Below, piece after piece: positions 1 through 64,000 of a stretch of DNA of 64,000 nt (position 1 is the first letter of the stretch; the number at the start of each line of letters is the position of its first letter). This DNA comes from an uncultured Chloroflexia bacterium (GTDB taxonomy: Bacteria > Chloroflexota > Anaerolineae > CG2-30-64-16), in contig CAVZDU010000010.1 in the NCBI GenBank assembly GCA_963774265.1, positions 64,001 through 128,000 of the forward strand, in the 5' to 3' direction. The notes under the pieces are model-generated. The model ran no database searches, was not told the DNA's origin, and saw nothing but the letters and a program-made list of their open reading frames with translations. Made by a program: the position numbers and the translations under genes.

Positions 1-1063
1 CAAGGTTGAACCGCGTGGACTGGACTTTTACAACAGGTTGGTGGACGGTCTGCTGGCCGAAGGTATCGAACCGTGGGTGACTCTCTACCATTGGGACCTG
101 CCCCAAGCGCTCCAGGACCGCGGTGGCTGGCCCGCACGCGACACGGCTAAGGCATTCGCTGATTATGCTGAGGTCGTTGCGCGGAGCCTGGGTGATCGTG
201 TTAAGCACTGGATGACGCTCAACGAGCCGTGGGTCGCCGCAGTCGTGGGCCACTACCATGGGATTCATGCACCGGGTCACCAGGACCTGGTGGAGGCGAC
301 TCGCGCCACGCATCATTTGCTTCTGGGCCATGGCTGGGCGGTGCCGCTCATTCGCCGCGACAGCGTGGGCAGCCAGGTGGGCATCGTCCTCAACTACAGC
401 CCCATGCATCCCGCAACCGATCGCGAGGAGGATATCTTCGCGGCGAGGCTCAATGACGGTGTCGTGCAGCGCATGTTTCTCGATCCGCTGGCCGGTCGAC
501 CCTATCCGGCTGATGTTGTGGAGGCCCAGGGACTCGTGCTCGATATGGTCGAGTCGGGTGACGCGAAAACCATCTCCGCGCCCATCGACTTCCTTGGTCT
601 GAACAACTACTCACGCGAGATGGTGAAACATGAGGGCGCATTCGAGTTGGGTGAGTGGAAAGACGATGGCGTCGATCGCACCGAGATGGGCTGGGAAGTG
701 TATCCCGAGGGTATCTACGAGATGCTCATGCGCGTCACGCGCGAGTATCCGTTCAAAGCGCTCTACGTCACCGAGAATGGCGCGGCCTTCGCAGATCGTG
801 TCGGGCCGACCGGAGAGGTCGATGATCCTCGGCGCGTCTCCTTCCTGAAGGGGTATCTGACACAGGCTGCCCGCGCCATCGGCGAGGGCGCGCCCCTTAA
901 GGGCTACTTTGTCTGGTCGCTCATGGACAACTTCGAATGGTCGCTCGGTTACGCCAAACGATTCGGTCTCGTCTATGTCGACTTTGAGACGCAGGCGCGC
1001 ATCCCGAAGACGAGTGCGCGCTGGTACAGTGGGGTGATCGCAGCGAATGCGATTGAGGATTGA
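1..1063 (+). CDS. GH1 beta-glucosidase (5' end lies outside the window)
   Basis: TLYHWDLP, TLNEP (acid/base), YVTENG (nucleophile) and WSLMDNFEW motifs. Confidence 0.95.
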   Translation, partial: KVEPRGLDFYNRLVDGLLAEGIEPWVTLYHWDLPQALQDRGGWPARDTAKAFADYAEVVARSLGDRVKHWMTLNEPWVAAVVGHYHGIHAPGHQDLVEATRATHHLLLGHGWAVPLIRRDSVGSQVGIVLNYSPMHPATDREEDIFAARLNDGVVQRMFLDPLAGRPYPADVVEAQGLVLDMVESGDAKTISAPIDFLGLNNYSREMVKHEGAFELGEWKDDGVDRTEMGWEVYPEGIYEMLMRVTREYPFKALYVTENGAAFADRVGPTGEVDDPRRVSFLKGYLTQAARAIGEGAPLKGYFVWSLMDNFEWSLGYAKRFGLVYVDFETQARIPKTSARWYSGVIAANAIED

Positions 1064-1081
1064 AGACCGACGGAGGAAAAT

Positions 1082-2068
1082 ATGAATTACCGCGAATTGG
1101 GTCGTACGGGCTGGCGGGTCTCTGAGGTCAGCTTTGGCGCGTGGGCGATTGGCGGGTCCTGGGGTGACGTGGATGACCGTGACTCGCTCGCCGCGCTGCA
1201 TCGATCGATCGACCTGGGCGTGAATTTCATCGACACCGCCGATGTGTACGGCGATGGACGCAGCGAGTGGCTGGTTAGCCAGGTGCTCCGCGACCGACCA
1301 GGTCAGCGCATCTATGTGGCGACCAAGGCTGGCCGCCGCCTGGACCCACACACCGCCGATGGCTATAACCGTCAGAACCTGACGGCTTTCATCGACCGCA
1401 GTCTGGTGAACCTGGGCACCGACTGTCTTGACCTGTTGCAGCTTCACTGCCCGCCCACTGAGGTGTTCTATCGGCCTGAAGTGTTTGGCGTGCTTGATGA
1501 TCTCTGCGCGGCGGGCAAGATTCGCCACTACGGTGTGAGCGTGGAGAAGGTCGAAGAAGCGCTCAAGGCGATCGAGTATCCCGGGGTCGAAACTGTCCAG
1601 ATCATCTTTAACATATTCCGGCAGCGGCCATCGGAGCGCTTCTTCGGGGAAGCCAAGTCACGCAAGGTGGGCATTCTGGCGCGCGTGCCCCTGGCAAGCG
1701 GAATGTTGACCGGGAAGATGACGCAGCAAAGCCAGTTTGCTTCCGACGATCACCGCAACTTTAACCGGCACGGTGAGGCCTTCGATGTGGGGGAGACCTT
1801 CGCGGGCGTGCCGTTCGAGGTGGGGCTTCAGGCTGTTGAGGAGCTGCGCACGATCGTCCCGCAAGGCGCGTCGATGGCCCAGTTTGCGCTGCGGTGGATC
1901 CTCATGTTCGACGCCGTAACGTGCACCATCCCAGGGGCAAAGCGGCCCAGCCAGGCTGAGGACAACGTCGGTGCGGCGGCCCTGCCTCCGCTCTCAGAAG
2001 ACTCTATGGCAGCAGTGGCTGATGTCTATGACAGGTTGATCAAGCCGCACGTGCACCAGCGCTGGTAA
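1082..2068 (+). CDS. Aldo/keto reductase
   Basis: GFGAWAIGG-like N-terminus, FIDTADVYG, ATK, LLQLH, IPGAK; GGAGG RBS. Confidence 0.93.
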   Translation: MNYRELGRTGWRVSEVSFGAWAIGGSWGDVDDRDSLAALHRSIDLGVNFIDTADVYGDGRSEWLVSQVLRDRPGQRIYVATKAGRRLDPHTADGYNRQNLTAFIDRSLVNLGTDCLDLLQLHCPPTEVFYRPEVFGVLDDLCAAGKIRHYGVSVEKVEEALKAIEYPGVETVQIIFNIFRQRPSERFFGEAKSRKVGILARVPLASGMLTGKMTQQSQFASDDHRNFNRHGEAFDVGETFAGVPFEVGLQAVEELRTIVPQGASMAQFALRWILMFDAVTCTIPGAKRPSQAEDNVGAAALPPLSEDSMAAVADVYDRLIKPHVHQRW

Positions 2069-2101
2069 GCAGGATAGGATGCGGAGCGATCTGCATCCTA
2101 T

Positions 2102-2914
2102 CTATTTCTCGAAGTACGCACTGGATAGCTCAATCAGGTCAGCGAACACCCAATCCGGCGGCGGCCGCATCGCCTCGAAATCTTCGAGGTGTGCCACACC
2201 GGTCAACACCGCAATCGTCTTCAGCTTGGCAGCCTGGCCCCCCACGATGTCGGTTTCCGGCCGGTCGCCGACAGCCGCCGTGATCTCCCCGCTGACGCCG
2301 AGGCGTGCCAGGGCTTGCCGAAAAATGCCGGCCTCCGGCTTGCCGATCGCCTGGGCTTTGACGCCGCTGGCGATTTCCAACATAACCACCAGGGAGCCGG
2401 CGCCAGGGATCAGCCCCTCTTCAGATGGCAGACTGGCGTCCAGATTGGTGGCGATGAATCGCGCCCCACGCTGAATCGCCAGGCTGGCCTCTTTGAGTCG
2501 TGCATAGGTGGTGTCTCGATCCATGCCCACGACGACTACATCCGCCAGCCGATGATCGGTCGTGAGGCTGAACCCCGCCGCGGTTAGCGCCTGGCGGATG
2601 CCTGCCTCGCCGACCACCAGCACACGCGCACCCGGTATCTCGTCGGCCAGAAATGCAGCCGTCGCCTCAGCAGAGGTCATGATGTCCGTCGATGATGCCT
2701 CGATGCCCATATCACAGAGTCGTCTCGCCACTTCGTCGGAAGGCGTCGTGGAGTTGTTGGTGAGAAACAGATAGGGGATGCCATCCCGGCGTAAGCGAGT
2801 GATGAGCTCCGGCGCGCCAGGAAGCACTGTCTTGCCGCGATACATCACGCCGTCCATGTCGAAGATGAACGCGCGCACCGCGCGGAGCGCGGCCAGATCA
2901 TGCCCATCACTCAT
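2102..2914 (-). CDS. HAD-IIA (NagD-like) phosphatase
   Basis: FDMDGV, LTNNS, GKP and GDRPETD motifs; start set at the ATG overlapping the upstream stop. Confidence 0.92.
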   Translation of the reverse strand: MSDGHDLAALRAVRAFIFDMDGVMYRGKTVLPGAPELITRLRRDGIPYLFLTNNSTTPSDEVARRLCDMGIEASSTDIMTSAEATAAFLADEIPGARVLVVGEAGIRQALTAAGFSLTTDHRLADVVVVGMDRDTTYARLKEASLAIQRGARFIATNLDASLPSEEGLIPGAGSLVVMLEIASGVKAQAIGKPEAGIFRQALARLGVSGEITAAVGDRPETDIVGGQAAKLKTIAVLTGVAHLEDFEAMRPPPDWVFADLIELSSAYFEK

Positions 2915-3149
2915 CGTCCACGTCCTCCGCCGCGTCGCGTTCCACATCCACGATGGCTGTGGTCACCGCCCAACTGACCACACCCCAACTGCCCCCCGAG
3001 ATGAGCAGCGCCAGGAAGATGGACAGCGCGTTGGGAGGAACGGTTCCCTTGATGATGCCGACGATGGCCAGGATGATGCCCGCAGCCGTAAAAATCAGCG
3101 CAACCCGCAGCGGCAGCGGCCAGCGCGCCCATTTGGAGATTTGCATCAT
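2907..3149 (-). CDS. Small two-TM membrane protein, function unknown
   Basis: Two hydrophobic segments, acidic tail, purine-rich RBS, translationally coupled to the HAD gene. Confidence 0.7.
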   Translation of the reverse strand: MMQISKWARWPLPLRVALIFTAAGIILAIVGIIKGTVPPNALSIFLALLISGGSWGVVSWAVTTAIVDVERDAAEDVDDE

Positions 3150-3173
3150 CGATTGCCCCCTCTCTTGCCACGC

Positions 3174-3232
3174 AGAACGCAGAGGACTCATTGATACAAC
3201 ATCCGCCGTGTCCTTTGCGCTCTCTGCGTTCT
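3174..3232. repeat. Intergenic 11-bp inverted repeat AGAACGCAGAG / CTCTGCGTTCT
   Basis: Arms at 3174-3184 and 3222-3232. Confidence 0.6.
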
Positions 3233-3238
3233 TTGAGA

Positions 3239-4999
3239 TTAACCAGGCCGCAGATCCCGCAGCGTCAACTGTGGTCGTCCGCTGTAGTCATTGATTTCGA
3301 TGCAGTATGCCAGGTCCAGCTTTCCGGCCAGACCACCGGCCAACGGTCCCATGCCAAAGCCGATCGCATCCCACTCGGTGCTCGAGCCCGGCGCGCTGAC
3401 ATGCAGCTTGAGATGCTGCCCTTCACGGCCCACCAGCCGGACGGAATCCCGAACGACGTGCACCCCCTGCGCGGCGAATACCGGTTGCGGATTTGCCTCA
3501 CCGTAGGGTTCCAGTTCAGTGAGTCTGGTGCACACCGCATAGTCCAGATCTGCCAGGTCGAGTTCCGCGTCGATCTTGAGCGCGGGGGCCAGGTCGAGTC
3601 CGTGAAGCTTCTCTGCCGCGACCGCCTCCAGCCGCCGGCGCAGCTCAGGCAGGTTTTCATTCTTCACCGTGAACCCGGCCGCGGCCGCGTGGCCGCCATG
3701 CCGAACAAGAAGGTCACGACAATCATCGAGCGCACGGGTGATGTTGAACTCAGGAATGCTTCGGCAAGAACCCCGTGTTTCGGCTGCGCCGATCTCGGCC
3801 ACCACGGCGGGCCGATACAACGCTTCTGCCAGCCGGCCAGCGACCAGTCCGACGACGCCGGGGTGAAAGTCTTCTCCAGCAACGAAATTTAGGTACCGCA
3901 TCGTATCGTCGGCTGCCAGCATCATTTTGGCCTGCTCTACGAATTGGCGCGTCATGTCCTGCCGCTGGCGGTTGAGTTCGCCGAGCTCGTCCGCCAGCGG
4001 CCTTGCCGACTCCGTTGTCGGCGATGTGAGCAGATCATAGCCTATGCGTGCGGAAGCCAGCCGGCCTGCCGCGTTGAGTCGCGGACCGATGACGAACCCG
4101 ATGGTATGGCCGTTTACCTTGCCTGGCGCCAGGTTCGCCTCACCGAACAGGGCGCGGAGCCCCGGGCGCCGTGGCCCGGTGCAGCGACCATCCCGCGTGC
4201 GGCCATTGAGGGAGTTCAGTCCCAGTTGCACCAGGACCCGGTTCTCGCCCAGCAGCGGCGCAACATCAGCCACGGTGCCCAGGGCGACCAGGTCCAGCAG
4301 GTCCCCTGTGTTGAGCTTCGCTAGTGCGCCATTCGTGGGCTTCTCTTTGTCCGTGCGCATTAGTGCCTGCACGAGCTTGAACGCGATGCCGACCCCCGCA
4401 AGGTCCTTGAACGGGTATGCGTCCCCTTGTTGCTTGGGGTTGATGACGGCGAGCGCAGGTGGGAGTATATCGCGGCCTTCACCATCCTGTTGGATCGAAT
4501 GGTGGTCGGTGACGATCATGTCCATGCCGAGGGTCGCGCCATACGCCACTTCGCCAGGCGAGCGAATTCCGCAATCGACCGTGATCACAAGTTTCGCGCC
4601 CATCTCGACGACTCGATCCAGCGAATCGTTGTGTAGACCGTAGCCTTCATCGATCCGGTGGGGGATGTAGGGATGTGCATCTGCGCCGAGGGCGGTCAAG
4701 CCTTCCACCAGCAGTGCGGTGGAAGTCACGCCGTCTGCGTCGAAGTCGCCGTAGACGACGATGCGCTCGCCCGCCTGGATAGCCGCGCGAATGCGCCCGA
4801 CCGCCTCACGCATACCCGTCATGGAGAACGGATCGCGCAACTCTGTGGGCGGTTGGAGGAACGCCGCAACATCGGAGGGATCGACCAGGCCGCGGTTATA
4901 CAGCACCTGGACGAGAATTGGGTGTAGGTGAGATAGTAACCGCGCGATGCCCGGCGGACACCGCTCAGCGATTTCCCAACGTTTGGCAGTGGGTGGCAT
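3239..4999 (-). CDS. recJ: ssDNA-specific exonuclease RecJ
   Basis: YGDFDADG, ITVDCG, VTDHH, GTVADV, PRLNAAGR, GSCRS, GGHAAAAG; the ORF-track extension to 5275 overlaps fmt and is rejected. Confidence 0.95.
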   Translation of the reverse strand: MPPTAKRWEIAERCPPGIARLLSHLHPILVQVLYNRGLVDPSDVAAFLQPPTELRDPFSMTGMREAVGRIRAAIQAGERIVVYGDFDADGVTSTALLVEGLTALGADAHPYIPHRIDEGYGLHNDSLDRVVEMGAKLVITVDCGIRSPGEVAYGATLGMDMIVTDHHSIQQDGEGRDILPPALAVINPKQQGDAYPFKDLAGVGIAFKLVQALMRTDKEKPTNGALAKLNTGDLLDLVALGTVADVAPLLGENRVLVQLGLNSLNGRTRDGRCTGPRRPGLRALFGEANLAPGKVNGHTIGFVIGPRLNAAGRLASARIGYDLLTSPTTESARPLADELGELNRQRQDMTRQFVEQAKMMLAADDTMRYLNFVAGEDFHPGVVGLVAGRLAEALYRPAVVAEIGAAETRGSCRSIPEFNITRALDDCRDLLVRHGGHAAAAGFTVKNENLPELRRRLEAVAAEKLHGLDLAPALKIDAELDLADLDYAVCTRLTELEPYGEANPQPVFAAQGVHVVRDSVRLVGREGQHLKLHVSAPGSSTEWDAIGFGMGPLAGGLAGKLDLAYCIEINDYSGRPQLTLRDLRPG

Positions 5000-5006
5000 G
5001 GCGGGC

Positions 5007-5012
5007 ATTATA
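5007..5012 (-). promoter_or_regulatory. -10 box TATAAT of recJ (probably leaderless)
   Basis: TATAAT-GCCCGCC-ATG on the minus strand, no SD upstream. Confidence 0.5.
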
Positions 5013-5107
5013 GCTGTTGAAAGGCGTTGCGACAAACGTGGGGCAGCATATGGGTCTGTGGCTTTCCGGCACCCATCGGGTATGATAGCTGCTGTTGGGA
5101 GGTGATC

Positions 5108-6037
5108 ATGACGCGAGTGGTGTTTATGGGGACGCCCGAGTTTGCCGTCCCGTCGCTGGGCGCATTGTTGCGTGCCGGGTACGACGTGGTTGCGGTCTAC
5201 ACGCGCGAGGACCAGCCGGCCGGCCGCGGTCAACGTCTGGAGGCTTCGCCTGTTAAGCGATATGCCCTGGCGCAAGGCCTCCCACTGAAGCAGCCAGGGT
5301 CGCTGCGCGCGCCTGACGAACAGTCCGAGTTATCCGAGCTGGCGCCGGATCTCCTGATTGTCGCGGCCTACGGACTGATCTTGCCCCAGGCTGTCCTCGA
5401 CATCCCCCCCATGGGATGCATCAACGTCCACGGGTCGCTTTTGCCGCGCCACCGGGGTGCGTCCCCAGCCGCGGCCGCAATCCTGGCCGGCGACAGGGAG
5501 GCAGGCGTCAGCATCATGTTGATGGACGCCGGGGTCGACACCGGTCCGGTGCTCGGCATGAGGTACATCCCCGTCTCCTCCGAAGACACGACCGGTTCCC
5601 TGACGACGAAGCTGGCCGATTTGGGCGCGGAACTGCTGGTGCGCACACTGCCTCCGTGGCTCCGAGGCGCCATCGTCCCGCAGGCCCAACCTGAAGAAGG
5701 CGCGACGTTTGCCCCGCGCATCGCAAAGGAGGACGGGCGAATTGACTGGACCGAGTCGGCGGAAGCGATCGCGCGCAAGGTCCGCGCGTATCAGCCATGG
5801 CCGTCCGCGTTCACGACGTGGAATGGGCAATCGTTGAAGGTGTTCAAGGCGCATGCAGCTATGGAGTCGGCCGGCGCACCTGGCGCCATCATCGCGGGAG
5901 GCCGGCGCGCCGCAGGCGTAGCGACGGGCGATGGGATCTTGTGGCTGGAAGAGGTCCAGATTGCAGGGAAGAAAGTGATGCCAATCGGCGCGTTTCTGGC
6001 TGGAGCGCAGGGCTTCGTAGGAAGCACCTTGGGTTAG
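5108..6037 (+). CDS. fmt: Methionyl-tRNA formyltransferase
   Basis: VFMGTPEFA, AAYGLIL, INVHGSLLPRHRG, DTGP; GGAGG RBS. Confidence 0.95.
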   Translation: MTRVVFMGTPEFAVPSLGALLRAGYDVVAVYTREDQPAGRGQRLEASPVKRYALAQGLPLKQPGSLRAPDEQSELSELAPDLLIVAAYGLILPQAVLDIPPMGCINVHGSLLPRHRGASPAAAAILAGDREAGVSIMLMDAGVDTGPVLGMRYIPVSSEDTTGSLTTKLADLGAELLVRTLPPWLRGAIVPQAQPEEGATFAPRIAKEDGRIDWTESAEAIARKVRAYQPWPSAFTTWNGQSLKVFKAHAAMESAGAPGAIIAGGRRAAGVATGDGILWLEEVQIAGKKVMPIGAFLAGAQGFVGSTLG

Positions 6038-6891
6038 CCTCCGAAATACCGCTCCAAGGCGTCACGCATCACCTGTTCATCCGCGTCCATCCCGGTCCAC
6101 AGCCTGAACGCGATCGCACCCTGGTGCACCAGCATCCCCAGACCGTTCAACGTCCGAGCGCCGCAAGCCTGCGCGGACGCCAGGAACGCCGTGTTGGGCG
6201 GGTTGGGAATCACATCACAGACGAGCGTCCCCGGGTCAATCGAAGTCATGTCCACTACGGGGATGTCAGCGGTGTTGGGGTAAAGCCCAATGGACGTCGC
6301 GTTGACCAGTATGTTCGTCCCTTGAGGTACATGATATGCGTCCATCCACGGCACAAACTGCGCCCTGGCAGGAGTTTTCTCGTTCAGCAGTTTAACCAGC
6401 TCTGTACCGCGCTCGGGTGAACGATTCACCACGGTGATGTTCGCCACACCAGCCAGGGCCAGCTCCACCGTCATGGCCCGGGCCGCACCCCCTGCGCCCA
6501 GGAACACTGCGAATTTTCCGCCGGGATCCATGCCGGCATCTTCTCGGATCGAGCGCAGAAAGCCTTTGCCGTCCGTGTTTTCGCCGATGAGCCGATTGCC
6601 TTCACGACGGACCGTGTTCACAGCGCCCATGAGGGCGGCGTCAGGCGCGATCGCGTCGAGATACTGGAGCACCGCGACTTTGTGTGGAATCGTCAGGTTG
6701 AAACCCTGGAAACCTAACGCTCGAGCGCCTGCCACGGCCAGAGGCAGGTCCGCCGCGTGTACTTTCAACAACTGATAGCGCCAATTCAAGCCACTTGCAG
6801 CAAACGCCGGCTCCATCATGACGCCCGTAGGATTCTCGTCAATAGGATCGCCAAAAGCGCCGACAAGTTCATGGCGGAGCGAAGTGATCAT
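6034..6891 (-). CDS. aroE: Shikimate dehydrogenase
   Basis: NLTIPHK, GAVNT, ENTDGKG, GAGGAA, NATSIG, GLGMLVHQG. Confidence 0.92.
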   Translation of the reverse strand: MITSLRHELVGAFGDPIDENPTGVMMEPAFAASGLNWRYQLLKVHAADLPLAVAGARALGFQGFNLTIPHKVAVLQYLDAIAPDAALMGAVNTVRREGNRLIGENTDGKGFLRSIREDAGMDPGGKFAVFLGAGGAARAMTVELALAGVANITVVNRSPERGTELVKLLNEKTPARAQFVPWMDAYHVPQGTNILVNATSIGLYPNTADIPVVDMTSIDPGTLVCDVIPNPPNTAFLASAQACGARTLNGLGMLVHQGAIAFRLWTGMDADEQVMRDALERYFGG

Positions 6892-6984
6892 GTTTCTTCT
6901 TCCTTTCTTGGCTTTGAGCGCGCATCATAGCATGGGTGCGAGGTGAGATAGAAATGCCCGCGTTGGGCGGAGCGGGCGTGCAAT

Positions 6985-7013
6985 TTGCCAGATTTCTCAC
7001 AGTCGCGTATACT
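6985..7013 (+). promoter_or_regulatory. Sigma70-type promoter of tRNA-Pro
   Basis: TTGCCA-17 bp-TATACT, 11 nt before the tRNA. Confidence 0.8.
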
Positions 7014-7024
7014 GTCGTGTACAT

Positions 7025-7100
<76 letters not shown>

Positions 7101-7109
7101 TGGAACAAG

Positions 7110-7143
7110 GAGGGGTGGGATGTGTCCCACCCCTCTCTTAATT
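7110..7143 (+). terminator. Hairpin/terminator after the tRNA, just upstream of the kinase gene
   Basis: 11-bp stem GAGGGGTGGGA-TGTG-TCCCACCCCTC followed by TCTTAATT (weak U tract). Confidence 0.6.
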
Positions 7144-7147
7144 ACGA

Positions 7148-8626
7148 GTGACGATGAACGTTACGTCGGATTTGAGCCTCTCCGAGCGTCTCAGCGAGGT
7201 TGCGCTGGGGATGCCCATCACGGCTGACTTGAGCCGGTCGGATCTCCTGCTGCTGCGTCCTCTCAATGCACGTGCGATGAAGGTCGTGGCGCAGGCGCGG
7301 CCGCATTCCATCTCTTCCCTGCACACCGAAAACCTCGTGGGCCAAACGTTCGTGGCGCGTGATTTACCGCTCATCTTTGACGCGATGCGCCGCCGCCGCA
7401 CTCTGCAGTCGCAGATGGATCTGCCCAGCGGTGCGCCTGTCGTCCAAGACGCGTGCCCGATTTTCGACACCGCAGGCCAGGTTCTGGGTCTCCTCAGCAT
7501 CGAGACGAGCCTCATCCAACTGGAGCGACACCGGCATCGCCACATCACGTTTCGCCGGGCCGTTGATTGGCTCAAGCACATGTGCGTACAAGGCGACCTG
7601 ACCAGCGCCGCGAACCTTTCGTCCTTCCAAGAGATGGACGGCATCGTCCTGGTCGATGCCCAGCTGCGCATCACCTACCTGAGCGGCATTGCCAATAATC
7701 TCTATCGTCGCCTTGGCTACATGGAGGATCTGCGTGGACGGCCCCTCAATTACCTTCATATCGGCGATGATCTCTTGGCGATCACGGCTATGCAGTCCCG
7801 GCAGGGGGTAGAGCAGGAGTCGAAGTTTGGTGATCTGGAGTGGGTGCGAAAGGCTCTGCCGCTGTGGTCGCCGCCGAAATTGGGGGGCCTGCTGCATCAC
7901 TTTGCCAAGGTCGGTACACCAACGGACATTGCCGGGGTGATCATCATGGTCCACGATGCGACCGACGAGCGCCGCAAGAAGGCGGAGCTTGAAGTCAAAT
8001 CGACCATGATCCAGGAAGTTCATCATCGGGTCAAGAATAACCTGCAAAATGTCGCGGCATTGCTCCGCATGCAGCAACGCCGCGCGCATGAGACTGAGAC
8101 GCGCCAGGCGCTCTCGGAGGCCATTTCACGCATCTTGAGTGTGGCCGTTATCCACGAGTTTTTGTCATTGGACGAGACCCAGTCGATTAACGTTCGCGAT
8201 GTGTGCCAACGAATCGTGACGCAGACGCGGCAGGCTCTCGCCCCTGGCCAATTGGTTGAGTTCTCAATTGAAGGGCCCGCCATTTATCTGCCCAGCCAAC
8301 AGGCTACTGCGACGGCCCTGGTCATCAACGAATTGGTGCAGAATGCGTTGGAGCACGGTTTCGAGCATCGCGAGCGTGGGCAGATTGAACTGGTCTTGAC
8401 CGATGGCGGAGACAGCGTTAAGCTTGAGATATGTGACGACGGAGAGCCGCTATCCGCCGAGTTTGACTTTGGCAACACGACCAGCCTGGGCTTGCAGATA
8501 GTCCGCAGCCTGGTGCAGGCAGACCTGAGAGGCGAGATCAAGCTGGAGAACCAGCCTGAGCGTGGGGTCGTTGCCACAGTGATGATTCCCAAAGCAGTGA
8601 TCGGCGCAAGCGGGACCGGACGGTAA
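7148..8626 (+). CDS. pdtaS: Cytoplasmic sensor histidine kinase, PdtaS/EutW type (GAF-like, PAS, HisKA_2, HATPase)
   Basis: ADLSRSDLLL N-terminal domain, EVHHRVKNNLQ H-box, NELVQNALEH N-box, DDG, SLGLQIV; no TM segment. Confidence 0.88.
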   Translation: MTMNVTSDLSLSERLSEVALGMPITADLSRSDLLLLRPLNARAMKVVAQARPHSISSLHTENLVGQTFVARDLPLIFDAMRRRRTLQSQMDLPSGAPVVQDACPIFDTAGQVLGLLSIETSLIQLERHRHRHITFRRAVDWLKHMCVQGDLTSAANLSSFQEMDGIVLVDAQLRITYLSGIANNLYRRLGYMEDLRGRPLNYLHIGDDLLAITAMQSRQGVEQESKFGDLEWVRKALPLWSPPKLGGLLHHFAKVGTPTDIAGVIIMVHDATDERRKKAELEVKSTMIQEVHHRVKNNLQNVAALLRMQQRRAHETETRQALSEAISRILSVAVIHEFLSLDETQSINVRDVCQRIVTQTRQALAPGQLVEFSIEGPAIYLPSQQATATALVINELVQNALEHGFEHRERGQIELVLTDGGDSVKLEICDDGEPLSAEFDFGNTTSLGLQIVRSLVQADLRGEIKLENQPERGVVATVMIPKAVIGASGTGR

Positions 8627-8709
8627 CCACAGCGCAATAGAGAGTCTATGCCACGCAGGACTCCAAGTCATGGGTGGCATGCAAGTCATGCAAGTCAGTA
8701 GGAGGCAAT

Positions 8710-9294
8710 ATGGAGCGCACAAGAGTCATCATCGCCGACGATGAGTCCCTCATCCGCATGGACCTGCGGGAGATGCTCACTAACCTGGGTTACCTGGTGG
8801 TGGGCGAGGTGGCCGACGGCCGAAGCGCGGTCAATCAGGCGCGCGAACTGCGGCCCGATGTGGTCATCATGGACATCAAGATGCCCGACATGGATGGCAT
8901 CGAGGCCGCCAAGGTGCTTACGGAGGAGCGGATTTCGCCGGTGGTCCTCTTGAGCGCCTACAGCCAACGGGACCTGGTCCAGCGCGCTCGTGACGCGGGT
9001 GTGGTCGCCTATCTTGTCAAGCCGTATCGCGAGGAAGAGCTCAGCCCCGCGATCGAGGTTGCTCTGGCGCGTTTCAGCGAGTTCAAAGATCTGCAGAAGC
9101 AGGTCTCTGACCTCCAGGAGGCGCTGGAAACCCGCAAGCTGGTTGACCGGGCCAAGGGCATCTTGATGGACAAGCAGGGACTGAACGAAGCCGAGGCCTT
9201 TCGCAAGATCCAGAAGATGAGCATGGATAACCGGAAACCAATGAAGGACGTGGCCGAGGCTATTATCCTGGCGCACCAGGTAGGGCAGGGTTGA
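8710..9294 (+). CDS. pdtaR: REC-ANTAR response regulator, PdtaR/EutV type
   Basis: IADDE, MDIKMP, YLVKP, and ANTAR signature RKLVDRAKGILM...EAEAFRKIQKMSMD. Confidence 0.92.
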   Translation: MERTRVIIADDESLIRMDLREMLTNLGYLVVGEVADGRSAVNQARELRPDVVIMDIKMPDMDGIEAAKVLTEERISPVVLLSAYSQRDLVQRARDAGVVAYLVKPYREEELSPAIEVALARFSEFKDLQKQVSDLQEALETRKLVDRAKGILMDKQGLNEAEAFRKIQKMSMDNRKPMKDVAEAIILAHQVGQG

Positions 9295-9394
9295 TTTCCT
9301 ACCTTGTCATAACGATGGGGGTGGCCTGCGCTCGTCGCATTCGCCGTAGGGCGGCCCTCACCGTGGGGTGGCATTCTTTGCTCGCAGGTGACAT

Positions 9395-10421
9395 ATGAAC
9401 CCATGGGAGCAATTCAAGAAAGTAGCTACTGGCGGAAGTGCCGACCAGATTCCGGTCGCATTGATCGTTGACAGTCCGTGGCTGCCGGCGTATGCGGGCG
9501 TCGACACGCTCGACTATTTCCTGTTCCCGGAGCTCTGGACGCGCATCAATCTCGATCTCCTGACGCGTTTCCCTGATGTGGCATGGATCCCCGGCTTCTG
9601 GGTGGAGTATGGCATGGCTGCCGAACCGTCTGCGTTTGGCGCCAAGGTTGTATGGCATCACGACCGTCCTCCGTCCATCGCCCCGGTGCGCGGCGGCCTG
9701 GCTGCACTGGACGGGATCTCGCCCGCCGATCCCCACGAAGACGGTTTCATGCCCCTCGTGCTGCACCTTTACAAAGAGGCCCACGCGCGGTTGGCAGCTG
9801 AAGGCGCTCCCATTCGCATGGTCGCTGCCCGGGGCCCCTTGGCCAACGCGGGCTGGCTATTAGGCGTCAGTGAGTTGATGGTTGCGCTGAAGCTTGAGGC
9901 GGATGCGGCTGCGCGGCTGCTCGATGCGTTGACCGAGACCATCATTCGTTGGCTGCGAGCACAAGCTGAGGCTGTGGGCGGCGTAGAGGGCATCCTGTTG
10001 CTGGACGATATTCCAGGGATGCTTTCACCGAAGCTATTCGATGCCATGGCCGCTGCCCTATCTCGCACGTATCTTCAACGCGTTCGAGGGCCTGGTTCGG
10101 GTCTATCACAACGACACACCCTGCCCATACCTGACCAGCCGCATTGGGGCCTTACCCTTCGAGGTGTGGAACTTCAGCCACGAAACGGATATCGCTGACG
10201 TGCACGATAAACTATCTGGAAACAAGGCGCTGATGGGCAACATCCCACCGTTGAGCGTTATGGCCCAGGGAACGTCCTCCCAGGTGATCGGCTTTGCGCG
10301 CTCGTGCATCGAGAAGACCGGCGGACGCAACCTGATTCTCTCTGCGGGCGGCGGTATCAGCCCGGGTACGACCGCCGAAAACATCGACGCATTGGTCCTC
10401 GCCGCCAGGAACCGTTCTTAA
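9395..10421 (+). CDS. URO-D/MtaA-like methyltransferase family protein (frameshift near 10050)
   Basis: ARGPL, LLDD, MGNIPP, ILSAGGG...TTAENI; split over ORFs 9395-10198 and 10041-10421. Confidence 0.8.
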
Positions 10422-10430
10422 GGGCGGGCC

Positions 10431-10462
10431 AGACCTGACACGGTAGAGAACCTGTCAGGTCT
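10431..10462. repeat. REP-like palindrome AGACCTGACA...TGTCAGGTCT
   Basis: Perfect 10-bp arms in an intergenic gap. Confidence 0.65.
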
Positions 10463-10482
10463 ACATTCGAGTGGGAGCAATC

Positions 10483-12010
10483 ATGAACTCACAAACGACG
10501 CAGGAGAGTGCCGGCGTATCACCAGTTCTCTTCGATCTCAATGTCCCCCTCTATCCTCGCTCTCCGGCCGACGCAGAGGGAGTCACCTTTTTTCTGGCTT
10601 CCACACCTGGGGGTCGACGGTTGGCCCTGCTGGCTGAGGCAGGCGCGCCGGCACTAGAGAGATTCGTTGGCGAGTCGATTGAGCGAACCCGGAAGACCTT
10701 GCTGCTCTGCCCGCTCACCCATGCAAACGCCGTCACCCTGCGTGTCGCGCTCCCCTGGCTCCAACCGCAGCCCCTGGGGCTTGCCACATCGGCCGGATGT
10801 GGTGACCGGCTCGGCCTTGCGACGCCCGGTCATGTGCGTGCCGGCCGCACCGCGGTGGCCCAGGGAACAAGCGGTCGCAACATCAAAATGATCTTCTGCC
10901 AGCAGTCCATCCGAGAGATGACCCGCACCGGCCGCTCCGCCGATGACGTGATGGACGATGCAACATGGGGCATATTCCAGGAGGGCTGGGCTGAAGGGGT
11001 GGGCGCAGATGCCGATCACCTCAAGACCACCGAGGATATCGACCGCTGCGCAGCTGCTGGCTATACGTTCTTCACGATTGACCCCAGCGCGTATGTCGAT
11101 AGCGGCGCCGACATCGCCGGCCCCGAGGTCTTGCGTTCGCGCTACGCAGCGTTGCCCTGGGCGGCTCTCGAAAGGACTCCTGGCGGCCTCCAGCAGGCGT
11201 ATCGGGAGAAGTCGTTCGACCTGGGTGAACGATCCATCTCGCTCCCTGAGGAAACGGTAGTACGCGCGGCGGTCAAGTACGGCGGCGCTGTGGCCCATGT
11301 TGCGGCCATGCATCGTCACTTGTTGGAGACGAAGGGCGCCGACGGTTGGGAGCTGGAGGTCTCGGTTGATGAGACGGACACGCCCACGTCACAGGCCGAG
11401 CACCTGTTCATCGCCAACGAGCTGGGGCGTCTCGGCGTCCGATGGGTCAGCCTGGCCCCGCGGCGACGTAGGCCGGTTCGAGAAGGGGGTGGACTACATA
11501 GGCGATGTGGCAGCTTTCGAGCAGGACTTCAGGGGCCATGCCGTCATTGCTCGGGCCATGGGACCTTACAAGCTCAGCCTGCACACAGGCTCCGATAAGT
11601 TCAGCATCTACGGAATCGCTGCAGGACTCACGGATGGCCTGTTGCACCTGAAGACCGCGGGAACCAGCTATTTGGAGGCATTGCGCGCAACCGCCTCGTT
11701 CGATCCCGACCTGTTTCGGGACATTCTCGCCCTCGCCATCGAACGCTACGAGACGGACAGGGTGAGTTATCATGTTTCTGCGGATCTTGCGAAGGTGCCG
11801 CGCCCCGAGACGCTGTCCGACTCACAACTGGCCGCCTTGCTGGAGCAGTTTGATGCTCGCCAGGTGCTGCATGTGACCTTCGGTTCAGTGCTCAATTCGG
11901 ACCGTGGATACAAGTCCCGCCTGATGGCCGGTTTGGTCGCGCACGAAGAAGCCCATTACCAGGCGTTGGAGCGACACTTCATACGGCACCTGACTCCGAT
12001 GATCCGGTAG
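10483..12010 (+). CDS. uxaE: Tagaturonate/fructuronate epimerase (frameshift near 11462)
   Basis: GDRLGLATPGH, QQSIREMTRTGR, GADADHLK, EVSVDE, HTGSDKF, HLKTAGTSYLEAL, LHVTFGSVL. Confidence 0.9.
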
Positions 12011-12027
12011 GGCTTAAGGAAGCAGCA

Positions 12028-13157
12028 ATGGCAGTCTTCGACTATACTAGCAAAGACGCGCAGGCGATGCCCATCGATCCCATGGCGCCGGCACAATTCG
12101 ACTTCGCGCGTTACGAGGCCCACGCGCAGGCTGCCGAAGCGCGCTGCACGCCGCGTTTGCGGCGCAACCGGAGGGCATTGCCGTCTGGCAGCGGGTGCGC
12201 GTGGCCGATGTATTCCGCGATGGATGTCGGGATATGGGGCAGTCGCTGCGATGGCAGCTCGGCGGACTCCATAGGTCGCTGGACTACCTGACGGACGCCC
12301 CGACCTACCTGGAACCCTGGTATGGCATCGGGGTGACAGCATCCGCTTTCGGCGCAGACTATGACTGGCTGGAGGGCCAGGCTCCGGTCGTGCGCCCCCT
12401 CTGGCGCGATGTCGCCGACATTCCGGACTTCCTGCCCCGGCGCGGCTCGAGCGAATCACCGATCATGCAGCATGTCTTTGCCATGATCCAGTACTTCCTC
12501 GACGAAAGCCGTGGCCGGCTGCCGATGTCCTGGTCGGATCTCCAGAACCCACTCAATGTCGCCACGGAACTGGTCGACACATCTGCCTTCTTCAGCGGCC
12601 TCCTGGACGTGCCAGAGAAGGTGCGCGGCTTGCTCGCCGCCTTGACCGATGAGGTCATCCGCTTCACGCAGGAGCAGAGCCAGCTTATTGGCGACTGCCT
12701 GGTGCGACCCGGTCACGGTTTTGCCAGCACCCGATGTGGATCCGGCCTGGGTCTGAGTTCCGACAACCTGGTCATGATCTCCCCGCGCGGTATCGGCAAT
12801 TCTGCAACGCGAATGATGCGCGGATTGGTGAGGCGTTCGGCGGCGTGGCAATCCATTCTTGCGGCAACTGGGCGCGGTGGATAGACGCCGTGAAGGCAAA
12901 CCCGCACCTCGCGATGGTTGACGCAGCGTTCAGTCCGCAGACCGATCCCGACTATAACGATTGCGTCGCGTTCCGGCAGGCGTTTGCGGGTTCAGGGGTG
13001 ATCGTTCACGCGCGGCATGGTGGGCGAGCCATCGGATGTGCTGGCGCGCGCCAAGCAACTGTGGGCGCCCGGGATGCGGCTGATCGTCACCACCTATGAG
13101 CAGGATCCCTCGAGTCAACACCGTTTGTATCACGATATTCATAGTCTGTGTGACTAG
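12028..13157 (+). CDS. URO-D-like family protein (frameshifts near 12148, 12787 and 13014)
   Basis: YLEPWYGIG, DLQNPLNVA, SSDNLVMISP and IHSCG motifs spread over successive frames. Confidence 0.7.
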
Positions 13158-13159
13158 GT

Positions 13160-14591
13160 ATGGCTGACCGACCGAATATCATCCAAATTATCTGGCACGA
13201 TCTCGGCGATTGGTTGGGATGTTACGGTCGGCCGGATGTCGAGACCCCGGCGCTGGACCAGCTCGCCGCTCAAGGGGCGCTGCTGGAGCAGCATTTTGCC
13301 ACCGCGCCCTCGAGTTCCCCTTCGCGTGCCTCGCTGTTGACCGGCCGCCATCCACAGTTCGACGGCAGCCTCGCATCGACGCAACGCGGCCGGTATGACC
13401 GCGAGGGTGTGCAGGATCTGCCGGAACTACTCCGCCAGGGTGACTACCACACGGCCTTTATCGGATCCCAATACGAGTGTGGAGAACCGGCCTCGTGGGA
13501 CGAGGTTCGCGAGTCCCCGGAGGAATCACACCTGTCTGCCGACGAAGTCGCTTCTTGCGCTGTGGACTGGCTTGTTGGGACAGCCGCGCGCCGCCTCCAG
13601 GCGGGCGAGGTGAGTACATCGGACTACCGCCCCTTTTTCCTGTCAATCGACTTCCTCGATGTGTACAGGCCCCACGGGGCCGATTTCGATCCCGATGTGG
13701 CTGAGAGTCTGGATGTTCCCGGTTTTCTGCCGGATGAATCCATCGTCCGAAATGACATGGCAACCTTTTACGAGCATATTCGTCGCGGAGATGCCGCGGT
13801 CGGCCGGATTCTGACGGCGCTTGATGACACGGGCCTCTCGGAGAATACCTTCGTCTACTTCGCCGCGGATCAGGGTCCTGACCTACCCCGCGCGAAGATG
13901 ACGCTCTATGATTCAGGCATTAAGGTCGTGTTCCTCTGCCGCTGGCCCGGCGTGATCCCTGCAGGCCGGCGCCTGCTCCACCTGACCAGCCACGTCGATG
14001 TTCTGCCGACGTTGTTGGAAGTGTCCGGACTTCCTGTGCCCGCCCGGGTCGAGGGCGGGTCGTTTCTGCGGAGATTGCAGGGTGAGCGGGGCATGACGCG
14101 CTGACGCAATATTCGCGGCGATGACCTGGCAAGATGGCGAGTACGACCCGATGCGTTGTATCCGCACGTGGCAATACAAGTATATTCGCAACTGGCAGCC
14201 GGGTTGGCCCGTGCAGATTGGCGGTGCCATCGCCCAGCGCTACGGCGAGGCGTTCATAGTCGAGCACTTTGCCCAACCTCGGCCCGCAGAAGAGCTATAC
14301 GACCTGCAGGATGACCCGTGGGAGTTGCATAACCTCGCTGGCCTCGAGGCGCACCAAAGTGTCACGCAGGAGTTGGCGGGTCGCCTGGGCGATTGGATGG
14401 CCACGTTGAACGACCCATTGTTGCGCGGTCCAATCGCTTCTCGAGAGGCAGATCGCTTCGGCTCAGGCAGCGTGTGGGTCAAGGCCCCTACGCACGACCC
14501 GGGAAACGAAGAATTTCGTTGGGCGCACCTGATCACACGCGACTTCGGTGAGATCCCCGTCAGCCCATTGGAGGCAGCTTGCAGCAAGTAG
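13160..14591 (+). CDS. Sulfatase, Ser-type (frameshift near 14101)
   Basis: RPNII..HDLG, SSPSRASLLTGR, AKMTLYDSG, SHVDVLPT, EELYDLQDDPWELHNL. Confidence 0.85.
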
Positions 14592-15694
14592 TCGTCCTTG
14601 GCGCCGGCATGGTCGGCGCCGCCATGGCAGCAGACCTTTCGGCGGACTACCAGGTCATTTCGGTGGACCGGGACGAGTCCCGTCTCGCCGCGCTCGCCGC
14701 GACGTTTCCCCTGGCCACGCGGGTCGTGAACTTGGCGGAACCGGATGCCGTCGCCCACTCGTGCCGCGACGCGGACCTGGTTATCGGCGCGGTTCCCGGA
14801 TTCCTTGGCTTCCAGACACTCCGGGCCGTCATTCAGACGGGGAAGCCGGCAGTTGACATCTCGTTTTTTGGTGAAGATCCGTTTGAGCTGGATGATCTGG
14901 CGCGGGGCCGCGGAGTCACTGCGGTGGTCGATTGCGGTGTCGCGCCTGGCTTGAGCAACATGATGTTGGGCTACCATGCCGGCCGGGGAACCGTTATTTC
15001 GTTTCGCTGTCTTGTTGGCGGTCTGCCGGCAAAACGTGTCTTGCCCTGGCAATACAAGGCGCCTTTCTCGCCTGCAGATGTGCTGGAGGAGTATACCCGA
15101 CCGGCGCGCCTGGTCGAGAATGGGCGGATCGTGACGCGGCCTGCACTCTCCGATGCGGAGCTTGTGGATATCGAGCCTATTGGCACGCTGGAGGCGTTCA
15201 ACACAGATGGGCTGCGGTCGTTGCTGGTGACAATGCGCCACATTCCGGACATGGCCGAGAAAACCCTGCGGTATCCTGGTCACATAGGAATCGTGCGAGT
15301 GTTGCGAGATGCCGGATTTCTTTCCGTGGATCCCATTCGCATGGGCAGCGTCGAGGTGCGTCCTATCGATGTCGCCGCTGCCCTGCTGTTTCCTCAATGG
15401 CGGCTCGAACCGGGTGAGCCGGAGTTCACGCTCATGGAAGTGGTCATCCGCTCACCTGGTGACGTGGTGACGTACCGGCTTTATGACACAACAGATGAAG
15501 ACACCGGGTTTTCTTCGATGGCCCGCACGACCGGCTACACAGCAACCGCCGTGGCGAGGTTGATTTTGCGAGGACAATTCACGCGTAAGGGCATCTGTCC
15601 TCCAGAGGTCGTCAGCGCCGTCCCCGGCTGCTTTGACAGCGTGCTTTCCGATCTTGCTGCGCGGGGAGTCCGGGTAGAAAGGGTTCAGGCATGA
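14579..15694 (+). CDS. Saccharopine dehydrogenase / lysine 6-dehydrogenase family oxidoreductase
   Basis: GAGMVG, DCGVAPGLSN, VGGLP, FNTDGLR, KTLRYPGH, MARTTG. Confidence 0.88.
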   Translation: MQQVVVLGAGMVGAAMAADLSADYQVISVDRDESRLAALAATFPLATRVVNLAEPDAVAHSCRDADLVIGAVPGFLGFQTLRAVIQTGKPAVDISFFGEDPFELDDLARGRGVTAVVDCGVAPGLSNMMLGYHAGRGTVISFRCLVGGLPAKRVLPWQYKAPFSPADVLEEYTRPARLVENGRIVTRPALSDAELVDIEPIGTLEAFNTDGLRSLLVTMRHIPDMAEKTLRYPGHIGIVRVLRDAGFLSVDPIRMGSVEVRPIDVAAALLFPQWRLEPGEPEFTLMEVVIRSPGDVVTYRLYDTTDEDTGFSSMARTTGYTATAVARLILRGQFTRKGICPPEVVSAVPGCFDSVLSDLAARGVRVERVQA

Positions 15695-16869
15695 CTCATT
15701 TAGCCATCACCAATGCTCGCATCATCCTCCCCGATCGGGTCGTCACCGGTGACGCCCTGGTCATCGAGGGCAATCGCATCGCGGCCTTTGTCGCTCCGTC
15801 AGATCTAGGCTCCGGCATCGAGACGATCGATGCAGCAGGCGCCTGGCTCACCCCGGGCCTGATTGACATCCACACCCACGGTGCACTGGGCCACACCTTC
15901 AACGAGCCCACGAGCGAGGCATTCGCGGCTATCGCCCAAGAAAATGCGCGACACGGCGTAACCTCGCTTCTCGCCACCATGGCCGCCGCACCAATACCCG
16001 AGCTGACCGCCTGCTTCGATTTCGTCCGTGCATGGCGCGCTTCGGCTCAGCGCAGTGCAGCGGGTGGGGCGCGGGTCCTCGGCATCCACCTCGAAGGCCC
16101 TTACATCAATCCGGCCCAGGCGGGCGCACTTAACCGCGAATATTTGCGCACACCGGATGACGGTTCGGCTGAGGCGCTCCTGCCATACGCCGATGTGCTC
16201 AGGATTCTCGTGCTCGCCCCCGAGTTGCCAGGGAGCATGGAACTCATCACCAAGCTGTCCCAGGCAGGCATCATCGCGGCCGCCGGCCACAGCATGGCTA
16301 AAGACGAGCACATCCTGGCTGCCATGGCGCACGGACTAAAGCACGTTACGCATATCTGGAGCGCCATGTCGACTACGGTGCGGGAGGGCCCCTGGCGCAA
16401 GCCGGGGCTGTTGGAGAGTGCGCTGACCTTAGACGGCCTCACGGTCGAGATGATTGCGGACAACCGTCACCTCCCGCCCACCCTCATGAAGCTCGCCACC
16501 CGGTGCATTGAGCCTGGGCGCCTGTGCGTTATCTCCGACGCCACCAGTGGTGCGGGACTGCCCGAGGGCACAACGTTCCACATGGCGGGCATGGCCTACG
16601 AAGTGCGCGATGGGGTGGGCATGATGTTCGACCGCACCGGCTTTGGCGGCAGTACAACGTTGCTGAACCAGATGATTCCGGTCCTAACCGATGTGGTCGG
16701 CGTTCCGTTGCCGACCGCGGTGCGCATGGCCAGCCTCACACCCGCCGCGGTCATCGGCTGTGCGGATCGCAAGGGCAGCATCGCGCCGGGTAAGGACGCG
16801 GATTTGGTAATCTTTGACGACGGTTTCAGACCGTTAGATGTCATCATAGGGGGTCAGGTCCATGTTTGA
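15691..16869 (+). CDS. nagA: N-acetylglucosamine-6-phosphate deacetylase
   Basis: PGLIDIHTHG, HLEGPY, APE, GHS, THIWSAM, ISDA, GKDAD. Confidence 0.92.
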   Translation: MTHLAITNARIILPDRVVTGDALVIEGNRIAAFVAPSDLGSGIETIDAAGAWLTPGLIDIHTHGALGHTFNEPTSEAFAAIAQENARHGVTSLLATMAAAPIPELTACFDFVRAWRASAQRSAAGGARVLGIHLEGPYINPAQAGALNREYLRTPDDGSAEALLPYADVLRILVLAPELPGSMELITKLSQAGIIAAAGHSMAKDEHILAAMAHGLKHVTHIWSAMSTTVREGPWRKPGLLESALTLDGLTVEMIADNRHLPPTLMKLATRCIEPGRLCVISDATSGAGLPEGTTFHMAGMAYEVRDGVGMMFDRTGFGGSTTLLNQMIPVLTDVVGVPLPTAVRMASLTPAAVIGCADRKGSIAPGKDADLVIFDDGFRPLDVIIGGQVHV

Positions 16870-17645
16870 AGGAATGCTCTATCAGACGAAGTTCGAGCAG
16901 TTGCCGGTGAGTGTCTTCACCACGAATGCTGCCCTGGGAGCAGCTGCCGCTGAAGAAACTTCTAACCTGCTCAAAGCGGCCGTGGCTGAGCGTGGCGAGG
17001 CCAACGTCATCCTGGCGACGGGGAACTCGCAGCTGAGTTTCCTAAACGCCATCAGGGCGATGACGGATGTTCCCTGGCACGCCATCAACGTGTTTCACAT
17101 GGATGAATATGTTAATTTGCCTGCAGGACACAGCGCTAGCTTCCCGCTTTTCTTGCGAAGGCACTTGCTTGATGCTGTGCGACCGAAGGCCTTTTTCCCG
17201 GTGCCCGGCGACGCGGCCGATCTCGAGCCAGCCTGTCGCGCGGTACGAGAAAAGCCTACGCGAACACCCGGCCGACCTTTGCGTCATGGGGATCGGCGAA
17301 AATGGGCATATTGCTTTCAACGATCCGCCCTGGGCTGACTTCAACGACCCGCATTGGGTTAAGGTCGTGGAGCTTGACGCGCGATCTCGGCAGCAGCAGG
17401 TCGGTGAGGGACACTTCGGCAGCTTGGCTGAAGTCCCCACTCACGCCATCACCGTCACAATCCCTGGCCTGCTCGCGGCCAGGCGCTTACTGGTGCTCGT
17501 GCCCGAGGTGCGCAAGGCTGAGGCGGTCGAGAAATCGCTTCTGGGCCCGATCACGCCAGACGTCCCGGCCTCAATCCTACGCCAGACACCGCACGCTCAT
17601 CTGTACCTGGATAGCGACTCCGCGTCTTTGCTTCCACGTTCGTAG
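16862..17645 (+). CDS. nagB: Glucosamine-6-phosphate deaminase (frameshift near 17242)
   Basis: LATGNSQ, FHMDEY, GIGENGHIAFNDP, PASIL. Confidence 0.88.
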
Positions 17646-17654
17646 AGCGCGAAA

Positions 17655-18284
17655 ATGATAGAAGGTCCCGGCTTGCCGCCCGCCTATCGGATCATCACAC
17701 CCAGACTCGTTGTACGCTGCTGGGAACCAGCCGACGCGCCGCTGATGAAGGCGGCGATCGACAGCAGCATCGAGCATCTGCGGCCCTGGATGCCCTGGGC
17801 GAGTCGCGAGCCGGAGGACTTACAGAAGAAGATCGACCTGCTGCGTCACTTTCGCGGTCAATTTGACCTGGGGGTCGATTTCGTCTACGGCATCTTCGAT
17901 CGGGACGAAGCCACAGTGATAGGGGGGACGGGATTGCACACCCGCGTGGGCGAGGGTGCGCGCGAGATCGGTTATTGGATCCGGGTGGATCAAATCAACC
18001 AGGGCTACGCGACGGAGACATCGGCTGCGCTGACGCGGGTGGGTTTCGAGATCGAGAAACTGCGCCGAATCGAAATTCACTGCGACGCCGCCAATATCCG
18101 CAGCGCAGCCGTCCCGCGCAAGCTAGGCTACATCCACGAAGCGACCCTGCGCCGTCGCATCTCCAGCAGTGACGAAGAGCATGATCAAATGGTCTGGACG
18201 ATGCTGGCAGATGAGTACCCTGGCAGTCCAACCTCGCAGGCGCTCGTCGCCGCGTACGATGTCATTGGCCGCAAGATAGAGTAA
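17655..18284 (+). CDS. GNAT acetyltransferase, RimJ/RimL family
   Basis: HLRPWMPW, EIGYW...GYAT, NIRSAAVPRKLGY. Confidence 0.88.
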   Translation: MIEGPGLPPAYRIITPRLVVRCWEPADAPLMKAAIDSSIEHLRPWMPWASREPEDLQKKIDLLRHFRGQFDLGVDFVYGIFDRDEATVIGGTGLHTRVGEGAREIGYWIRVDQINQGYATETSAALTRVGFEIEKLRRIEIHCDAANIRSAAVPRKLGYIHEATLRRRISSSDEEHDQMVWTMLADEYPGSPTSQALVAAYDVIGRKIE

Positions 18285-18348
18285 CGGTGATCCTCTGGGT
18301 CGCCGAATGGAAGTGACGGCTCACCGTGACCGCCCGAGGAGGGGAACC

Positions 18349-19854
18349 TTGATCAGGACCCGTTTTGCGCCCAGCCCGACGGGCTACATGCACGTCGGGA
18401 ATCTGCGCACGGCGTTGTACGCTTATCTCATCGCGCGCCACTACGGCGGAACACTCGTGCTTCGCATCGAAGACACCGACCGGCGTCGCAATGTGGATGA
18501 CGCAGTGCAGGTCATCTATGATAGCCTCAGGCTGGCCGGCCTGGACTACGACGAAGGTCCCGACAAGGGTGGTGACTACGGTCCCTATGTGCAGAGCGAG
18601 CGCAAACCGCTCTACAGGCTATACGCCGAGAAGCTCGTGGAATTGGGTGGCGCCTATCGTTGCTTCTGCGGCAAGCCCGAGCCCGAGCCATCTGTCGAGG
18701 CCCTCGAAGAGAGCGAAGACGAATTCGTGGGGGCGGCGCCCGCATCGTCCGTGGATGGCACGATGCCCTCGGTCGAGCCGACCAAGACTTACGACCCTTG
18801 CCGTTTCCTCTCCGCCCAGGACGCCAATAACCGCGCTGCGGCTGGTGAGCCACACGTCATCCGCCAGCGCATCCCCGAGACCGGCGTGACCTCCTTTGAA
18901 GACCACGTCTACGGCGTGATTACCTGGCGGAATGATCTTCTGGACGATCAGGTGCTCCTGAAGTCTGATGGCTTCCCAACATACAACTTCGCGAATGTGG
19001 TCGACGATCACCTTATGGGCATCACGCACGTTGCGCGAGGGGTCGAGTACCTATCGTCAACACCTAAGTACAACTTGCTTTACCGCAGTTTCGGATGGCC
19101 TATCCCGGAATACGTTCACCTCCCGCACATCGTTAAGGAGGGCGGCAAGAAACTCTCCAAGCGCGCGGGAGATGCCTCGTTCCAGGATCTGGTCGCCCGC
19201 GGCTATCTGCCCCAAGCCATCATCAACTACATCGCCCTGCTCGGCTGGCATCCCGCCGACGACCGCGAGTTTTTCACCCTGGATGGGCTCATTGAAGCTT
19301 TCGACATCGACCGTATCAATAAGTCCAGCGCAGGGTTTGCCATTGCCAAGCTCGACTGGCTGAACAGCGAGCACATTCGCGTTTTGCCCCCGGAGCGCTT
19401 TCACGAGCTAGCGTTACCGCATTATGCTCAGCAGCCCGAAATCGCTCGGCTGGACACGATGATGATCAGCCGCCTGATTCAGTCGCGTGTCGTGCGTCTG
19501 ACAGACATTCCTGAGATGGTTGCCTTCCTGGCTCAGCCGACCAAACACGATAAGACGCTCTACGTCAATGAGAAGTCCAGGTCCACGATCGAGAGCAGTC
19601 GCTACATCCTGGCCCATGTGTCGGAATTGTTTGACGGTGCTGCCGAGTGGACACATGAGGCGCTTGCACCGCGGCTGGTTGAATGGGGCAAACAAAACGG
19701 CTTCAAAACCGGGACGGTCATGTGGCCGGTGCGCATCGCACTCTCGGGTCTGGCATCTACGCCGGGTGGCGCCACCGAGATCGCGCAAATCCTCGGCAAA
19801 GAGGAGTCCCTGCGGCGCATCCAGGCGGCCGTGACCTTGCTGGCCGATAGTTGA
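18349..19854 (+). CDS. gltX: Glutamate--tRNA ligase
   Basis: RTRFAPSPTG, HVGN (HIGH motif), LRIEDTD, KLSKR (KMSKS motif); TTG start after GAGGAGG. Confidence 0.96.
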   Translation: MIRTRFAPSPTGYMHVGNLRTALYAYLIARHYGGTLVLRIEDTDRRRNVDDAVQVIYDSLRLAGLDYDEGPDKGGDYGPYVQSERKPLYRLYAEKLVELGGAYRCFCGKPEPEPSVEALEESEDEFVGAAPASSVDGTMPSVEPTKTYDPCRFLSAQDANNRAAAGEPHVIRQRIPETGVTSFEDHVYGVITWRNDLLDDQVLLKSDGFPTYNFANVVDDHLMGITHVARGVEYLSSTPKYNLLYRSFGWPIPEYVHLPHIVKEGGKKLSKRAGDASFQDLVARGYLPQAIINYIALLGWHPADDREFFTLDGLIEAFDIDRINKSSAGFAIAKLDWLNSEHIRVLPPERFHELALPHYAQQPEIARLDTMMISRLIQSRVVRLTDIPEMVAFLAQPTKHDKTLYVNEKSRSTIESSRYILAHVSELFDGAAEWTHEALAPRLVEWGKQNGFKTGTVMWPVRIALSGLASTPGGATEIAQILGKEESLRRIQAAVTLLADS

Positions 19855-19861
19855 TGGCGCA

Positions 19862-21229
19862 ATGAATAATAGCCGCACACTGTCAGTCCTTCTGACAACC
19901 AGTATCGCTTCGTTTTCGACCGCATTCATGGGGTCTGCACTGAACATTGCCTTGCCGATCATCGGCAAGGAGTTCGGCATGGATGCGGTGGCGCTCGGCT
20001 GGGTGGCGACCGCGTTCACACTCGCAGTCGCCATGTTCCTGGTTCCTTTTGGACGGGCAGCCGACATCCACGGTCGCAAGCGCATATTCACGATGGGGAT
20101 CGCTGCCTTCGCAGTGACATCGCTCCTCTGCGGCTTCGCTACTTCGGGCGGCATGTTGATCGCGTTTCGCGTGCTCCAGGGCCTCGGGTCAGCCATGATG
20201 TTTGCGACAAGCTCGGCCATGTTGAGCTCGGCGTACCCGCCAGCGGAGCGGGGTCGTGTCCTGGGCATCAATGTCGCGTCCGTCTATACCGGCCTCTCCA
20301 TTGGGCCTTTCCTCGGCGGCATCCTCACCCAGAATCTCGGCTGGCGCAGCGTATTTGCTGCCGGCGTGGTGCTTGGGATGATCGCAGCCATCGCCGCGTT
20401 TCGCCTCAAGGCAGAGTGGGCCGAGGCGCGCGGGGAGCGGTTCGACTGGATCGGCTCGATCATCTATGGGTTGTCTATCGCGATCGTGATGGTCGGCCTC
20501 TCACGCCTGCCCGATGCTTCGGGTGGGGTGCTGGTGGCAGCAGGTCTTGCGGGCGTGGTGGGCTTTGTGGCCTGGGAGAACCGCTCGAAAGCGCCGATCC
20601 TCGACCTGAGCCTCTTCAGAGGCAATCGTGCATTTACGCTCTCCAGCGTGGCCGCGCTGATCAACTATCTGGCGACGACGGCGGTCACCTTCTTGTTGAG
20701 CCTGTACCTGCAATACATCAAAGCGCTGACGCCTCAGCAGGCTGGCGTTGTCTTGATCGCACAGCCCATCATGATGGCGCTCTTCTCCCCCATCGCTGGA
20801 CGGCTGTCGGACCGGGTGGAGGCTCGCGTCGTGTCGTCGGCCGGCATGACGCTCACCGCCCTGGGACTGCTGATGCTCGTTTTCCTGGGCCAGGCCACGC
20901 CATTTGCCTATATCGTTGCCGCGCTCCTGTTATTGGGCGTTGGCTTTGGTCTGTTTTCATCTCCCAATATGAACGCGATCATGAGCTCAGCAGACCGGCG
21001 CCTCTACGGCGTCGCGTCGGCCATTGTGGCCACCATGCGCACACTGGGTCAGATGCTCAGTCTCGGCATCACAATGTTGATTTTCTCCGTCGTCATAGGC
21101 CGCGTCCAGATCACCCCGGAGCACTACGGAGCATTTCTTTCCAGCACCCGCATCGCATTCACGATTTTCGCTGCGCTTTGTGTGCTCGGTATCTTTGCTT
21201 CTTTAGCACGCGGCCGTGTCCGCTCGTAA
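19862..21229 (+). CDS. MFS transporter, DHA2/EmrB-like
   Basis: Many TM helices, GRAADIHGRKR motif A, IGPFLGG. Confidence 0.9.
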   Translation: MNNSRTLSVLLTTSIASFSTAFMGSALNIALPIIGKEFGMDAVALGWVATAFTLAVAMFLVPFGRAADIHGRKRIFTMGIAAFAVTSLLCGFATSGGMLIAFRVLQGLGSAMMFATSSAMLSSAYPPAERGRVLGINVASVYTGLSIGPFLGGILTQNLGWRSVFAAGVVLGMIAAIAAFRLKAEWAEARGERFDWIGSIIYGLSIAIVMVGLSRLPDASGGVLVAAGLAGVVGFVAWENRSKAPILDLSLFRGNRAFTLSSVAALINYLATTAVTFLLSLYLQYIKALTPQQAGVVLIAQPIMMALFSPIAGRLSDRVEARVVSSAGMTLTALGLLMLVFLGQATPFAYIVAALLLLGVGFGLFSSPNMNAIMSSADRRLYGVASAIVATMRTLGQMLSLGITMLIFSVVIGRVQITPEHYGAFLSSTRIAFTIFAALCVLGIFASLARGRVRS

Positions 21230-22431
21230 TGACTGAGAGAGGTCCTGTCGTGGCCGCATTATCGTCCAGAGAACGCCTTCTCATCACCCTCAACCACGGC
21301 GAACCTGACTGTGTGCCGTCCGATCTTGGTAGCACACAGGTCACCGGCATCCACACCCTGGCCTATCAGGCCCTCCGCGATTGGCTGGGCCTCCCTCAGG
21401 TCAGGATCACGATGTGTGACGACATCCAGGGCCTGGCGCTGCCGGACGATGACCTCTTGGATATGTGGCGGATCGACGTGCGCGGGCTGTTCCCGCTCAA
21501 CAGTCACAACGATGCAGTCACGGCGCGCACGCGGCGCGAGCCGAAGGGCGATGGTGCAGAAGTAGAGGCTTTCGTCGACGAGTGGGGCATCACCCAACAT
21601 CGGCCCTACCCCGATGGCCTCTACTTCACGGCAGTACACCACCCGCTCGACGGATCCATCACGCCGGACGACGTCAGCAAATATCCCTGGCCCGACACGG
21701 GCGATCCGCGTCGCATTTCGGGACTACGAGACCTGGCGTTGGGCTACAGGGCGCAGGGCCGGGCGGTGATGATCAAGGGTGTGTTGGCAGGCATCTTTGA
21801 GATGGCTCAGCGAGTCCGTGGTATGGCCGCACTCATGATGGACCTCGCATCCGACGAAGCATTGGCAGGAGCGCTCCTGGATCGGATGGTGGACCTCAAA
21901 CTGGCCTTCTGGGAAATGGTCCTGCCGCAATTGCGAGACGTGGTCGACGTGATTTCGGAGGCGGACGACTACGGCACGCAGACCTCGCAGCTCATCTCCC
22001 CGCGCATGTTCCGCAGGATCATGAAACCGCGATTGGCGCGGCTGTTTGGCCGCATCCACGAGCTGGCTCCCGAGGCGAAGCTCTTCTTCCACTCGTGCGG
22101 AAATGTGCGCCCGCTGTTGCCTGATTTCATCGAGATCGGGGTGGACATCCTGAATCCGGTTCATGTTCGCGCAACCGGCATGGAGCCGGTCGCACTCAAG
22201 CGCGATTTCGGCAAAGATATCGTCTTTTGGGGTGGTGGGGTCGATACCCAGGATGTGTTGCCTTATGGCACGCCCCAGCAGGTACGAGATGACGTGCGAC
22301 GCAACATTGAGGCCTTGGCTCCTGGCGGCGGCTACGTGTTCAATACCGTGCATAATATTCAGGCGGATGTGCCTGTCGAGAACATCATCGCGCTGTGGGA
22401 AGCCCTGAGGGAGTTCGGCGCCTATCGCTGA
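21229..22431 (+). CDS. URO-D/MtaA-like methyltransferase family protein
   Basis: DEWG, ADDYGTQ..LISP, FHSCG, LNPV, WGGGVDTQ, HNIQADVP; TAATG coupling to the MFS gene. Confidence 0.88.
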   Translation: MTERGPVVAALSSRERLLITLNHGEPDCVPSDLGSTQVTGIHTLAYQALRDWLGLPQVRITMCDDIQGLALPDDDLLDMWRIDVRGLFPLNSHNDAVTARTRREPKGDGAEVEAFVDEWGITQHRPYPDGLYFTAVHHPLDGSITPDDVSKYPWPDTGDPRRISGLRDLALGYRAQGRAVMIKGVLAGIFEMAQRVRGMAALMMDLASDEALAGALLDRMVDLKLAFWEMVLPQLRDVVDVISEADDYGTQTSQLISPRMFRRIMKPRLARLFGRIHELAPEAKLFFHSCGNVRPLLPDFIEIGVDILNPVHVRATGMEPVALKRDFGKDIVFWGGGVDTQDVLPYGTPQQVRDDVRRNIEALAPGGGYVFNTVHNIQADVPVENIIALWEALREFGAYR

Positions 22432-22474
22432 CGGCCGCCCATGAGGAGTTCGGTCAGGTGGATCATCGGGACAT

Positions 22475-23692
22475 CTACGGCCGGAATCGTTCCGGTAGGC
22501 CTTCCAAAGCTGCCTGCACGCGCTGGCGAAGGCTCTTCTGATCCGGCCGGCCCTTGCCCCCGCGCGTGAGTTGCTCACGCAGGTACGTGCCCACTTCGCG
22601 CATGATGCCCTGCAACGCTTCCTGCGACGGCCTCTCACCGCGCTCGAACCACAGCATCGCACCGTAGCCCATCGCCACCGTCGCGGACGCGGCCACGGCC
22701 GCGCTCAGGACCCAGCCAGGTGCACCCAGAAACTTGGATAACTCCCGCTGCAGCGTCCGCGCCGCGAACCCAACACCGAACGCGGCGATCAGTTCCTTGG
22801 CGCGTGCCGGAGTGACGTCATAGCCGTAAATGCGCGCGATGGTCAGCACCAGGCCGGTCTGGACCCCGATAAGCGGGAGGACATCTGCCACCGGTAGTGG
22901 GATGAAGGCGATGCTGGCAGATGCGGTGGCCGCCGCAATAATGCGTTGCCATGCCAGTTTTGACCGATACGCTGGCAGCGCGTCCGCGAGCGAGATCAAG
23001 AGGCTCGGCTCAGCCTGTGCGATCGAAAGCACCACGTGGCCCACGTGGTCACCCTTTGACGCTGAGATGTCCATGATTTGCGCCCGTTCGATGCCCAGAT
23101 TGGCCGCGGCCGAATCCATGACCTTATCTCGGTCCCCTTTGGATACCAGGTCCATCTTGTTCAGCACGACCAGGTGTGGCTTGCCAAGGCCCTGCAAGGC
23201 ATCGAACAGTTCTCGGTCCGATCGGCTGACGCCGCTGGCTGCATCGAACATGATGACGAGGAAGTCGGCGGATCGCGCGGCGGACAGGGCAATCTCGCGC
23301 TCGCGTTCACCCACCGATCCCACCGCGTCTGCTCCGGGCGTGTCAACAACCCTGAACACCCCCGCTGACCCGGCCTGATTCACGCGCGTGGTCCCCGGAA
23401 CGGGGCTGACGGCCGCTTTCTGCTCTGAGGGTGCGATAAGCTGGTTGTACAGCGTGGACTTGCCGACGTTGGCCGGACCTACGATAGCGATAGTGGCCGC
23501 AGTGTGATCGAGTGCAGTACGGTAGTTGTCGGTGACATAACGCAGTACATCCTTGACCCCGGTGATATTGCCCCCCACGCCGGGCAGCCACCGCTCGAGG
23601 TCGCGTTGTTGCTCCGCGGACAGCCGATTCCAGACGCCTTTAACCGCGCTCCGGGCGGGTAGGGGCAGGCTCTCAACAAGTGGGTTGGTCAC
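22475..23692 (-). CDS. Era-like GTPase with C-terminal DUF697/YcjF-like membrane domain
   Basis: G1 GPANVGKST, G2 PGTT, G3 DTPG, G4 NKMD, then IPLPVAD hydrophobic region; GTG start overlaps the upstream TGA. Confidence 0.85.
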   Translation of the reverse strand: MTNPLVESLPLPARSAVKGVWNRLSAEQQRDLERWLPGVGGNITGVKDVLRYVTDNYRTALDHTAATIAIVGPANVGKSTLYNQLIAPSEQKAAVSPVPGTTRVNQAGSAGVFRVVDTPGADAVGSVGEREREIALSAARSADFLVIMFDAASGVSRSDRELFDALQGLGKPHLVVLNKMDLVSKGDRDKVMDSAAANLGIERAQIMDISASKGDHVGHVVLSIAQAEPSLLISLADALPAYRSKLAWQRIIAAATASASIAFIPLPVADVLPLIGVQTGLVLTIARIYGYDVTPARAKELIAAFGVGFAARTLQRELSKFLGAPGWVLSAAVAASATVAMGYGAMLWFERGERPSQEALQGIMREVGTYLREQLTRGGKGRPDQKSLRQRVQAALEGLPERFRP

Positions 23693-24462
23693 CTTGGTCT
23701 CCGTGTTTGGCCGGGAATGCGTCCTACCGGGGCGAGGTAGATCGTGAACTCGTCCACCCCATCCACCCCCAGTGCGCCGTCCATGGCCACTTGATCGTAC
23801 GCGCCGAGCGCGCAGGTCCCGCAGTCGATGGCTTCGGCGGCCAGGTAGAGGTTCTGGCAGACGTGCCCGATGTCCATGAGGATGACGCGGTGTGCGTGGT
23901 GCAAATAGCGCCATTCGCTTCTATAGGGGATCACGGTCCAGATGAAGGTCGCCGCACTCTCAAGTACGTACTGCTCCTCACTGGCAGCGTGGATCTCAAC
24001 GCAGATATCGTCATCTGCTCGCAGCAAGCACAGCCGGTGCTCAACGGGCAGGTAGCGATACAGGCCTGCATTCAGGCCTTCCACCCGATTGACAAGGATG
24101 TATGTCTCAAAGGGATGCCTGCAGCCCGCCGACGGCACAGTGCGAAACGCGCGCGGTCCCGGCGTGATCTTCTCGATCCCCTGGCAGGACCACAGCAAGA
24201 ATGACAGTTCTTCCAGGGTCAGCGCCGCGTCCGTGTATTTGCGCCGGCTGCGCCGCTTGTTGATCGCCTCGATCAGCGGCATGGAGCCGACCGTGAACTG
24301 TGTGGGTGAGATCAGGTCGAATTGCGGAGCATCAGCGGGAGCGGGCTTCTCGAACGGAGGCGCAGGCACGCCACGGTGCTGGTCCGTGGCCAGGGCTTCA
24401 AACGTCTCCCACTCGTCCGATTTCAGGAACTGACGCCGAATCTTCATAGTTTCATCAGTCAC
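23689..24462 (-). CDS. SagB/ThcOx-like nitroreductase-family protein
   Basis: RRSRRKY, RTVPSAGCRHPFE, GHVCQNLYL, GAYD. Confidence 0.9.
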   Translation of the reverse strand: MTDETMKIRRQFLKSDEWETFEALATDQHRGVPAPPFEKPAPADAPQFDLISPTQFTVGSMPLIEAINKRRSRRKYTDAALTLEELSFLLWSCQGIEKITPGPRAFRTVPSAGCRHPFETYILVNRVEGLNAGLYRYLPVEHRLCLLRADDDICVEIHAASEEQYVLESAATFIWTVIPYRSEWRYLHHAHRVILMDIGHVCQNLYLAAEAIDCGTCALGAYDQVAMDGALGVDGVDEFTIYLAPVGRIPGQTRRPR

Positions 24463-24697
24463 GGTGTCTCTCCATTATCCTGCGCAGCGGTGGGAGTCTG
24501 CCCGGCCGCTCGCATCCACATTGTACATGCTGTACCCGGTTCACGCCAGAGCAGAGCTGTAGAACTTGTGACGGGGTTGCTCTTTGCCCTACTCGTTGGT
24601 ATCACCCCAGAACTCGCTCCATCTCGACAATTGCGGTAGGATGAGGTATGTATAGTCTGCTTAGGTCTCGCTTTGTCCACACATCCCTGAGGTGAAC

Positions 24698-27139
24698 ATG
24701 CGCTACGGATACTTCGACGACGATCGCCGTGAATATGTCATCACTCGACCCGACACTCCCTTGCCGTGGACGAATTACCTCGGCAGCCAGGCCTACTTTG
24801 GTCTCATCTCCAACACCGCGGGCGGTTACTCTTTCTACCGCGACGCGCGTCTTCGCCGGCTCACACGTTATCGGTACAACAACGTACCCTTCGACACCGG
24901 CGGCCGCTATATCTACCTGCGAGACGACGCCTCCGGCGCGTACTGGTCGCCATCGTGGCAACCCACGCGCACGGATCTGGATAGCTACTCGTGCCGCCAC
25001 GGCATGGGGTACACCATCATCGGGTCCACAGCTCATGGCATCCGCGCGGAAACACTCTATTTTGTGCCGCTCAACCGTAACCTGGAGGTTTGGCGCCTCA
25101 CCCTAACCAACGAGCGGGCCACGGCAGCGGAGTTATCCGTCTTCTCGGCCCTGGAGTTTTGTCTCTGGGATGCGTGGGACGACGTCACAAACTTCCAGCG
25201 CAACTTCTCCACCGGTCAGGTTGAGGTGGAGGACGGGGTCATCTATCACAAGACCGAGTATCGCGAACGGCGTGACCACTTCGCCTACTTCGCCTGCTCA
25301 CTGCCGCTGGCGGGATACGACACCGCGCGCGACGAGTTCCTGGGTCCATATGGCGGTTGGGACGCGCCGCTCGTCGTGCGCCGCGGCGCAGCGGCCAACT
25401 CCATCGCCCACGGCTGGGCGCCTATGGGCTCGCACCAGGTCAAGCTGAGTCTTCAGCCCGGCGAAACCCGCACCGTGGTTTTTGTCTTGGGTTACATGGA
25501 AAACCCCGTCGACGAGAAGTTCGATCCGCCCGGCTCACAGCGGATCAACAAGCAGCGCGTGATCCCCCTGCTCGAGGAGTTTCTTGACCCGCATGCCGTT
25601 CAGGCTGCCTGGGATGAGTTGCGAGTCCATTGGGACGGCCTGCTTGGAAAGTTCCAGGTGCAAACCCCAGACGAGCACGTCAATCGGATGGCCAACATCT
25701 GGAACGCATACCAGTGCATGATCACCTTCAACATGTCCCGCTCCGCTTCGTTTTATGAGTCGGGCGTGGGCCGCGGCATGGGCTTCCGCGATTCGAACCA
25801 GGACCTGCTGGGCTTCGTCCACATGATCCCTGAGCGCGCGCGTGAGCGTATTTTGGATCTCGCCTCGACACAACTCCCCACGGGCGGGGCTTATCACCAG
25901 TACCAGCCTTTGACCAAGCGCGGCAATGACCTGGTCGGTACGAACTTCAATGACGACCCGCTGTGGTTGGTCCTCGGTGTCGCCGCATATGTCAAAGAGA
26001 CGGGCGACCTCTCTATCCTGCAGGAGCCTGCCCCTTACGATAACAAACCCGGCTCTGAAACGCCCCTCTATGAGCACTTGCAGCGCAGCATGAACTATAC
26101 GTTGGACCGCCTCGGCCCCCACCACCTGCCTCTGATCGGCCACGCGGATTGGAATGATTGCCTGAACCTGAATTGCTTTTCCACGACGCCCGGCGAATCT
26201 TTTCAGACCACTACCAGCAAAGATGGTGTGACTGCCGAATCCGTATTCATCGCCGGGCTCTTCGTGCTCGCTGCCGATGAGATGGTGCAGCTTGCACAAA
26301 TGACCGCGAACGCGGCAGACGTAGCAACCTACAGAGCTGCGGCACGGGCGATGACATCGACTGTCCATGATTCCGGTTGGGACGGCGCCTGGTTCCGGCG
26401 CGCCTATGATGACTACAGCCGGCCGGTCGGATCGCAAGAGAACGACGAAGGCCAGATCTACATTGAGCCCCAGGGCATGTGCGTCATGGCCGGCATTGGC
26501 GTGGACGACGGCCGCGCTCGTCAGGCGCTGGATTCGGTTCGCGAGCGATTGGCGACACCGCATGGTATTGTGCTCCAACAGCCGGCCTACTCGCAGTATT
26601 ACATTCATCTGGGTGAGATCTCGACCTACCCGCCGGGATACAAGGAAAATGGCGGCATCTTCTGTCACACCAACCCGTGGATCATGATCGCGGAGGCAAA
26701 GCTGGGCAACGGCGACGCGGCGTACGACTACTATTTGCGCATCAATCCGTCGGCGCGCGAGGCGATTAGCGAAGTGCACCGATGCGAGCCGTACGTTTAC
26801 GCGCAGATGATTGCCGGCAAGGATGCACCGACTCACGGTGAGGCCAAGAACTCATGGCTTTCGGGCACCGCGGCATGGAACTATGTCGCCATCACGCAAT
26901 GGATTCTCGGCATCCGACCCGAGCACGCCGGTCTGCGCATCGCGCCGGTGCTGCCCTCGGGCTGGACGGGGTTCAGCGCGCGGCGCGTCTTCCGCGGCGT
27001 CACCTATCGGATCCAGGTGGAGCGTCGAGGCGCTGGCAACAACACCGAGTTGGAGGTGAATGGTCAACCCCTAACCGGAGATATCGTACCGTGGCCCGGG
27101 GCTGACACTGAAGTGCAGGTGCGGGCGGTCGTTTCCTGA
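24698..27139 (+). CDS. cbp: GH94 cellobiose phosphorylase-like enzyme
   Basis: RYGYFDD..REYVIT, RGMGFRDSNQD, ADWNDCL, PGYKENGGIFCH, KNSWLSGTAAW. Confidence 0.9.
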   Translation: MRYGYFDDDRREYVITRPDTPLPWTNYLGSQAYFGLISNTAGGYSFYRDARLRRLTRYRYNNVPFDTGGRYIYLRDDASGAYWSPSWQPTRTDLDSYSCRHGMGYTIIGSTAHGIRAETLYFVPLNRNLEVWRLTLTNERATAAELSVFSALEFCLWDAWDDVTNFQRNFSTGQVEVEDGVIYHKTEYRERRDHFAYFACSLPLAGYDTARDEFLGPYGGWDAPLVVRRGAAANSIAHGWAPMGSHQVKLSLQPGETRTVVFVLGYMENPVDEKFDPPGSQRINKQRVIPLLEEFLDPHAVQAAWDELRVHWDGLLGKFQVQTPDEHVNRMANIWNAYQCMITFNMSRSASFYESGVGRGMGFRDSNQDLLGFVHMIPERARERILDLASTQLPTGGAYHQYQPLTKRGNDLVGTNFNDDPLWLVLGVAAYVKETGDLSILQEPAPYDNKPGSETPLYEHLQRSMNYTLDRLGPHHLPLIGHADWNDCLNLNCFSTTPGESFQTTTSKDGVTAESVFIAGLFVLAADEMVQLAQMTANAADVATYRAAARAMTSTVHDSGWDGAWFRRAYDDYSRPVGSQENDEGQIYIEPQGMCVMAGIGVDDGRARQALDSVRERLATPHGIVLQQPAYSQYYIHLGEISTYPPGYKENGGIFCHTNPWIMIAEAKLGNGDAAYDYYLRINPSAREAISEVHRCEPYVYAQMIAGKDAPTHGEAKNSWLSGTAAWNYVAITQWILGIRPEHAGLRIAPVLPSGWTGFSARRVFRGVTYRIQVERRGAGNNTELEVNGQPLTGDIVPWPGADTEVQVRAVVS

Positions 27140-27175
27140 CCCACGCGGGTGACCCTCGCCGTATGGCGCGTCGCC

Positions 27176-28795
27176 CTAGCCCACTCCGTTCGGGCTTTTC
27201 TTTCCAACGGCCAGCGCGTGTGCGACGGCGTCGACCGTCTCCTGCAGGGTGGCGAACTCCTCGCGCGTGTAGGGTCTGGATTCCTGTCGCGGGCCCAACA
27301 ACAGCAGCCCGAAGCGCTGCCCTCCGTACTCCAGGGGTGAGGCCACCCAGGCCTCGCCCCGCCAGTCACCGTACGTGTACACTGTTTCCAGGCGGCCGTT
27401 ATTCATCATATTGATGGCGCCACTCTTGGCGGACATTCCGGTCGCGGCCTCATCGAGCAGTTTCCTGGTCATCAACTGTGCATCGCTCATCTGCACATAC
27501 GAGTTGATTGCGCCGCCGAAATCGCGCAAGGCCCGAATGTGATCGGGTGAGTCCCTGAGCGTGCGGTCGAGAAGTGTCTGGAGCCGCGTCTTGATCGGCG
27601 TGAATACCGAAACCAGGATCAACGACGTCAGCACGACTGCCACATCGCTTCGTTCGCCGGTGAAGCTCTCGAAGATCTTCTGCAGAATGGTGATGCTCAC
27701 GCTGACCACACCGGCGAGCACAGCGGTCATCGTCCCCCAGAGGATCGTGCGATTGAAAATGGCGTCCATTTGGAGCAATCGATAGCGGAAGATAGCAATC
27801 GCAACACTGAACGGGAAGATCACCAGCGACGGCATATACAGCGCAGGCTCAAAGTGCAGCCGAATCCCGATCAAAGGGGTCGTCAGCCAAATCAACAGCG
27901 GCGAGAAGGAGATTGCGCTGCCCAGCAGGACTATCCGCGCCTGCCGTCGGACAACAGGTTCTTCGCTGCGAAAGGCTCGATATAGCATAGTGCCGAGGAA
28001 GAGCAGGCCACTGATCCCCGTGTACCGGTAGCACACATCGCGGACATCGAGATATTGCCAGGGTTGGGATTGATCGTACAACAAAATCGCAGCCCAAGCC
28101 CCCAGGCCAAGCGAGATAAGATACGGCACGGCCAAAATGGCGGGGAAGCGCCGTACAAGCCGTGCTTCTTGCGGGAAGCGCATGGCCAGGCTCAGCAATG
28201 AGCCACCGAGACTGGCGATCGCCACCGACCAAACGGGCGTTCCAACGTGCGTGGAAAACATGTCGAAGTAAAGGCTCATTGTGGTGGCGGTCGCGAAGCA
28301 GAAGAAGGCGAGCGCGCGGCCCGGACGGGTGCTGCCGCGCGCTCGATAAATCCAGACGCCAATGCTGAGATATGCCAGGCCCATAAGATAGGGCATCCAG
28401 AAGAGTCGGAACAGGTCGCGCACCGGAAAATCGATTAGCCGCACCGTTGGGAAGAACTTCTCGCCACCCTCCCGCAATTGTGTTGATATGGCCACCGAGT
28501 CGCCGACTGCGAGCCTGCTAAGAATTGCCTGGTACTGCTGGTCGCTGCCTACAGCGCTGCCTCCAAAGCGGGTCACAAGTTGCCCTAATTCCACGCCAGC
28601 CGCGCGTCCGCTCCAGCCAACGCCATCCTGATCGGTCGCCACGAGGGTGTGGTTCATTAGGAAGCCGGGAAACGGCCGGTTCGCCCAGGAGAGCGCGAGC
28701 ATGGGACCCATGATCACGCCGAGGGTGGCAAGCCCAAACGCGATCAGCGTCACCAGCCGACTAATACGTTCCAGTACATCCCCGTTTCTGGCCAT
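27176..28795 (-). CDS. Membrane sensor: TM-PDZ, multi-TM block, short GAF-like tail, no output domain
   Basis: PFPGF...AGVELG PDZ-like segment, about 8 further TM helices, AIFRYRL, PLEYGGQRFGLLLLGP..PYTREE. Confidence 0.75.
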   Translation of the reverse strand: MARNGDVLERISRLVTLIAFGLATLGVIMGPMLALSWANRPFPGFLMNHTLVATDQDGVGWSGRAAGVELGQLVTRFGGSAVGSDQQYQAILSRLAVGDSVAISTQLREGGEKFFPTVRLIDFPVRDLFRLFWMPYLMGLAYLSIGVWIYRARGSTRPGRALAFFCFATATTMSLYFDMFSTHVGTPVWSVAIASLGGSLLSLAMRFPQEARLVRRFPAILAVPYLISLGLGAWAAILLYDQSQPWQYLDVRDVCYRYTGISGLLFLGTMLYRAFRSEEPVVRRQARIVLLGSAISFSPLLIWLTTPLIGIRLHFEPALYMPSLVIFPFSVAIAIFRYRLLQMDAIFNRTILWGTMTAVLAGVVSVSITILQKIFESFTGERSDVAVVLTSLILVSVFTPIKTRLQTLLDRTLRDSPDHIRALRDFGGAINSYVQMSDAQLMTRKLLDEAATGMSAKSGAINMMNNGRLETVYTYGDWRGEAWVASPLEYGGQRFGLLLLGPRQESRPYTREEFATLQETVDAVAHALAVGKKSPNGVG

Positions 28796-28798
28796 CTC

Positions 28799-30571
28799 CT
28801 ACAGGTCCGTTTCTGTTTCCCCAAGCGCGCTCAGATCGTCCATCAAGGTTCGGCGGCGCCTGTCAACGGTCTGCGGTTTGACCGAACGCGACAACGCGAT
28901 GACCGTGATGTCCTGATGATGCAGCGAGTCTTTGTCAGCGAACGTGGTGAGGTCGAGGCATAGGGCGTCCACGATGCCTTGCCCGGTGGTGGCGCCCGAC
29001 GCGTTCAAGACGGCCCGCGCGCGCTCCGGTCCGAACGCGTCCCCAGTCTCGGGCCGCACCCCCAGCACTCCGGGGCTGTAAAAGATGATGCTATCACCCA
29101 TTTCCAGCAGGACTTCCTCCTGTTCGTACTCGTAATCCAACGTCTGGCCGAGGAAAGCCCCCCCTTCGCGCATCTCGACCAGATCACCATCGCGCCACAG
29201 GAGGGGCGCACAGAACCCGGCAGTGGCGAACTGCAGCAGTCCGTTGGCCGGATCGAGGAGCGCGTACTCGGACGTAATGGCTGCCTCGGAACGCATATCC
29301 GGGCAGAGCAGATTGTTGCTCTGGGTCAGCGCCTGACCCGCCGATTGTGCGCGAGCTGCAGCCGTCCGGAAAGCCGCGCGCAAGGTCGATAACAAGTGGA
29401 TCGCGGCTACACCCTTCTCGGCCACGGTCACCAACGACGTCATTAGCTTGCCGTCGGGAAGGAGCATGAAATCGTACATGTCGCGGGCGGCCGCGCCGTT
29501 GGCCCCACTCTGATGATAGACGCCCACATCCCAGCCGCTGACCAGCGGCGCCTGTTTGGGCAGCAGTTGCTGGCGAATCTGCTTGCTGAGCCGCCCCTCG
29601 ACCACGGATTGATCGCGTTCCAGGATTTCCGAGCGCTGTCCGCGCGCCAGCAGCGCGACGCCGAGCGTGGGAATGATCATGCCCAATGCCAACAAGCCGA
29701 TGAGTCCGGTGGCAAAGCGTTGGACCGGCGCCATCGCGGTCGTCCAGTCCGTCTCTGTCACGAGCGTCCAATCGGTGCCCGGCACCGGTGCAAATGCTGC
29801 GACCACATCGTGCCCTTGAACGTCTTTCGTCCGCCGTGATCCGCCCTGAGCGCCGGTCGTGCGGAGTTCCCCTGTCTCGATGCTCTCGCCGACGCGCTCA
29901 TAGCCGGAGTCATAGATGACGCGGCCCGCTGCGTCCACGATATAGGTGTTTCCTGAACCGGTCAGGCGCAGACGCACGATGCTCGCGTAGAATGCGCTGA
30001 CCTGGGACTCGCCCAGGCGAAAGAGACCCGACAGGACGCCTACCATCTCCTTGTTTTCACCCAGCACGGGCACGCTCATCACGACGACCAATGCGTCACT
30101 GGGTCCGACATTGAGCACGCGTGAGAAGTGAATGGCAGGTGGCTGGGCGACGAGCATAGATTTAAAGAAATCTTGGCCGGACCAGTCATCGCTCATGATA
30201 TCCCAACGCTCAGGCACGGTGGCGCGAACTCGGCCGGTGTTGTCCAGCAAGATCACGCCGCCGTCGAACAAGCTGAGCCTCTGGCTTGCTCCGCGCAGAA
30301 AGAGTCTCTGGCGTTCGGTCAGTCCGAGATAGAGGCTTTGAGAACGAGCCAACGCCTGAAGTTCCTCGGCCAGCTTGCCGAGCTCATCACGCAGTCGCAC
30401 AGCGGTCAGGAGCGCCACCTGCCGGTCCCGTTCAATGATCAGATCCTCGGCAGCCCTGCGGTACGATAGATAGCTATACGTGGCTGCGCCGATCAAGCCG
30501 ACCATAGCCAAGAGGGTAATGGCCGCAAGGCTCCGTGCACGCGACTGCCGCCACAACCGCTTAACCCCCAC
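28799..30571 (-). CDS. dCache-containing membrane protein with degenerate SpoIIE/PP2C domain
   Basis: TM-dCache (YIVDAAG, APVPGTDWTLV)-TM, then IRQQLLP, DMYDF, YALLD, QDITVI. Confidence 0.8.
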   Translation of the reverse strand: MGVKRLWRQSRARSLAAITLLAMVGLIGAATYSYLSYRRAAEDLIIERDRQVALLTAVRLRDELGKLAEELQALARSQSLYLGLTERQRLFLRGASQRLSLFDGGVILLDNTGRVRATVPERWDIMSDDWSGQDFFKSMLVAQPPAIHFSRVLNVGPSDALVVVMSVPVLGENKEMVGVLSGLFRLGESQVSAFYASIVRLRLTGSGNTYIVDAAGRVIYDSGYERVGESIETGELRTTGAQGGSRRTKDVQGHDVVAAFAPVPGTDWTLVTETDWTTAMAPVQRFATGLIGLLALGMIIPTLGVALLARGQRSEILERDQSVVEGRLSKQIRQQLLPKQAPLVSGWDVGVYHQSGANGAAARDMYDFMLLPDGKLMTSLVTVAEKGVAAIHLLSTLRAAFRTAAARAQSAGQALTQSNNLLCPDMRSEAAITSEYALLDPANGLLQFATAGFCAPLLWRDGDLVEMREGGAFLGQTLDYEYEQEEVLLEMGDSIIFYSPGVLGVRPETGDAFGPERARAVLNASGATTGQGIVDALCLDLTTFADKDSLHHQDITVIALSRSVKPQTVDRRRRTLMDDLSALGETETDL

Positions 30572-31919
30572 CCGACTCCTCCGCGTTGCCCACTTGTGCC
30601 GCCTCAACCTGAGCCGCGACCTCTCGCATGATGCTTACAGGCGCGCGACCCAACGTGTAGATCTGTTCCCACGCGGTTGCAGTGAGGCGACGTGCTTCGT
30701 CCTGGTTCTCGAAGATTTCCGGCGTCACGGAATAACCCTTGATGTGTCCTTCAGCAAACGAGGCCAGATCCATCTCCTGGGTCTGGGTGGGGTATTGCTC
30801 GCGCGCGATGGCAATCCACTCCTCCACGAGGCTCGCGCGCGCCGGCTGGAGCAGGTGCGCCTGGGCCATGGCACGGCCGTAGCGCGGGCTGATTAAGAAC
30901 TTCATGAACTCCCAGGCCGCTTCCGGGTACTGCGTGCCTTTGTAGATCCCAAAGCCATCCGTGGTTGACATGGTGACGCGACGTGCGGGAGCGGCCGGAA
31001 AGCGAGTAACACCCATCCGAAACTTGGCGCCCTCGAGGATTGCCTTCAGTGACCACGAACCATCCTCCACCATGGCCAGCCGTTCCTGCAAAAACGCTTC
31101 GGTGACGCTGAGATTCTGAACATCCAGGCGGCTGGCCATCGCGTGGTCCCCCCACATGCGGTCGCGCAACCATTGCATCGCGTCGAGTGCCTCGGAACTA
31201 CCCATCAGGCATTTGGTGGGCTCGGCCGGATCGACGAAATGGCCACCCCAGCCGTTGACGTGTACCTGGATACGATCCCAACTGACGTCGAACATGCTGC
31301 CCCACACGGAGTCTGCCTCATCCTGTGGACGCTGCCTGGAGAAGGATCGCATGGCGGTCTGATAATCATCATAGGTCCAGGTAGAGTCGGGGTAGGTGAC
31401 GCCGTACTTGTCGAACAGATCTTTATTGTAGTACAGGGCCAGCGCGCCGTGATACTTGGGCAAGCCAAACTGCGCGCCGTTGCGCAACTGCAGCGCCCGG
31501 TATTGTGCAACGTCCCAGTCCTGCCGGTCTTCCCCTTTCAACTCAGCATCGATGTACGGCCGCAAGTCCATGAGGTAGCCCTTCTGGGCCCAGACCGGGA
31601 AGAAATCACAGCAGCCTGCAAACACGTCGGGTGCGCTCTGCGCCTGAAAGTCGGCCAGCATTTTTTCAGTCAGGTCGGGCGGATCAGGTGTGTAGAAGAC
31701 GTGGATATTTGGATGGGTCGCGTGGAATTCCTCCAGCATCTGCTGCGCCATCGCAGAAAAGTAGTCGGTGCGCCAATCCTGGTACACCAGCTGGACTGAG
31801 TCGCTGCCGTGCGGTCCGGGCCCTGACTTCGGCGCAGGACCACACGCACTCAGTGCCGCGCACCCGGCAAGGCTGCCTGCCACCCGCAAGAAGACCCGTC
31901 GCGAAATCCGTGATCCCAT
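30561..31919 (-). CDS. Sugar-type extracellular solute-binding lipoprotein (Tat signal)
   Basis: SRRVFLR Tat motif, LSAC lipobox, LYYNKDLFDK, WTYDD, AAWEFMKFL. Confidence 0.9.
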   Translation of the reverse strand: MGSRISRRVFLRVAGSLAGCAALSACGPAPKSGPGPHGSDSVQLVYQDWRTDYFSAMAQQMLEEFHATHPNIHVFYTPDPPDLTEKMLADFQAQSAPDVFAGCCDFFPVWAQKGYLMDLRPYIDAELKGEDRQDWDVAQYRALQLRNGAQFGLPKYHGALALYYNKDLFDKYGVTYPDSTWTYDDYQTAMRSFSRQRPQDEADSVWGSMFDVSWDRIQVHVNGWGGHFVDPAEPTKCLMGSSEALDAMQWLRDRMWGDHAMASRLDVQNLSVTEAFLQERLAMVEDGSWSLKAILEGAKFRMGVTRFPAAPARRVTMSTTDGFGIYKGTQYPEAAWEFMKFLISPRYGRAMAQAHLLQPARASLVEEWIAIAREQYPTQTQEMDLASFAEGHIKGYSVTPEIFENQDEARRLTATAWEQIYTLGRAPVSIMREVAAQVEAAQVGNAEESGGG

Positions 31920-32033
31920 ATGTGTCTCCCACTCGCCCCGCTTGTCGAGGCCGGGTTCTCCGTCTTTGAGCTTTGTCGTAAGTTTCTCGTTTGTGCGTCA
32001 GTTGGCCGGCCTATTGCCTCTACAAGTGCTAAA

Positions 32034-32061
32034 ATTATACACAGGAAATCCTTGGACGCAA
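32034..32061 (-). promoter_or_regulatory. Putative promoter of the binding protein/sensor operon
   Basis: TTGCGT-16 bp-TATAAT on the minus strand. Confidence 0.5.
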
Positions 32062-32090
32062 GACGCATTATGCTGCAATCTGACCCCGCA

Positions 32091-32363
32091 TTAAGGCTCA
32101 TCAAGACAGAGCGCGGCGCGTTCAACATAGCGCCGGGCTGTCTCTACATCACCCGCCAGAAGATAGGAGGCCGCCAGCCGCGCCAGATCTCTTGCTTCCT
32201 GCGGCCCACGTCCATCGCGGATCCGCGCGATGGTCGCGCGCAGCAGCATCTTTTCCGTCTGTGTCTTTCGCCCAGCGTCGCGCTGGATCACCTCGCCCTC
32301 GTCTGTCACGTTATCCGGTAGCCCGCTGAGACGATGCCACTTCGCGACATCACTTTCCGTCAT
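32091..32363 (-). CDS. Hypothetical 90-aa protein with helical C-terminus
   Basis: Fills the intergenic gap; upstream extended -10 TGCTATAAT (32420-32428) and purine-rich RBS. Confidence 0.5.
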   Translation of the reverse strand: MTESDVAKWHRLSGLPDNVTDEGEVIQRDAGRKTQTEKMLLRATIARIRDGRGPQEARDLARLAASYLLAGDVETARRYVERAALCLDEP

Positions 32364-32514
32364 TGCTTATCCCCATCTGTTGGTCCAGGTCAGCCGCAAC
32401 TGCAGCTTGCCTCTGACCCATTATAGCATCTGGCAGCAGGTCGACTGTGGTCAATAACTCGAATTGACAGCTTTCAGGCTTCCTGGTATGAATCGAGACC
32501 AGGAGGTTTGACCC

Positions 32515-33534
32515 ATGGATCTGAACCACAAAGAGCGCACGCAAGTTGCGTTTCGTCATGAGCCTGTCGATCGACTCCCTACTCAGATCAACTACACACC
32601 AGCAATGGGTGTGGCACTGGCCGCCCACTTTGGTGTTCCTGTGAGTGAGCTCGACATGTTGCTCGATAACCACCTGCTGCGCATTGACCTGTCATTCCCA
32701 TCGCGTCTCAGCCCTGACAGGCAGGAGCGCTATGACTGGTGGGGCGTGGGCTATGACACCGCGGAAGAGGGCTACTTCATCCGTCACAGCCCTCTTGCCG
32801 CCGCGCCTGATCTGGATACCTTCTGCTGGCCTGATCCCCACACCCCAGATCTGTTAGTCGATGCGCAGGCGGCGATTGCGCTCCGCGGACGCGAGTACTT
32901 TGTCGCGCCGAACCTGGGCTTTGCGCTGTTCGAACGGGCATGGGCTTTGCGCGGGTTCGAGCAGTTCCTTATGGACATCGCCCTCGATCAGGTGTATGTC
33001 GGCGAACTCCTCGATCGGATCGTTTCGATCCAGCTCGTACTGATCGAGCGCTTCCTTGACCTCGGCGTAGACGGTGGCTATTTTGGCGACGACTACGGAG
33101 CACAGAAAGGATTGCTCATTTCGCCCGCCACCTGGCGCCGACTGATCAAGCCACGGCTTGCGCGCCTTTTTGCACCTTTTCGTGAACGCGACTTGCCTGT
33201 CATCATGCATTCCGACGGTCAGATCCAGGCGATCCTGGCGGATCTGGTTGAGATCGGCTTGACGGTCCTCAACCCGGTGCAACCCGAGGTGCTCGATCAT
33301 CGCAGCCTCCATGCGCAGTTTGAGGGCCGGCTGGCTTTTTACGGAGGCATTTCAACGCAAACGGTATTGCCTCATGGCGCGCCGCCTGATGTTCGTCGCG
33401 CCGTGGCGGCGTGCGCTGCAGATCTGGCGCCCAACGACACGGGCCTGATCCTGGCCCCTTCGCATCGACTGATGACCGACGTCCCTATGGCCAATGTTGA
33501 GGCTATGTTGGCCGCCTTTCGAGAGAGGAAATGA
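32515..33534 (+). CDS. URO-D/MtaA-like methyltransferase family protein
   Basis: DWWGV, ERAWALRG, GDDYGAQ..LISP, MHSDG, LNPVQPE, YGGISTQ, APSH; TTGACA at 32464 upstream. Confidence 0.88.
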   Translation: MDLNHKERTQVAFRHEPVDRLPTQINYTPAMGVALAAHFGVPVSELDMLLDNHLLRIDLSFPSRLSPDRQERYDWWGVGYDTAEEGYFIRHSPLAAAPDLDTFCWPDPHTPDLLVDAQAAIALRGREYFVAPNLGFALFERAWALRGFEQFLMDIALDQVYVGELLDRIVSIQLVLIERFLDLGVDGGYFGDDYGAQKGLLISPATWRRLIKPRLARLFAPFRERDLPVIMHSDGQIQAILADLVEIGLTVLNPVQPEVLDHRSLHAQFEGRLAFYGGISTQTVLPHGAPPDVRRAVAACAADLAPNDTGLILAPSHRLMTDVPMANVEAMLAAFRERK

Positions 33535-34712
33535 CCATCATGGATGCCAGCGAACGTCGCGCCCTGATAGCTCGCGAGTTTGGAAAACGCTTTGGTGCAC
33601 AGGCTGATCTCTGGGTTCGTGCCCCCGGTCGTGTTGATTTGATGGGCAGCCACACCGATTACAACCTATGCCACGTGATGACCATGACGCTCAACCGCGA
33701 CACCTGGATGGCGTTGCGGCCCCGATCCGACAGGTGCGTCGCAGTCCAATCCCTTAATCTTCCGGGTCGCGCCTTGTTCAGCCTCGATGCGATCGATCAT
33801 GATCAAGTTACACCCTGGAGCAATTATGTCCGCGGAATGGCGTGGGCGTTGCAGACGGCTGGATATCGCCTGTGCGGCTTCGACGGACTGATCCACAGCA
33901 CCATTCCGTTTGGCAGTGGATTGAGTTCCTCCGCCGCCATCGAAATGGCGACCGGCATGGCATTTCAGGCGGCCTCTGATTTCAACATGGACCCGCTGGA
34001 ATTGGCCGTGCTCGGACAACGCGCCGAGAATGCGTTTGTGGGATTGAACTGCGGGATCCTGGACCAGTATAGTTCGGCCTTTGGCCAGGTGGACAGTGCG
34101 TTGTTGCTTGACTGTCGGGACCTCACGCACCGCATCGCCCCGATCTCGGCCGGGATCGCCGTGGTCATCTGTGACACCGCCGCGCCTCGTGATTTGGTCG
34201 GCACCGAATACGGCGAGCGTCGCGCCCAGTGCGAGCTTGGGGTGCAGCTGCTTGCACGCCACTATCCGCAGGCTGCATCGTTGCGGGACGTCACTCTGGA
34301 GATGCTTCTGGCGCATGCAGAGGAACTGCCACCGGTCGTCGCTAGGCGGTGCCGGTTTATCGTGGAGGAGAACCTGCGCGTTTTGGCGCTGGCCGATGCA
34401 TTGGAGGTCGGCCAGCGAGCGCGCTTGCATGACCTGTTCGCTGCTTCTTACATAGGCGCCCGTGACCTGTACGAGATCGGCGCACCCTCAATGTCCGCGA
34501 TGATGGACGCGATGCAGACTGCGCCTGGCGTCATTGCCGCCCGCCAGGCGGGGGCGGGCTTCGGCGGTTGCATGGTCGCGCTCGTAGAAGAGCAGCAGGT
34601 CGCCGCGTTCTGCGACGCTGTGAAGGCGCGATACGAGTCTGTCACGGGCATCGAACCCAACGTTTACCCGGTGCAGGCAGCAGCAGGCGCCGGCGCACTT
34701 GGCGCCGCCTGA
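33531..34712 (+). CDS. galK: Galactokinase (GHMP kinase)
   Basis: APGRVDLMGSHTDYN, PFGSGLSSSA, CGILDQ, GAGFGGC. Confidence 0.88.
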   Translation: MTIMDASERRALIAREFGKRFGAQADLWVRAPGRVDLMGSHTDYNLCHVMTMTLNRDTWMALRPRSDRCVAVQSLNLPGRALFSLDAIDHDQVTPWSNYVRGMAWALQTAGYRLCGFDGLIHSTIPFGSGLSSSAAIEMATGMAFQAASDFNMDPLELAVLGQRAENAFVGLNCGILDQYSSAFGQVDSALLLDCRDLTHRIAPISAGIAVVICDTAAPRDLVGTEYGERRAQCELGVQLLARHYPQAASLRDVTLEMLLAHAEELPPVVARRCRFIVEENLRVLALADALEVGQRARLHDLFAASYIGARDLYEIGAPSMSAMMDAMQTAPGVIAARQAGAGFGGCMVALVEEQQVAAFCDAVKARYESVTGIEPNVYPVQAAAGAGALGAA

Positions 34713-34778
34713 TAAGGAGATCCAGCCCTTGATCACATGAGCGCGACGGGACGCGACCAATAATACATATTAATATCC

Positions 34779-34807
34779 TTGCATTCTTGCGGTCGATCTG
34801 ATATAAT
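34779..34807 (+). promoter_or_regulatory. Sigma70-type promoter of the LysM gene
   Basis: TTGCAT-17 bp-TATAAT with extended TG and an AT-rich upstream tract. Confidence 0.75.
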
Positions 34808-34853
34808 GATTGCATATAAGGCGTGTACCAGTCCGGCCTGTGAGGAGGGTCCG

Positions 34854-35438
34854 ATGAAGCGTGGCTTACTCGTGGTGGTGCTCGGGACGTTGCTCCTGTC
34901 GGTCTCGGCGCCCACGGTGATGGCGGACAGCGGGCCGGGCGCCATGCACGTGGTGCAGCCCGGGGAAACGCTTGCCAGCATCGCCAGGCGCTATTGCACG
35001 ACCTGGCAGGAGTTGTACAGCCTCAATGCTCCCACCCTGGTGAACCCGAACCAACTCTATCCCGGCATGACGCTGCGCGTAGCGAACCGCTGCGACGGCT
35101 GGGACGGCGGTGGAGGATGGTCCGGTGACCATGGGGGACCAGATGGAGGTCAGTGGGGTGGCGCGTACGATCGAGGGCCGCGTTTGCACGCACAGGGTGA
35201 CCTGCGTGGCAGCACCTATACGGTGGTGCGGGGTGACACGGCGTATTCCATCGCCTTGCGCTTCGGGATTAGCACCGACACGCTCGGCCAGGCGAATGGT
35301 ATCAATCCATGGCGCATCTACGCCGGACAGTGCTTGACCATCCCTGGGTTCGGTCAAGGGGAGCATCCGTTTGGGCAGCCGCGCCAGCCGTATGATGGTC
35401 AGGCCGGCCCGCCCAGACCCAATCCGCCGCGACCGTGA
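34854..35438 (+). CDS. Secreted protein with two LysM domains
   Basis: Signal peptide, HVVQPGETLASIARRY and YTVVRGDTAYSIALRFG, Gly/Trp-rich linker. Confidence 0.88.
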   Translation: MKRGLLVVVLGTLLLSVSAPTVMADSGPGAMHVVQPGETLASIARRYCTTWQELYSLNAPTLVNPNQLYPGMTLRVANRCDGWDGGGGWSGDHGGPDGGQWGGAYDRGPRLHAQGDLRGSTYTVVRGDTAYSIALRFGISTDTLGQANGINPWRIYAGQCLTIPGFGQGEHPFGQPRQPYDGQAGPPRPNPPRP

Positions 35439-35466
35439 TCCAGGGGTGCGGTACTGGTCCCTGCCG

Positions 35467-36186
35467 TCACGCCTCGCTCGTGAAATGACTATACGTCCCT
35501 TCCGTGAGTTTCCGCTTCCCTTCGGCAAGCAGATCGTCGGGAATGTCACGGAGGGTTTCCTCTTGCGCCCGGTCCTGTGGCGTGCGCGGCACCGCGCCCC
35601 GCTCGAAATAGCTGAGCGTCTCCGCCATCATTTCCCCTGCCAGCGCGGCTAGCTGGCCGTTGATCTTCTCATAAGTGTCACCGCGGTGCACCGGCAACTC
35701 CCGTCTCAGGATGATGTCGCCCTCGTCGATGTGCGTGTCGACGAAGTGGATCGAGACGCCCTGGGGCAGGTCCTTGTATAGCGCCCATCCTACGGGTGAA
35801 CTGCCGCGTAAGGTCGGCAGCAGGCCTGGGTGTGCGTTCACGGTGGCGATGCGCGGCACATCGAGGATCGTCTCGCGTGCGATGCGTGCGCCACCCATCA
35901 CCAACAGGTCGGGCGGGTCCGCGGCCAGCAGCTCGCCGCAGAAGTCGCTGTTGAGGTTGTGAACGTACCAAACCGGGATCACGCGCTCCCGCACCTGCTC
36001 GACGACGCGCGGCGCGATGCATTGGCCGCCCATGCGCGCCAGGAATTTCTCACGTTCGACCGCGGCAACCTCCGATATCTCCTGCACGATCAACTCGGGT
36101 TCGTAACCGCGCTCGATCAGCACGCGCAGCATCTCCCGGCCCCAAGGGTGCTCTTCAAGCAACAAGAACGCAAAAGACAGCGGCAT
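35467..36186 (-). CDS. Formyltransferase-family protein (N-terminal domain only)
   Basis: NAHPGLLPTLRGSSP, IHFVDTHIDEGDII. Confidence 0.85.
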   Translation of the reverse strand: MPLSFAFLLLEEHPWGREMLRVLIERGYEPELIVQEISEVAAVEREKFLARMGGQCIAPRVVEQVRERVIPVWYVHNLNSDFCGELLAADPPDLLVMGGARIARETILDVPRIATVNAHPGLLPTLRGSSPVGWALYKDLPQGVSIHFVDTHIDEGDIILRRELPVHRGDTYEKINGQLAALAGEMMAETLSYFERGAVPRTPQDRAQEETLRDIPDDLLAEGKRKLTEGTYSHFTSEA

Positions 36187-36198
36187 ATGGATTCCTCC

Positions 36199-37443
36199 TT
36201 ATTTCATCAGCCGGTATGCCAACGGACCGACCAGTCCCTTGAACGATCGCCCGCGCAGGGCTTGATCCAGGTCCGCAATCAAGTCCTGTGGCGTCTCCAG
36301 ACCAACACTGGCGCGCACGATCCCATCTCCTGTCCATTCCCGGATTCTCGCCTTCTGAGCAGTCGTCAGGTAGGGCGCGGCGTCTACGTACAGATCGGTC
36401 GGGTAGTAGAACAGCAAGCTGTGTGCGTGCCCCAGCGATGTGGCGTACGACCACAGCCTGATCCGCTCGGCCAGGTTGATGGCTGCGCCCAGCCCACCTC
36501 GCAATTCGAACGTGATCATCCCGCCGCCCGCCGCCATCTGCCGCTCAGCTAATTCGTGGTGCGGGTGCGATGGCAGCGCCGGATAGAACACGCGCTTGAC
36601 CTTCGGGTGCGTCTCCAGGTAGCGGGCTACCTCCGCCGCGCTCTCGCAGTGCCTGCGCATCCGCAGGGGCAGGGTGGCCAGCCCGCGCAGGATCAGCCAT
36701 GCGTTGAAGGGACTGGCCGCGCCCCCCAGGTGCACCAGCCCGTCCTGGCGGATCTTGTGCAACGCGCTCGCCCGGCCGCATATCGCACCCCCCAGTGCGT
36801 CGCCGTGGCCGTTCAGGTACTTGGTCAGGGAGTGAATGACATAATCTGCGCCCATCGTCGCGGGCTGCTGCAGGGCCGGACCAGCCCATGTCGAGTCGAC
36901 CGCCAGCGCCGCGCCGTGCGCATGGGCAATCTGGGCGAGGCCGCGGATGTCGGCTATCCGCAAGATCGGGTTGGCCGGCGTCTCCACATAAACCAGCTTC
37001 GTATTCGGGCGCAACGCGGCCTGCACCTGTTCGGCGTCCGAAGTGTCCACCAGGCTGACGTCGATGCCGAAGCGGGGCAGGTGCAGCCCGAACAACTCCA
37101 CTGAACCGGCGTAGCAGACCTCGGACGCCACCAGGTGATCGCCCGCGGACAACAGGGTGAACACCAGCGCCGAGACCGCCGCCATCCCCGTGGCGGTCAC
37201 CAGGGCCGCTTCAGTTCCCTCCAGGGCGGCGAGCCGTTCTTCCAGCGCTCGCAGGGTCGGGTTGCTCCATCGCGTGTAGGCGTGGGGCGCCGCCGGCGAT
37301 CCGAGGGTCAGCGCCTCAAACAGCTTCCCTCCGAACGGCGGCAGCTTGAAGGTGGTTGCCATGTGCAGCGGCAGCCGCAGCGCTCCCGTCGTAGGGTCCG
37401 CTGCCTCGCCTGCATGTACTGCGAGTGTCTCGAAATCCGTCAT
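36199..37443 (-). CDS. PLP-dependent Cys/Met metabolism enzyme (methionine gamma-lyase / cystathionine gamma-synthase family)
   Basis: YTRWSNPT, TGMAA, ETPANP, HSLTKYLNGH, SVGLE. Confidence 0.92.
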   Translation of the reverse strand: MTDFETLAVHAGEAADPTTGALRLPLHMATTFKLPPFGGKLFEALTLGSPAAPHAYTRWSNPTLRALEERLAALEGTEAALVTATGMAAVSALVFTLLSAGDHLVASEVCYAGSVELFGLHLPRFGIDVSLVDTSDAEQVQAALRPNTKLVYVETPANPILRIADIRGLAQIAHAHGAALAVDSTWAGPALQQPATMGADYVIHSLTKYLNGHGDALGGAICGRASALHKIRQDGLVHLGGAASPFNAWLILRGLATLPLRMRRHCESAAEVARYLETHPKVKRVFYPALPSHPHHELAERQMAAGGGMITFELRGGLGAAINLAERIRLWSYATSLGHAHSLLFYYPTDLYVDAAPYLTTAQKARIREWTGDGIVRASVGLETPQDLIADLDQALRGRSFKGLVGPLAYRLMK

Positions 37444-37454
37444 GGCTGATTCCG

Positions 37455-38834
37455 TTATCCGTTTCTGTCTGTTGCAGCCAATGACTGCACGAGTGCAGCG
37501 TGCTTCTCACGTGTGATCGGATATTTGTAGGCGAACACGATCGCCAGCACTAACAGCACCGCTGGAATTGGCCCGGTGAAGATGCGGATGGCCGTGATTG
37601 CGAGACCGGGCTGCACGGGTGCCGGGTTGGCCGCGCTCGGCGTGAGGTAGCCGGTCAGCGCCAGCGCCTGCCCCATCATCCACAGAGCAAGGCCCGTAGC
37701 CAGTTTCTGGAAGAACGATGCAAAGGCGTAGTACGAACCCTCACGACGCTGTCCGGTGACTGCCTGGTCCACCTCCACCACGTCCGGCACCATCGCCCAG
37801 GGGATGACATAAGCGGTCGCGATGCCAAAACCAGACAGCGCAGCCAGTATGTACGCCAAAAGCACCTGGTCCGGCGCGAGCGCCGATATCAGCAGCAGCA
37901 CGACGACCCACGAGAGTGAGCCAACGATGAATGCACGCCGTTTGTCCAACCGCCGCGCCAGCCACACGGTGATCGGGATGAACAGGATGGCCATGCCCTG
38001 AGCGACGAGCACGAAGTAGTTGGCCTGTTCAGGGATGCGCAGACGATAGGACGCGTAATAGATCAGGACCGCCGCAAGGATGCTGGCTGTTGTCCAGCTC
38101 AAGAGGTACAAGCCCATCACCAGGCGAAACGGCTGGTTGCTGAGGGTCGCAGTGAGCGCCCTCCGCCACGGCAGCGGCGGCGGCAACTCCTCCGCAGGTC
38201 TTTCGCGAGTCACCCGAAATACCACGAATGGCGGGATCATGGACACAATGCCAAGTCCGACGCCCAGGGTCGCGAAGAGGGTGCGTTTGTCGGCAATTAC
38301 CCAACCCAGGACGGTCGCCAGGATGATCGCGCCAAGCGTGCCGGCAATGGAGAACACCATCCGGTAGCCGTTCAGCGAAGAGCGCTCGTCATAATCGCTG
38401 GTCAACTCTGGTGTCAAGGCATTGTAGCCTACGTGAACAATCGTAAATGCTGTATCGAACAGGATGAACACCAAGGCGTAGTAGACGGTCAGCCCGAGCT
38501 GGGACAGCGGCGGCACAATCCACATCAGCATAAACGTCAAGCCCAAAGGGACCGCGCCGAACAGCAGCAACACCCGTCGCCGCCCCCAGCGCGTCCGGAT
38601 GCGATCGGAGATCAGCCCGAAGAGCGGATCGTTGATGGCATCCCAGATGCGGGGCAGGCCGACCGCCCATCCCGCCAGATCGGGGCGCAGCCGTGCCACA
38701 TCGGTCAGGAAGAAGAGCTGGAAGAACATCAGGATCGCCAGCGGAATGCTGGTCGACAGGTCACCTGTAGAGAAGGCGAGCTTCATGCTGCGCGGAAGCG
38801 CAGCAGGTCCCTTCTCCTGGGTGCCGGCGCTCAC
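37455..38834 (-). CDS. GPH-family (MelB-like) MFS symporter
   Basis: RIWDAINDP..G.ISDRIRTRWGRRR, ALTPELT.DYDER, RREG. Confidence 0.9.
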   Translation of the reverse strand: MSAGTQEKGPAALPRSMKLAFSTGDLSTSIPLAILMFFQLFFLTDVARLRPDLAGWAVGLPRIWDAINDPLFGLISDRIRTRWGRRRVLLLFGAVPLGLTFMLMWIVPPLSQLGLTVYYALVFILFDTAFTIVHVGYNALTPELTSDYDERSSLNGYRMVFSIAGTLGAIILATVLGWVIADKRTLFATLGVGLGIVSMIPPFVVFRVTRERPAEELPPPLPWRRALTATLSNQPFRLVMGLYLLSWTTASILAAVLIYYASYRLRIPEQANYFVLVAQGMAILFIPITVWLARRLDKRRAFIVGSLSWVVVLLLISALAPDQVLLAYILAALSGFGIATAYVIPWAMVPDVVEVDQAVTGQRREGSYYAFASFFQKLATGLALWMMGQALALTGYLTPSAANPAPVQPGLAITAIRIFTGPIPAVLLVLAIVFAYKYPITREKHAALVQSLAATDRNG

Positions 38835-40322
38835 AGGGCCTCCAGATCCTGCATCTCTGGCGCCTCGTAGCTGTAGAACTCGTCCAGCGACCGGGCGGCC
38901 ACCGCCGCGCGAAACGCCCTGAGTTCTGCCTCGACTGCCGGATCCAATTCTCTCGGCCGATGCTTCGACAGGATATCTTTTGCCTTCGCTCGCGCGTTAT
39001 CGACTGCCGTGCGGCCGCCTCCCTTCTCCCAGCTATCCCAAGGATCGCGCACGAATAGCTTCGGCTGGTAGTGCTCCTTCCGGAAATGTGCCACTGTGTG
39101 CATCTCGGCGAGGTAATTCCCGGAGTAGTTGACCTGGCGGACAAGATCGAGCGCCAACGTTTCGTCATTCACCTCAATGCCGCTGCGCCAGGCGCAGCGC
39201 CGAGCCACACGCCTCATCATCCAGCACCAGCAAGGCGTGGTGTTCCAGGAGCGTGCTGTCCAGCGTGCCGCCGCAGGTGATCAGGTTCACGCCGGCCAGC
39301 ACCGCGGGCAGCAACGTCTGCATCCGCTCCAGTCCCGCCTGCACATCGGGCATCTTGCTTTCGGTCACACCGCCGACCGAGCGGATCGGCAGGCCATAGA
39401 ACCGTGCCATTTGCGCCGATGCGGCCGTGATCAGGCCTGTCTCGGCCGCGCCCAGCGCGACCGTGCCGTGACGCATGTTGGCAATGGTCGATACGGTGCC
39501 ATAGAGGACCGGCGTGCCCGGCCGGAAGAGTTGCGCCAGCGCGATGTGGGCGAGAATGGCTGCGTTTTCCTGTGCCAGCAGCCCGGCGAGGGTCACCGGT
39601 GCGGTGGCGCCCGCGATGGCCTCGGGCGACATGGCCAGCGGCTGGCCGTACTCTGCGCAGATGAGCAGGCCCTCCGCCTGCTGCTGAGCCATCTGCAGCG
39701 GGCTGACCACGGAGCAGATCGCCAGGAACCGCGGCCGCCGGCGAAGCTCTTCCTTGCCGCCTACCGCGATGGCCATCATCCGCATCATGTCCCACGTGGG
39801 CAAATAGCCGTAGCAGCCCATACCAAACGATTTGCGGCTGTGATGCGCCCAGTCCCAAATTGCCTCCGCATGGATCGTCGTCATTGGGATGTCGTCCGGC
39901 CAAACGTCCATCTGCGAGTTGTGGATATGATCCAGCCCGTCAATCAAAATGATATGCTCCAGCATATCAGCAGCGGTCACAGGGCGGATGCGGCCGGTAT
40001 CCATATCGACGATTCGCGTGGGCGTGCCTAGTCCGGCAAACAACGGCCCGGTCTGGTCGGGACCGATCGCATAACGCACTGCAGGATCGAGGCCATGTAG
40101 CGCAAACGAACTGGGAGCGCGTCCGATGGCATCCATGACAAGCTCCCGGGGGAGGCGCACCACCTGCCGTTGCTCGTCGACATCCGCACCGGCGTCGCGG
40201 AAAATGGCGCGAGCAATCGGATAGTCGACCCTGATGCCGATTTCTCCCAGGATGGCCATAGAACCCGCGTGAATGCGCTCGACTTCATCCGTGGATAACA
40301 CCTCAAAACAGGAGGTTCTCAC
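38831..40322 (-). CDS. mttB: Non-pyrrolysine MttB-family methyltransferase (frameshift near 39184)
   Basis: IHAGSMAIL.EIG, SPL, GATAPVTLAG, FYGLP..SVGGVTESKMPDVQAG, YLAEMHTVAHFRKE; GTG start after GAAGGAG. Confidence 0.88.
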
Positions 40323-40507
40323 TTGCGGGGTTGCTCCTTCGGTTGTGGTGAGTTGGCATGGAAGGACGAAGGAGATTATACGCCGAAATTGGTGTTTGGA
40401 CCACATTGCTGACGGCAGAGGAATTGGAGAGCCAGTCGTGGACGGTTGATGTCTGGATGACCCGGATCGTGCCGGGGCACACGGAATAGATTAAGATCGT
40501 GGGAACC

Positions 40508-40545
40508 GTGGACCGCTGAAGCAAGCAGATGCTTCAGCGGCCCAC
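40508..40545 (-). terminator. Stable hairpin downstream of the clostripain gene
   Basis: GTGGGCCGCTGAAGCA / TGCTTCAGCGGTCCAC stem; no long U tract. Confidence 0.5.
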
Positions 40546-40559
40546 AGGTGGTGTGCTGC

Positions 40560-43109
40560 TTACGGCAACACGGTCACCGTCGTATAAGCCTCGGTCGTGT
40601 TTCCTTCCAGATCCGCCACGATGAACCCGACGACGTATTCGCCCGCCGCCGCGTCCAGTTCCTCCCACTTGAACGGGTTGTTCACCTGGAAGGTCAGCGT
40701 GTCACCCGCTTCCTTAGCCAGCTGCATGCCGCCCTGGCCGTCTGATTCCAGCCACGTCTCGGTCACCGTGAACTTGTCGCCGGCCGTCACCGTGACCTCC
40801 CGCGGTGCGCCGGGTGTGCCATCTTCCTGCGTGAAGGCGAATACCTGCCTCAGCAAGCCGTCCCGGAAGTATGCCCGTGCATGCCGCTGCTCGCCGTCCT
40901 GGTACGTGTAGGTGCCATCCACCGTGTAGATGGTATCCTCATAGGTGGCGCCATACGTTTCGGGCATCAGCGCGGCCTGTGCGCGCGTCTGACCATCCGT
41001 GATGGCGTAAGCGATGGGTTCCCACTCGAACTCCAGCTTGAAATCGCCCTCACCCCAATCCGGGTAGTACACGCCGTTCGCTTCCTTTGTCGCAGGCGCC
41101 TCGAGATAATCCCGATCGAGGATAGCGATCGAGCTGGACTTCTTATCGAGGTAGCCGGTGAAGAAGTAGACGTACCCAATGTTTTCCCCGCTGACATTCG
41201 TGCTCAACAGGACGGTATCGCGGATCGCGACCTCGTTCTTGTCCTTCTGAACGGGAGACAGCGTAATCTTTCCCGCGCCGGGTGCACGTGTCACGCCGCC
41301 GGTCTGGGGCACCGTGACGCCACGCGTGTCCGCCTCAAACGTCCGGCCGCCGTAGTGGAACAGCAGGAACTCATCCCACAGCGAATCCTGGGCGAATCGG
41401 TTTGCGATCTTAGTATAGGATTGCGGCCCGGCGGCCGGCTGCTGATAAACCTGGCCCGTTGGGAAGTAAATCGAGATGCCTGTCGCGCCCGGTTTGTCCT
41501 GCCCGCTCTTCTCCGCGATCACTGTCTCTGTGATCACCTGGGCGACGTTCCTTGCGGCCGCGTTGACCCCCTGATCCTTGCTTGCCTGCGTCAACAGGAT
41601 GAGGAAGTGGCCCAGGTCGATGTAAGATGGCGGCACCTGTTGTCCGAAGATCGAAGTGAACGACTGAGTATACCGCCGTGCCTTGGCGACAGCGTTCTGG
41701 TCGATGTTCTGCATGGCATAGGCCAGTTTGTTCACGCTCTCGACCAGCGCCGTTGTCTTCTCCAGGTCGACGGCGGTCAGTGTGACCCCGCGACCCAACT
41801 GCTGGCGGATCTGCTGAGCCGAAGCGCCTCCCATTGTGCTGCTGCGGCCGACCCACTCACTGCGCGCCTGGTCATCCAGGATGCGCTCATCCTGGTCGAC
41901 ATAGCTGGTTACGATCTGCTGGCCGAGCTCTGCGCCGCTCATGTCCGGGTTCTTGACGAGTTGGCTGAGGAACGCGGTGTAAGCCCAGCCCAACGCGGGC
42001 TCGGTCTCTTGCGAAAAGACCGCGTAGCGGCCATGCGGTGCGAGCGCGCTCATCACCTCAATGTGCCCCATCAGGCACGCGTCCATGCCGATCAATTCGA
42101 ATTTGTCGATGCCTGCCTGCTGCCGGGCTGTTTCCAGCGCAGCATCCAGCTCATTCAGGTACAACTGATCGCCCAGAGACGACTCCAGCGGAATGCTCCG
42201 GTCGATGCTTTGCCCCTGCTGCCCCGGATCCGGATCCGACCAGCCGCCCGGCCACCCCATCCCGTGGTCCGACAGGATCAACACATAGTTGTCCGCCGGG
42301 TAATTCTTTGCGGTCCATGTGACGAAGTCGACCAGTGTCTCTCCCGCGGACATGTTGAGTTCGCCTTCGCCGATCAGCTTGGAGCCGACCCGCGTCAGAT
42401 CCTGGTCAGGCTCGATGACGTAGCGCCGGGTCGCCGTCCAGTTCCCATCCCCGTTGAACCCGCCGCGATAGCGGTCGATCTGGGCAACCATATGCACGCG
42501 GTCCGTAGGACCGACGCGCTCCACCTCGTTCAGGTCGATGTAGATGTCCTGCTCGAGTATTTTGTCGTCCGCATCCTGGTACAACATGATGGTCCAGGTT
42601 TGGCCGGCTTTCGTGGCGCTCTGACCTGCAGCACTCGATGCGGTTGTCGCGACCGCCGCCTTCGTTGCAACCGGTGCAGTCGTGGGGCGCCGGGTGGCCG
42701 TGGCGCGGGGCGCCGCGGTCGCCAATGGCCGCGGCGTCGCGGTCGGCTGCATCTGCAAACCGGGCAGCGTCTGCTCCTGGGTCGGCTCCGGCAGCGTCGT
42801 GGTCGTCTGATTGCTGTTGCACCGGCCCAACACCAAGAACGCGATGAGCGCGCAGATGAGGAGCAGCCCAATCCCACCGCCGGCAGCACCGCGCGTGCCG
42901 CCAGGGATCTGCAGCCCTCCGCCGCCACCGCTCGATGGCGTGAATCCGCCCCCTCCACCGCTCGACGGCGTGCCTCCTCCGCCTCCGCCGCTCGACGGCG
43001 TGCCGCCATCGTCCCGCTGTGGCGCTTCGGCGCGCTCGCGTTGCGACGGATCTTGATCGGTGCGCCGACGACGGCCTGCACGTACAGTGCGATCAGGGTC
43101 GTCAGCCAT
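40560..43109 (-). CDS. Membrane-anchored clostripain-family (C11) cysteine peptidase
   Basis: WTIMLY, ILSDHGMGW (His), GMDACLMG (Cys), SQETEP; Gly-rich N-terminus, one TM, Pro/Thr linker; start uncertain. Confidence 0.87.
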   Translation of the reverse strand: MADDPDRTVRAGRRRRTDQDPSQRERAEAPQRDDGGTPSSGGGGGGTPSSGGGGGFTPSSGGGGGLQIPGGTRGAAGGGIGLLLICALIAFLVLGRCNSNQTTTTLPEPTQEQTLPGLQMQPTATPRPLATAAPRATATRRPTTAPVATKAAVATTASSAAGQSATKAGQTWTIMLYQDADDKILEQDIYIDLNEVERVGPTDRVHMVAQIDRYRGGFNGDGNWTATRRYVIEPDQDLTRVGSKLIGEGELNMSAGETLVDFVTWTAKNYPADNYVLILSDHGMGWPGGWSDPDPGQQGQSIDRSIPLESSLGDQLYLNELDAALETARQQAGIDKFELIGMDACLMGHIEVMSALAPHGRYAVFSQETEPALGWAYTAFLSQLVKNPDMSGAELGQQIVTSYVDQDERILDDQARSEWVGRSSTMGGASAQQIRQQLGRGVTLTAVDLEKTTALVESVNKLAYAMQNIDQNAVAKARRYTQSFTSIFGQQVPPSYIDLGHFLILLTQASKDQGVNAAARNVAQVITETVIAEKSGQDKPGATGISIYFPTGQVYQQPAAGPQSYTKIANRFAQDSLWDEFLLFHYGGRTFEADTRGVTVPQTGGVTRAPGAGKITLSPVQKDKNEVAIRDTVLLSTNVSGENIGYVYFFTGYLDKKSSSIAILDRDYLEAPATKEANGVYYPDWGEGDFKLEFEWEPIAYAITDGQTRAQAALMPETYGATYEDTIYTVDGTYTYQDGEQRHARAYFRDGLLRQVFAFTQEDGTPGAPREVTVTAGDKFTVTETWLESDGQGGMQLAKEAGDTLTFQVNNPFKWEELDAAAGEYVVGFIVADLEGNTTEAYTTVTVLP
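42919..43007 (-). repeat. Three ~30-bp coding tandem repeats (GGTPSSGGGG)
   Basis: CCGCTCGA(C/T)GGCGTG recurs at 30-bp spacing. Confidence 0.8.
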
Positions 43110-43445
43110 CAGCAGCCAGTTGCGCGGCGTTTCCTCCGATGCGCGCTGGCTGTGTCTCCCGCCAAGGGCAGTGGCGGACTCCAGTTTCGGGTATAACAGA
43201 TCAAACGGATTCTTCATCACTCCCAATGCCTTTCTGACGGACGCGACATGGTAGACCGTCGCGGAGGAATGTATGCGCATTCTGGCCGGCGGCGCAACTC
43301 AGGATTGCCAGACATGTTGCCCCGCCGCAAGTGGCGCGATAATGAGTCGATGCATATCGAATCCATCGGTACATTGTACCCTTATATCACGAATAGATTA
43401 AGAAACAAATCACAGAAAGGCGTGGATCGAAAGGAGGAGGTCGGG

Positions 43446-43793
43446 ATGGAACCCAGCTTTTTTGACCGGGCGTATGCCGTCATCCGCATGATCCCGCGCG
43501 GCCGAGTCGCCAGCTACGGACAGATTGCTGCGCTCCTCGGCCATCCGCAGGCCGCGCGCACGGTCGGATGGGCGCTGAACGCGCTCCGCGATAGCGATAT
43601 CGACGATGTGCCCTGGCAACGCGTCATAAACAGCCAGGGCCGCATCAGCATCTCCCGTGCTGACCTCGGCGCGGACTTGCAGCGCGCGCTGTTGGAGGAA
43701 GAGGGGGTCGAGTTCAACAGCCGCGGCTATGTGGATCTGGACCGGTTCGGTTGGGAGGGCATGGACGACGTCGAGCAACTTTGGCGAACATAG
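43446..43793 (+). CDS. Alkyltransferase-like (ATL/MGMT family) protein
   Basis: IPRGRVASYGQIA, ARTVGWAL, PWQRVINSQG. Confidence 0.9.
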   Translation: MEPSFFDRAYAVIRMIPRGRVASYGQIAALLGHPQAARTVGWALNALRDSDIDDVPWQRVINSQGRISISRADLGADLQRALLEEEGVEFNSRGYVDLDRFGWEGMDDVEQLWRT

Positions 43794-43805
43794 CGGCGCA
43801 CTGAT

Positions 43806-43834
43806 TTGCGGTTTGCCAACAAATGTTCTAAAAT
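43806..43834 (+). promoter_or_regulatory. Putative promoter of the C-N hydrolase/ltaE pair
   Basis: TTGCGG-17 bp-TAAAAT. Confidence 0.55.
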
Positions 43835-43864
43835 GCGGTTACAATCTGTGACAGGAGCAGTCTG

Positions 43865-44677
43865 ATGCGAGAAGTCACCATCGCGTTGGCGCAAATGGCG
43901 CCAGTGCTGAATGACAACGAAGAGAACCTGCGCCGGATGGGTAGCTACATCCAGCGCATTTGTAGTGAGCAGCCCACGAATCTCATTGTCTTCCCTGAGC
44001 TGGCCCTCTCCGGATACGAGTGCGGACTCAACTTTACCCGTCTCGCGGAGCGCCTCACGGGGCACGCGGTGTCTTACGTCGCCGGCAAGGCGGCGGAGTT
44101 CAACGTCTACGTCGTCTTCGGTATGCCTGTCAAGGAGAAGGTGGAGAGCATCCTCTTCAATGCGGCGGTTGTGATCGGACCGGACGGTGAACTGCTGGGC
44201 GACTATCGTAAGTTGCACCTGCAAGGGGAGGAGCGCCTCGCATTCCGGCCGGGGTATCGCCTGCCCATCTTCGACACCGAGTTTGGCGGCCTGGGCGTTA
44301 TGATCGGCTGGGATATGGCGTTCCCCGAAGTTGCTCGCAGCCTTGCGCTCGACGGCGCGGATCTCATTGTGGCGCCCTCAGCCTGGACGTCTGATCAGAT
44401 GGAGGCCTGGCGCGCATACACGGTCTCTCGCGCATGCGAGAACGCCATGGTCATCGCCGCGGCCAACCGAGTGGGCCAGGAGCCGAGTTACACCTTTGGC
44501 GGCGAATCGATGCTTGTCGGCCCGCGCGGCCAGACGCATACCTTCCTGGACGCGGCCGTCGAAGGCTACGCCGTCGCAACCGTGGACCTGGATGAGATCC
44601 GCACGGTCCGTGAGGAATCACAGGCTTTTCAGTGCCGCCAGCCCGCGGCCTATCGCGCGCTCGTGAGGAAATACTAA
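43865..44677 (+). CDS. Carbon-nitrogen hydrolase (nitrilase) family protein lacking the catalytic Cys
   Basis: VFPELALSGY, YRKLHL, MIGWDMAFPE, RACEN, ANRVG. Confidence 0.88.
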   Translation: MREVTIALAQMAPVLNDNEENLRRMGSYIQRICSEQPTNLIVFPELALSGYECGLNFTRLAERLTGHAVSYVAGKAAEFNVYVVFGMPVKEKVESILFNAAVVIGPDGELLGDYRKLHLQGEERLAFRPGYRLPIFDTEFGGLGVMIGWDMAFPEVARSLALDGADLIVAPSAWTSDQMEAWRAYTVSRACENAMVIAAANRVGQEPSYTFGGESMLVGPRGQTHTFLDAAVEGYAVATVDLDEIRTVREESQAFQCRQPAAYRALVRKY

Positions 44678-44680
44678 GCA

Positions 44681-45715
<1,035 letters not shown>

Positions 45716-45742
45716 GCTTTCACCACCAAGGCGCCAGGCAGC

Positions 45743-45773
45743 AAGGGCCCACCGAGTATCTTGGTGGGCCTTT
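45743..45773. terminator. Hairpin between convergent genes
   Basis: 14-bp stem (with G-U pairs) AAGGGCCCACCGAG-TAT-CTTGGTGGGCCTTT. Confidence 0.6.
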
Positions 45774-45793
45774 GAGCCCTGGAGCCGTTGCGG

Positions 45794-47731
45794 TTACGTC
45801 AGGCTTTTGATCGATTGCTCGATCTGCTGCTTCAGGCCCTCGATCGCTGCTCGCAGCGCCGCGTCCGCGCGATCCAATTCGGCCAGCCGGTCCTCCTGCT
45901 CCGCCAGCGTGCGCGCATAGCGAGTGCGTAACTGCCCCTCTTCGCCGCTGTCTCGCAGGCTGGCCAGGTTGCCCTGGATCGTTTTTTGCTGCTCCAGCAC
46001 CTTCTGCCTGCTGGCAGCATTCTTTTGGATCTCCTGTTCGCGCGCCGCGATTTCGTCGTACAGCTTCAGGATGCCGGCCAGCCGGTCATAGGTGGCCTTG
46101 TCCAGCGCCTTATCGCGCAGCCAGGCGGCCAGTTGCGCCAGGTTCTGGTTCCGAATCTCCTCCCGCCGCGCCACGAGGCGCCGTTGTCTGACGACGAGAG
46201 TATTCGTCTTGGCTGCCGGAATGTCGAGGCTGTAACGATAGTGCTCTGCCGTCCGTTCCACAGGGTCCGGCGTGTCGTAAGGATTGAACCCGCCGAGCAC
46301 AGGGTGCTCCACCGTGACGCGCACGGCCTGCCGGGTGCGGTTCTCAAGCCGGTACGTCGTCGCCTGGGTATCCCACTCCTGCACCACCACCAGCCCCTCG
46401 TGAATGCGCACGCTCTCCAGCTTGCGCTCGGAGCTGTGTTCCTCGGTCACAGTGACGCTCAGGTCGACCGCGTACGCCAGGTAAATCTCGCCCTCGCTCG
46501 AGGTGAATGGCAGCATCGCCTCACCCGCATACTCGCCTGCTTCGATCACGGTCAGCGGACCCCGTTCGAGGGTCAGCCCGGTCAGGTTTTTGAAGCGCAT
46601 GGCGATGACCGGATGCTTGGGCTGCTTGCGGCCGTTGTAGAGACGTTCCTTCATCAGCGCCACTGTGCTTTGCAGGATGGGCGCCATGGCCGAGCGCCCG
46701 CGGCGTACGGTCACCGGGTTCGCGACCGCATAGCTGAAGAATTCTCCCTGGGCCTGGCCCGTGGCCGCGACCGTGGTCGACGCCGCGACATCCGCCATTG
46801 CCGCGCGCATCACGCCCCGCCTGGGTGCAGCGGCCACGGCTTCGCGCATCAGCCCCTTCGCCATGCGCCCCTCATCCATCGACAGGGGCGCGGCCGCTTC
46901 AAATGTCCCTGCGAACTCGACAGGCCCGGCAACCCCGCGCGCCTCCTCCTGAATCACCGGCCGCTCGGGCGTGAAGGGCGTGTACAGATCATAGATGAAG
47001 CTGACCGGCATGCCCGCCACGAAGGTGAGTTCGACGTTCTCCAGATCCTCGTCCAGCGTATTGTCGAACAGCGCCCACCCCTGCAGAAGTCCCTTGCCGC
47101 CCTTGAGCGCGTCGACCTCATCGGCCACCAGCCGGTAGCTCACGCGCCACACCGGGCTCGGCGCGATGTAACTGACGCTCACTGCCTCCGCGCCCGGCGA
47201 CAGCCGCACGGTCACCGCGCGCTTGTTCTCCTCGGTCAGGCTCGTCTCCAGGAAGTAACTCAGGTCCGCGGCCGCGCGCTCGTCGTCCAGCGTCACGCTC
47301 AGGATATCCGCGAGCCGCAGAGGGATGATTTCGCGCGTTACGGGCGCGAACAGCGACAGCACTGTCGCTCCCATCGGCTCTCGTTCGCCGGGCAGGTCCA
47401 CCCCCACGACAATGCCGCTGTGCGACGAGCCCGTGGTGGTCACCTGGATGCTCCGGCCCCGCACGTCGCGCAGCAAATCGCGCAAGCTGGCCTGATCGGA
47501 GAGCTGAATCGACGACCGCTGGAGTAGCTCTGCTTTATCCTCCGGCGTCTGATAATCCACGCCGAGCACCTGGCCGCCTGCGGCTACCGCGGTCAGGCTC
47601 TTCAGAACGTCATTCATCTGCTCCTTGCGAAAGTCCAGGCTGACAATCTCGCCCGGCCCATGCCCGTGGCGCTCGAAGAACCCAACACCATGCTTATATA
47701 ACGTCATCTTGACGATCGGTAAACCGGACAT
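45794..47731 (-). CDS. DUF4139/DUF4140-like protein with C-terminal coiled coil
   Basis: LYKHGVGFF, NDVLKSL, SYIAPSPVWRVSYRL, QGWALFDN, C-terminal heptads. Confidence 0.75.
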   Translation of the reverse strand: MSGLPIVKMTLYKHGVGFFERHGHGPGEIVSLDFRKEQMNDVLKSLTAVAAGGQVLGVDYQTPEDKAELLQRSSIQLSDQASLRDLLRDVRGRSIQVTTTGSSHSGIVVGVDLPGEREPMGATVLSLFAPVTREIIPLRLADILSVTLDDERAAADLSYFLETSLTEENKRAVTVRLSPGAEAVSVSYIAPSPVWRVSYRLVADEVDALKGGKGLLQGWALFDNTLDEDLENVELTFVAGMPVSFIYDLYTPFTPERPVIQEEARGVAGPVEFAGTFEAAAPLSMDEGRMAKGLMREAVAAAPRRGVMRAAMADVAASTTVAATGQAQGEFFSYAVANPVTVRRGRSAMAPILQSTVALMKERLYNGRKQPKHPVIAMRFKNLTGLTLERGPLTVIEAGEYAGEAMLPFTSSEGEIYLAYAVDLSVTVTEEHSSERKLESVRIHEGLVVVQEWDTQATTYRLENRTRQAVRVTVEHPVLGGFNPYDTPDPVERTAEHYRYSLDIPAAKTNTLVVRQRRLVARREEIRNQNLAQLAAWLRDKALDKATYDRLAGILKLYDEIAAREQEIQKNAASRQKVLEQQKTIQGNLASLRDSGEEGQLRTRYARTLAEQEDRLAELDRADAALRAAIEGLKQQIEQSIKSLT

Positions 47732-47822
47732 CGCACTCCTCCATTCGGGGCTCGCTTTCCCTATTGTACTGCAGAATCGGTTGCTCCGCGCAACCCAATC
47801 GCCCCCGCGGCGTATGGTTCAT

Positions 47823-47879
47823 GTAGAGACGTTGCATGCAACGTCTCTACAACGGGACGCAACGTCTCTACAACGGGAC
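47823..47879. repeat. GTAG-type REP-like perfect palindrome plus 21-bp tandem duplication
   Basis: GTAGAGACGTTGCATGCAACGTCTCTAC (47823-47850); GCAACGTCTCTACAACGGGAC twice (47838-47879). Confidence 0.85.
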
Positions 47880-48008
47880 GCCGCGCGTGCGTCAGCCAAC
47901 CGTCAACCGGCAGACAGCCGCGCGTTCGGCAGGCTCAGGCAAACGTGTTACCATATAGTTGCATGAGCAAATCTATATTGCCCTTGCCCTTTCTATTCGG
48001 AGCATACC

Positions 48009-48959
48009 ATGACTCAGCCCATCGTCTCACTCTCCGGCCTCTGCAAGACCTTCGGCACGTTGCGCGCAGTGGACGAAGTCTCGTTCGAGGTCTACCCGGG
48101 TGAGATCTTCGGTCTCCTCGGCCCCAACGGCGCAGGCAAGACGACCACCATCCGCATGATGCTCGACATCTTCCGCCCCGACTGCGGCGAGGTCCGGCTC
48201 TTCGGCGGCCCCATGTCCGAGGACAAGAAGCGCCGCATCGGCTACATGCCCGAGGAGCGCGGCCTCTATCGCGATCAGAAGCTAGCGCCGACGCTGGAGT
48301 ATCTCGCCACGCTTAAGGGGCTGTCTGAGTCCGAGGCGGCGCGGCGGCTGGAGAAGTGGCTCAAGCGGCTCGACCTCTGGGGCGACCGCCAGAAGAAGGT
48401 CCAGGACCTGAGCCGCGGCATGCAGCAGAAGGCCCAACTCATCGCCACACTCGTGCACGAGCCGGACCTGATCGTGGTCGACGAGCCCTTCGCCAACCTC
48501 GACCCGATCAACACCCGGATGGCTATCGAGATGCTCACCGAACAGGCCGAGCGGGGCAAGGCGGTCATCATGTCCACCCACCTGATGTTCCAGGTCGAGG
48601 CCATGTGCCACCGCATCGTGCTCATTGATAAGGGCCGCACGGTGCTCTATGGCACAGTGGATCAGATCAAGCGCGATTTCTCCACCAACGCGGTGCTGGT
48701 GGAGGGGCAGGGCGATTTCCGTTCCCTGCCCGGCGTCCTTGAGGCGCGGCAGGAGAACAGCCACTGGCATCTCTCCCTCGCCCAAGGCGCTACACCCCAG
48801 GCTGTCTTCCGTGCGCTGGCCGGGCAAGAGGGTGCGCGCATCGAACGTTTCGAGCTGGCCGAGCCTTCCCTGGACGACATCTTCATCAACGTCGTGCAGG
48901 ACGGCGGCTCCGGCCGCAGCGGCGGCCGCAACGGCGGCAGGGAGGCCTCCGATGGATAA
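48009..48959 (+). CDS. ABC-2 exporter ATPase (NatA/YhaQ-like)
   Basis: GPNGAGKTT, GYMPEERGLY, LSRGMQQK, VVDEP. Confidence 0.92.
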   Translation: MTQPIVSLSGLCKTFGTLRAVDEVSFEVYPGEIFGLLGPNGAGKTTTIRMMLDIFRPDCGEVRLFGGPMSEDKKRRIGYMPEERGLYRDQKLAPTLEYLATLKGLSESEAARRLEKWLKRLDLWGDRQKKVQDLSRGMQQKAQLIATLVHEPDLIVVDEPFANLDPINTRMAIEMLTEQAERGKAVIMSTHLMFQVEAMCHRIVLIDKGRTVLYGTVDQIKRDFSTNAVLVEGQGDFRSLPGVLEARQENSHWHLSLAQGATPQAVFRALAGQEGARIERFELAEPSLDDIFINVVQDGGSGRSGGRNGGREASDG

Positions 48960-50184
48960 CCTCTGGCGGATCGCGCGCGCCGAGTACCTGCGGCTCGCGG
49001 CGAAGCGCTCCTTCCTGCTCTCGCTCATCGGCATGCCGCTCCTGATCGGCGCGGTCATTGCCATCGCGATCCTCACCGCGTTGCCCAAGGGCGACGCCCG
49101 CCCCATCGGCTACGTCGATCTTGCCGGCGTCATGCAGGGTGCGCTGGTCTCGATCTACGAGCCCGCGGCGGACGCGCGGGCCATGGCCTCCTTCGCGGAC
49201 GAGGCCGCAGCACGTGCTGCGCTCGAGGCGGGCGACATCCAGGCCTACTACGTGGTGCCGGCGGACTACCTGGCGTCGCGCAGCCTATCCCTGTTCACCT
49301 GGGGAGAATCGCTCTCGCCCGGCGCGAGGGGGGCCTTCGAGGATCTGCTGGCGGCCCACCTCGTGGCGCAGGCGCCCCCGGAGTCACAGAAGGTCCTGCT
49401 CGAAGGCATAAACCTGATTTATCGAGGCGTCAACGACCGCCGCGAGCTTCCCGTCGAAGGTTTCCTCGTCGCCACGATTCTGCCGTTTGTCATCGGCTTC
49501 TTCTTCGTGATGGTCGTCATGAGTTCCGGCGGCTACCTGCTCCAGGCCGTGACCACCGAGAAGGAGAACCGCATGGTCGAGGTGATGATGACCTCGGTCT
49601 CGCCGTTGGCGCTCATCGGGGGCAAGGCCGTCGGCTTGATCGGCGTAGCCCTTACCCAGGTCCTGGTCTGGCTCATCGCCCTGGCCGTGGCGCTCGCGTT
49701 CGGCAGTCGCCAGGTGTCGTGGTTGAGCGATCTCCAGGTGCCTTGGACCACCCTGCTCCTCGCGGCCGTCTACTTCCTGCCCACGTACGTGTTGCTTGCG
49801 GGCATGATGATCACCGTCGGCAGCATGGTGACCGAGCTCCAGCACGGCCAGCAGATCGCCGGCTACTTCAACTTGCTTTTTGCCGTGCCCTTCTTTTTCA
49901 TCGTGCTTCTTTTCAGCAACCCCAACAGCCCGATCATGGTTGCGCTGACGCTCTTCCCCACAACCTCGATGATGACCCTCGCGATGCGCTGGGGCGTCAC
50001 GCAGGTGCCCGCGTGGCAGATCGCCCTCAGCTTCGCCCTGCTCCTCGCATCCGCCCTGGGGAGCATCTGGGTGGCCGCCAAGGTGTTCCGCCTGGGCATG
50101 CTGCGTTACGGTCAGCCCTTGAGCCTGGCCGGCCTGGTCAACCTGCTGCGCCCTGCCCGCGCGGCGAGCGGAGCGAGAAGATGA
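48952..50184 (+). CDS. ABC-2 exporter permease (NatB/YhaP-like)
   Basis: TM helices, EKENRMVEVMMTS, GGK. Confidence 0.88.
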   Translation: MDNLWRIARAEYLRLAAKRSFLLSLIGMPLLIGAVIAIAILTALPKGDARPIGYVDLAGVMQGALVSIYEPAADARAMASFADEAAARAALEAGDIQAYYVVPADYLASRSLSLFTWGESLSPGARGAFEDLLAAHLVAQAPPESQKVLLEGINLIYRGVNDRRELPVEGFLVATILPFVIGFFFVMVVMSSGGYLLQAVTTEKENRMVEVMMTSVSPLALIGGKAVGLIGVALTQVLVWLIALAVALAFGSRQVSWLSDLQVPWTTLLLAAVYFLPTYVLLAGMMITVGSMVTELQHGQQIAGYFNLLFAVPFFFIVLLFSNPNSPIMVALTLFPTTSMMTLAMRWGVTQVPAWQIALSFALLLASALGSIWVAAKVFRLGMLRYGQPLSLAGLVNLLRPARAASGARR

Positions 50185-51428
50185 ACATGCGCAACGTCGG
50201 CCTCGTCATCAAGTACGAAATCGTCAGCATGCTTCGGAAACCGTCGTTCTGGCTCTTCACGTTCGGTTTTCCGCTCATGATCCTGGCCTTCACGTTCTTC
50301 CCGCAGCTCGTCGCACAGCGCTCGATCTCCGAGGCACAGGCCACCATTCTCGCTGGCGCACGCGGCCCTGCCGTCCCCTACGTCGACCTTGCGGGGGTCA
50401 TCGTCACCGTGCCCGACGACCTGCGACCTGCCTTCAAACCCTTCGCGGATGAGGACGCGGCCGTGGCCGCGCTCCGCGCAGGAGAAATCGCCCAGTACTA
50501 CCTGATCCCTGCCGACTTCCGGGAGACGGGCCGCGTGATCGCGGTGACCGAGCATCCCTCCCCGCTGACCAACATGACCGGCTCCGACCAGCTCGAGGCC
50601 GTCCTGCGCCTCAATCTGGCCGGCTCCAGCCCTGTGGCAGCCGCGCTTGCCGACCCGATTGCGCGGGTCGAGGAGCGCAGCCTGGCGCCGTCAGAGGGTG
50701 CGGCAGAGGGTCCCCGCAGCGAGATGGAGGAGATGACCGACTTCCTGATCCCGTTCGCGGTGATGTTCATCCTCTTCTTCGTGATCACCATGAGCGCAGG
50801 TTACATGCTGCAAAGCGTGACGCGCGAGAAGGAGAATCGCACCGCCGAGCTCCTGCTGACCAGCCTCAGCCCACGCGAACTGATATTGGGCAAGGTCGTC
50901 GGCCTGGGCATCGTGGCGCTCGTACAGATGGGCATTTGGTTGGGTGGGGGTCAGCTCATTCTGGTCGGCGGAGCGGTGGTCGTCGCGGGCCTCGCGGGCA
51001 AGGGACTTTCGTTGGGGTTCTTCGCCTGGGCGGTGGTCTTCTTCCTCTTCGGCTACATCGTCTACGCCGCCGCGCTCGGTGCGCTCGGTGCGCTCGCGCC
51101 CACCATGCGCGAGGGCTCCCAATTCACCTTCGTCCTGCTGCTGCCCCTGATGATCCCTTTGTGGCTGAACAACGTCTTCGTCAACGATTCGAATGGCCCG
51201 ATCGCCACCGCGTTGAGCCTCTTTCCGCTGACCGCGCCAACTACCATGGTCACCCGGCTCGCAGGGGGCGGCGTCCCGGCCTGGCAGCCCTTCGTCGCGC
51301 TTGCCGGCGTCATCGTCGCCGCGTACCTTTTCGTCCTGCTCGCCGCCCGCTTCTTCCGCGCCGACACGCTGCTCTCATCCACCAGCATCAGTTGGGGCCG
51401 GATAGCCAGCGAGCTACGGGGGAAATGA
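50181..51428 (+). CDS. ABC-2 exporter permease (paralog of the preceding gene)
   Basis: EKENRTAELLLTS, LGKVVG; ATGA coupling. Confidence 0.88.
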   Translation: MNMRNVGLVIKYEIVSMLRKPSFWLFTFGFPLMILAFTFFPQLVAQRSISEAQATILAGARGPAVPYVDLAGVIVTVPDDLRPAFKPFADEDAAVAALRAGEIAQYYLIPADFRETGRVIAVTEHPSPLTNMTGSDQLEAVLRLNLAGSSPVAAALADPIARVEERSLAPSEGAAEGPRSEMEEMTDFLIPFAVMFILFFVITMSAGYMLQSVTREKENRTAELLLTSLSPRELILGKVVGLGIVALVQMGIWLGGGQLILVGGAVVVAGLAGKGLSLGFFAWAVVFFLFGYIVYAAALGALGALAPTMREGSQFTFVLLLPLMIPLWLNNVFVNDSNGPIATALSLFPLTAPTTMVTRLAGGGVPAWQPFVALAGVIVAAYLFVLLAARFFRADTLLSSTSISWGRIASELRGK

Positions 51429-51455
51429 CGTAACAGATGCCCACTTGAGGCCCAA

Positions 51456-51504
51456 CGGATCAACGGTTATGATCACGTACGTCGGTGATTCATCCGTTGA
51501 TCCG
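51456..51504. repeat. 11-bp inverted repeat between convergent operons
   Basis: CGGATCAACGG (51456-51466) / CCGTTGATCCG (51494-51504). Confidence 0.55.
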
Positions 51505-51534
51505 CTCGATTATCCGCTGCGTTCGGTCGTTAGC

Positions 51535-52638
51535 CTATCCCCCATGTGTGCTACCCCGTGCCGTGATGCTTCGCAGCGCATCGACCAGCACGTCCACGCC
51601 CTGCATCCACTCGGCAATCTCGATGTGCTCTTCGGGCGTATGGTCCAGCCGGCTGTCTCCCGGCCCGTAGGCCAGGATCTGGCAGCCCCAGGCCGGCCCC
51701 ACCACGTTCATGTCGCTCGTACCCGTCTTGTTAAGGAAGACCGGGTCCCCACCGTGTGCGCGCACGGCGGACACGAACGCGCGCACCAGGGGTGTGTTCT
51801 TCTCCGCCCGGTACGCCTGCTCTTCGCCGCTGAAGCGAAACGCGCCGATTCCGTCCGCGCTGATGAGCAGTCGCTTCATCACGTCCGGCGCCAGGCTCGG
51901 CGGCAGGCGGAAGCCCATCCGCATCTCCGCCGTCTCCAGCATCCCGTCATCGCCGGAGCTGAACTGTCTCAGCGATGCCTGCACCTGGTCCCACGCCCGG
52001 CTGTAGCCCGTGTTGAGTTCCTCCACCAGCTCCTGCACCCGTCGCCAGTAGTTGAATGCCAGTTCCGGGGCCCCCGCTGCGGGCCCGGCTGTATGCGACA
52101 TCATCCGTTGGAACTCCACGTCGGCCAGCAGCCTGCCCTTATAGCCCAGGGCTACCCGCTCCCATCCGGTAGGTTCTCCGATGATGCATAAGTCGGGTCG
52201 CCTTCGCGCCGCCAGATGCCGCGCACCTTTCGAAGTCGTGCTCTCTTCCTCGACCGCGCCGGCCACCACGATGCGCCACCCTGGCTGCGGCCCGAGCAGC
52301 GCGGCAGCCGTAGCGAAGGCAGCTAGCGGCCCCTTGGCATCCACCGCGCCACGGCCATAGAGCCGGCCGTCGCGCTCCGCGATCTTGGGGAAGCCGCGCA
52401 CGGTGTCAATGTGTCCGAGGAGTATGATCTCGCGCACGGGCCCTGCGCCCGAGCATTCGAGCACGCCGACCGCATTACCTGCGCCATCACGATGGGCTGA
52501 GAAACCGTGCGCACCGAGCCAGGTGATGAGGTGACACACTGCGGGCATCTCCTGGCCGGAGGGCGAGCGGATCGCCAGTAGCTCGCGCAGCAGCGCCAGG
52601 CCGTTGTCCGTAGTTTCTTCGATAGAGGAAGAAGACAT
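51535..52638 (-). CDS. lysK: [LysW]-lysine hydrolase
   Basis: M20 motifs GHIDTV, GRGAVDAKG, VEEE, GEP, KTGTSDMN, YGPGD..LDH; operon context. Confidence 0.92.
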   Translation of the reverse strand: MSSSSIEETTDNGLALLRELLAIRSPSGQEMPAVCHLITWLGAHGFSAHRDGAGNAVGVLECSGAGPVREIILLGHIDTVRGFPKIAERDGRLYGRGAVDAKGPLAAFATAAALLGPQPGWRIVVAGAVEEESTTSKGARHLAARRRPDLCIIGEPTGWERVALGYKGRLLADVEFQRMMSHTAGPAAGAPELAFNYWRRVQELVEELNTGYSRAWDQVQASLRQFSSGDDGMLETAEMRMGFRLPPSLAPDVMKRLLISADGIGAFRFSGEEQAYRAEKNTPLVRAFVSAVRAHGGDPVFLNKTGTSDMNVVGPAWGCQILAYGPGDSRLDHTPEEHIEIAEWMQGVDVLVDALRSITARGSTHGG

Positions 52639-52651
52639 GCTGACCTCGCTC

Positions 52652-53827
52652 CTAATCTGCGAACACTGCCTCGGCATGGCTGCGGCCTTCGTCTCGCGCC
52701 GCAGTCGCCCGAACGATATCGCATACTGCTGCCGTCACCTGGGCGGTCGTCGCCATGCCACCCAGGTCGGGCGTGGTCAATCCCGCCTTTACCGTTGCCC
52801 GCACGGCTTTGCGCATCAATGCCGCCGCCCGGGGTTCACCGACGTGCTCCAGCAGCATCGCCGCGCTGACGATCGCGCCCATCGGGTTGGCCACCCCGCG
52901 GCCGGCAATATCGGGGGCGCTCCCGTGAACCGGCTCGAAGACCCCCACCCGGCCATCGCCGACATTGGCCGACGGTGCGACGCCCAATCCTCCCACCAAC
53001 CCGGCTGCCAGGTCCGATAGGATGTCACCGAACAGGTTGGTCGTGACGATCACGTCGAAACGGCTTGGATCCCGAACCAGCCACATGGCGGCCGCATCCA
53101 CGAGCACTTCATCGACCTCGACGTCGGGATAACCTTTCGAGACGGCCAGGCAGCTCTCCCGAAACAGCCCATCGGTCACCTTGAGCACGTTTGCCTTGTG
53201 CACGATGGTGACTCGCGGACTTGCTCTGCGTCCTCGCGAACCAGCCCCGGGTCCGCTTTGCGTGGTTTCACGTAGCATGGCCCGCCTGCGTGCCTGCTCG
53301 AAGGCTACCTGGGCGATGCGCTCGCTGGCCTGCCGGGTGATCACCCGCTCGGCAATGGCGGTGTCACCTTCCCTGCGCTCGCGGCCAGAGTACAGGCCTT
53401 CGGTGTTCTCGCGCACGATCAGGAGGTCGATCGGGCAGCCGTTGGGGGCCAGAGGCGACGCGGGACGCAGGTTGGCGTAGAGATCGAACTCCTTACGGAG
53501 CGTGAGGATAGGGCTGCGGTAGATCGCGGGCCTGCCGCCGCTTTGAGGGGATAATCCACGTGGGTGCCCGCTATCGCCATCGCGCAGCGTCCGTGTGGGA
53601 CTGCCGGTTGTCGGCGACTGCGTTGCGCCGAAAAGCGTCGCATCAGTCCCACGCACGGCCTCAACCGTCTCCTGGGGCAGGGCGGTTCCGCTGCGGATGA
53701 AGCAATCCCACCCGGCCTGTGCAGTGACAAAGCGCGTGCCTGGTAAGGCGGTGGCAATCACCTGTGCCGCCGCCGGCACCACCTCCCGGCCAACGCCATC
53801 GCCGGGTATCAGACAAATCGTATTCAT
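52652..53827 (-). CDS. Homoisocitrate dehydrogenase
   Basis: [51 protein letters not shown]; lys operon context. Confidence 0.88.
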
Positions 53828-53859
53828 CTCAGGCCTCCGCCATCCTCAATCTGCAATCT

Positions 53860-54423
53860 TCAATCTTCCATCGCTGATCCGGTCGCGGCCAGGCCCTTGA
53901 GCATGGGCAGCAGACCGCCAGCCTGGAAAATGGCAGCAACCGATGGCGTGAGCGGCGGAAAGGGGAATTCGCCGGCAGCGCAGCTTATGACGCCACGGTC
54001 CAGGTCGACGGTAACGGGCTCTCCGGGTCGGATCACCGTAACCGCCTCCGGACAAATCACCGGCAGGAGGCCGTTGTTGACGGCATTACGGAAGTAAATT
54101 CTCGCGAAAGATTGCGCAATGATAACCCGGATTCCCGCAGCGCGCAAGCTCGTCACAGCCTGCTCGCGGCTGCTACCGCACCCCCAATTCCGCCCTGCGA
54201 CAATGACATCGCCCGCTTGCACCCCTCGCGCAAAAGCCGGATCCAAGTCCTCCAGCGCATGTTGCGCCATTTCCGCCTCATCCTTGATGGTGTAAGTATA
54301 TTTGCCCGGGAAAATCACGTCCGTGTTGACATCATCCCCGTAAACCCAAGCCTGTCCCACCATCGAAGATTGCAGATCGAAAATTGAAGATTGGCCTTCC
54401 GCAGGATTCTCATGGTCGTTCAT
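53860..54423 (-). CDS. lysU: Homoaconitase small subunit
   Basis: [30 protein letters not shown]. Confidence 0.88.
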
Positions 54424-55790
54424 AGCGCTTCCTCGCCACCTGATCTTCCTTCTTCCATCTTTCTTCCTCCTTCTTCCATCAACTCCTCCGGTCCCCCGAT
54501 CCTGCCGAGCACCGCACTCGCAGCGACCACCTGGGGGCTGGCCAGGTAGATGTTCGCCTCCGGGTTTCCCATTCGGCCCCTGAAATTGCGGTTGGCCGTG
54601 CTGATCACCGTCTCGCCCGCAGCAGGCACACCGAGGTGGTTGCCCATGCACGGCCCGCATCCGGGAGTCCCCAACATCGCCCCCGCTGCCAGGAACGTCT
54701 CCACGTAGCCGGCAGCCAGGCCGGTTTGCAGTACCTCGCTGGATGCAGGGATGACGATGAGCCGGACACCCTGCGCCACCTTGCGCACCGCGCCATTCCC
54801 TCGCCGCAACACGGCCGCCGCTGCTGCCAGATCCTCCAGACGGCCGTTCGTGCAGGTGCCGATGAACGCCTGGTGCACGGGCGTCCCCGCCACCTCGGAA
54901 AGCGGTGCGACATGGGCCGGGTGATGGGGTATGGCGACTGCCGGCTCCAGCGCTCCCAGGTCAACAGCCAGACGCTGCGAGTAGGGTGCATCCTCGTCAG
55001 GATAGAGCGCTCCTGCCGCCAACCATTGAGAGCATTCTTCTTGCGATCTCCCGGTGCGCTCTCGGTTGTCGAGCCTCTCCGCCAGCCACGCGAACACCGC
55101 CTGGTCCGGCTCCAGGTATGCGTTTTTCGCACCCGACTCGGCCATCAAGTTAGGCAGGACCATCCGACCCTCGACGCTCAGCGATCTCAGCCCGGGCCCG
55201 CCGAACTCCAACGCCCGGTAGATCCCCGCCTCAGGACCCAGACGCTGGAGCAACCATAGCCCCAGGTCCTTTGTGGTGACCCACTGGCCCAGCGCGCCGG
55301 CCAGATCGACGCGGATCGTTTCAGGCACGCGCAGCCAGAGCTCGCCGGTCGCCCACAATGCGGCCACCTCGCTCCGTCCGATGCCTGCGCCGAATGCGCC
55401 CAGCCAACCGAAATGAGTCGTATGGCTGTCGGCGCCCAGGATCATTTGACCCGGCAGCACCAGCGCCTCTTCGCTCACCACCTGGTGGCAGATGCCTCGA
55501 CCCGCATCGTAAAAGTGCGCAATCTCCTGGCTGGCCACAAAACGACGAGCCTCGGCGTGATTGGCCGCGTGCTCGGCGGTTGGCGGGGGCACGGCATGGT
55601 CCAGTGCGATGGCCAGCCTCTCAGGGTGCTTCACCCGTTCGATCCCAAGGCTCGCGAACAGGCGGGCAATGGCTGCCGTATTGTCGTGGCTCAGCACCAC
55701 GTCCGGCCGTGCATCCACGATCTGTCCGACCTCGACGTGCGGCAAACCGGCCGCCCTGGCCAGCGCTTTCTGCGCAAAAGTTGATCCCAT
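54420..55790 (-). CDS. lysT: Homoaconitase large subunit
   Basis: SHDN, DH, GICHQ, DSHT, GTCTNGR, CGPCMG, STANRNF.GRMG. Confidence 0.9.
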
Positions 55791-55841
55791 CCCGCTGCTC
55801 CGTTTGCCCTATTTTTCGTGCGCCTTGGTGATCCTGATATC

Positions 55842-56999
55842 TTAGTGGTTCCCGTTTCCGTTCCCGTTGCCCCAGTTGCGCAACAGGTTGTCGACGTCGT
55901 CCAGGCTCAGGGCCCGCTCGTCGGCCAGCACCTTGATGTGCTGCGTGAGCGCCTTCACATGCGTATCGGACAGCGTCAAGCCGAGTTGATCTGCCCTGGC
56001 CCGGACCGCGTTCCAGCCGGTCAGCCTGTGCGCGATTGAGATATAGCGGGTGAGACCGAAGTCGTGTGGATCGAGCGCCTCGTAAGTCTCGGGCGCGTTC
56101 AGGATCGCCTTCGCGTGAATGCCCGCCTTGTGAGTGAATGCACTGAAGCCCGTGATGCAGTTGTTGAACGGGATGTCGACGTTGATCATCTCGCCGACCA
56201 TCAGCTCGAGCTTACGCAGTCGGTCGAGCCGATACTTGGCCGCCGTCGCCTCGCGATCGAGCGTGACCATGCGGGCAACGAATCCGCCCAGGGGGGTAAT
56301 GCCGTTCCGTTCCCCAATGCCTAACACCGTCGTGTCTATGTGAGTCGCGCCGGCTTCCAGGGCTGCGTGGGCATTTGCGATGGCGCAGCCAGCGTCGTTG
56401 TGCCCATGGAACTCGATGTCGCAGTGGGTAAGCCGCCGTAGCGTTCCCACGAGCCGTCCTACCTGTCCCGGCGTTGCGATGCCCACCGTGTCCGCAATGC
56501 CAAGCCGGTTCACCACGCCCAGCCGGTCGACTGCCAGGTACACCCGCAAGAGCTCGGCTTCTTCGCTGCGGAACGAGTCCTCAGTGCTGAACCTCAGCTC
56601 CACGTCGGGCGCTTGTTCCCGAATCCACGGCAGGACTTCTGATGCCAGGTCGATGATCTCGTCGATACTTTTGCCGTGACTAAACTGGCGGAGTTTGGAC
56701 GAGGTTCCAATCACGACGTCAACGCCATTGACCCCGGCATCAAGCGCCACTTTTGCATCGTCGCGGTGGCATCGGATGTGGGTCAGGATGCGCGCCCGCA
56801 GCCCCAGTCCGGCGATCGTCTGCAAGTCGGCCAGGCTTCCCGGCGACGCCTGGGGCGAGGTCAGCTCCAGGTATTCGACGCCGAACTCATCGAGCGCCCG
56901 CGCGATCGCGATCTTCTGCCCGGTCGAGAATTGCGCATTGATGAACTGCTCCCCCTCGCGGAGGGTGGAGTCGATAATCGCATAGTTGTCGAGTGACAC
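55842..56999 (-). CDS. hcs: Homocitrate synthase
   Basis: [45 protein letters not shown]; GTG start after a purine-rich RBS (ATG at 57029 also possible). Confidence 0.93.
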
Positions 57000-57025
57000 A
57001 AGAACCTCTCCTCTCGAAGCCAGTT

Positions 57026-58331
57026 TCAATTAGAAGGAAGAAGGGAAAAGGAAGAAGCAAGATCTTCCATTTTTCTTTTTTCTTCTTCCGTTTTTCGTAC
57101 GGGCGCCAGCGCCTCCGCCAGTGCGGCGACAACCCTCTCCAGGTCTTCTTCCCCGATCACCAGCGGAGGCAGCAACCGCAAGACCGTCATCCCGGCCGGC
57201 AGCGCCAGCACCCCCAGGGCCTGCAGTCGCTGCAACACAGGGGTCACCTTTACCTTCAACTCCACGCCGACCATCAGCCCCAACCCGCGCACCTCGCGCA
57301 CGAGCGGCACACGGAGCGCCGCGAATCTCGTCCATCAGGTGTTCGCCCAACCGCGCTGCCCGACCTGGCAACGTTTCGCCCGACCCTGGGGCCGGGTATT
57401 CGCTTGTCAGTGCATCCAATGCGGCCAGTGCGGCCGCGCACGCCAGCGGATTCCCGCCGAAGGTGCTGCCGTGGCTCATCGGCGCCAGAGTGCCCACGCG
57501 CGGCCCGATCATGCACGCGCCCATCGGTAGGCCGCCCGCCATTGATTTCGCGACGCAGAGCAAGTCCGGGACCACGTCGAAATGCTCGCACGCGAATAAC
57601 CGCCCCGTCCGCCCGAATCCCGTTTGCACCTCGTCCAGGACGAGCAGCGCCCCGCGTTGCCGGCATAGTTCTGCCGCCGTTTGCAGATACTCCCGCCGCG
57701 CAACATGCACGCCGCCCTCGCCTTGCACCGGCTCCAGCAAAACGGCAGCCGTTTCAGCCGTCACAGCCGCCTCCAGGGCGGAGAGATCGTTGAACGGAAC
57801 GTGGCTGAAACCCGGAGTGAGCGGTGCAAAAGGCCGCCGGTACTCCTCTTTCCACGTGGCCGACAGCGCGCCCATCGTTCTCCCGTGGAACCCGCGGTTT
57901 GCCGCTATGATCCCGGGCCGGCCAGTCGAAGCCCGCGCGAATTTGATCGCTGCCTCGACCGCCTCGGTCCCCGAATTGCACAGGAAGGTTCGGTCCAATC
58001 CTGGCGGTGCGACCTGCGCCAGCCGGTGCAGCAAGGCCACGCGCACGTCGTTATGAAAGGTTTCCGGGCAGGTGATGAGTTGGCCGGCCTGTTCGGTGAT
58101 CGCGGCCACGACCGCGGGGTGACAATGGCCCAGGTTTGCCGAACCCTGCCCTGCCACGCAGTCGATGTACTCGCGCCCTTCGGCATCCCATACGTGCGCG
58201 CCCTGTCCGCGCACGATGGCCACCTGGCGCTTCGGATACACGCCGGAGGTGTGGCTGGCCTCGGTCTGGATGATCTCCGCTTGACTCCAAACGACCTCGC
58301 TGGTTTGTGCGAAAGTCTGTGCGAGCATCAT
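57026..58331 (-). CDS. lysJ: [LysW]-aminoadipate semialdehyde transaminase (frameshift near 57320)
   Basis: [43 protein letters not shown]; VRGLGLM...LRLLPPL in the shifted frame. Confidence 0.92.
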
Positions 58332-59200
58332 CGGACCTCCACGAGGGCGGTCGCCATGCGTGCTGTGATTTCGGCCATCTCAAACCCGAGCTCGCCGATC
58401 ACCGTTCCCTCGCCCGCAAGCGCAGCCCGAACGGGCGTGGCCCGCCGCGAATCGGCCAAAATCACGCTGCGCACGTTTCGGTCCAGCGCCTCGCGCGCGG
58501 CCAGCACCTTCTTTTTCATCCGTCCCTGCGCCAACAACTCCACAGCCCTCAGGTGGGCCGGGTCCACGTGGCGCAACAGGCTGCTCTCGTCCGGGAAGTC
58601 GGCCAGCAGTCCCGGCACGTTGCTGAGGATGACCAGTGCATCCGCGTTGAGCGCCCCAGCAAGCATTGCCGCCGCCCGGTCGCCATCCACGTTGAGCCGT
58701 TCGCCGCCCAGACCCAGGGCTAGTGGTGCGACCACAGGCGTGTACCCGGCGCGGAGCAGCATGTCGAGCAGGGCGCCATTCGCCGCTTCGATTTGCCCGG
58801 TGTAGTCATCGCGAATGATGCGTTGGCGACCGTTCTCGACGGCTCGCACCGCGTCCTTTCGCCTGGCCACCAGCAACCGTCCGTCTACGCCAGACAGCCC
58901 GAGTGCGTTGCATCCCATCCGCTGCAACTCGGCGACCAACCCTTTATTCACCCCACCCGCGGCGGCCATCACATAGATATCGAGCATCGATGGATCGGTG
59001 TACCGACTGACGTGTCCCGATGGGGACGTGATATGCCGCACCGGTGCACCCAGGCGCTGCGCCAGCCCATCCGCAGCCGCCGATGTCCCGTGCACCAGCA
59101 CCAGGGGCCACCCCTCAGCAGCCAACTCCGCCACATCCGCGAGGACGGGCGCGGGTGTCACCCCGGCTGCTCCGCCCAATTTCACAACGATCGGATTCAT
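58328..59200 (-). CDS. lysZ: [LysW]-aminoadipate kinase
   Basis: VVKLGG, VHG, SRYTD, NVDGDRAAA, GRMKKK. Confidence 0.93.
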   Translation of the reverse strand: MNPIVVKLGGAAGVTPAPVLADVAELAAEGWPLVLVHGTSAAADGLAQRLGAPVRHITSPSGHVSRYTDPSMLDIYVMAAAGGVNKGLVAELQRMGCNALGLSGVDGRLLVARRKDAVRAVENGRQRIIRDDYTGQIEAANGALLDMLLRAGYTPVVAPLALGLGGERLNVDGDRAAAMLAGALNADALVILSNVPGLLADFPDESSLLRHVDPAHLRAVELLAQGRMKKKVLAAREALDRNVRSVILADSRRATPVRAALAGEGTVIGELGFEMAEITARMATALVEVR

Positions 59201-59212
59201 CGAAAGCCTCCT

Positions 59213-60265
59213 CTAGACCGGATGGATCCCCGGGAAACCTAGGCCCAACGTTTCATCCCATCCAAGCATCAAGTTCATGCACTGCACGCCTGACCCCGCC
59301 GCGCCCTTGCCCAGGTTGTCGATGGCGGCCAGCGCCACCAGGCGTCCGGTCGCTGCGTCCAACTCCCACCCGACATCGGCCAGGTTCGTTCCGGCCAACA
59401 GCTTGGGCTCCGGGTGTCGATAGATGCCCCCGCGCTCGTGGACGATCCGCACGAAGGGTTCCTGCCCGTACGCCGCCCGGTACGCACGCCAGACGTCCTT
59501 GTCGGTCAGACCTGGGCCAACCCACGCGTGTGCTGTGGCCAACACCCCGCGCACCAGTTCGATGGACGTCACCGATAGATACACATCCTCTCGCCCCATC
59601 ACCTGTCGCACTTCGGCCTCGTGCCGGTGCCCTGTCGGCGCGAAGGATCGGACCACGCCCGCGCGTTCCGGATGATGCGATGCCGCGCTGTGCGTGGCCC
59701 CTCCTTCCGACGAACCCGCTTTGACGTCGATCACAAGGGGGAGGTCCGTGCGCAGCAGCCCTGCCCTCGCCAGTGGCAGCAGGGCCAGATTTGCCGCCGT
59801 CGCGTTGCACCCCACCCCGCTCACGAACGTCGCGCCGCGGATCGCTTCGCGATTGATCTCCGGCAGACCGTAGGCGAAGCGCGGAAGGAAGTCGAGAGCC
59901 GCGTGGTCTGCTCCGTAAGTGCGGCGATACAGTTCTGGATCAGTGATGCGGAAGTCTGCGGAGAGGTCGATGATGCGAGGAGCTAGTGAGGTTAGTTGCA
60001 CGATCCGGCGCTGCGCTTCCCCATGTGGTAAGGCCAGGAAGAGCACATCGCACGGCGCCAGTTCGCTGAGTGAGGTGAAGCGTTGGGGTGGGCGGCCGCC
60101 GGTCGGCCGCAGGTTCGGATGCACGCTGTGAACGAGGTCACCCGCGTGAGATTCCGATGTGACCTGCCCGATCTCGATGTGCGGGTGTGCGGACAGGAGC
60201 CGGATCAACTCACCGCCGCCGTATCCCGATCCGCCAACGATAGAGACAGTGGTGCGGTCGCTCAT
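59213..60265 (-). CDS. lysY: [LysW]-aminoadipyl-phosphate reductase (ArgC-like)
   Basis: [36 protein letters not shown]. Confidence 0.93.
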
Positions 60266-61116
60266 TCTGAACCCTCCACCATCCTCAGTACATACCGCAC
60301 CACGTGGGCGGGGATATCCACGCCAGTCGTGTGGATGCTGTTGCGGAACTCCATCGTATGGTTAATCTCATTCACCAGGAATCCTCGCTGCGGGTCTTCC
60401 AGTACATCGATCGCCAGGACGCCCCCGCCCACAGCTTGCGCCGCGTCCCGACACAAAGCATCCAGTTCGGGCGTTACCGGGCAATTGCTCGCCTCGCCGC
60501 CTTTCGCCGTGTTTGTGATCCAGTGTGAAGACGCCCGGTAGATTGCACAGATCGTCTCGTCACCCACCACAAACGCCCGGATGTCCCGGCCGGGCTTGGC
60601 GATGTACTCCTGGATGTAGAAAATGCTGTGCTGGTACGACCCGAGGACGTCCTTATGCTCCAGCACGGCCTCAGCTGCGTCGCGATCGTTGATTCGCGCC
60701 AGCAGCCGTCCCCACGAGCCGACCACCGGTTTCAGCACCACGGGGTAGCCCATTTCCTCGATGGCCTGGATCGCCGATTCTGGCGTGAATGCCACGCGCG
60801 TCTCCGGCTGCGGCACCACGGCCTGGGCCAGCGCCGCGGTCGTCAACAGCTTGTCCCAGCAGGTGGCCGCGGTCTCGTAGCGGTTTACCGTAGGGATGCC
60901 CGCTGCGCCGAGCAACCGCAGCGCATAGATGCCACGTGCTGCGCTCAGCGAGCGTTCCAGCACCACGTCGGCCTGCACAGCACGGGGACCCCCAGGTCTG
61001 AAGATCAGCTCCTCGTCATTGACCAGCGTCACATCCGCGCCGGCCGCCTCGAGCGCGGCCAACAGCAGCTTTTCTTCCACGCGGATGCGCGAGGCGATCA
61101 GGGCAACGCGCGTCAT
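60262..61116 (-). CDS. lysX: Alpha-aminoadipate--LysW ligase (ATP-grasp)
   Basis: [43 protein letters not shown]. Confidence 0.95.
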
Positions 61117-61283
61117 TCTCCCCAATCCTCCTGTTCTTCAGGTGCAAGTTCGAGCGTCAGTGGATCGAGCGCAATCACTTCCAGATCAGCGCCGCACGCC
61201 GCGCACGGCACAATTTCGCCCTGCAGCGGATCACGCAGGACGACCGGGCCTTCACATTCAGGACAGAGTGCTTCGAGTACCAT
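61113..61283 (-). CDS. lysW: Amino-group carrier protein LysW
   Basis: CPEC...CAAC zinc ribbon and C-terminal EDWGE; GGAGG RBS. Confidence 0.95.
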
Positions 61284-61336
61284 GATTGAATCCTCCGAAT
61301 TTGGTAGGGGCGACGAGACGTCGCCTGTTTCCACCT

Positions 61337-61374
61337 AACAAAAAGCCCCCTCCGCCAACCGGGCGGAGGGGGCT
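61337..61374 (-). terminator. Attenuator 2 intrinsic terminator
   Basis: 13-bp stem AGCCCCCTCCGCC-CGGTT-GGCGGAGGGGGCT followed by TTTTGTT, in the operon leader. Confidence 0.9.
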
Positions 61375-61404
61375 GCAAACGACTTAGGGGTGCGCGCAAG
61401 CGGC

Positions 61405-61470
61405 CTATCCAGACCTCCAGTCCGGCAAGCTGATCATCTTCTTGACCGTGCGCTTTGTCTTGAGCAGCAT
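61405..61470 (-). CDS. Lys-rich leader peptide 2: MLLKTKRTVKKMISLPDWRSG
   Basis: GAGGAG RBS, ATG at 61470, four AAG codons, TAG at 61405, upstream of terminator 2; translated by hand. Confidence 0.8.
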   Translation of the reverse strand: MLLKTKRTVKKMISLPDWRSG

Positions 61471-61484
61471 GTGTTTCTCCTCGG

Positions 61485-61524
61485 CAAACAAAAAGCCCCG
61501 CCTGGCGTTGGCCTGGCAGGGCTT
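61485..61524 (-). terminator. Attenuator 1 intrinsic terminator
   Basis: AAGCCCTGCCAGGC-CAAC-GCCAGGCGGGGCTT stem (one mismatch) followed by TTTGTTTG. Confidence 0.85.
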
Positions 61525-61549
61525 CTGGTTCTTTAGGGTTCTGTCTGGA

Positions 61550-61627
61550 CTACCCCAAGCGCCAGTGGCCGTCCCTGCAGGCCAGGGAAAGCTTCTTGGA
61601 CTTGGAGCGCTTGGACAGAGTCATCAT
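61550..61627 (-). CDS. Lys-rich leader peptide 1: MMTLSKRSKSKKLSLACRDGHWRLG
   Basis: GGAG RBS, ATG at 61627, four AAG codons, TAG at 61550, upstream of terminator 1; translated by hand. Confidence 0.8.
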   Translation of the reverse strand: MMTLSKRSKSKKLSLACRDGHWRLG

Positions 61628-61643
61628 GTGAGCTTGTTCTCCG

Positions 61644-63672
61644 TTACGATGGCGGCATTATACCGGCATCTCTCAGTAAGTCAAATCGCGAATAGGCGGG
61701 AAGGCGTTGCGCCACCAGGGCGATCAGCGTATCTCTGTAGCGAACCCCTTGCTCCCATTGCATGCCCGGCGACGTAGTCCGGCGCTCCAACTCATTGCGT
61801 CCGAAGATCGCGCTCGACACTCAGGCCCAAATCCTGGAGCAACCCGGCCAGTAAGTCGGCCGCAGCATTCATCTGCGCTTCCGTCGGCGCGGCCAGATCA
61901 AAATCCCCCGCGAGCGCCACTGCCACCCCATCTGCATCCACCGCAGCCAGCCGGGATTGGTTGACCCTCGCTTCAAGCCCCTGCGTCTGGTATGTCATTC
62001 CGTTGCCGGCGATCAGGTAGTGGTAGGCGATGCCCGTTCGACCACGCCTGATCTGCCGTCGGGCCAGCTGGGCAGGCGTCACATCTGCGGGTGTCGCAGT
62101 GTGGTGGATGATGATGCGGCGGATGTCACTCAGGGGCCGTTTTGGAGCGACTTTCGTCGCCAGCCGATCCATCTCCTCGCGAACATCCTGCAGGGTAGTG
62201 GCTTCGAATTCCCGCTCGATCGCCACTGACTCCACGCCGCCACCGGTCTCGGTTTCGAGGTTGTTGGCCTGCACCAACACCTGTGCTACCGCCTGTTTCG
62301 CCTTCGCCGCCTCGGCCCTCCGCCCTTCCAGCGATGCCAAACGTCCCTGTGCGCTGGCGATGTTCGCGCGTAGCGCATCCAGACCCTGAACCGTCGCCAG
62401 CAGGATGGTAACCTGTTGACGTAACGCAGAGATCTGGTTGCGCACCTGGGCCGCGTCGACGTTCGTCCCGGGCGACGGGTCGTTCAGCGCGGTCTCCAAC
62501 CCCAGCAGCCGGTCGAGCAGGCCTCGAACCTCCTGTGCCGTCGGTCCTGGCGCGGCAGTCTGGCCCGCGGCTGCCAGAGCGGCGCGCGCCTTCTGCAAAT
62601 CGCCGGTAAATGCGTCTGCCTGGCCGGCGGCCGTTCTCATTGCCGCCTGCACTGCAGCCACCCGGGCCCGCAGGTCTGTCTGTGGGTCTGAGGATGTCGG
62701 CGTGGGCAGCGGGGTCGGGGACGGCGTGCTTGACTCGCGCAGCGTTGCGATCTTGTCTATCAACAGGATTGGCTTTTGATCGTTGTCCTTCCCCAGGTGA
62801 CGGAACGTCTCCCACAACCCCGAGTGGCCCACCTGGTACAGGCACGCGCCCATCAGGTAGTCATCTACTGTCATCTGTGCGTTGTACCACTGCAGCGACT
62901 CCCAATACTGGGTCTCGGAGATGGCCTCTCCCGGGTATAACCAACCCACATCACCCGCCGGGTCGTTAGAATGGCGATACATGCGTGCCAGGCCAGCTTC
63001 TGTGATGATCACCTTGTGTTTGTTTCCGTGGCGTTCCCGGATGCCCTCGAGCAGGGTGCGATATAGCAGTGCGGCTGTGGCCGTCTCTGCCTTGGACATG
63101 AGCGTCGGCCACCCGTACTCGTGGAAGCCCAGGTAGGTGTAGGCCGCGAGGGAGCGAGGGAAATGGGCGACGACCTGATCTTTCGCGACGAAGTTGCCGG
63201 CCGCGAAGTTGAATGCCACACCCTCCAGGCCATCCGATCGCATCCGTTCGAGGAATGCGACTTGAAAGCGATCGAGCGCATCGTAGCGCGCCAGCGTTTC
63301 GGCGTCCGGCTTCCAGTCAAGAAAGCTTGCCGGCCCCCTGACTGGCTCATTCAGACTCATCCACGCGTCAATCAGCAGCCGGCCGTTGGCGCCCTTCTCC
63401 TTGGCGAGCTGGAAGTCGTGGTTGATGACGTTCTCGGCCAGTGTGCGGCCTGCGCCTTCCGGGTCGCCGCCGGTCAACCAGGCCGTCTGCTGGGGCAGGT
63501 CAACAAACATACGGCCAATAACGAAAGTGTCGGGCGAAAGCGTATTGCGGATATCACGCAGTAATCCCCGATCCCCCACATGGATGAGCAGCACCGGCGG
63601 CTTAACCTTGGCGAACGCTTCGCGCAGGAATTGGACGGTCGTGTTTTCGACATAGAATCCCAGCTTATTCAC
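61644..63672 (-). CDS. Multidomain protein: GH-A-like TIM barrel, coiled coil, Amidase_2/PGRP-like domain (frameshift near 61810)
   Basis: LNEP, GFHEY, IITEAG; IIIHHTA, IAYHYLI; the shifted frame continues IFGRNEL..TTSPG to TAA at 61644; GTG start. Confidence 0.7.
61657..61684 (-). promoter_or_regulatory. Sigma70-type promoter of the lys operon leader
   Basis: TTGACT-16 bp-TATAAT. Confidence 0.75.
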
Positions 63673-64000
63673 GGACCTCACCCCTTTCTGCGCTCGGCTC
63701 CGGCACGAAAACCTTCGGCGGCGCTCCGTCACCCCCCGGCATCTGCCCGGGACCCCACATCTGCTCCCGTAGTGATGCTGAGTGGGAGGTGCTGGGTCCT
63801 CCTTCTTCCTTTTCCCTTCTTCCCTTATCATCGGGCGTCTGCCAGTCCTCAGGCATCGTCCATTCATCCGGGAAGATAACCTCATCTAGCCCTTCGTAGA
63901 CCTCAAGGATCTCTTTCGGCGCCATGCTCGCGGGCTGGGCCGGCGCACCGGGCCACGGAGTGCCCTTCGCTGCCAGTTCATCGAGCATGCGCTTCGTATC
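63665..64000 (-). CDS. 3' end of a gene starting beyond the window, function unknown
   Basis: Open frame whose stop overlaps the downstream GTG start. Confidence 0.5.
   Translation of the reverse strand, partial: DTKRMLDELAAKGTPWPGAPAQPASMAPKEILEVYEGLDEVIFPDEWTMPEDWQTPDDKGRREKEEGGPSTSHSASLREQMWGPGQMPGGDGAPPKVFVPEPSAERGEVRE

What the first reader, a model, noticed from the sequence alone, without database searches (positions are those of the whole stretch)
61337..61684. Two tandem lysine leader-peptide attenuators in series upstream of the LysW operon
Seen (minus strand), in order: promoter TTGACT-16-TATAAT; uORF1 MMTLSKRSKSKKLSLACRDGHWRLG* (four AAG); terminator 1; a second RBS; uORF2 MLLKTKRTVKKMISLPDWRSG* (four AAG); terminator 2; then lysW. 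Alternative pairings are visible. In unit 1, TGGCCTGCAGGG in the uORF pairs with the terminator 5' arm CCCTGCCAGGCCA (one bulge), and CCAAGCGC over the Lys/Arg codons pairs with GCGCTTGG. In unit 2, CCGGACTGGAGG pairs partly with CCTCCGCCCGG. Established: single leader-peptide attenuators are classic, and one controls the Thermus lys cluster. Inference: two complete ribosome-dependent attenuators in series should multiply the dynamic range, like tandem T-boxes or tandem riboswitches. I do not know of this architecture being described for a lys operon. Both uORFs are below the ORF-track size cutoff.
Basis: partly seen in the sequence, partly recalled or inferred. Interest (0 to 1): 0.85.

Follow-up and report, generated by a model that had tools for sequence, protein, structure and literature searches.

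The report
Two lysine-sensing attenuators in series
In front of a ten-gene lysine-synthesis operon of an uncultured Anaerolineae bacterium lie two successive "mini-gene plus stop signal" switches that most likely let transcription through only when lysine is scarce, a doubled form of a textbook control device.

Summary
On the minus strand lie a near-consensus promoter, a 25-codon uORF with four AAG codons, terminator 1, a Shine-Dalgarno site, a 21-codon uORF with four AAG codons, terminator 2 and then lysW, the first of ten lysine (aminoadipate-pathway) genes.

Conservation:
- Both uORFs and both terminators are present in 25 of 28 lysW loci of the same Anaerolineae family.
- They are also present in 12 of 14 loci of a second family.
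- Other families of the class carry one homologous unit.
- The same RNA scaffold with arginine codons precedes argG-argH.

Unit 1 has a well-supported antiterminator.

Weak points:
- The antiterminator of unit 2 is only moderately supported. In this genome it is no better than chance.
- Six of the loci I checked by eye keep terminator 2 with no lysine uORF before it.
- No expression data could be obtained.

Best reading: two ribosome-mediated lysine attenuators in series, a new variant of a known kind. My paper searches did not find it in print. This scan noted the same design earlier on other DNA (e1-1530419).

The parts
61657..61684 (-). Sigma-70-type promoter, TTGACT-16-TATAAT.
   Evidence: 11 of 12 consensus matches, the only promoter-like site in 1.2 kb; a TTGAC(A/T)-16-TATA(A/C)T promoter stands at the aligned place in 28 of the 30 f1 loci scanned. 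L027 is cut by its contig end, and for L028 the script printed only a poorer match nearer the uORF.
61550..61627 (-). uORF1, leader peptide 1: 25 codons plus stop. AAG codons at 61612-61610, 61603-61601, 61597-61595 and 61594-61592.
   Evidence: Conserved in 29 of 29 aligned loci with the in-frame core K-x-x-K-S-K-K.
61555..61614 (-). Anti-antiterminator of unit 1 (segments 1:2). Inner hairpin 61588..61572 (TCCCTG/CAGGGA); outer helix 61614..61607 with 61562..61555.
   Evidence: Minimum-energy fold. Across 29 sequences the inner helix is 98% paired and the outer helix 83.6%, against 37-49% for slid controls.
61573..61584 (-). 5' strand of antiterminator 1 (TGGCCTGCAGGG). It pairs with the 5' arm of terminator 1 at 61520..61508.
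   Evidence: 96.1% of cells paired, against 13.5-58.7% for slid controls; duplex energy -24.4 kcal/mol in this genome, with 0 of 300 shuffles as good. 28 of 29 loci have at most 5 of 300 shuffles as good.
61486..61522 (-). Intrinsic terminator 1: hairpin 61522..61495 plus the U-tract TTTTTGTTT.
   Evidence: -21.7 kcal/mol. 100% of cells paired in 29 sequences.
61477..61482 (-). Shine-Dalgarno site of uORF2 (GAGGAG), 6 nt before the ATG.
   Evidence: AGGAGAAACAC-ATG is invariant in the 8 genomes of the genus.
61405..61470 (-). uORF2, leader peptide 2: 21 codons plus stop. AAG codons at 61461-61459, 61455-61453, 61443-61441 and 61440-61438. Local hairpin CCGGAC/GTCTGG at 61425..61409, ending 2 nt before the stop codon.
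   Evidence: A uORF2 with at least two adjacent lysine codons is present in 25 of 28 loci. The local hairpin is 100% paired with covariation (AU 13, GU 6, GC 4).
61337..61374 (-). Intrinsic terminator 2: 13-pair stem, 5-nt loop, TTTTTGTT.
   Evidence: -28.8 kcal/mol. Present in all 28 lysW loci of the family.
61113..61283 (-). lysW, first structural gene. Its Shine-Dalgarno site GGAGG lies at 61296..61292.
   Evidence: TIGR01206, 60.9 bits against a cut-off of 53.2.
51535..61116 (-). The rest of the operon: lysX, lysY (argC-like), lysZ, lysJ, homocitrate synthase, homoaconitase large and small subunits, homoisocitrate dehydrogenase, lysK.
   Evidence: NCBIfam matches.

Best explanation
The 350-nt leader of the lysW operon holds two ribosome-mediated (leader-peptide) transcription attenuators in series, and both read the supply of lysyl-tRNA.

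Unit 1:
- When lysine is plentiful, the ribosome runs through uORF1. The hairpin just after the Lys-Lys codons then holds the strand TGGCCTGCAGGG, and terminator 1 forms.
- When lysyl-tRNA is short, the ribosome stalls on the AAG codons and covers the 5' half of that hairpin. The freed strand pairs with the 5' arm of terminator 1, and the polymerase reads on.

Unit 2:
- A second ribosome loads on uORF2, 18 nt after terminator 1, and the test is repeated.
- Its lysine-codon region pairs with a conserved stretch just after the stop codon.
- When the ribosome stalls, that stretch and the hairpin around the stop codon can pair with the 5' arm of terminator 2.

The operon is transcribed only if both stages are passed, so leak and response should multiply.

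Shown: the anatomy, its conservation, the alternative pairings, and the match between codon type and pathway in relatives.

Inferred: translation, stalling, termination, and the multiplication.
For: 1. Anatomy at the stated coordinates.

2. Conservation in the family (f1).
- The leader DNA matches in 31 of 36 other genomes of the family and in 0 of 24 genomes from other families.
- Of 28 loci with lysW, 23 have two Lys-uORF-plus-terminator units by script.
- Two more (L028, L030) have a uORF2 with two lysine codons, by reading the alignment.

3. Second family (f22): 12 of 14 loci with lysW have two units.

4. Promoter: TTGAC(A/T)-16-TATA(A/C)T at the aligned place in 28 of 30 loci scanned.

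5. Signs of coding.
- AAG codons are invariant and in frame.
- The N-termini vary in length.
- 3-nt deletions occur in two clades of uORF1.

6. Unit 1 structures.
- Terminator 100% paired.
- Inner hairpin 98% paired.
- Antiterminator 96.1% paired, against 13.5-58.7% for slid controls.
- Duplex mean z = -4.08, and 28 of 29 loci have at most 5 of 300 shuffles as good.

7. Unit 2 structures.
- Lysine-codon region paired with the post-stop stretch, plus the local hairpin: 94.3% paired, against 12.7-43.5% for slid controls. There are 11 double-change cells, and 0 of 500 shuffles reach this.
- Antiterminator model: 80.7% paired, against 24-55% for slid controls.

8. Homologous units elsewhere.
- The covariance model of unit 2 finds the single units of other families at 24.7-39.4 bits.
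- It finds leaders before homocitrate synthase (L095, L098, L099).
- It finds an arginine-rich leader (6 Arg in 21 codons) before argG-argH (L097).
- So the codons change with the pathway on one scaffold.

9. Series arrangement: no promoter-like site lies between the units or before lysW.

10. Lysine-dedicated operon: the genome has separate argJ and argB genes on another contig.
Against: - No RNA run holding this DNA was listed. Neither 3' ends nor translation could be examined.
- Equilibrium folds with a ribosome mask at the Lys-Lys codons keep both terminators. Any switch must be kinetic.
- Truncated-fold energies are no better than shuffles.
- The unit-2 antiterminator duplex is weak. Mean z is -1.83, and only 8 of 25 loci have at most 5 of 300 shuffles as good. 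In this genome 62 of 300 are as good; in its genus L002 has 75, L003 237 and L006 201. The structure shows no covariation.
- In the window's genus the Lys-Lys pair of uORF2 is not fixed: KK, EK, KR, RK and KQ all occur. Two upstream lysine codons are fixed.
- Terminator 2 persists with no lysine uORF before it in L022 and L027 of f1 and in 4 of 4 loci of family f41. L014 has an insertion inside uORF2.
- The Shine-Dalgarno site of uORF1 lies 11 nt or more from the start codon and is poorly conserved.
- The antiterminators are conserved rather than covarying, so the sequence evidence for them is indirect.
Confidence: 0.65

Rival explanations
1. Only unit 1 senses lysine. In this genus terminator 2 is an unregulated or weakly regulated fail-safe terminator that lowers leak, and uORF2 is a decaying remnant of a duplicated unit.
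For: - Terminator 2 stands 17-49 nt after terminator 1, with no lysine uORF between them, in L022, L027 and L119-L122.
- L106 was also scored as an orphan by script, but I did not check it by eye.
- Unit-2 antiterminator complementarity in L001, L002, L003 and L006 is no better than shuffles.
- The Lys-Lys pair of uORF2 varies within the genus.
Against: - uORF2, its invariant Shine-Dalgarno site and start, and 3-4 lysine codons are kept in all 8 genomes of the genus. A uORF2 is kept in 25 of 28 loci of the family.
- The pairing of its lysine-codon region with the post-stop stretch covaries.
- Unit 2 is the closer homologue of the single, presumably working, units of other families.
Confidence: 0.2
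2. The two units read different signals. For example, unit 1 reads lysine and unit 2 reads lysine plus arginine or general translation speed. The leader would then integrate signals, as the mgtCBR leader does.
For: - uORF2 keeps an Arg codon next to its lysine codons (K-R). In some genomes of the genus it reads KR or RK where the window has KK.
- A related scaffold with Arg codons controls argG-argH in other families.
- In mgtCBR two leader ORFs read different signals (abstract and section 11 of PMC3641672).
Against: - Both uORFs are dominated by AAG codons, four each.
- The operon encodes only aminoadipate-pathway lysine enzymes.
- Separate argJ and argB genes exist elsewhere in the genome.
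- The conserved CGC lies inside the segment that pairs with the post-stop stretch, so RNA pairing explains it.
Confidence: 0.08
3. The elements are not attenuators. The promoter plus terminator 1 makes a small RNA or a small lysine-rich protein with its own function, and the terminators act only as insulators.
For: - Terminated attenuator RNAs and leader peptides can act in trans in Sinorhizobium. I saw this only in the search listing and abstract starts for 10.1101/606483 and PMC7298713.
- The terminated unit-1 RNA would be a stable, structured molecule of about 165 nt.
Against: - The leader is always joined to lysW, while the upstream gene varies: the amidase homologue is found in 12 of 30 loci.
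- Only one copy of each unit occurs in the genome.
- The C-terminal frame of uORF2 shifts by 2 nt in four genomes without loss of the hairpin.
- Codon type tracks the pathway of the downstream operon.
Confidence: 0.04

Closest known systems
Leader-peptide attenuator of the Thermus thermophilus lysine (aminoadipate) gene cluster (Tsubouchi et al., J Biol Chem 2005). Recalled; not seen here.
   Same: A short lysine-codon ORF plus a terminator in the 5' leader of an aminoadipate-pathway lysine operon. The logic is presumably the same.
   Different: As I recall it, that leader has one unit; this one has two complete units in series. Homology to the Thermus leader was not tested, because no Thermus sequence was held. 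Here the first gene is lysW.
Classical trp, his, thr and leu operon attenuators of Proteobacteria.
   Same: The four-segment logic: regulatory codons in segment 1, mutually exclusive 1:2, 2:3 and 3:4 pairings, and an intrinsic terminator.
   Different: Different amino acid, phylum and sequence family. No Rfam leader family matches. The unit is doubled.
Tandem attenuators of the Salmonella mgtCBR leader (Lee and Groisman 2012, PMC3641672; abstract and section 11 read).
   Same: Two short ORFs in one leader, each governing transcription into the coding region.
   Different: In mgtCBR the ORFs read different signals (ATP and proline), which act additively, and the stem-loops do not resemble intrinsic terminators. 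Here both ORFs carry the same regulatory codon, and each has a canonical intrinsic terminator.
Tandem T-boxes and tandem riboswitches. Double T-boxes are mentioned in PMC9413887 (passage seen). The metE tandem riboswitches are mentioned in PMC3641672 section 11.
   Same: Two complete sensor-plus-terminator units in series on one leader. In same-ligand cases this is thought to sharpen or deepen the response.
   Different: Those sense uncharged tRNA or a metabolite directly by RNA. Here the sensor is a translating ribosome.
Synthetic tandem RNA attenuators (bioRxiv 10.1101/003335 and 10.1101/018358; search listing only).
   Same: Engineered series arrangement of transcription attenuators.
   Different: They are antisense-RNA controlled and artificial. 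I did not read these papers.

Membership tests
Ribosome-mediated (leader-peptide) transcription attenuator | A short ORF with start, ribosome-binding site and stop in the 5' leader, downstream of the promoter. | tested here: met
   uORF1 and uORF2; conserved promoter. The Shine-Dalgarno site of uORF2 is canonical. That of uORF1 is distant (11 nt) and poorly conserved.
Ribosome-mediated (leader-peptide) transcription attenuator | Enrichment of codons for the amino acid that the operon makes. | tested here: met
   8 of 46 uORF codons are lysine, against 2.2% in neighbouring genes. The codons are in frame and conserved. The operon is an aminoadipate-pathway lysine operon.
Ribosome-mediated (leader-peptide) transcription attenuator | An intrinsic terminator between the uORF and the first structural gene. 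| tested here: met
   Terminators 1 and 2. Terminator 1 is 100% paired across the family. Terminator 2 is present in 28 of 28 loci.
Ribosome-mediated (leader-peptide) transcription attenuator | An antiterminator that excludes the terminator (2:3 pairing). | tested here: met
   Unit 1: 96.1% paired, and 28 of 29 loci beat shuffles.
Ribosome-mediated (leader-peptide) transcription attenuator | The same antiterminator feature for unit 2. | tested here: inconclusive
   80.7% paired, against 24-55% for slid controls, with no covariation. 8 of 25 loci beat shuffles, and in the window's genome 62 of 300 shuffles are as good.
Ribosome-mediated (leader-peptide) transcription attenuator | An anti-antiterminator (1:2 pairing) that overlaps or adjoins the regulatory codons. 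| tested here: met
   Unit 1. Unit 2: 94.3% paired, with covariation.
Ribosome-mediated (leader-peptide) transcription attenuator | The uORF is translated, and read-through depends on the amino acid. | not testable with these tools
   No RNA run was listed. Needs Term-seq, Ribo-seq or reporter assays.
Tandem cis-regulators in series | Two complete units on one transcript, with no promoter between them or before the gene. | tested here: met
   18 nt separate the U-tract of terminator 1 from the start region of uORF2. The only promoter-like site lies upstream of uORF1.
Thermus thermophilus lys-cluster leader (sequence family) | Sequence or structure homology to the Thermus leader. | not tested
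Any Rfam 15 family, including the lysine riboswitch and the His, Trp, Thr and Leu leaders | A match at the family's gathering score. | tested here: not met
   The best hit was NsiR1 at 27.9 bits, below its gathering score of 39. Nothing reached a gathering score in 60500..62500.

The most novel reading that the evidence does not exclude
Anaerolineae carry an uncatalogued, modular family of leader-peptide attenuators. One RNA scaffold (a hairpin ending at the stop codon, a post-stop stretch that pairs with the regulatory codons, and a terminator) is re-targeted by codon choice: lysine codons for the lysW and homocitrate synthase operons, arginine codons for argG-argH. In at least two families the scaffold has been duplicated into a two-stage lysine checkpoint. 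That checkpoint would give an ultrasensitive, multiplicative response by sampling lysyl-tRNA twice with two independent ribosomes.
Probability: 0.4. Interest if true: 0.7.

Novelty: new variant of a known kind. Interest (0 to 1): 0.55.

Why it matters
Leader-peptide attenuation is a textbook mechanism. Natural examples of two complete units for the same amino acid in series did not turn up in my searches of the held library. The one "tandem attenuator" case I found, mgtCBR, reads two different signals and has no intrinsic terminators.

If both stages work, this is a natural test case for several questions:
- how serial kinetic checkpoints shape dynamic range and noise in gene control;
- how such a device arises by duplication, since relatives carry one unit, one unit plus an extra terminator, or two units;
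- how one RNA scaffold is re-used for lysine and arginine.

It also adds regulatory annotation to uncultured Chloroflexota, where almost no cis-regulatory RNA is catalogued.

Tried and rejected
- **RNA evidence.** No RNA holder was listed for 59200..61800.
- **Equilibrium folding with ribosome masks.** With a mask at the Lys-Lys codons or at the stop codon, both terminators remain in the minimum-energy fold. This says nothing about a kinetic switch.
- **Truncated folds.** Folding with the 3' arm not yet made, against dinucleotide shuffles of the upstream part, does not discriminate: shuffles pair 7-9 arm bases too. I replaced it with the duplex test.
- **Relay idea.** I tested whether the freed 3' arm of terminator 1 pairs with the 5' arm of terminator 2. 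Complementarity is not above shuffles: mean z is -0.06 in 7 loci scored as orphan terminator 2 and -0.2 in 39 scored as tandem. Rejected for now.
- **Rfam.** Nothing reaches a gathering score on the window leader. Nothing but a tRNA does on six related leaders.
- **Extra copies in this genome.** Only the known unit was found with each model.
- **Class scan with the unit-1 model.** Beyond families f1, f22 and f41 it gave only weak hits (E from 5e-6 to 1e-2). I did not inspect them; they may be terminators or chance.
- **Literature.** Seven searches found no paper on lysine leader peptides in Chloroflexota or on same-signal tandem leader-peptide attenuators. The Thermus paper is not in the held library and is cited from memory. 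Supplementary files were not consulted.
- **Earlier scan notes.** Look-ups by place and by sequence gave nothing. The look-up by words gave eight notes.
Full report
**What is there**

Read on the minus strand, the spacer between an amidase-domain gene (Pfam Amidase_2) and lysW holds these elements in order:
- A promoter, TTGACT-16-TATAAT, at 61684..61657. It has 11 of 12 consensus matches and is the only promoter-like site in 60900..62100, where shuffles give 0.3.
- uORF1 at 61627..61550, MMTLSKRSKSKKLSLACRDGHWRLG*.
- A hairpin at 61522..61495 followed by TTTTTGTTT to 61486. This is terminator 1, -21.7 kcal/mol.
- GAGGAG at 61482..61477.
- uORF2 at 61470..61405, MLLKTKRTVKKMISLPDWRSG*.
- Terminator 2 at 61374..61337, with 13 pairs of which 11 are G-C.
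- GGAGG, then lysW at 61283..61113.

The strict terminator scan missed terminator 1 because its stem has one internal mismatch. The 331-nt leader folds far better than shuffles: z = -5.12, with 0 of 100 shuffles as good. Lysine takes 8 of 46 uORF codons, all AAG. In eight neighbouring genes it takes 64 of 2969 codons, 38 AAG and 26 AAA.

**Context**

Nine genes follow lysW: lysX, an argC-type reductase (lysY), the [LysW]-aminoadipate kinase, a lysJ-type transaminase, homocitrate synthase, both homoaconitase subunits, homoisocitrate dehydrogenase and the [LysW]-lysine hydrolase. Together they form a ten-gene aminoadipate-pathway operon running to 51535. The genome has separate argJ and argB genes on another contig, so the operon looks dedicated to lysine. 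Record titles of matching contigs name uncultured Anaerolineae (Chloroflexota) MAGs.

**Conservation in the family (coded f1)**

- The leader DNA matches in 31 of 36 other genomes of the family and in 0 of 24 genomes from 24 other families of the class.
- Thirty loci were fetched, and 28 hold lysW. L020 and L026 end at contig edges.
- The 23 stretches from a pattern scan of the species collection were all duplicates of these loci.
- By script, 23 of the 28 loci have two units, each a uORF with at least three lysine codons followed by a terminator.
- L028 and L030 have a uORF2 with only two lysine codons, read from the alignments. That makes 25 of 28.
- The three exceptions are L014, with an insertion of about 81 nt inside uORF2, and L022 and L027, which have no uORF2. 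All three keep terminator 2.
- A TTGAC(A/T)-16-TATA(A/C)T promoter stands at the aligned place in 28 of 30 loci scanned.
- The upstream amidase gene is found in only 12 of 30 loci. The leader therefore travels with lysW.

**Signs of translation**

- In uORF1 the AAG codons are invariant and in one frame with a start (ATG or GTG) and a stop.
- The N-terminal part varies in length.
- Two clades carry 3-nt deletions. One genome (L029) has a 1-nt insertion with an earlier stop.
- In uORF2 four genomes carry a 2-nt deletion after the hairpin loop and use a stop 8 nt further on. One carries a 3-nt deletion.
- So the peptide tail is free to change, while the hairpin and the place of the stop are kept.

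**Unit 1 structures** (29 sequences, alignment A1)

| Structure | Cells paired | Slid controls |
|---|---|---|
| Terminator 1 | 100% | 34-59% |
| Hairpin just after the Lys-Lys codons | 98% | — |
| Outer helix over the lysine codons | 83.6% | — |
| Both helices together | 91.2% | 37-49% |
| Antiterminator | 96.1% | 13.5-58.7% |

The antiterminator joins the 3' half and loop of that hairpin to the 5' arm of terminator 1.

There is almost no covariation because both strands are nearly invariant. That invariance is itself what overlapping constraints predict. As a duplex, the antiterminator scores a mean z of -4.08 against 300 shuffles of the terminator arm. 28 of 29 loci have at most 5 shuffles as good; L006 has 28.

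**Unit 2 structures** (23 sequences, alignment A4)

| Structure | Cells paired | Slid controls | Covariation |
|---|---|---|---|
| Lysine-codon region with the post-stop stretch, plus local hairpin | 94.3% | 12.7-43.5% | 11 double-change cells; 0 of 500 shuffles reach it |
| Terminator 2 | 79.6% | 44-67% | 14 double-change cells |
| Extended antiterminator | 80.7% | 24-55% | none |

The low figure for terminator 2 reflects ragged alignment of its arms. Each sequence folds a strong hairpin on its own.

The extended antiterminator is seen in truncated folds of most genomes. It pairs the hairpin, the stop-codon region and the post-stop stretch with the stretch just before terminator 2 plus its 5' arm.

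Its duplex test is weak: mean z is -1.83, and 8 of 25 loci have at most 5 of 300 shuffles as good. In the window's own genus it is at chance (L001 62, L002 75, L003 237 and L006 201 of 300).

**Beyond the family**

- lysW is found in 154 of 201 genomes sampled from the class.
- I fetched the region upstream of lysW in 40 genomes of other families and scored them by script and by eye:
  - Three have the full tandem (L055, L060, L061; family f22).
  - A fourth f22 locus is cut by its contig end.
  - Two have uORF1, terminator 1 and a second terminator with no uORF (L054, L059; family f41).
  - Eleven have one Lys-uORF-plus-terminator unit.
  - In 23 none was detected.
- A covariance model of unit 2 (R1) finds the single units at 24.7-39.4 bits. 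It finds unit 1 of the window only weakly (15.3 bits, E 0.015).
- A model of unit 1 (R2) gives strong hits (E below 1e-12) only in f1, f22 and f41 among 151 genomes.
- Within f22, 17 of 28 genomes match R2, and 12 of the 14 loci that include lysW have two units.
- Within f41, 4 of 18 genomes match, and all 4 have uORF1, terminator 1 and an orphan terminator 2.

**Codons follow the pathway**

Hits of R1 away from lysW were fetched and read:
- L095, L098 and L099 have lysine-rich leaders before homocitrate synthase. L098 and L099 are above the family cut-off. L095 is below it but matches that family best.
- L097 has a leader with 6 Arg in 21 codons and the same hairpin-at-stop and post-stop pairing, before argG-argH.
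- L100 has a leader with two adjacent Arg codons before argG-argH.

The same scaffold carrying the codons of whichever amino acid the operon makes is the strongest indirect evidence here that ribosomes read these uORFs as sensors.

**Mechanism proposed**

Unit 1 follows the classical four-segment model:
- A ribosome stalled at the Lys-Lys codons lies 4 nt upstream of the hairpin and would cover its 5' strand.
- That frees the strand that pairs with the 5' arm of terminator 1.
- A ribosome that runs to the stop leaves the hairpin intact, as in the masked fold, and the terminator forms.

Unit 2 works in a parallel way:
- A new ribosome must load 18 nt after terminator 1.
- If it stalls on the lysine codons, it frees the post-stop stretch to nucleate the antiterminator.
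- If it reaches the stop codon, which lies inside the 5' strand of that antiterminator, it blocks the antiterminator.

Passing both stages is needed for expression, so the two read-through probabilities should multiply. This last step is inference.

**What speaks against, or stays open**

- No RNA data could be had.
- Equilibrium folds keep both terminators under ribosome masks, so the switch must be kinetic.
- The unit-2 antiterminator is weak in this genus.
- Terminator 2 persists without a uORF in six loci checked by eye (L022, L027, L119-L122). A relay from terminator 1 to terminator 2 finds no support.
- So terminator 2 can exist as a plain second terminator, which keeps the "only unit 1 senses" rival alive.

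**Comparison with what is known**

- The nearest functional relative is the Thermus thermophilus lysine-cluster leader peptide. I cite it from memory; homology was not tested.
- The only natural "tandem attenuators" my searches found are those of mgtCBR. They read two different signals and lack intrinsic terminators (PMC3641672, abstract and section 11).
- Tandem T-boxes and riboswitches are the closest analogues in architecture.
- No Rfam family matches.
- Seven literature searches found no description. The library is incomplete.
- Earlier notes of this scan report the same doubled device in another Chloroflexota genome (e1-1530419) and single lysine leaders before lysW in several lineages. 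These are unchecked AI notes that agree with what I tested here.

**Verdict**

The feature is real and conserved, and it is most likely a two-stage lysine attenuator. It is a new variant of a known kind and of moderate interest. Its value lies in the series design and in the modular lysine and arginine scaffold family around it.

Noticed in passing
L097:133-330 (G119:C4) and L100:112-300 (G044:C168): The same attenuator scaffold carries arginine codons (uORF MQLCFTRARRNRFRRPDHPSG* in L097; two adjacent Arg codons in L100). It lies upstream of argG-argH and seems to be an arginine leader-peptide attenuator of the same RNA family.
   Followed up: partly
L095 (G081:C96), L096 (G160:C285): Genomes of family f46 carry two lysine leaders of this type, one before lysW and one before a homocitrate-synthase and homoaconitase operon.
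   Followed up: partly
L119-L122 (family f41), L022 and L027 (family f1): uORF1 and terminator 1 are followed 17-49 nt later by a second strong terminator with no lysine uORF between them. How the operon is expressed past it is unexplained. A pairing relay between the two terminators was tested and not supported.
   Followed up: partly
L065, L069, L071, L077 (family f39), the last roughly 250 nt before lysW: A different conserved leader before lysW, with two successive terminator-like hairpins and no lysine uORF. No Rfam family matches it, and its nature is unknown.
   Followed up: partly
L014 (G018), inside uORF2: An insertion of about 81 nt with inverted-repeat ends interrupts uORF2. It looks like a miniature mobile element.
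   Followed up: no
L009, L011, L017, L060, L061, between terminator 2 and lysW: Runs of short tandem repeats with units of 4-15 nt, up to about 250 nt long in L061, fill the spacer between terminator 2 and the lysW ribosome-binding site in several genomes.
   Followed up: no
window 61792..63885 (-): The gene upstream of the leader encodes a 697-aa protein. Its only family match is a C-terminal Amidase_2 (N-acetylmuramoyl-L-alanine amidase) domain. NCBIfam gives no match.
   Followed up: partly
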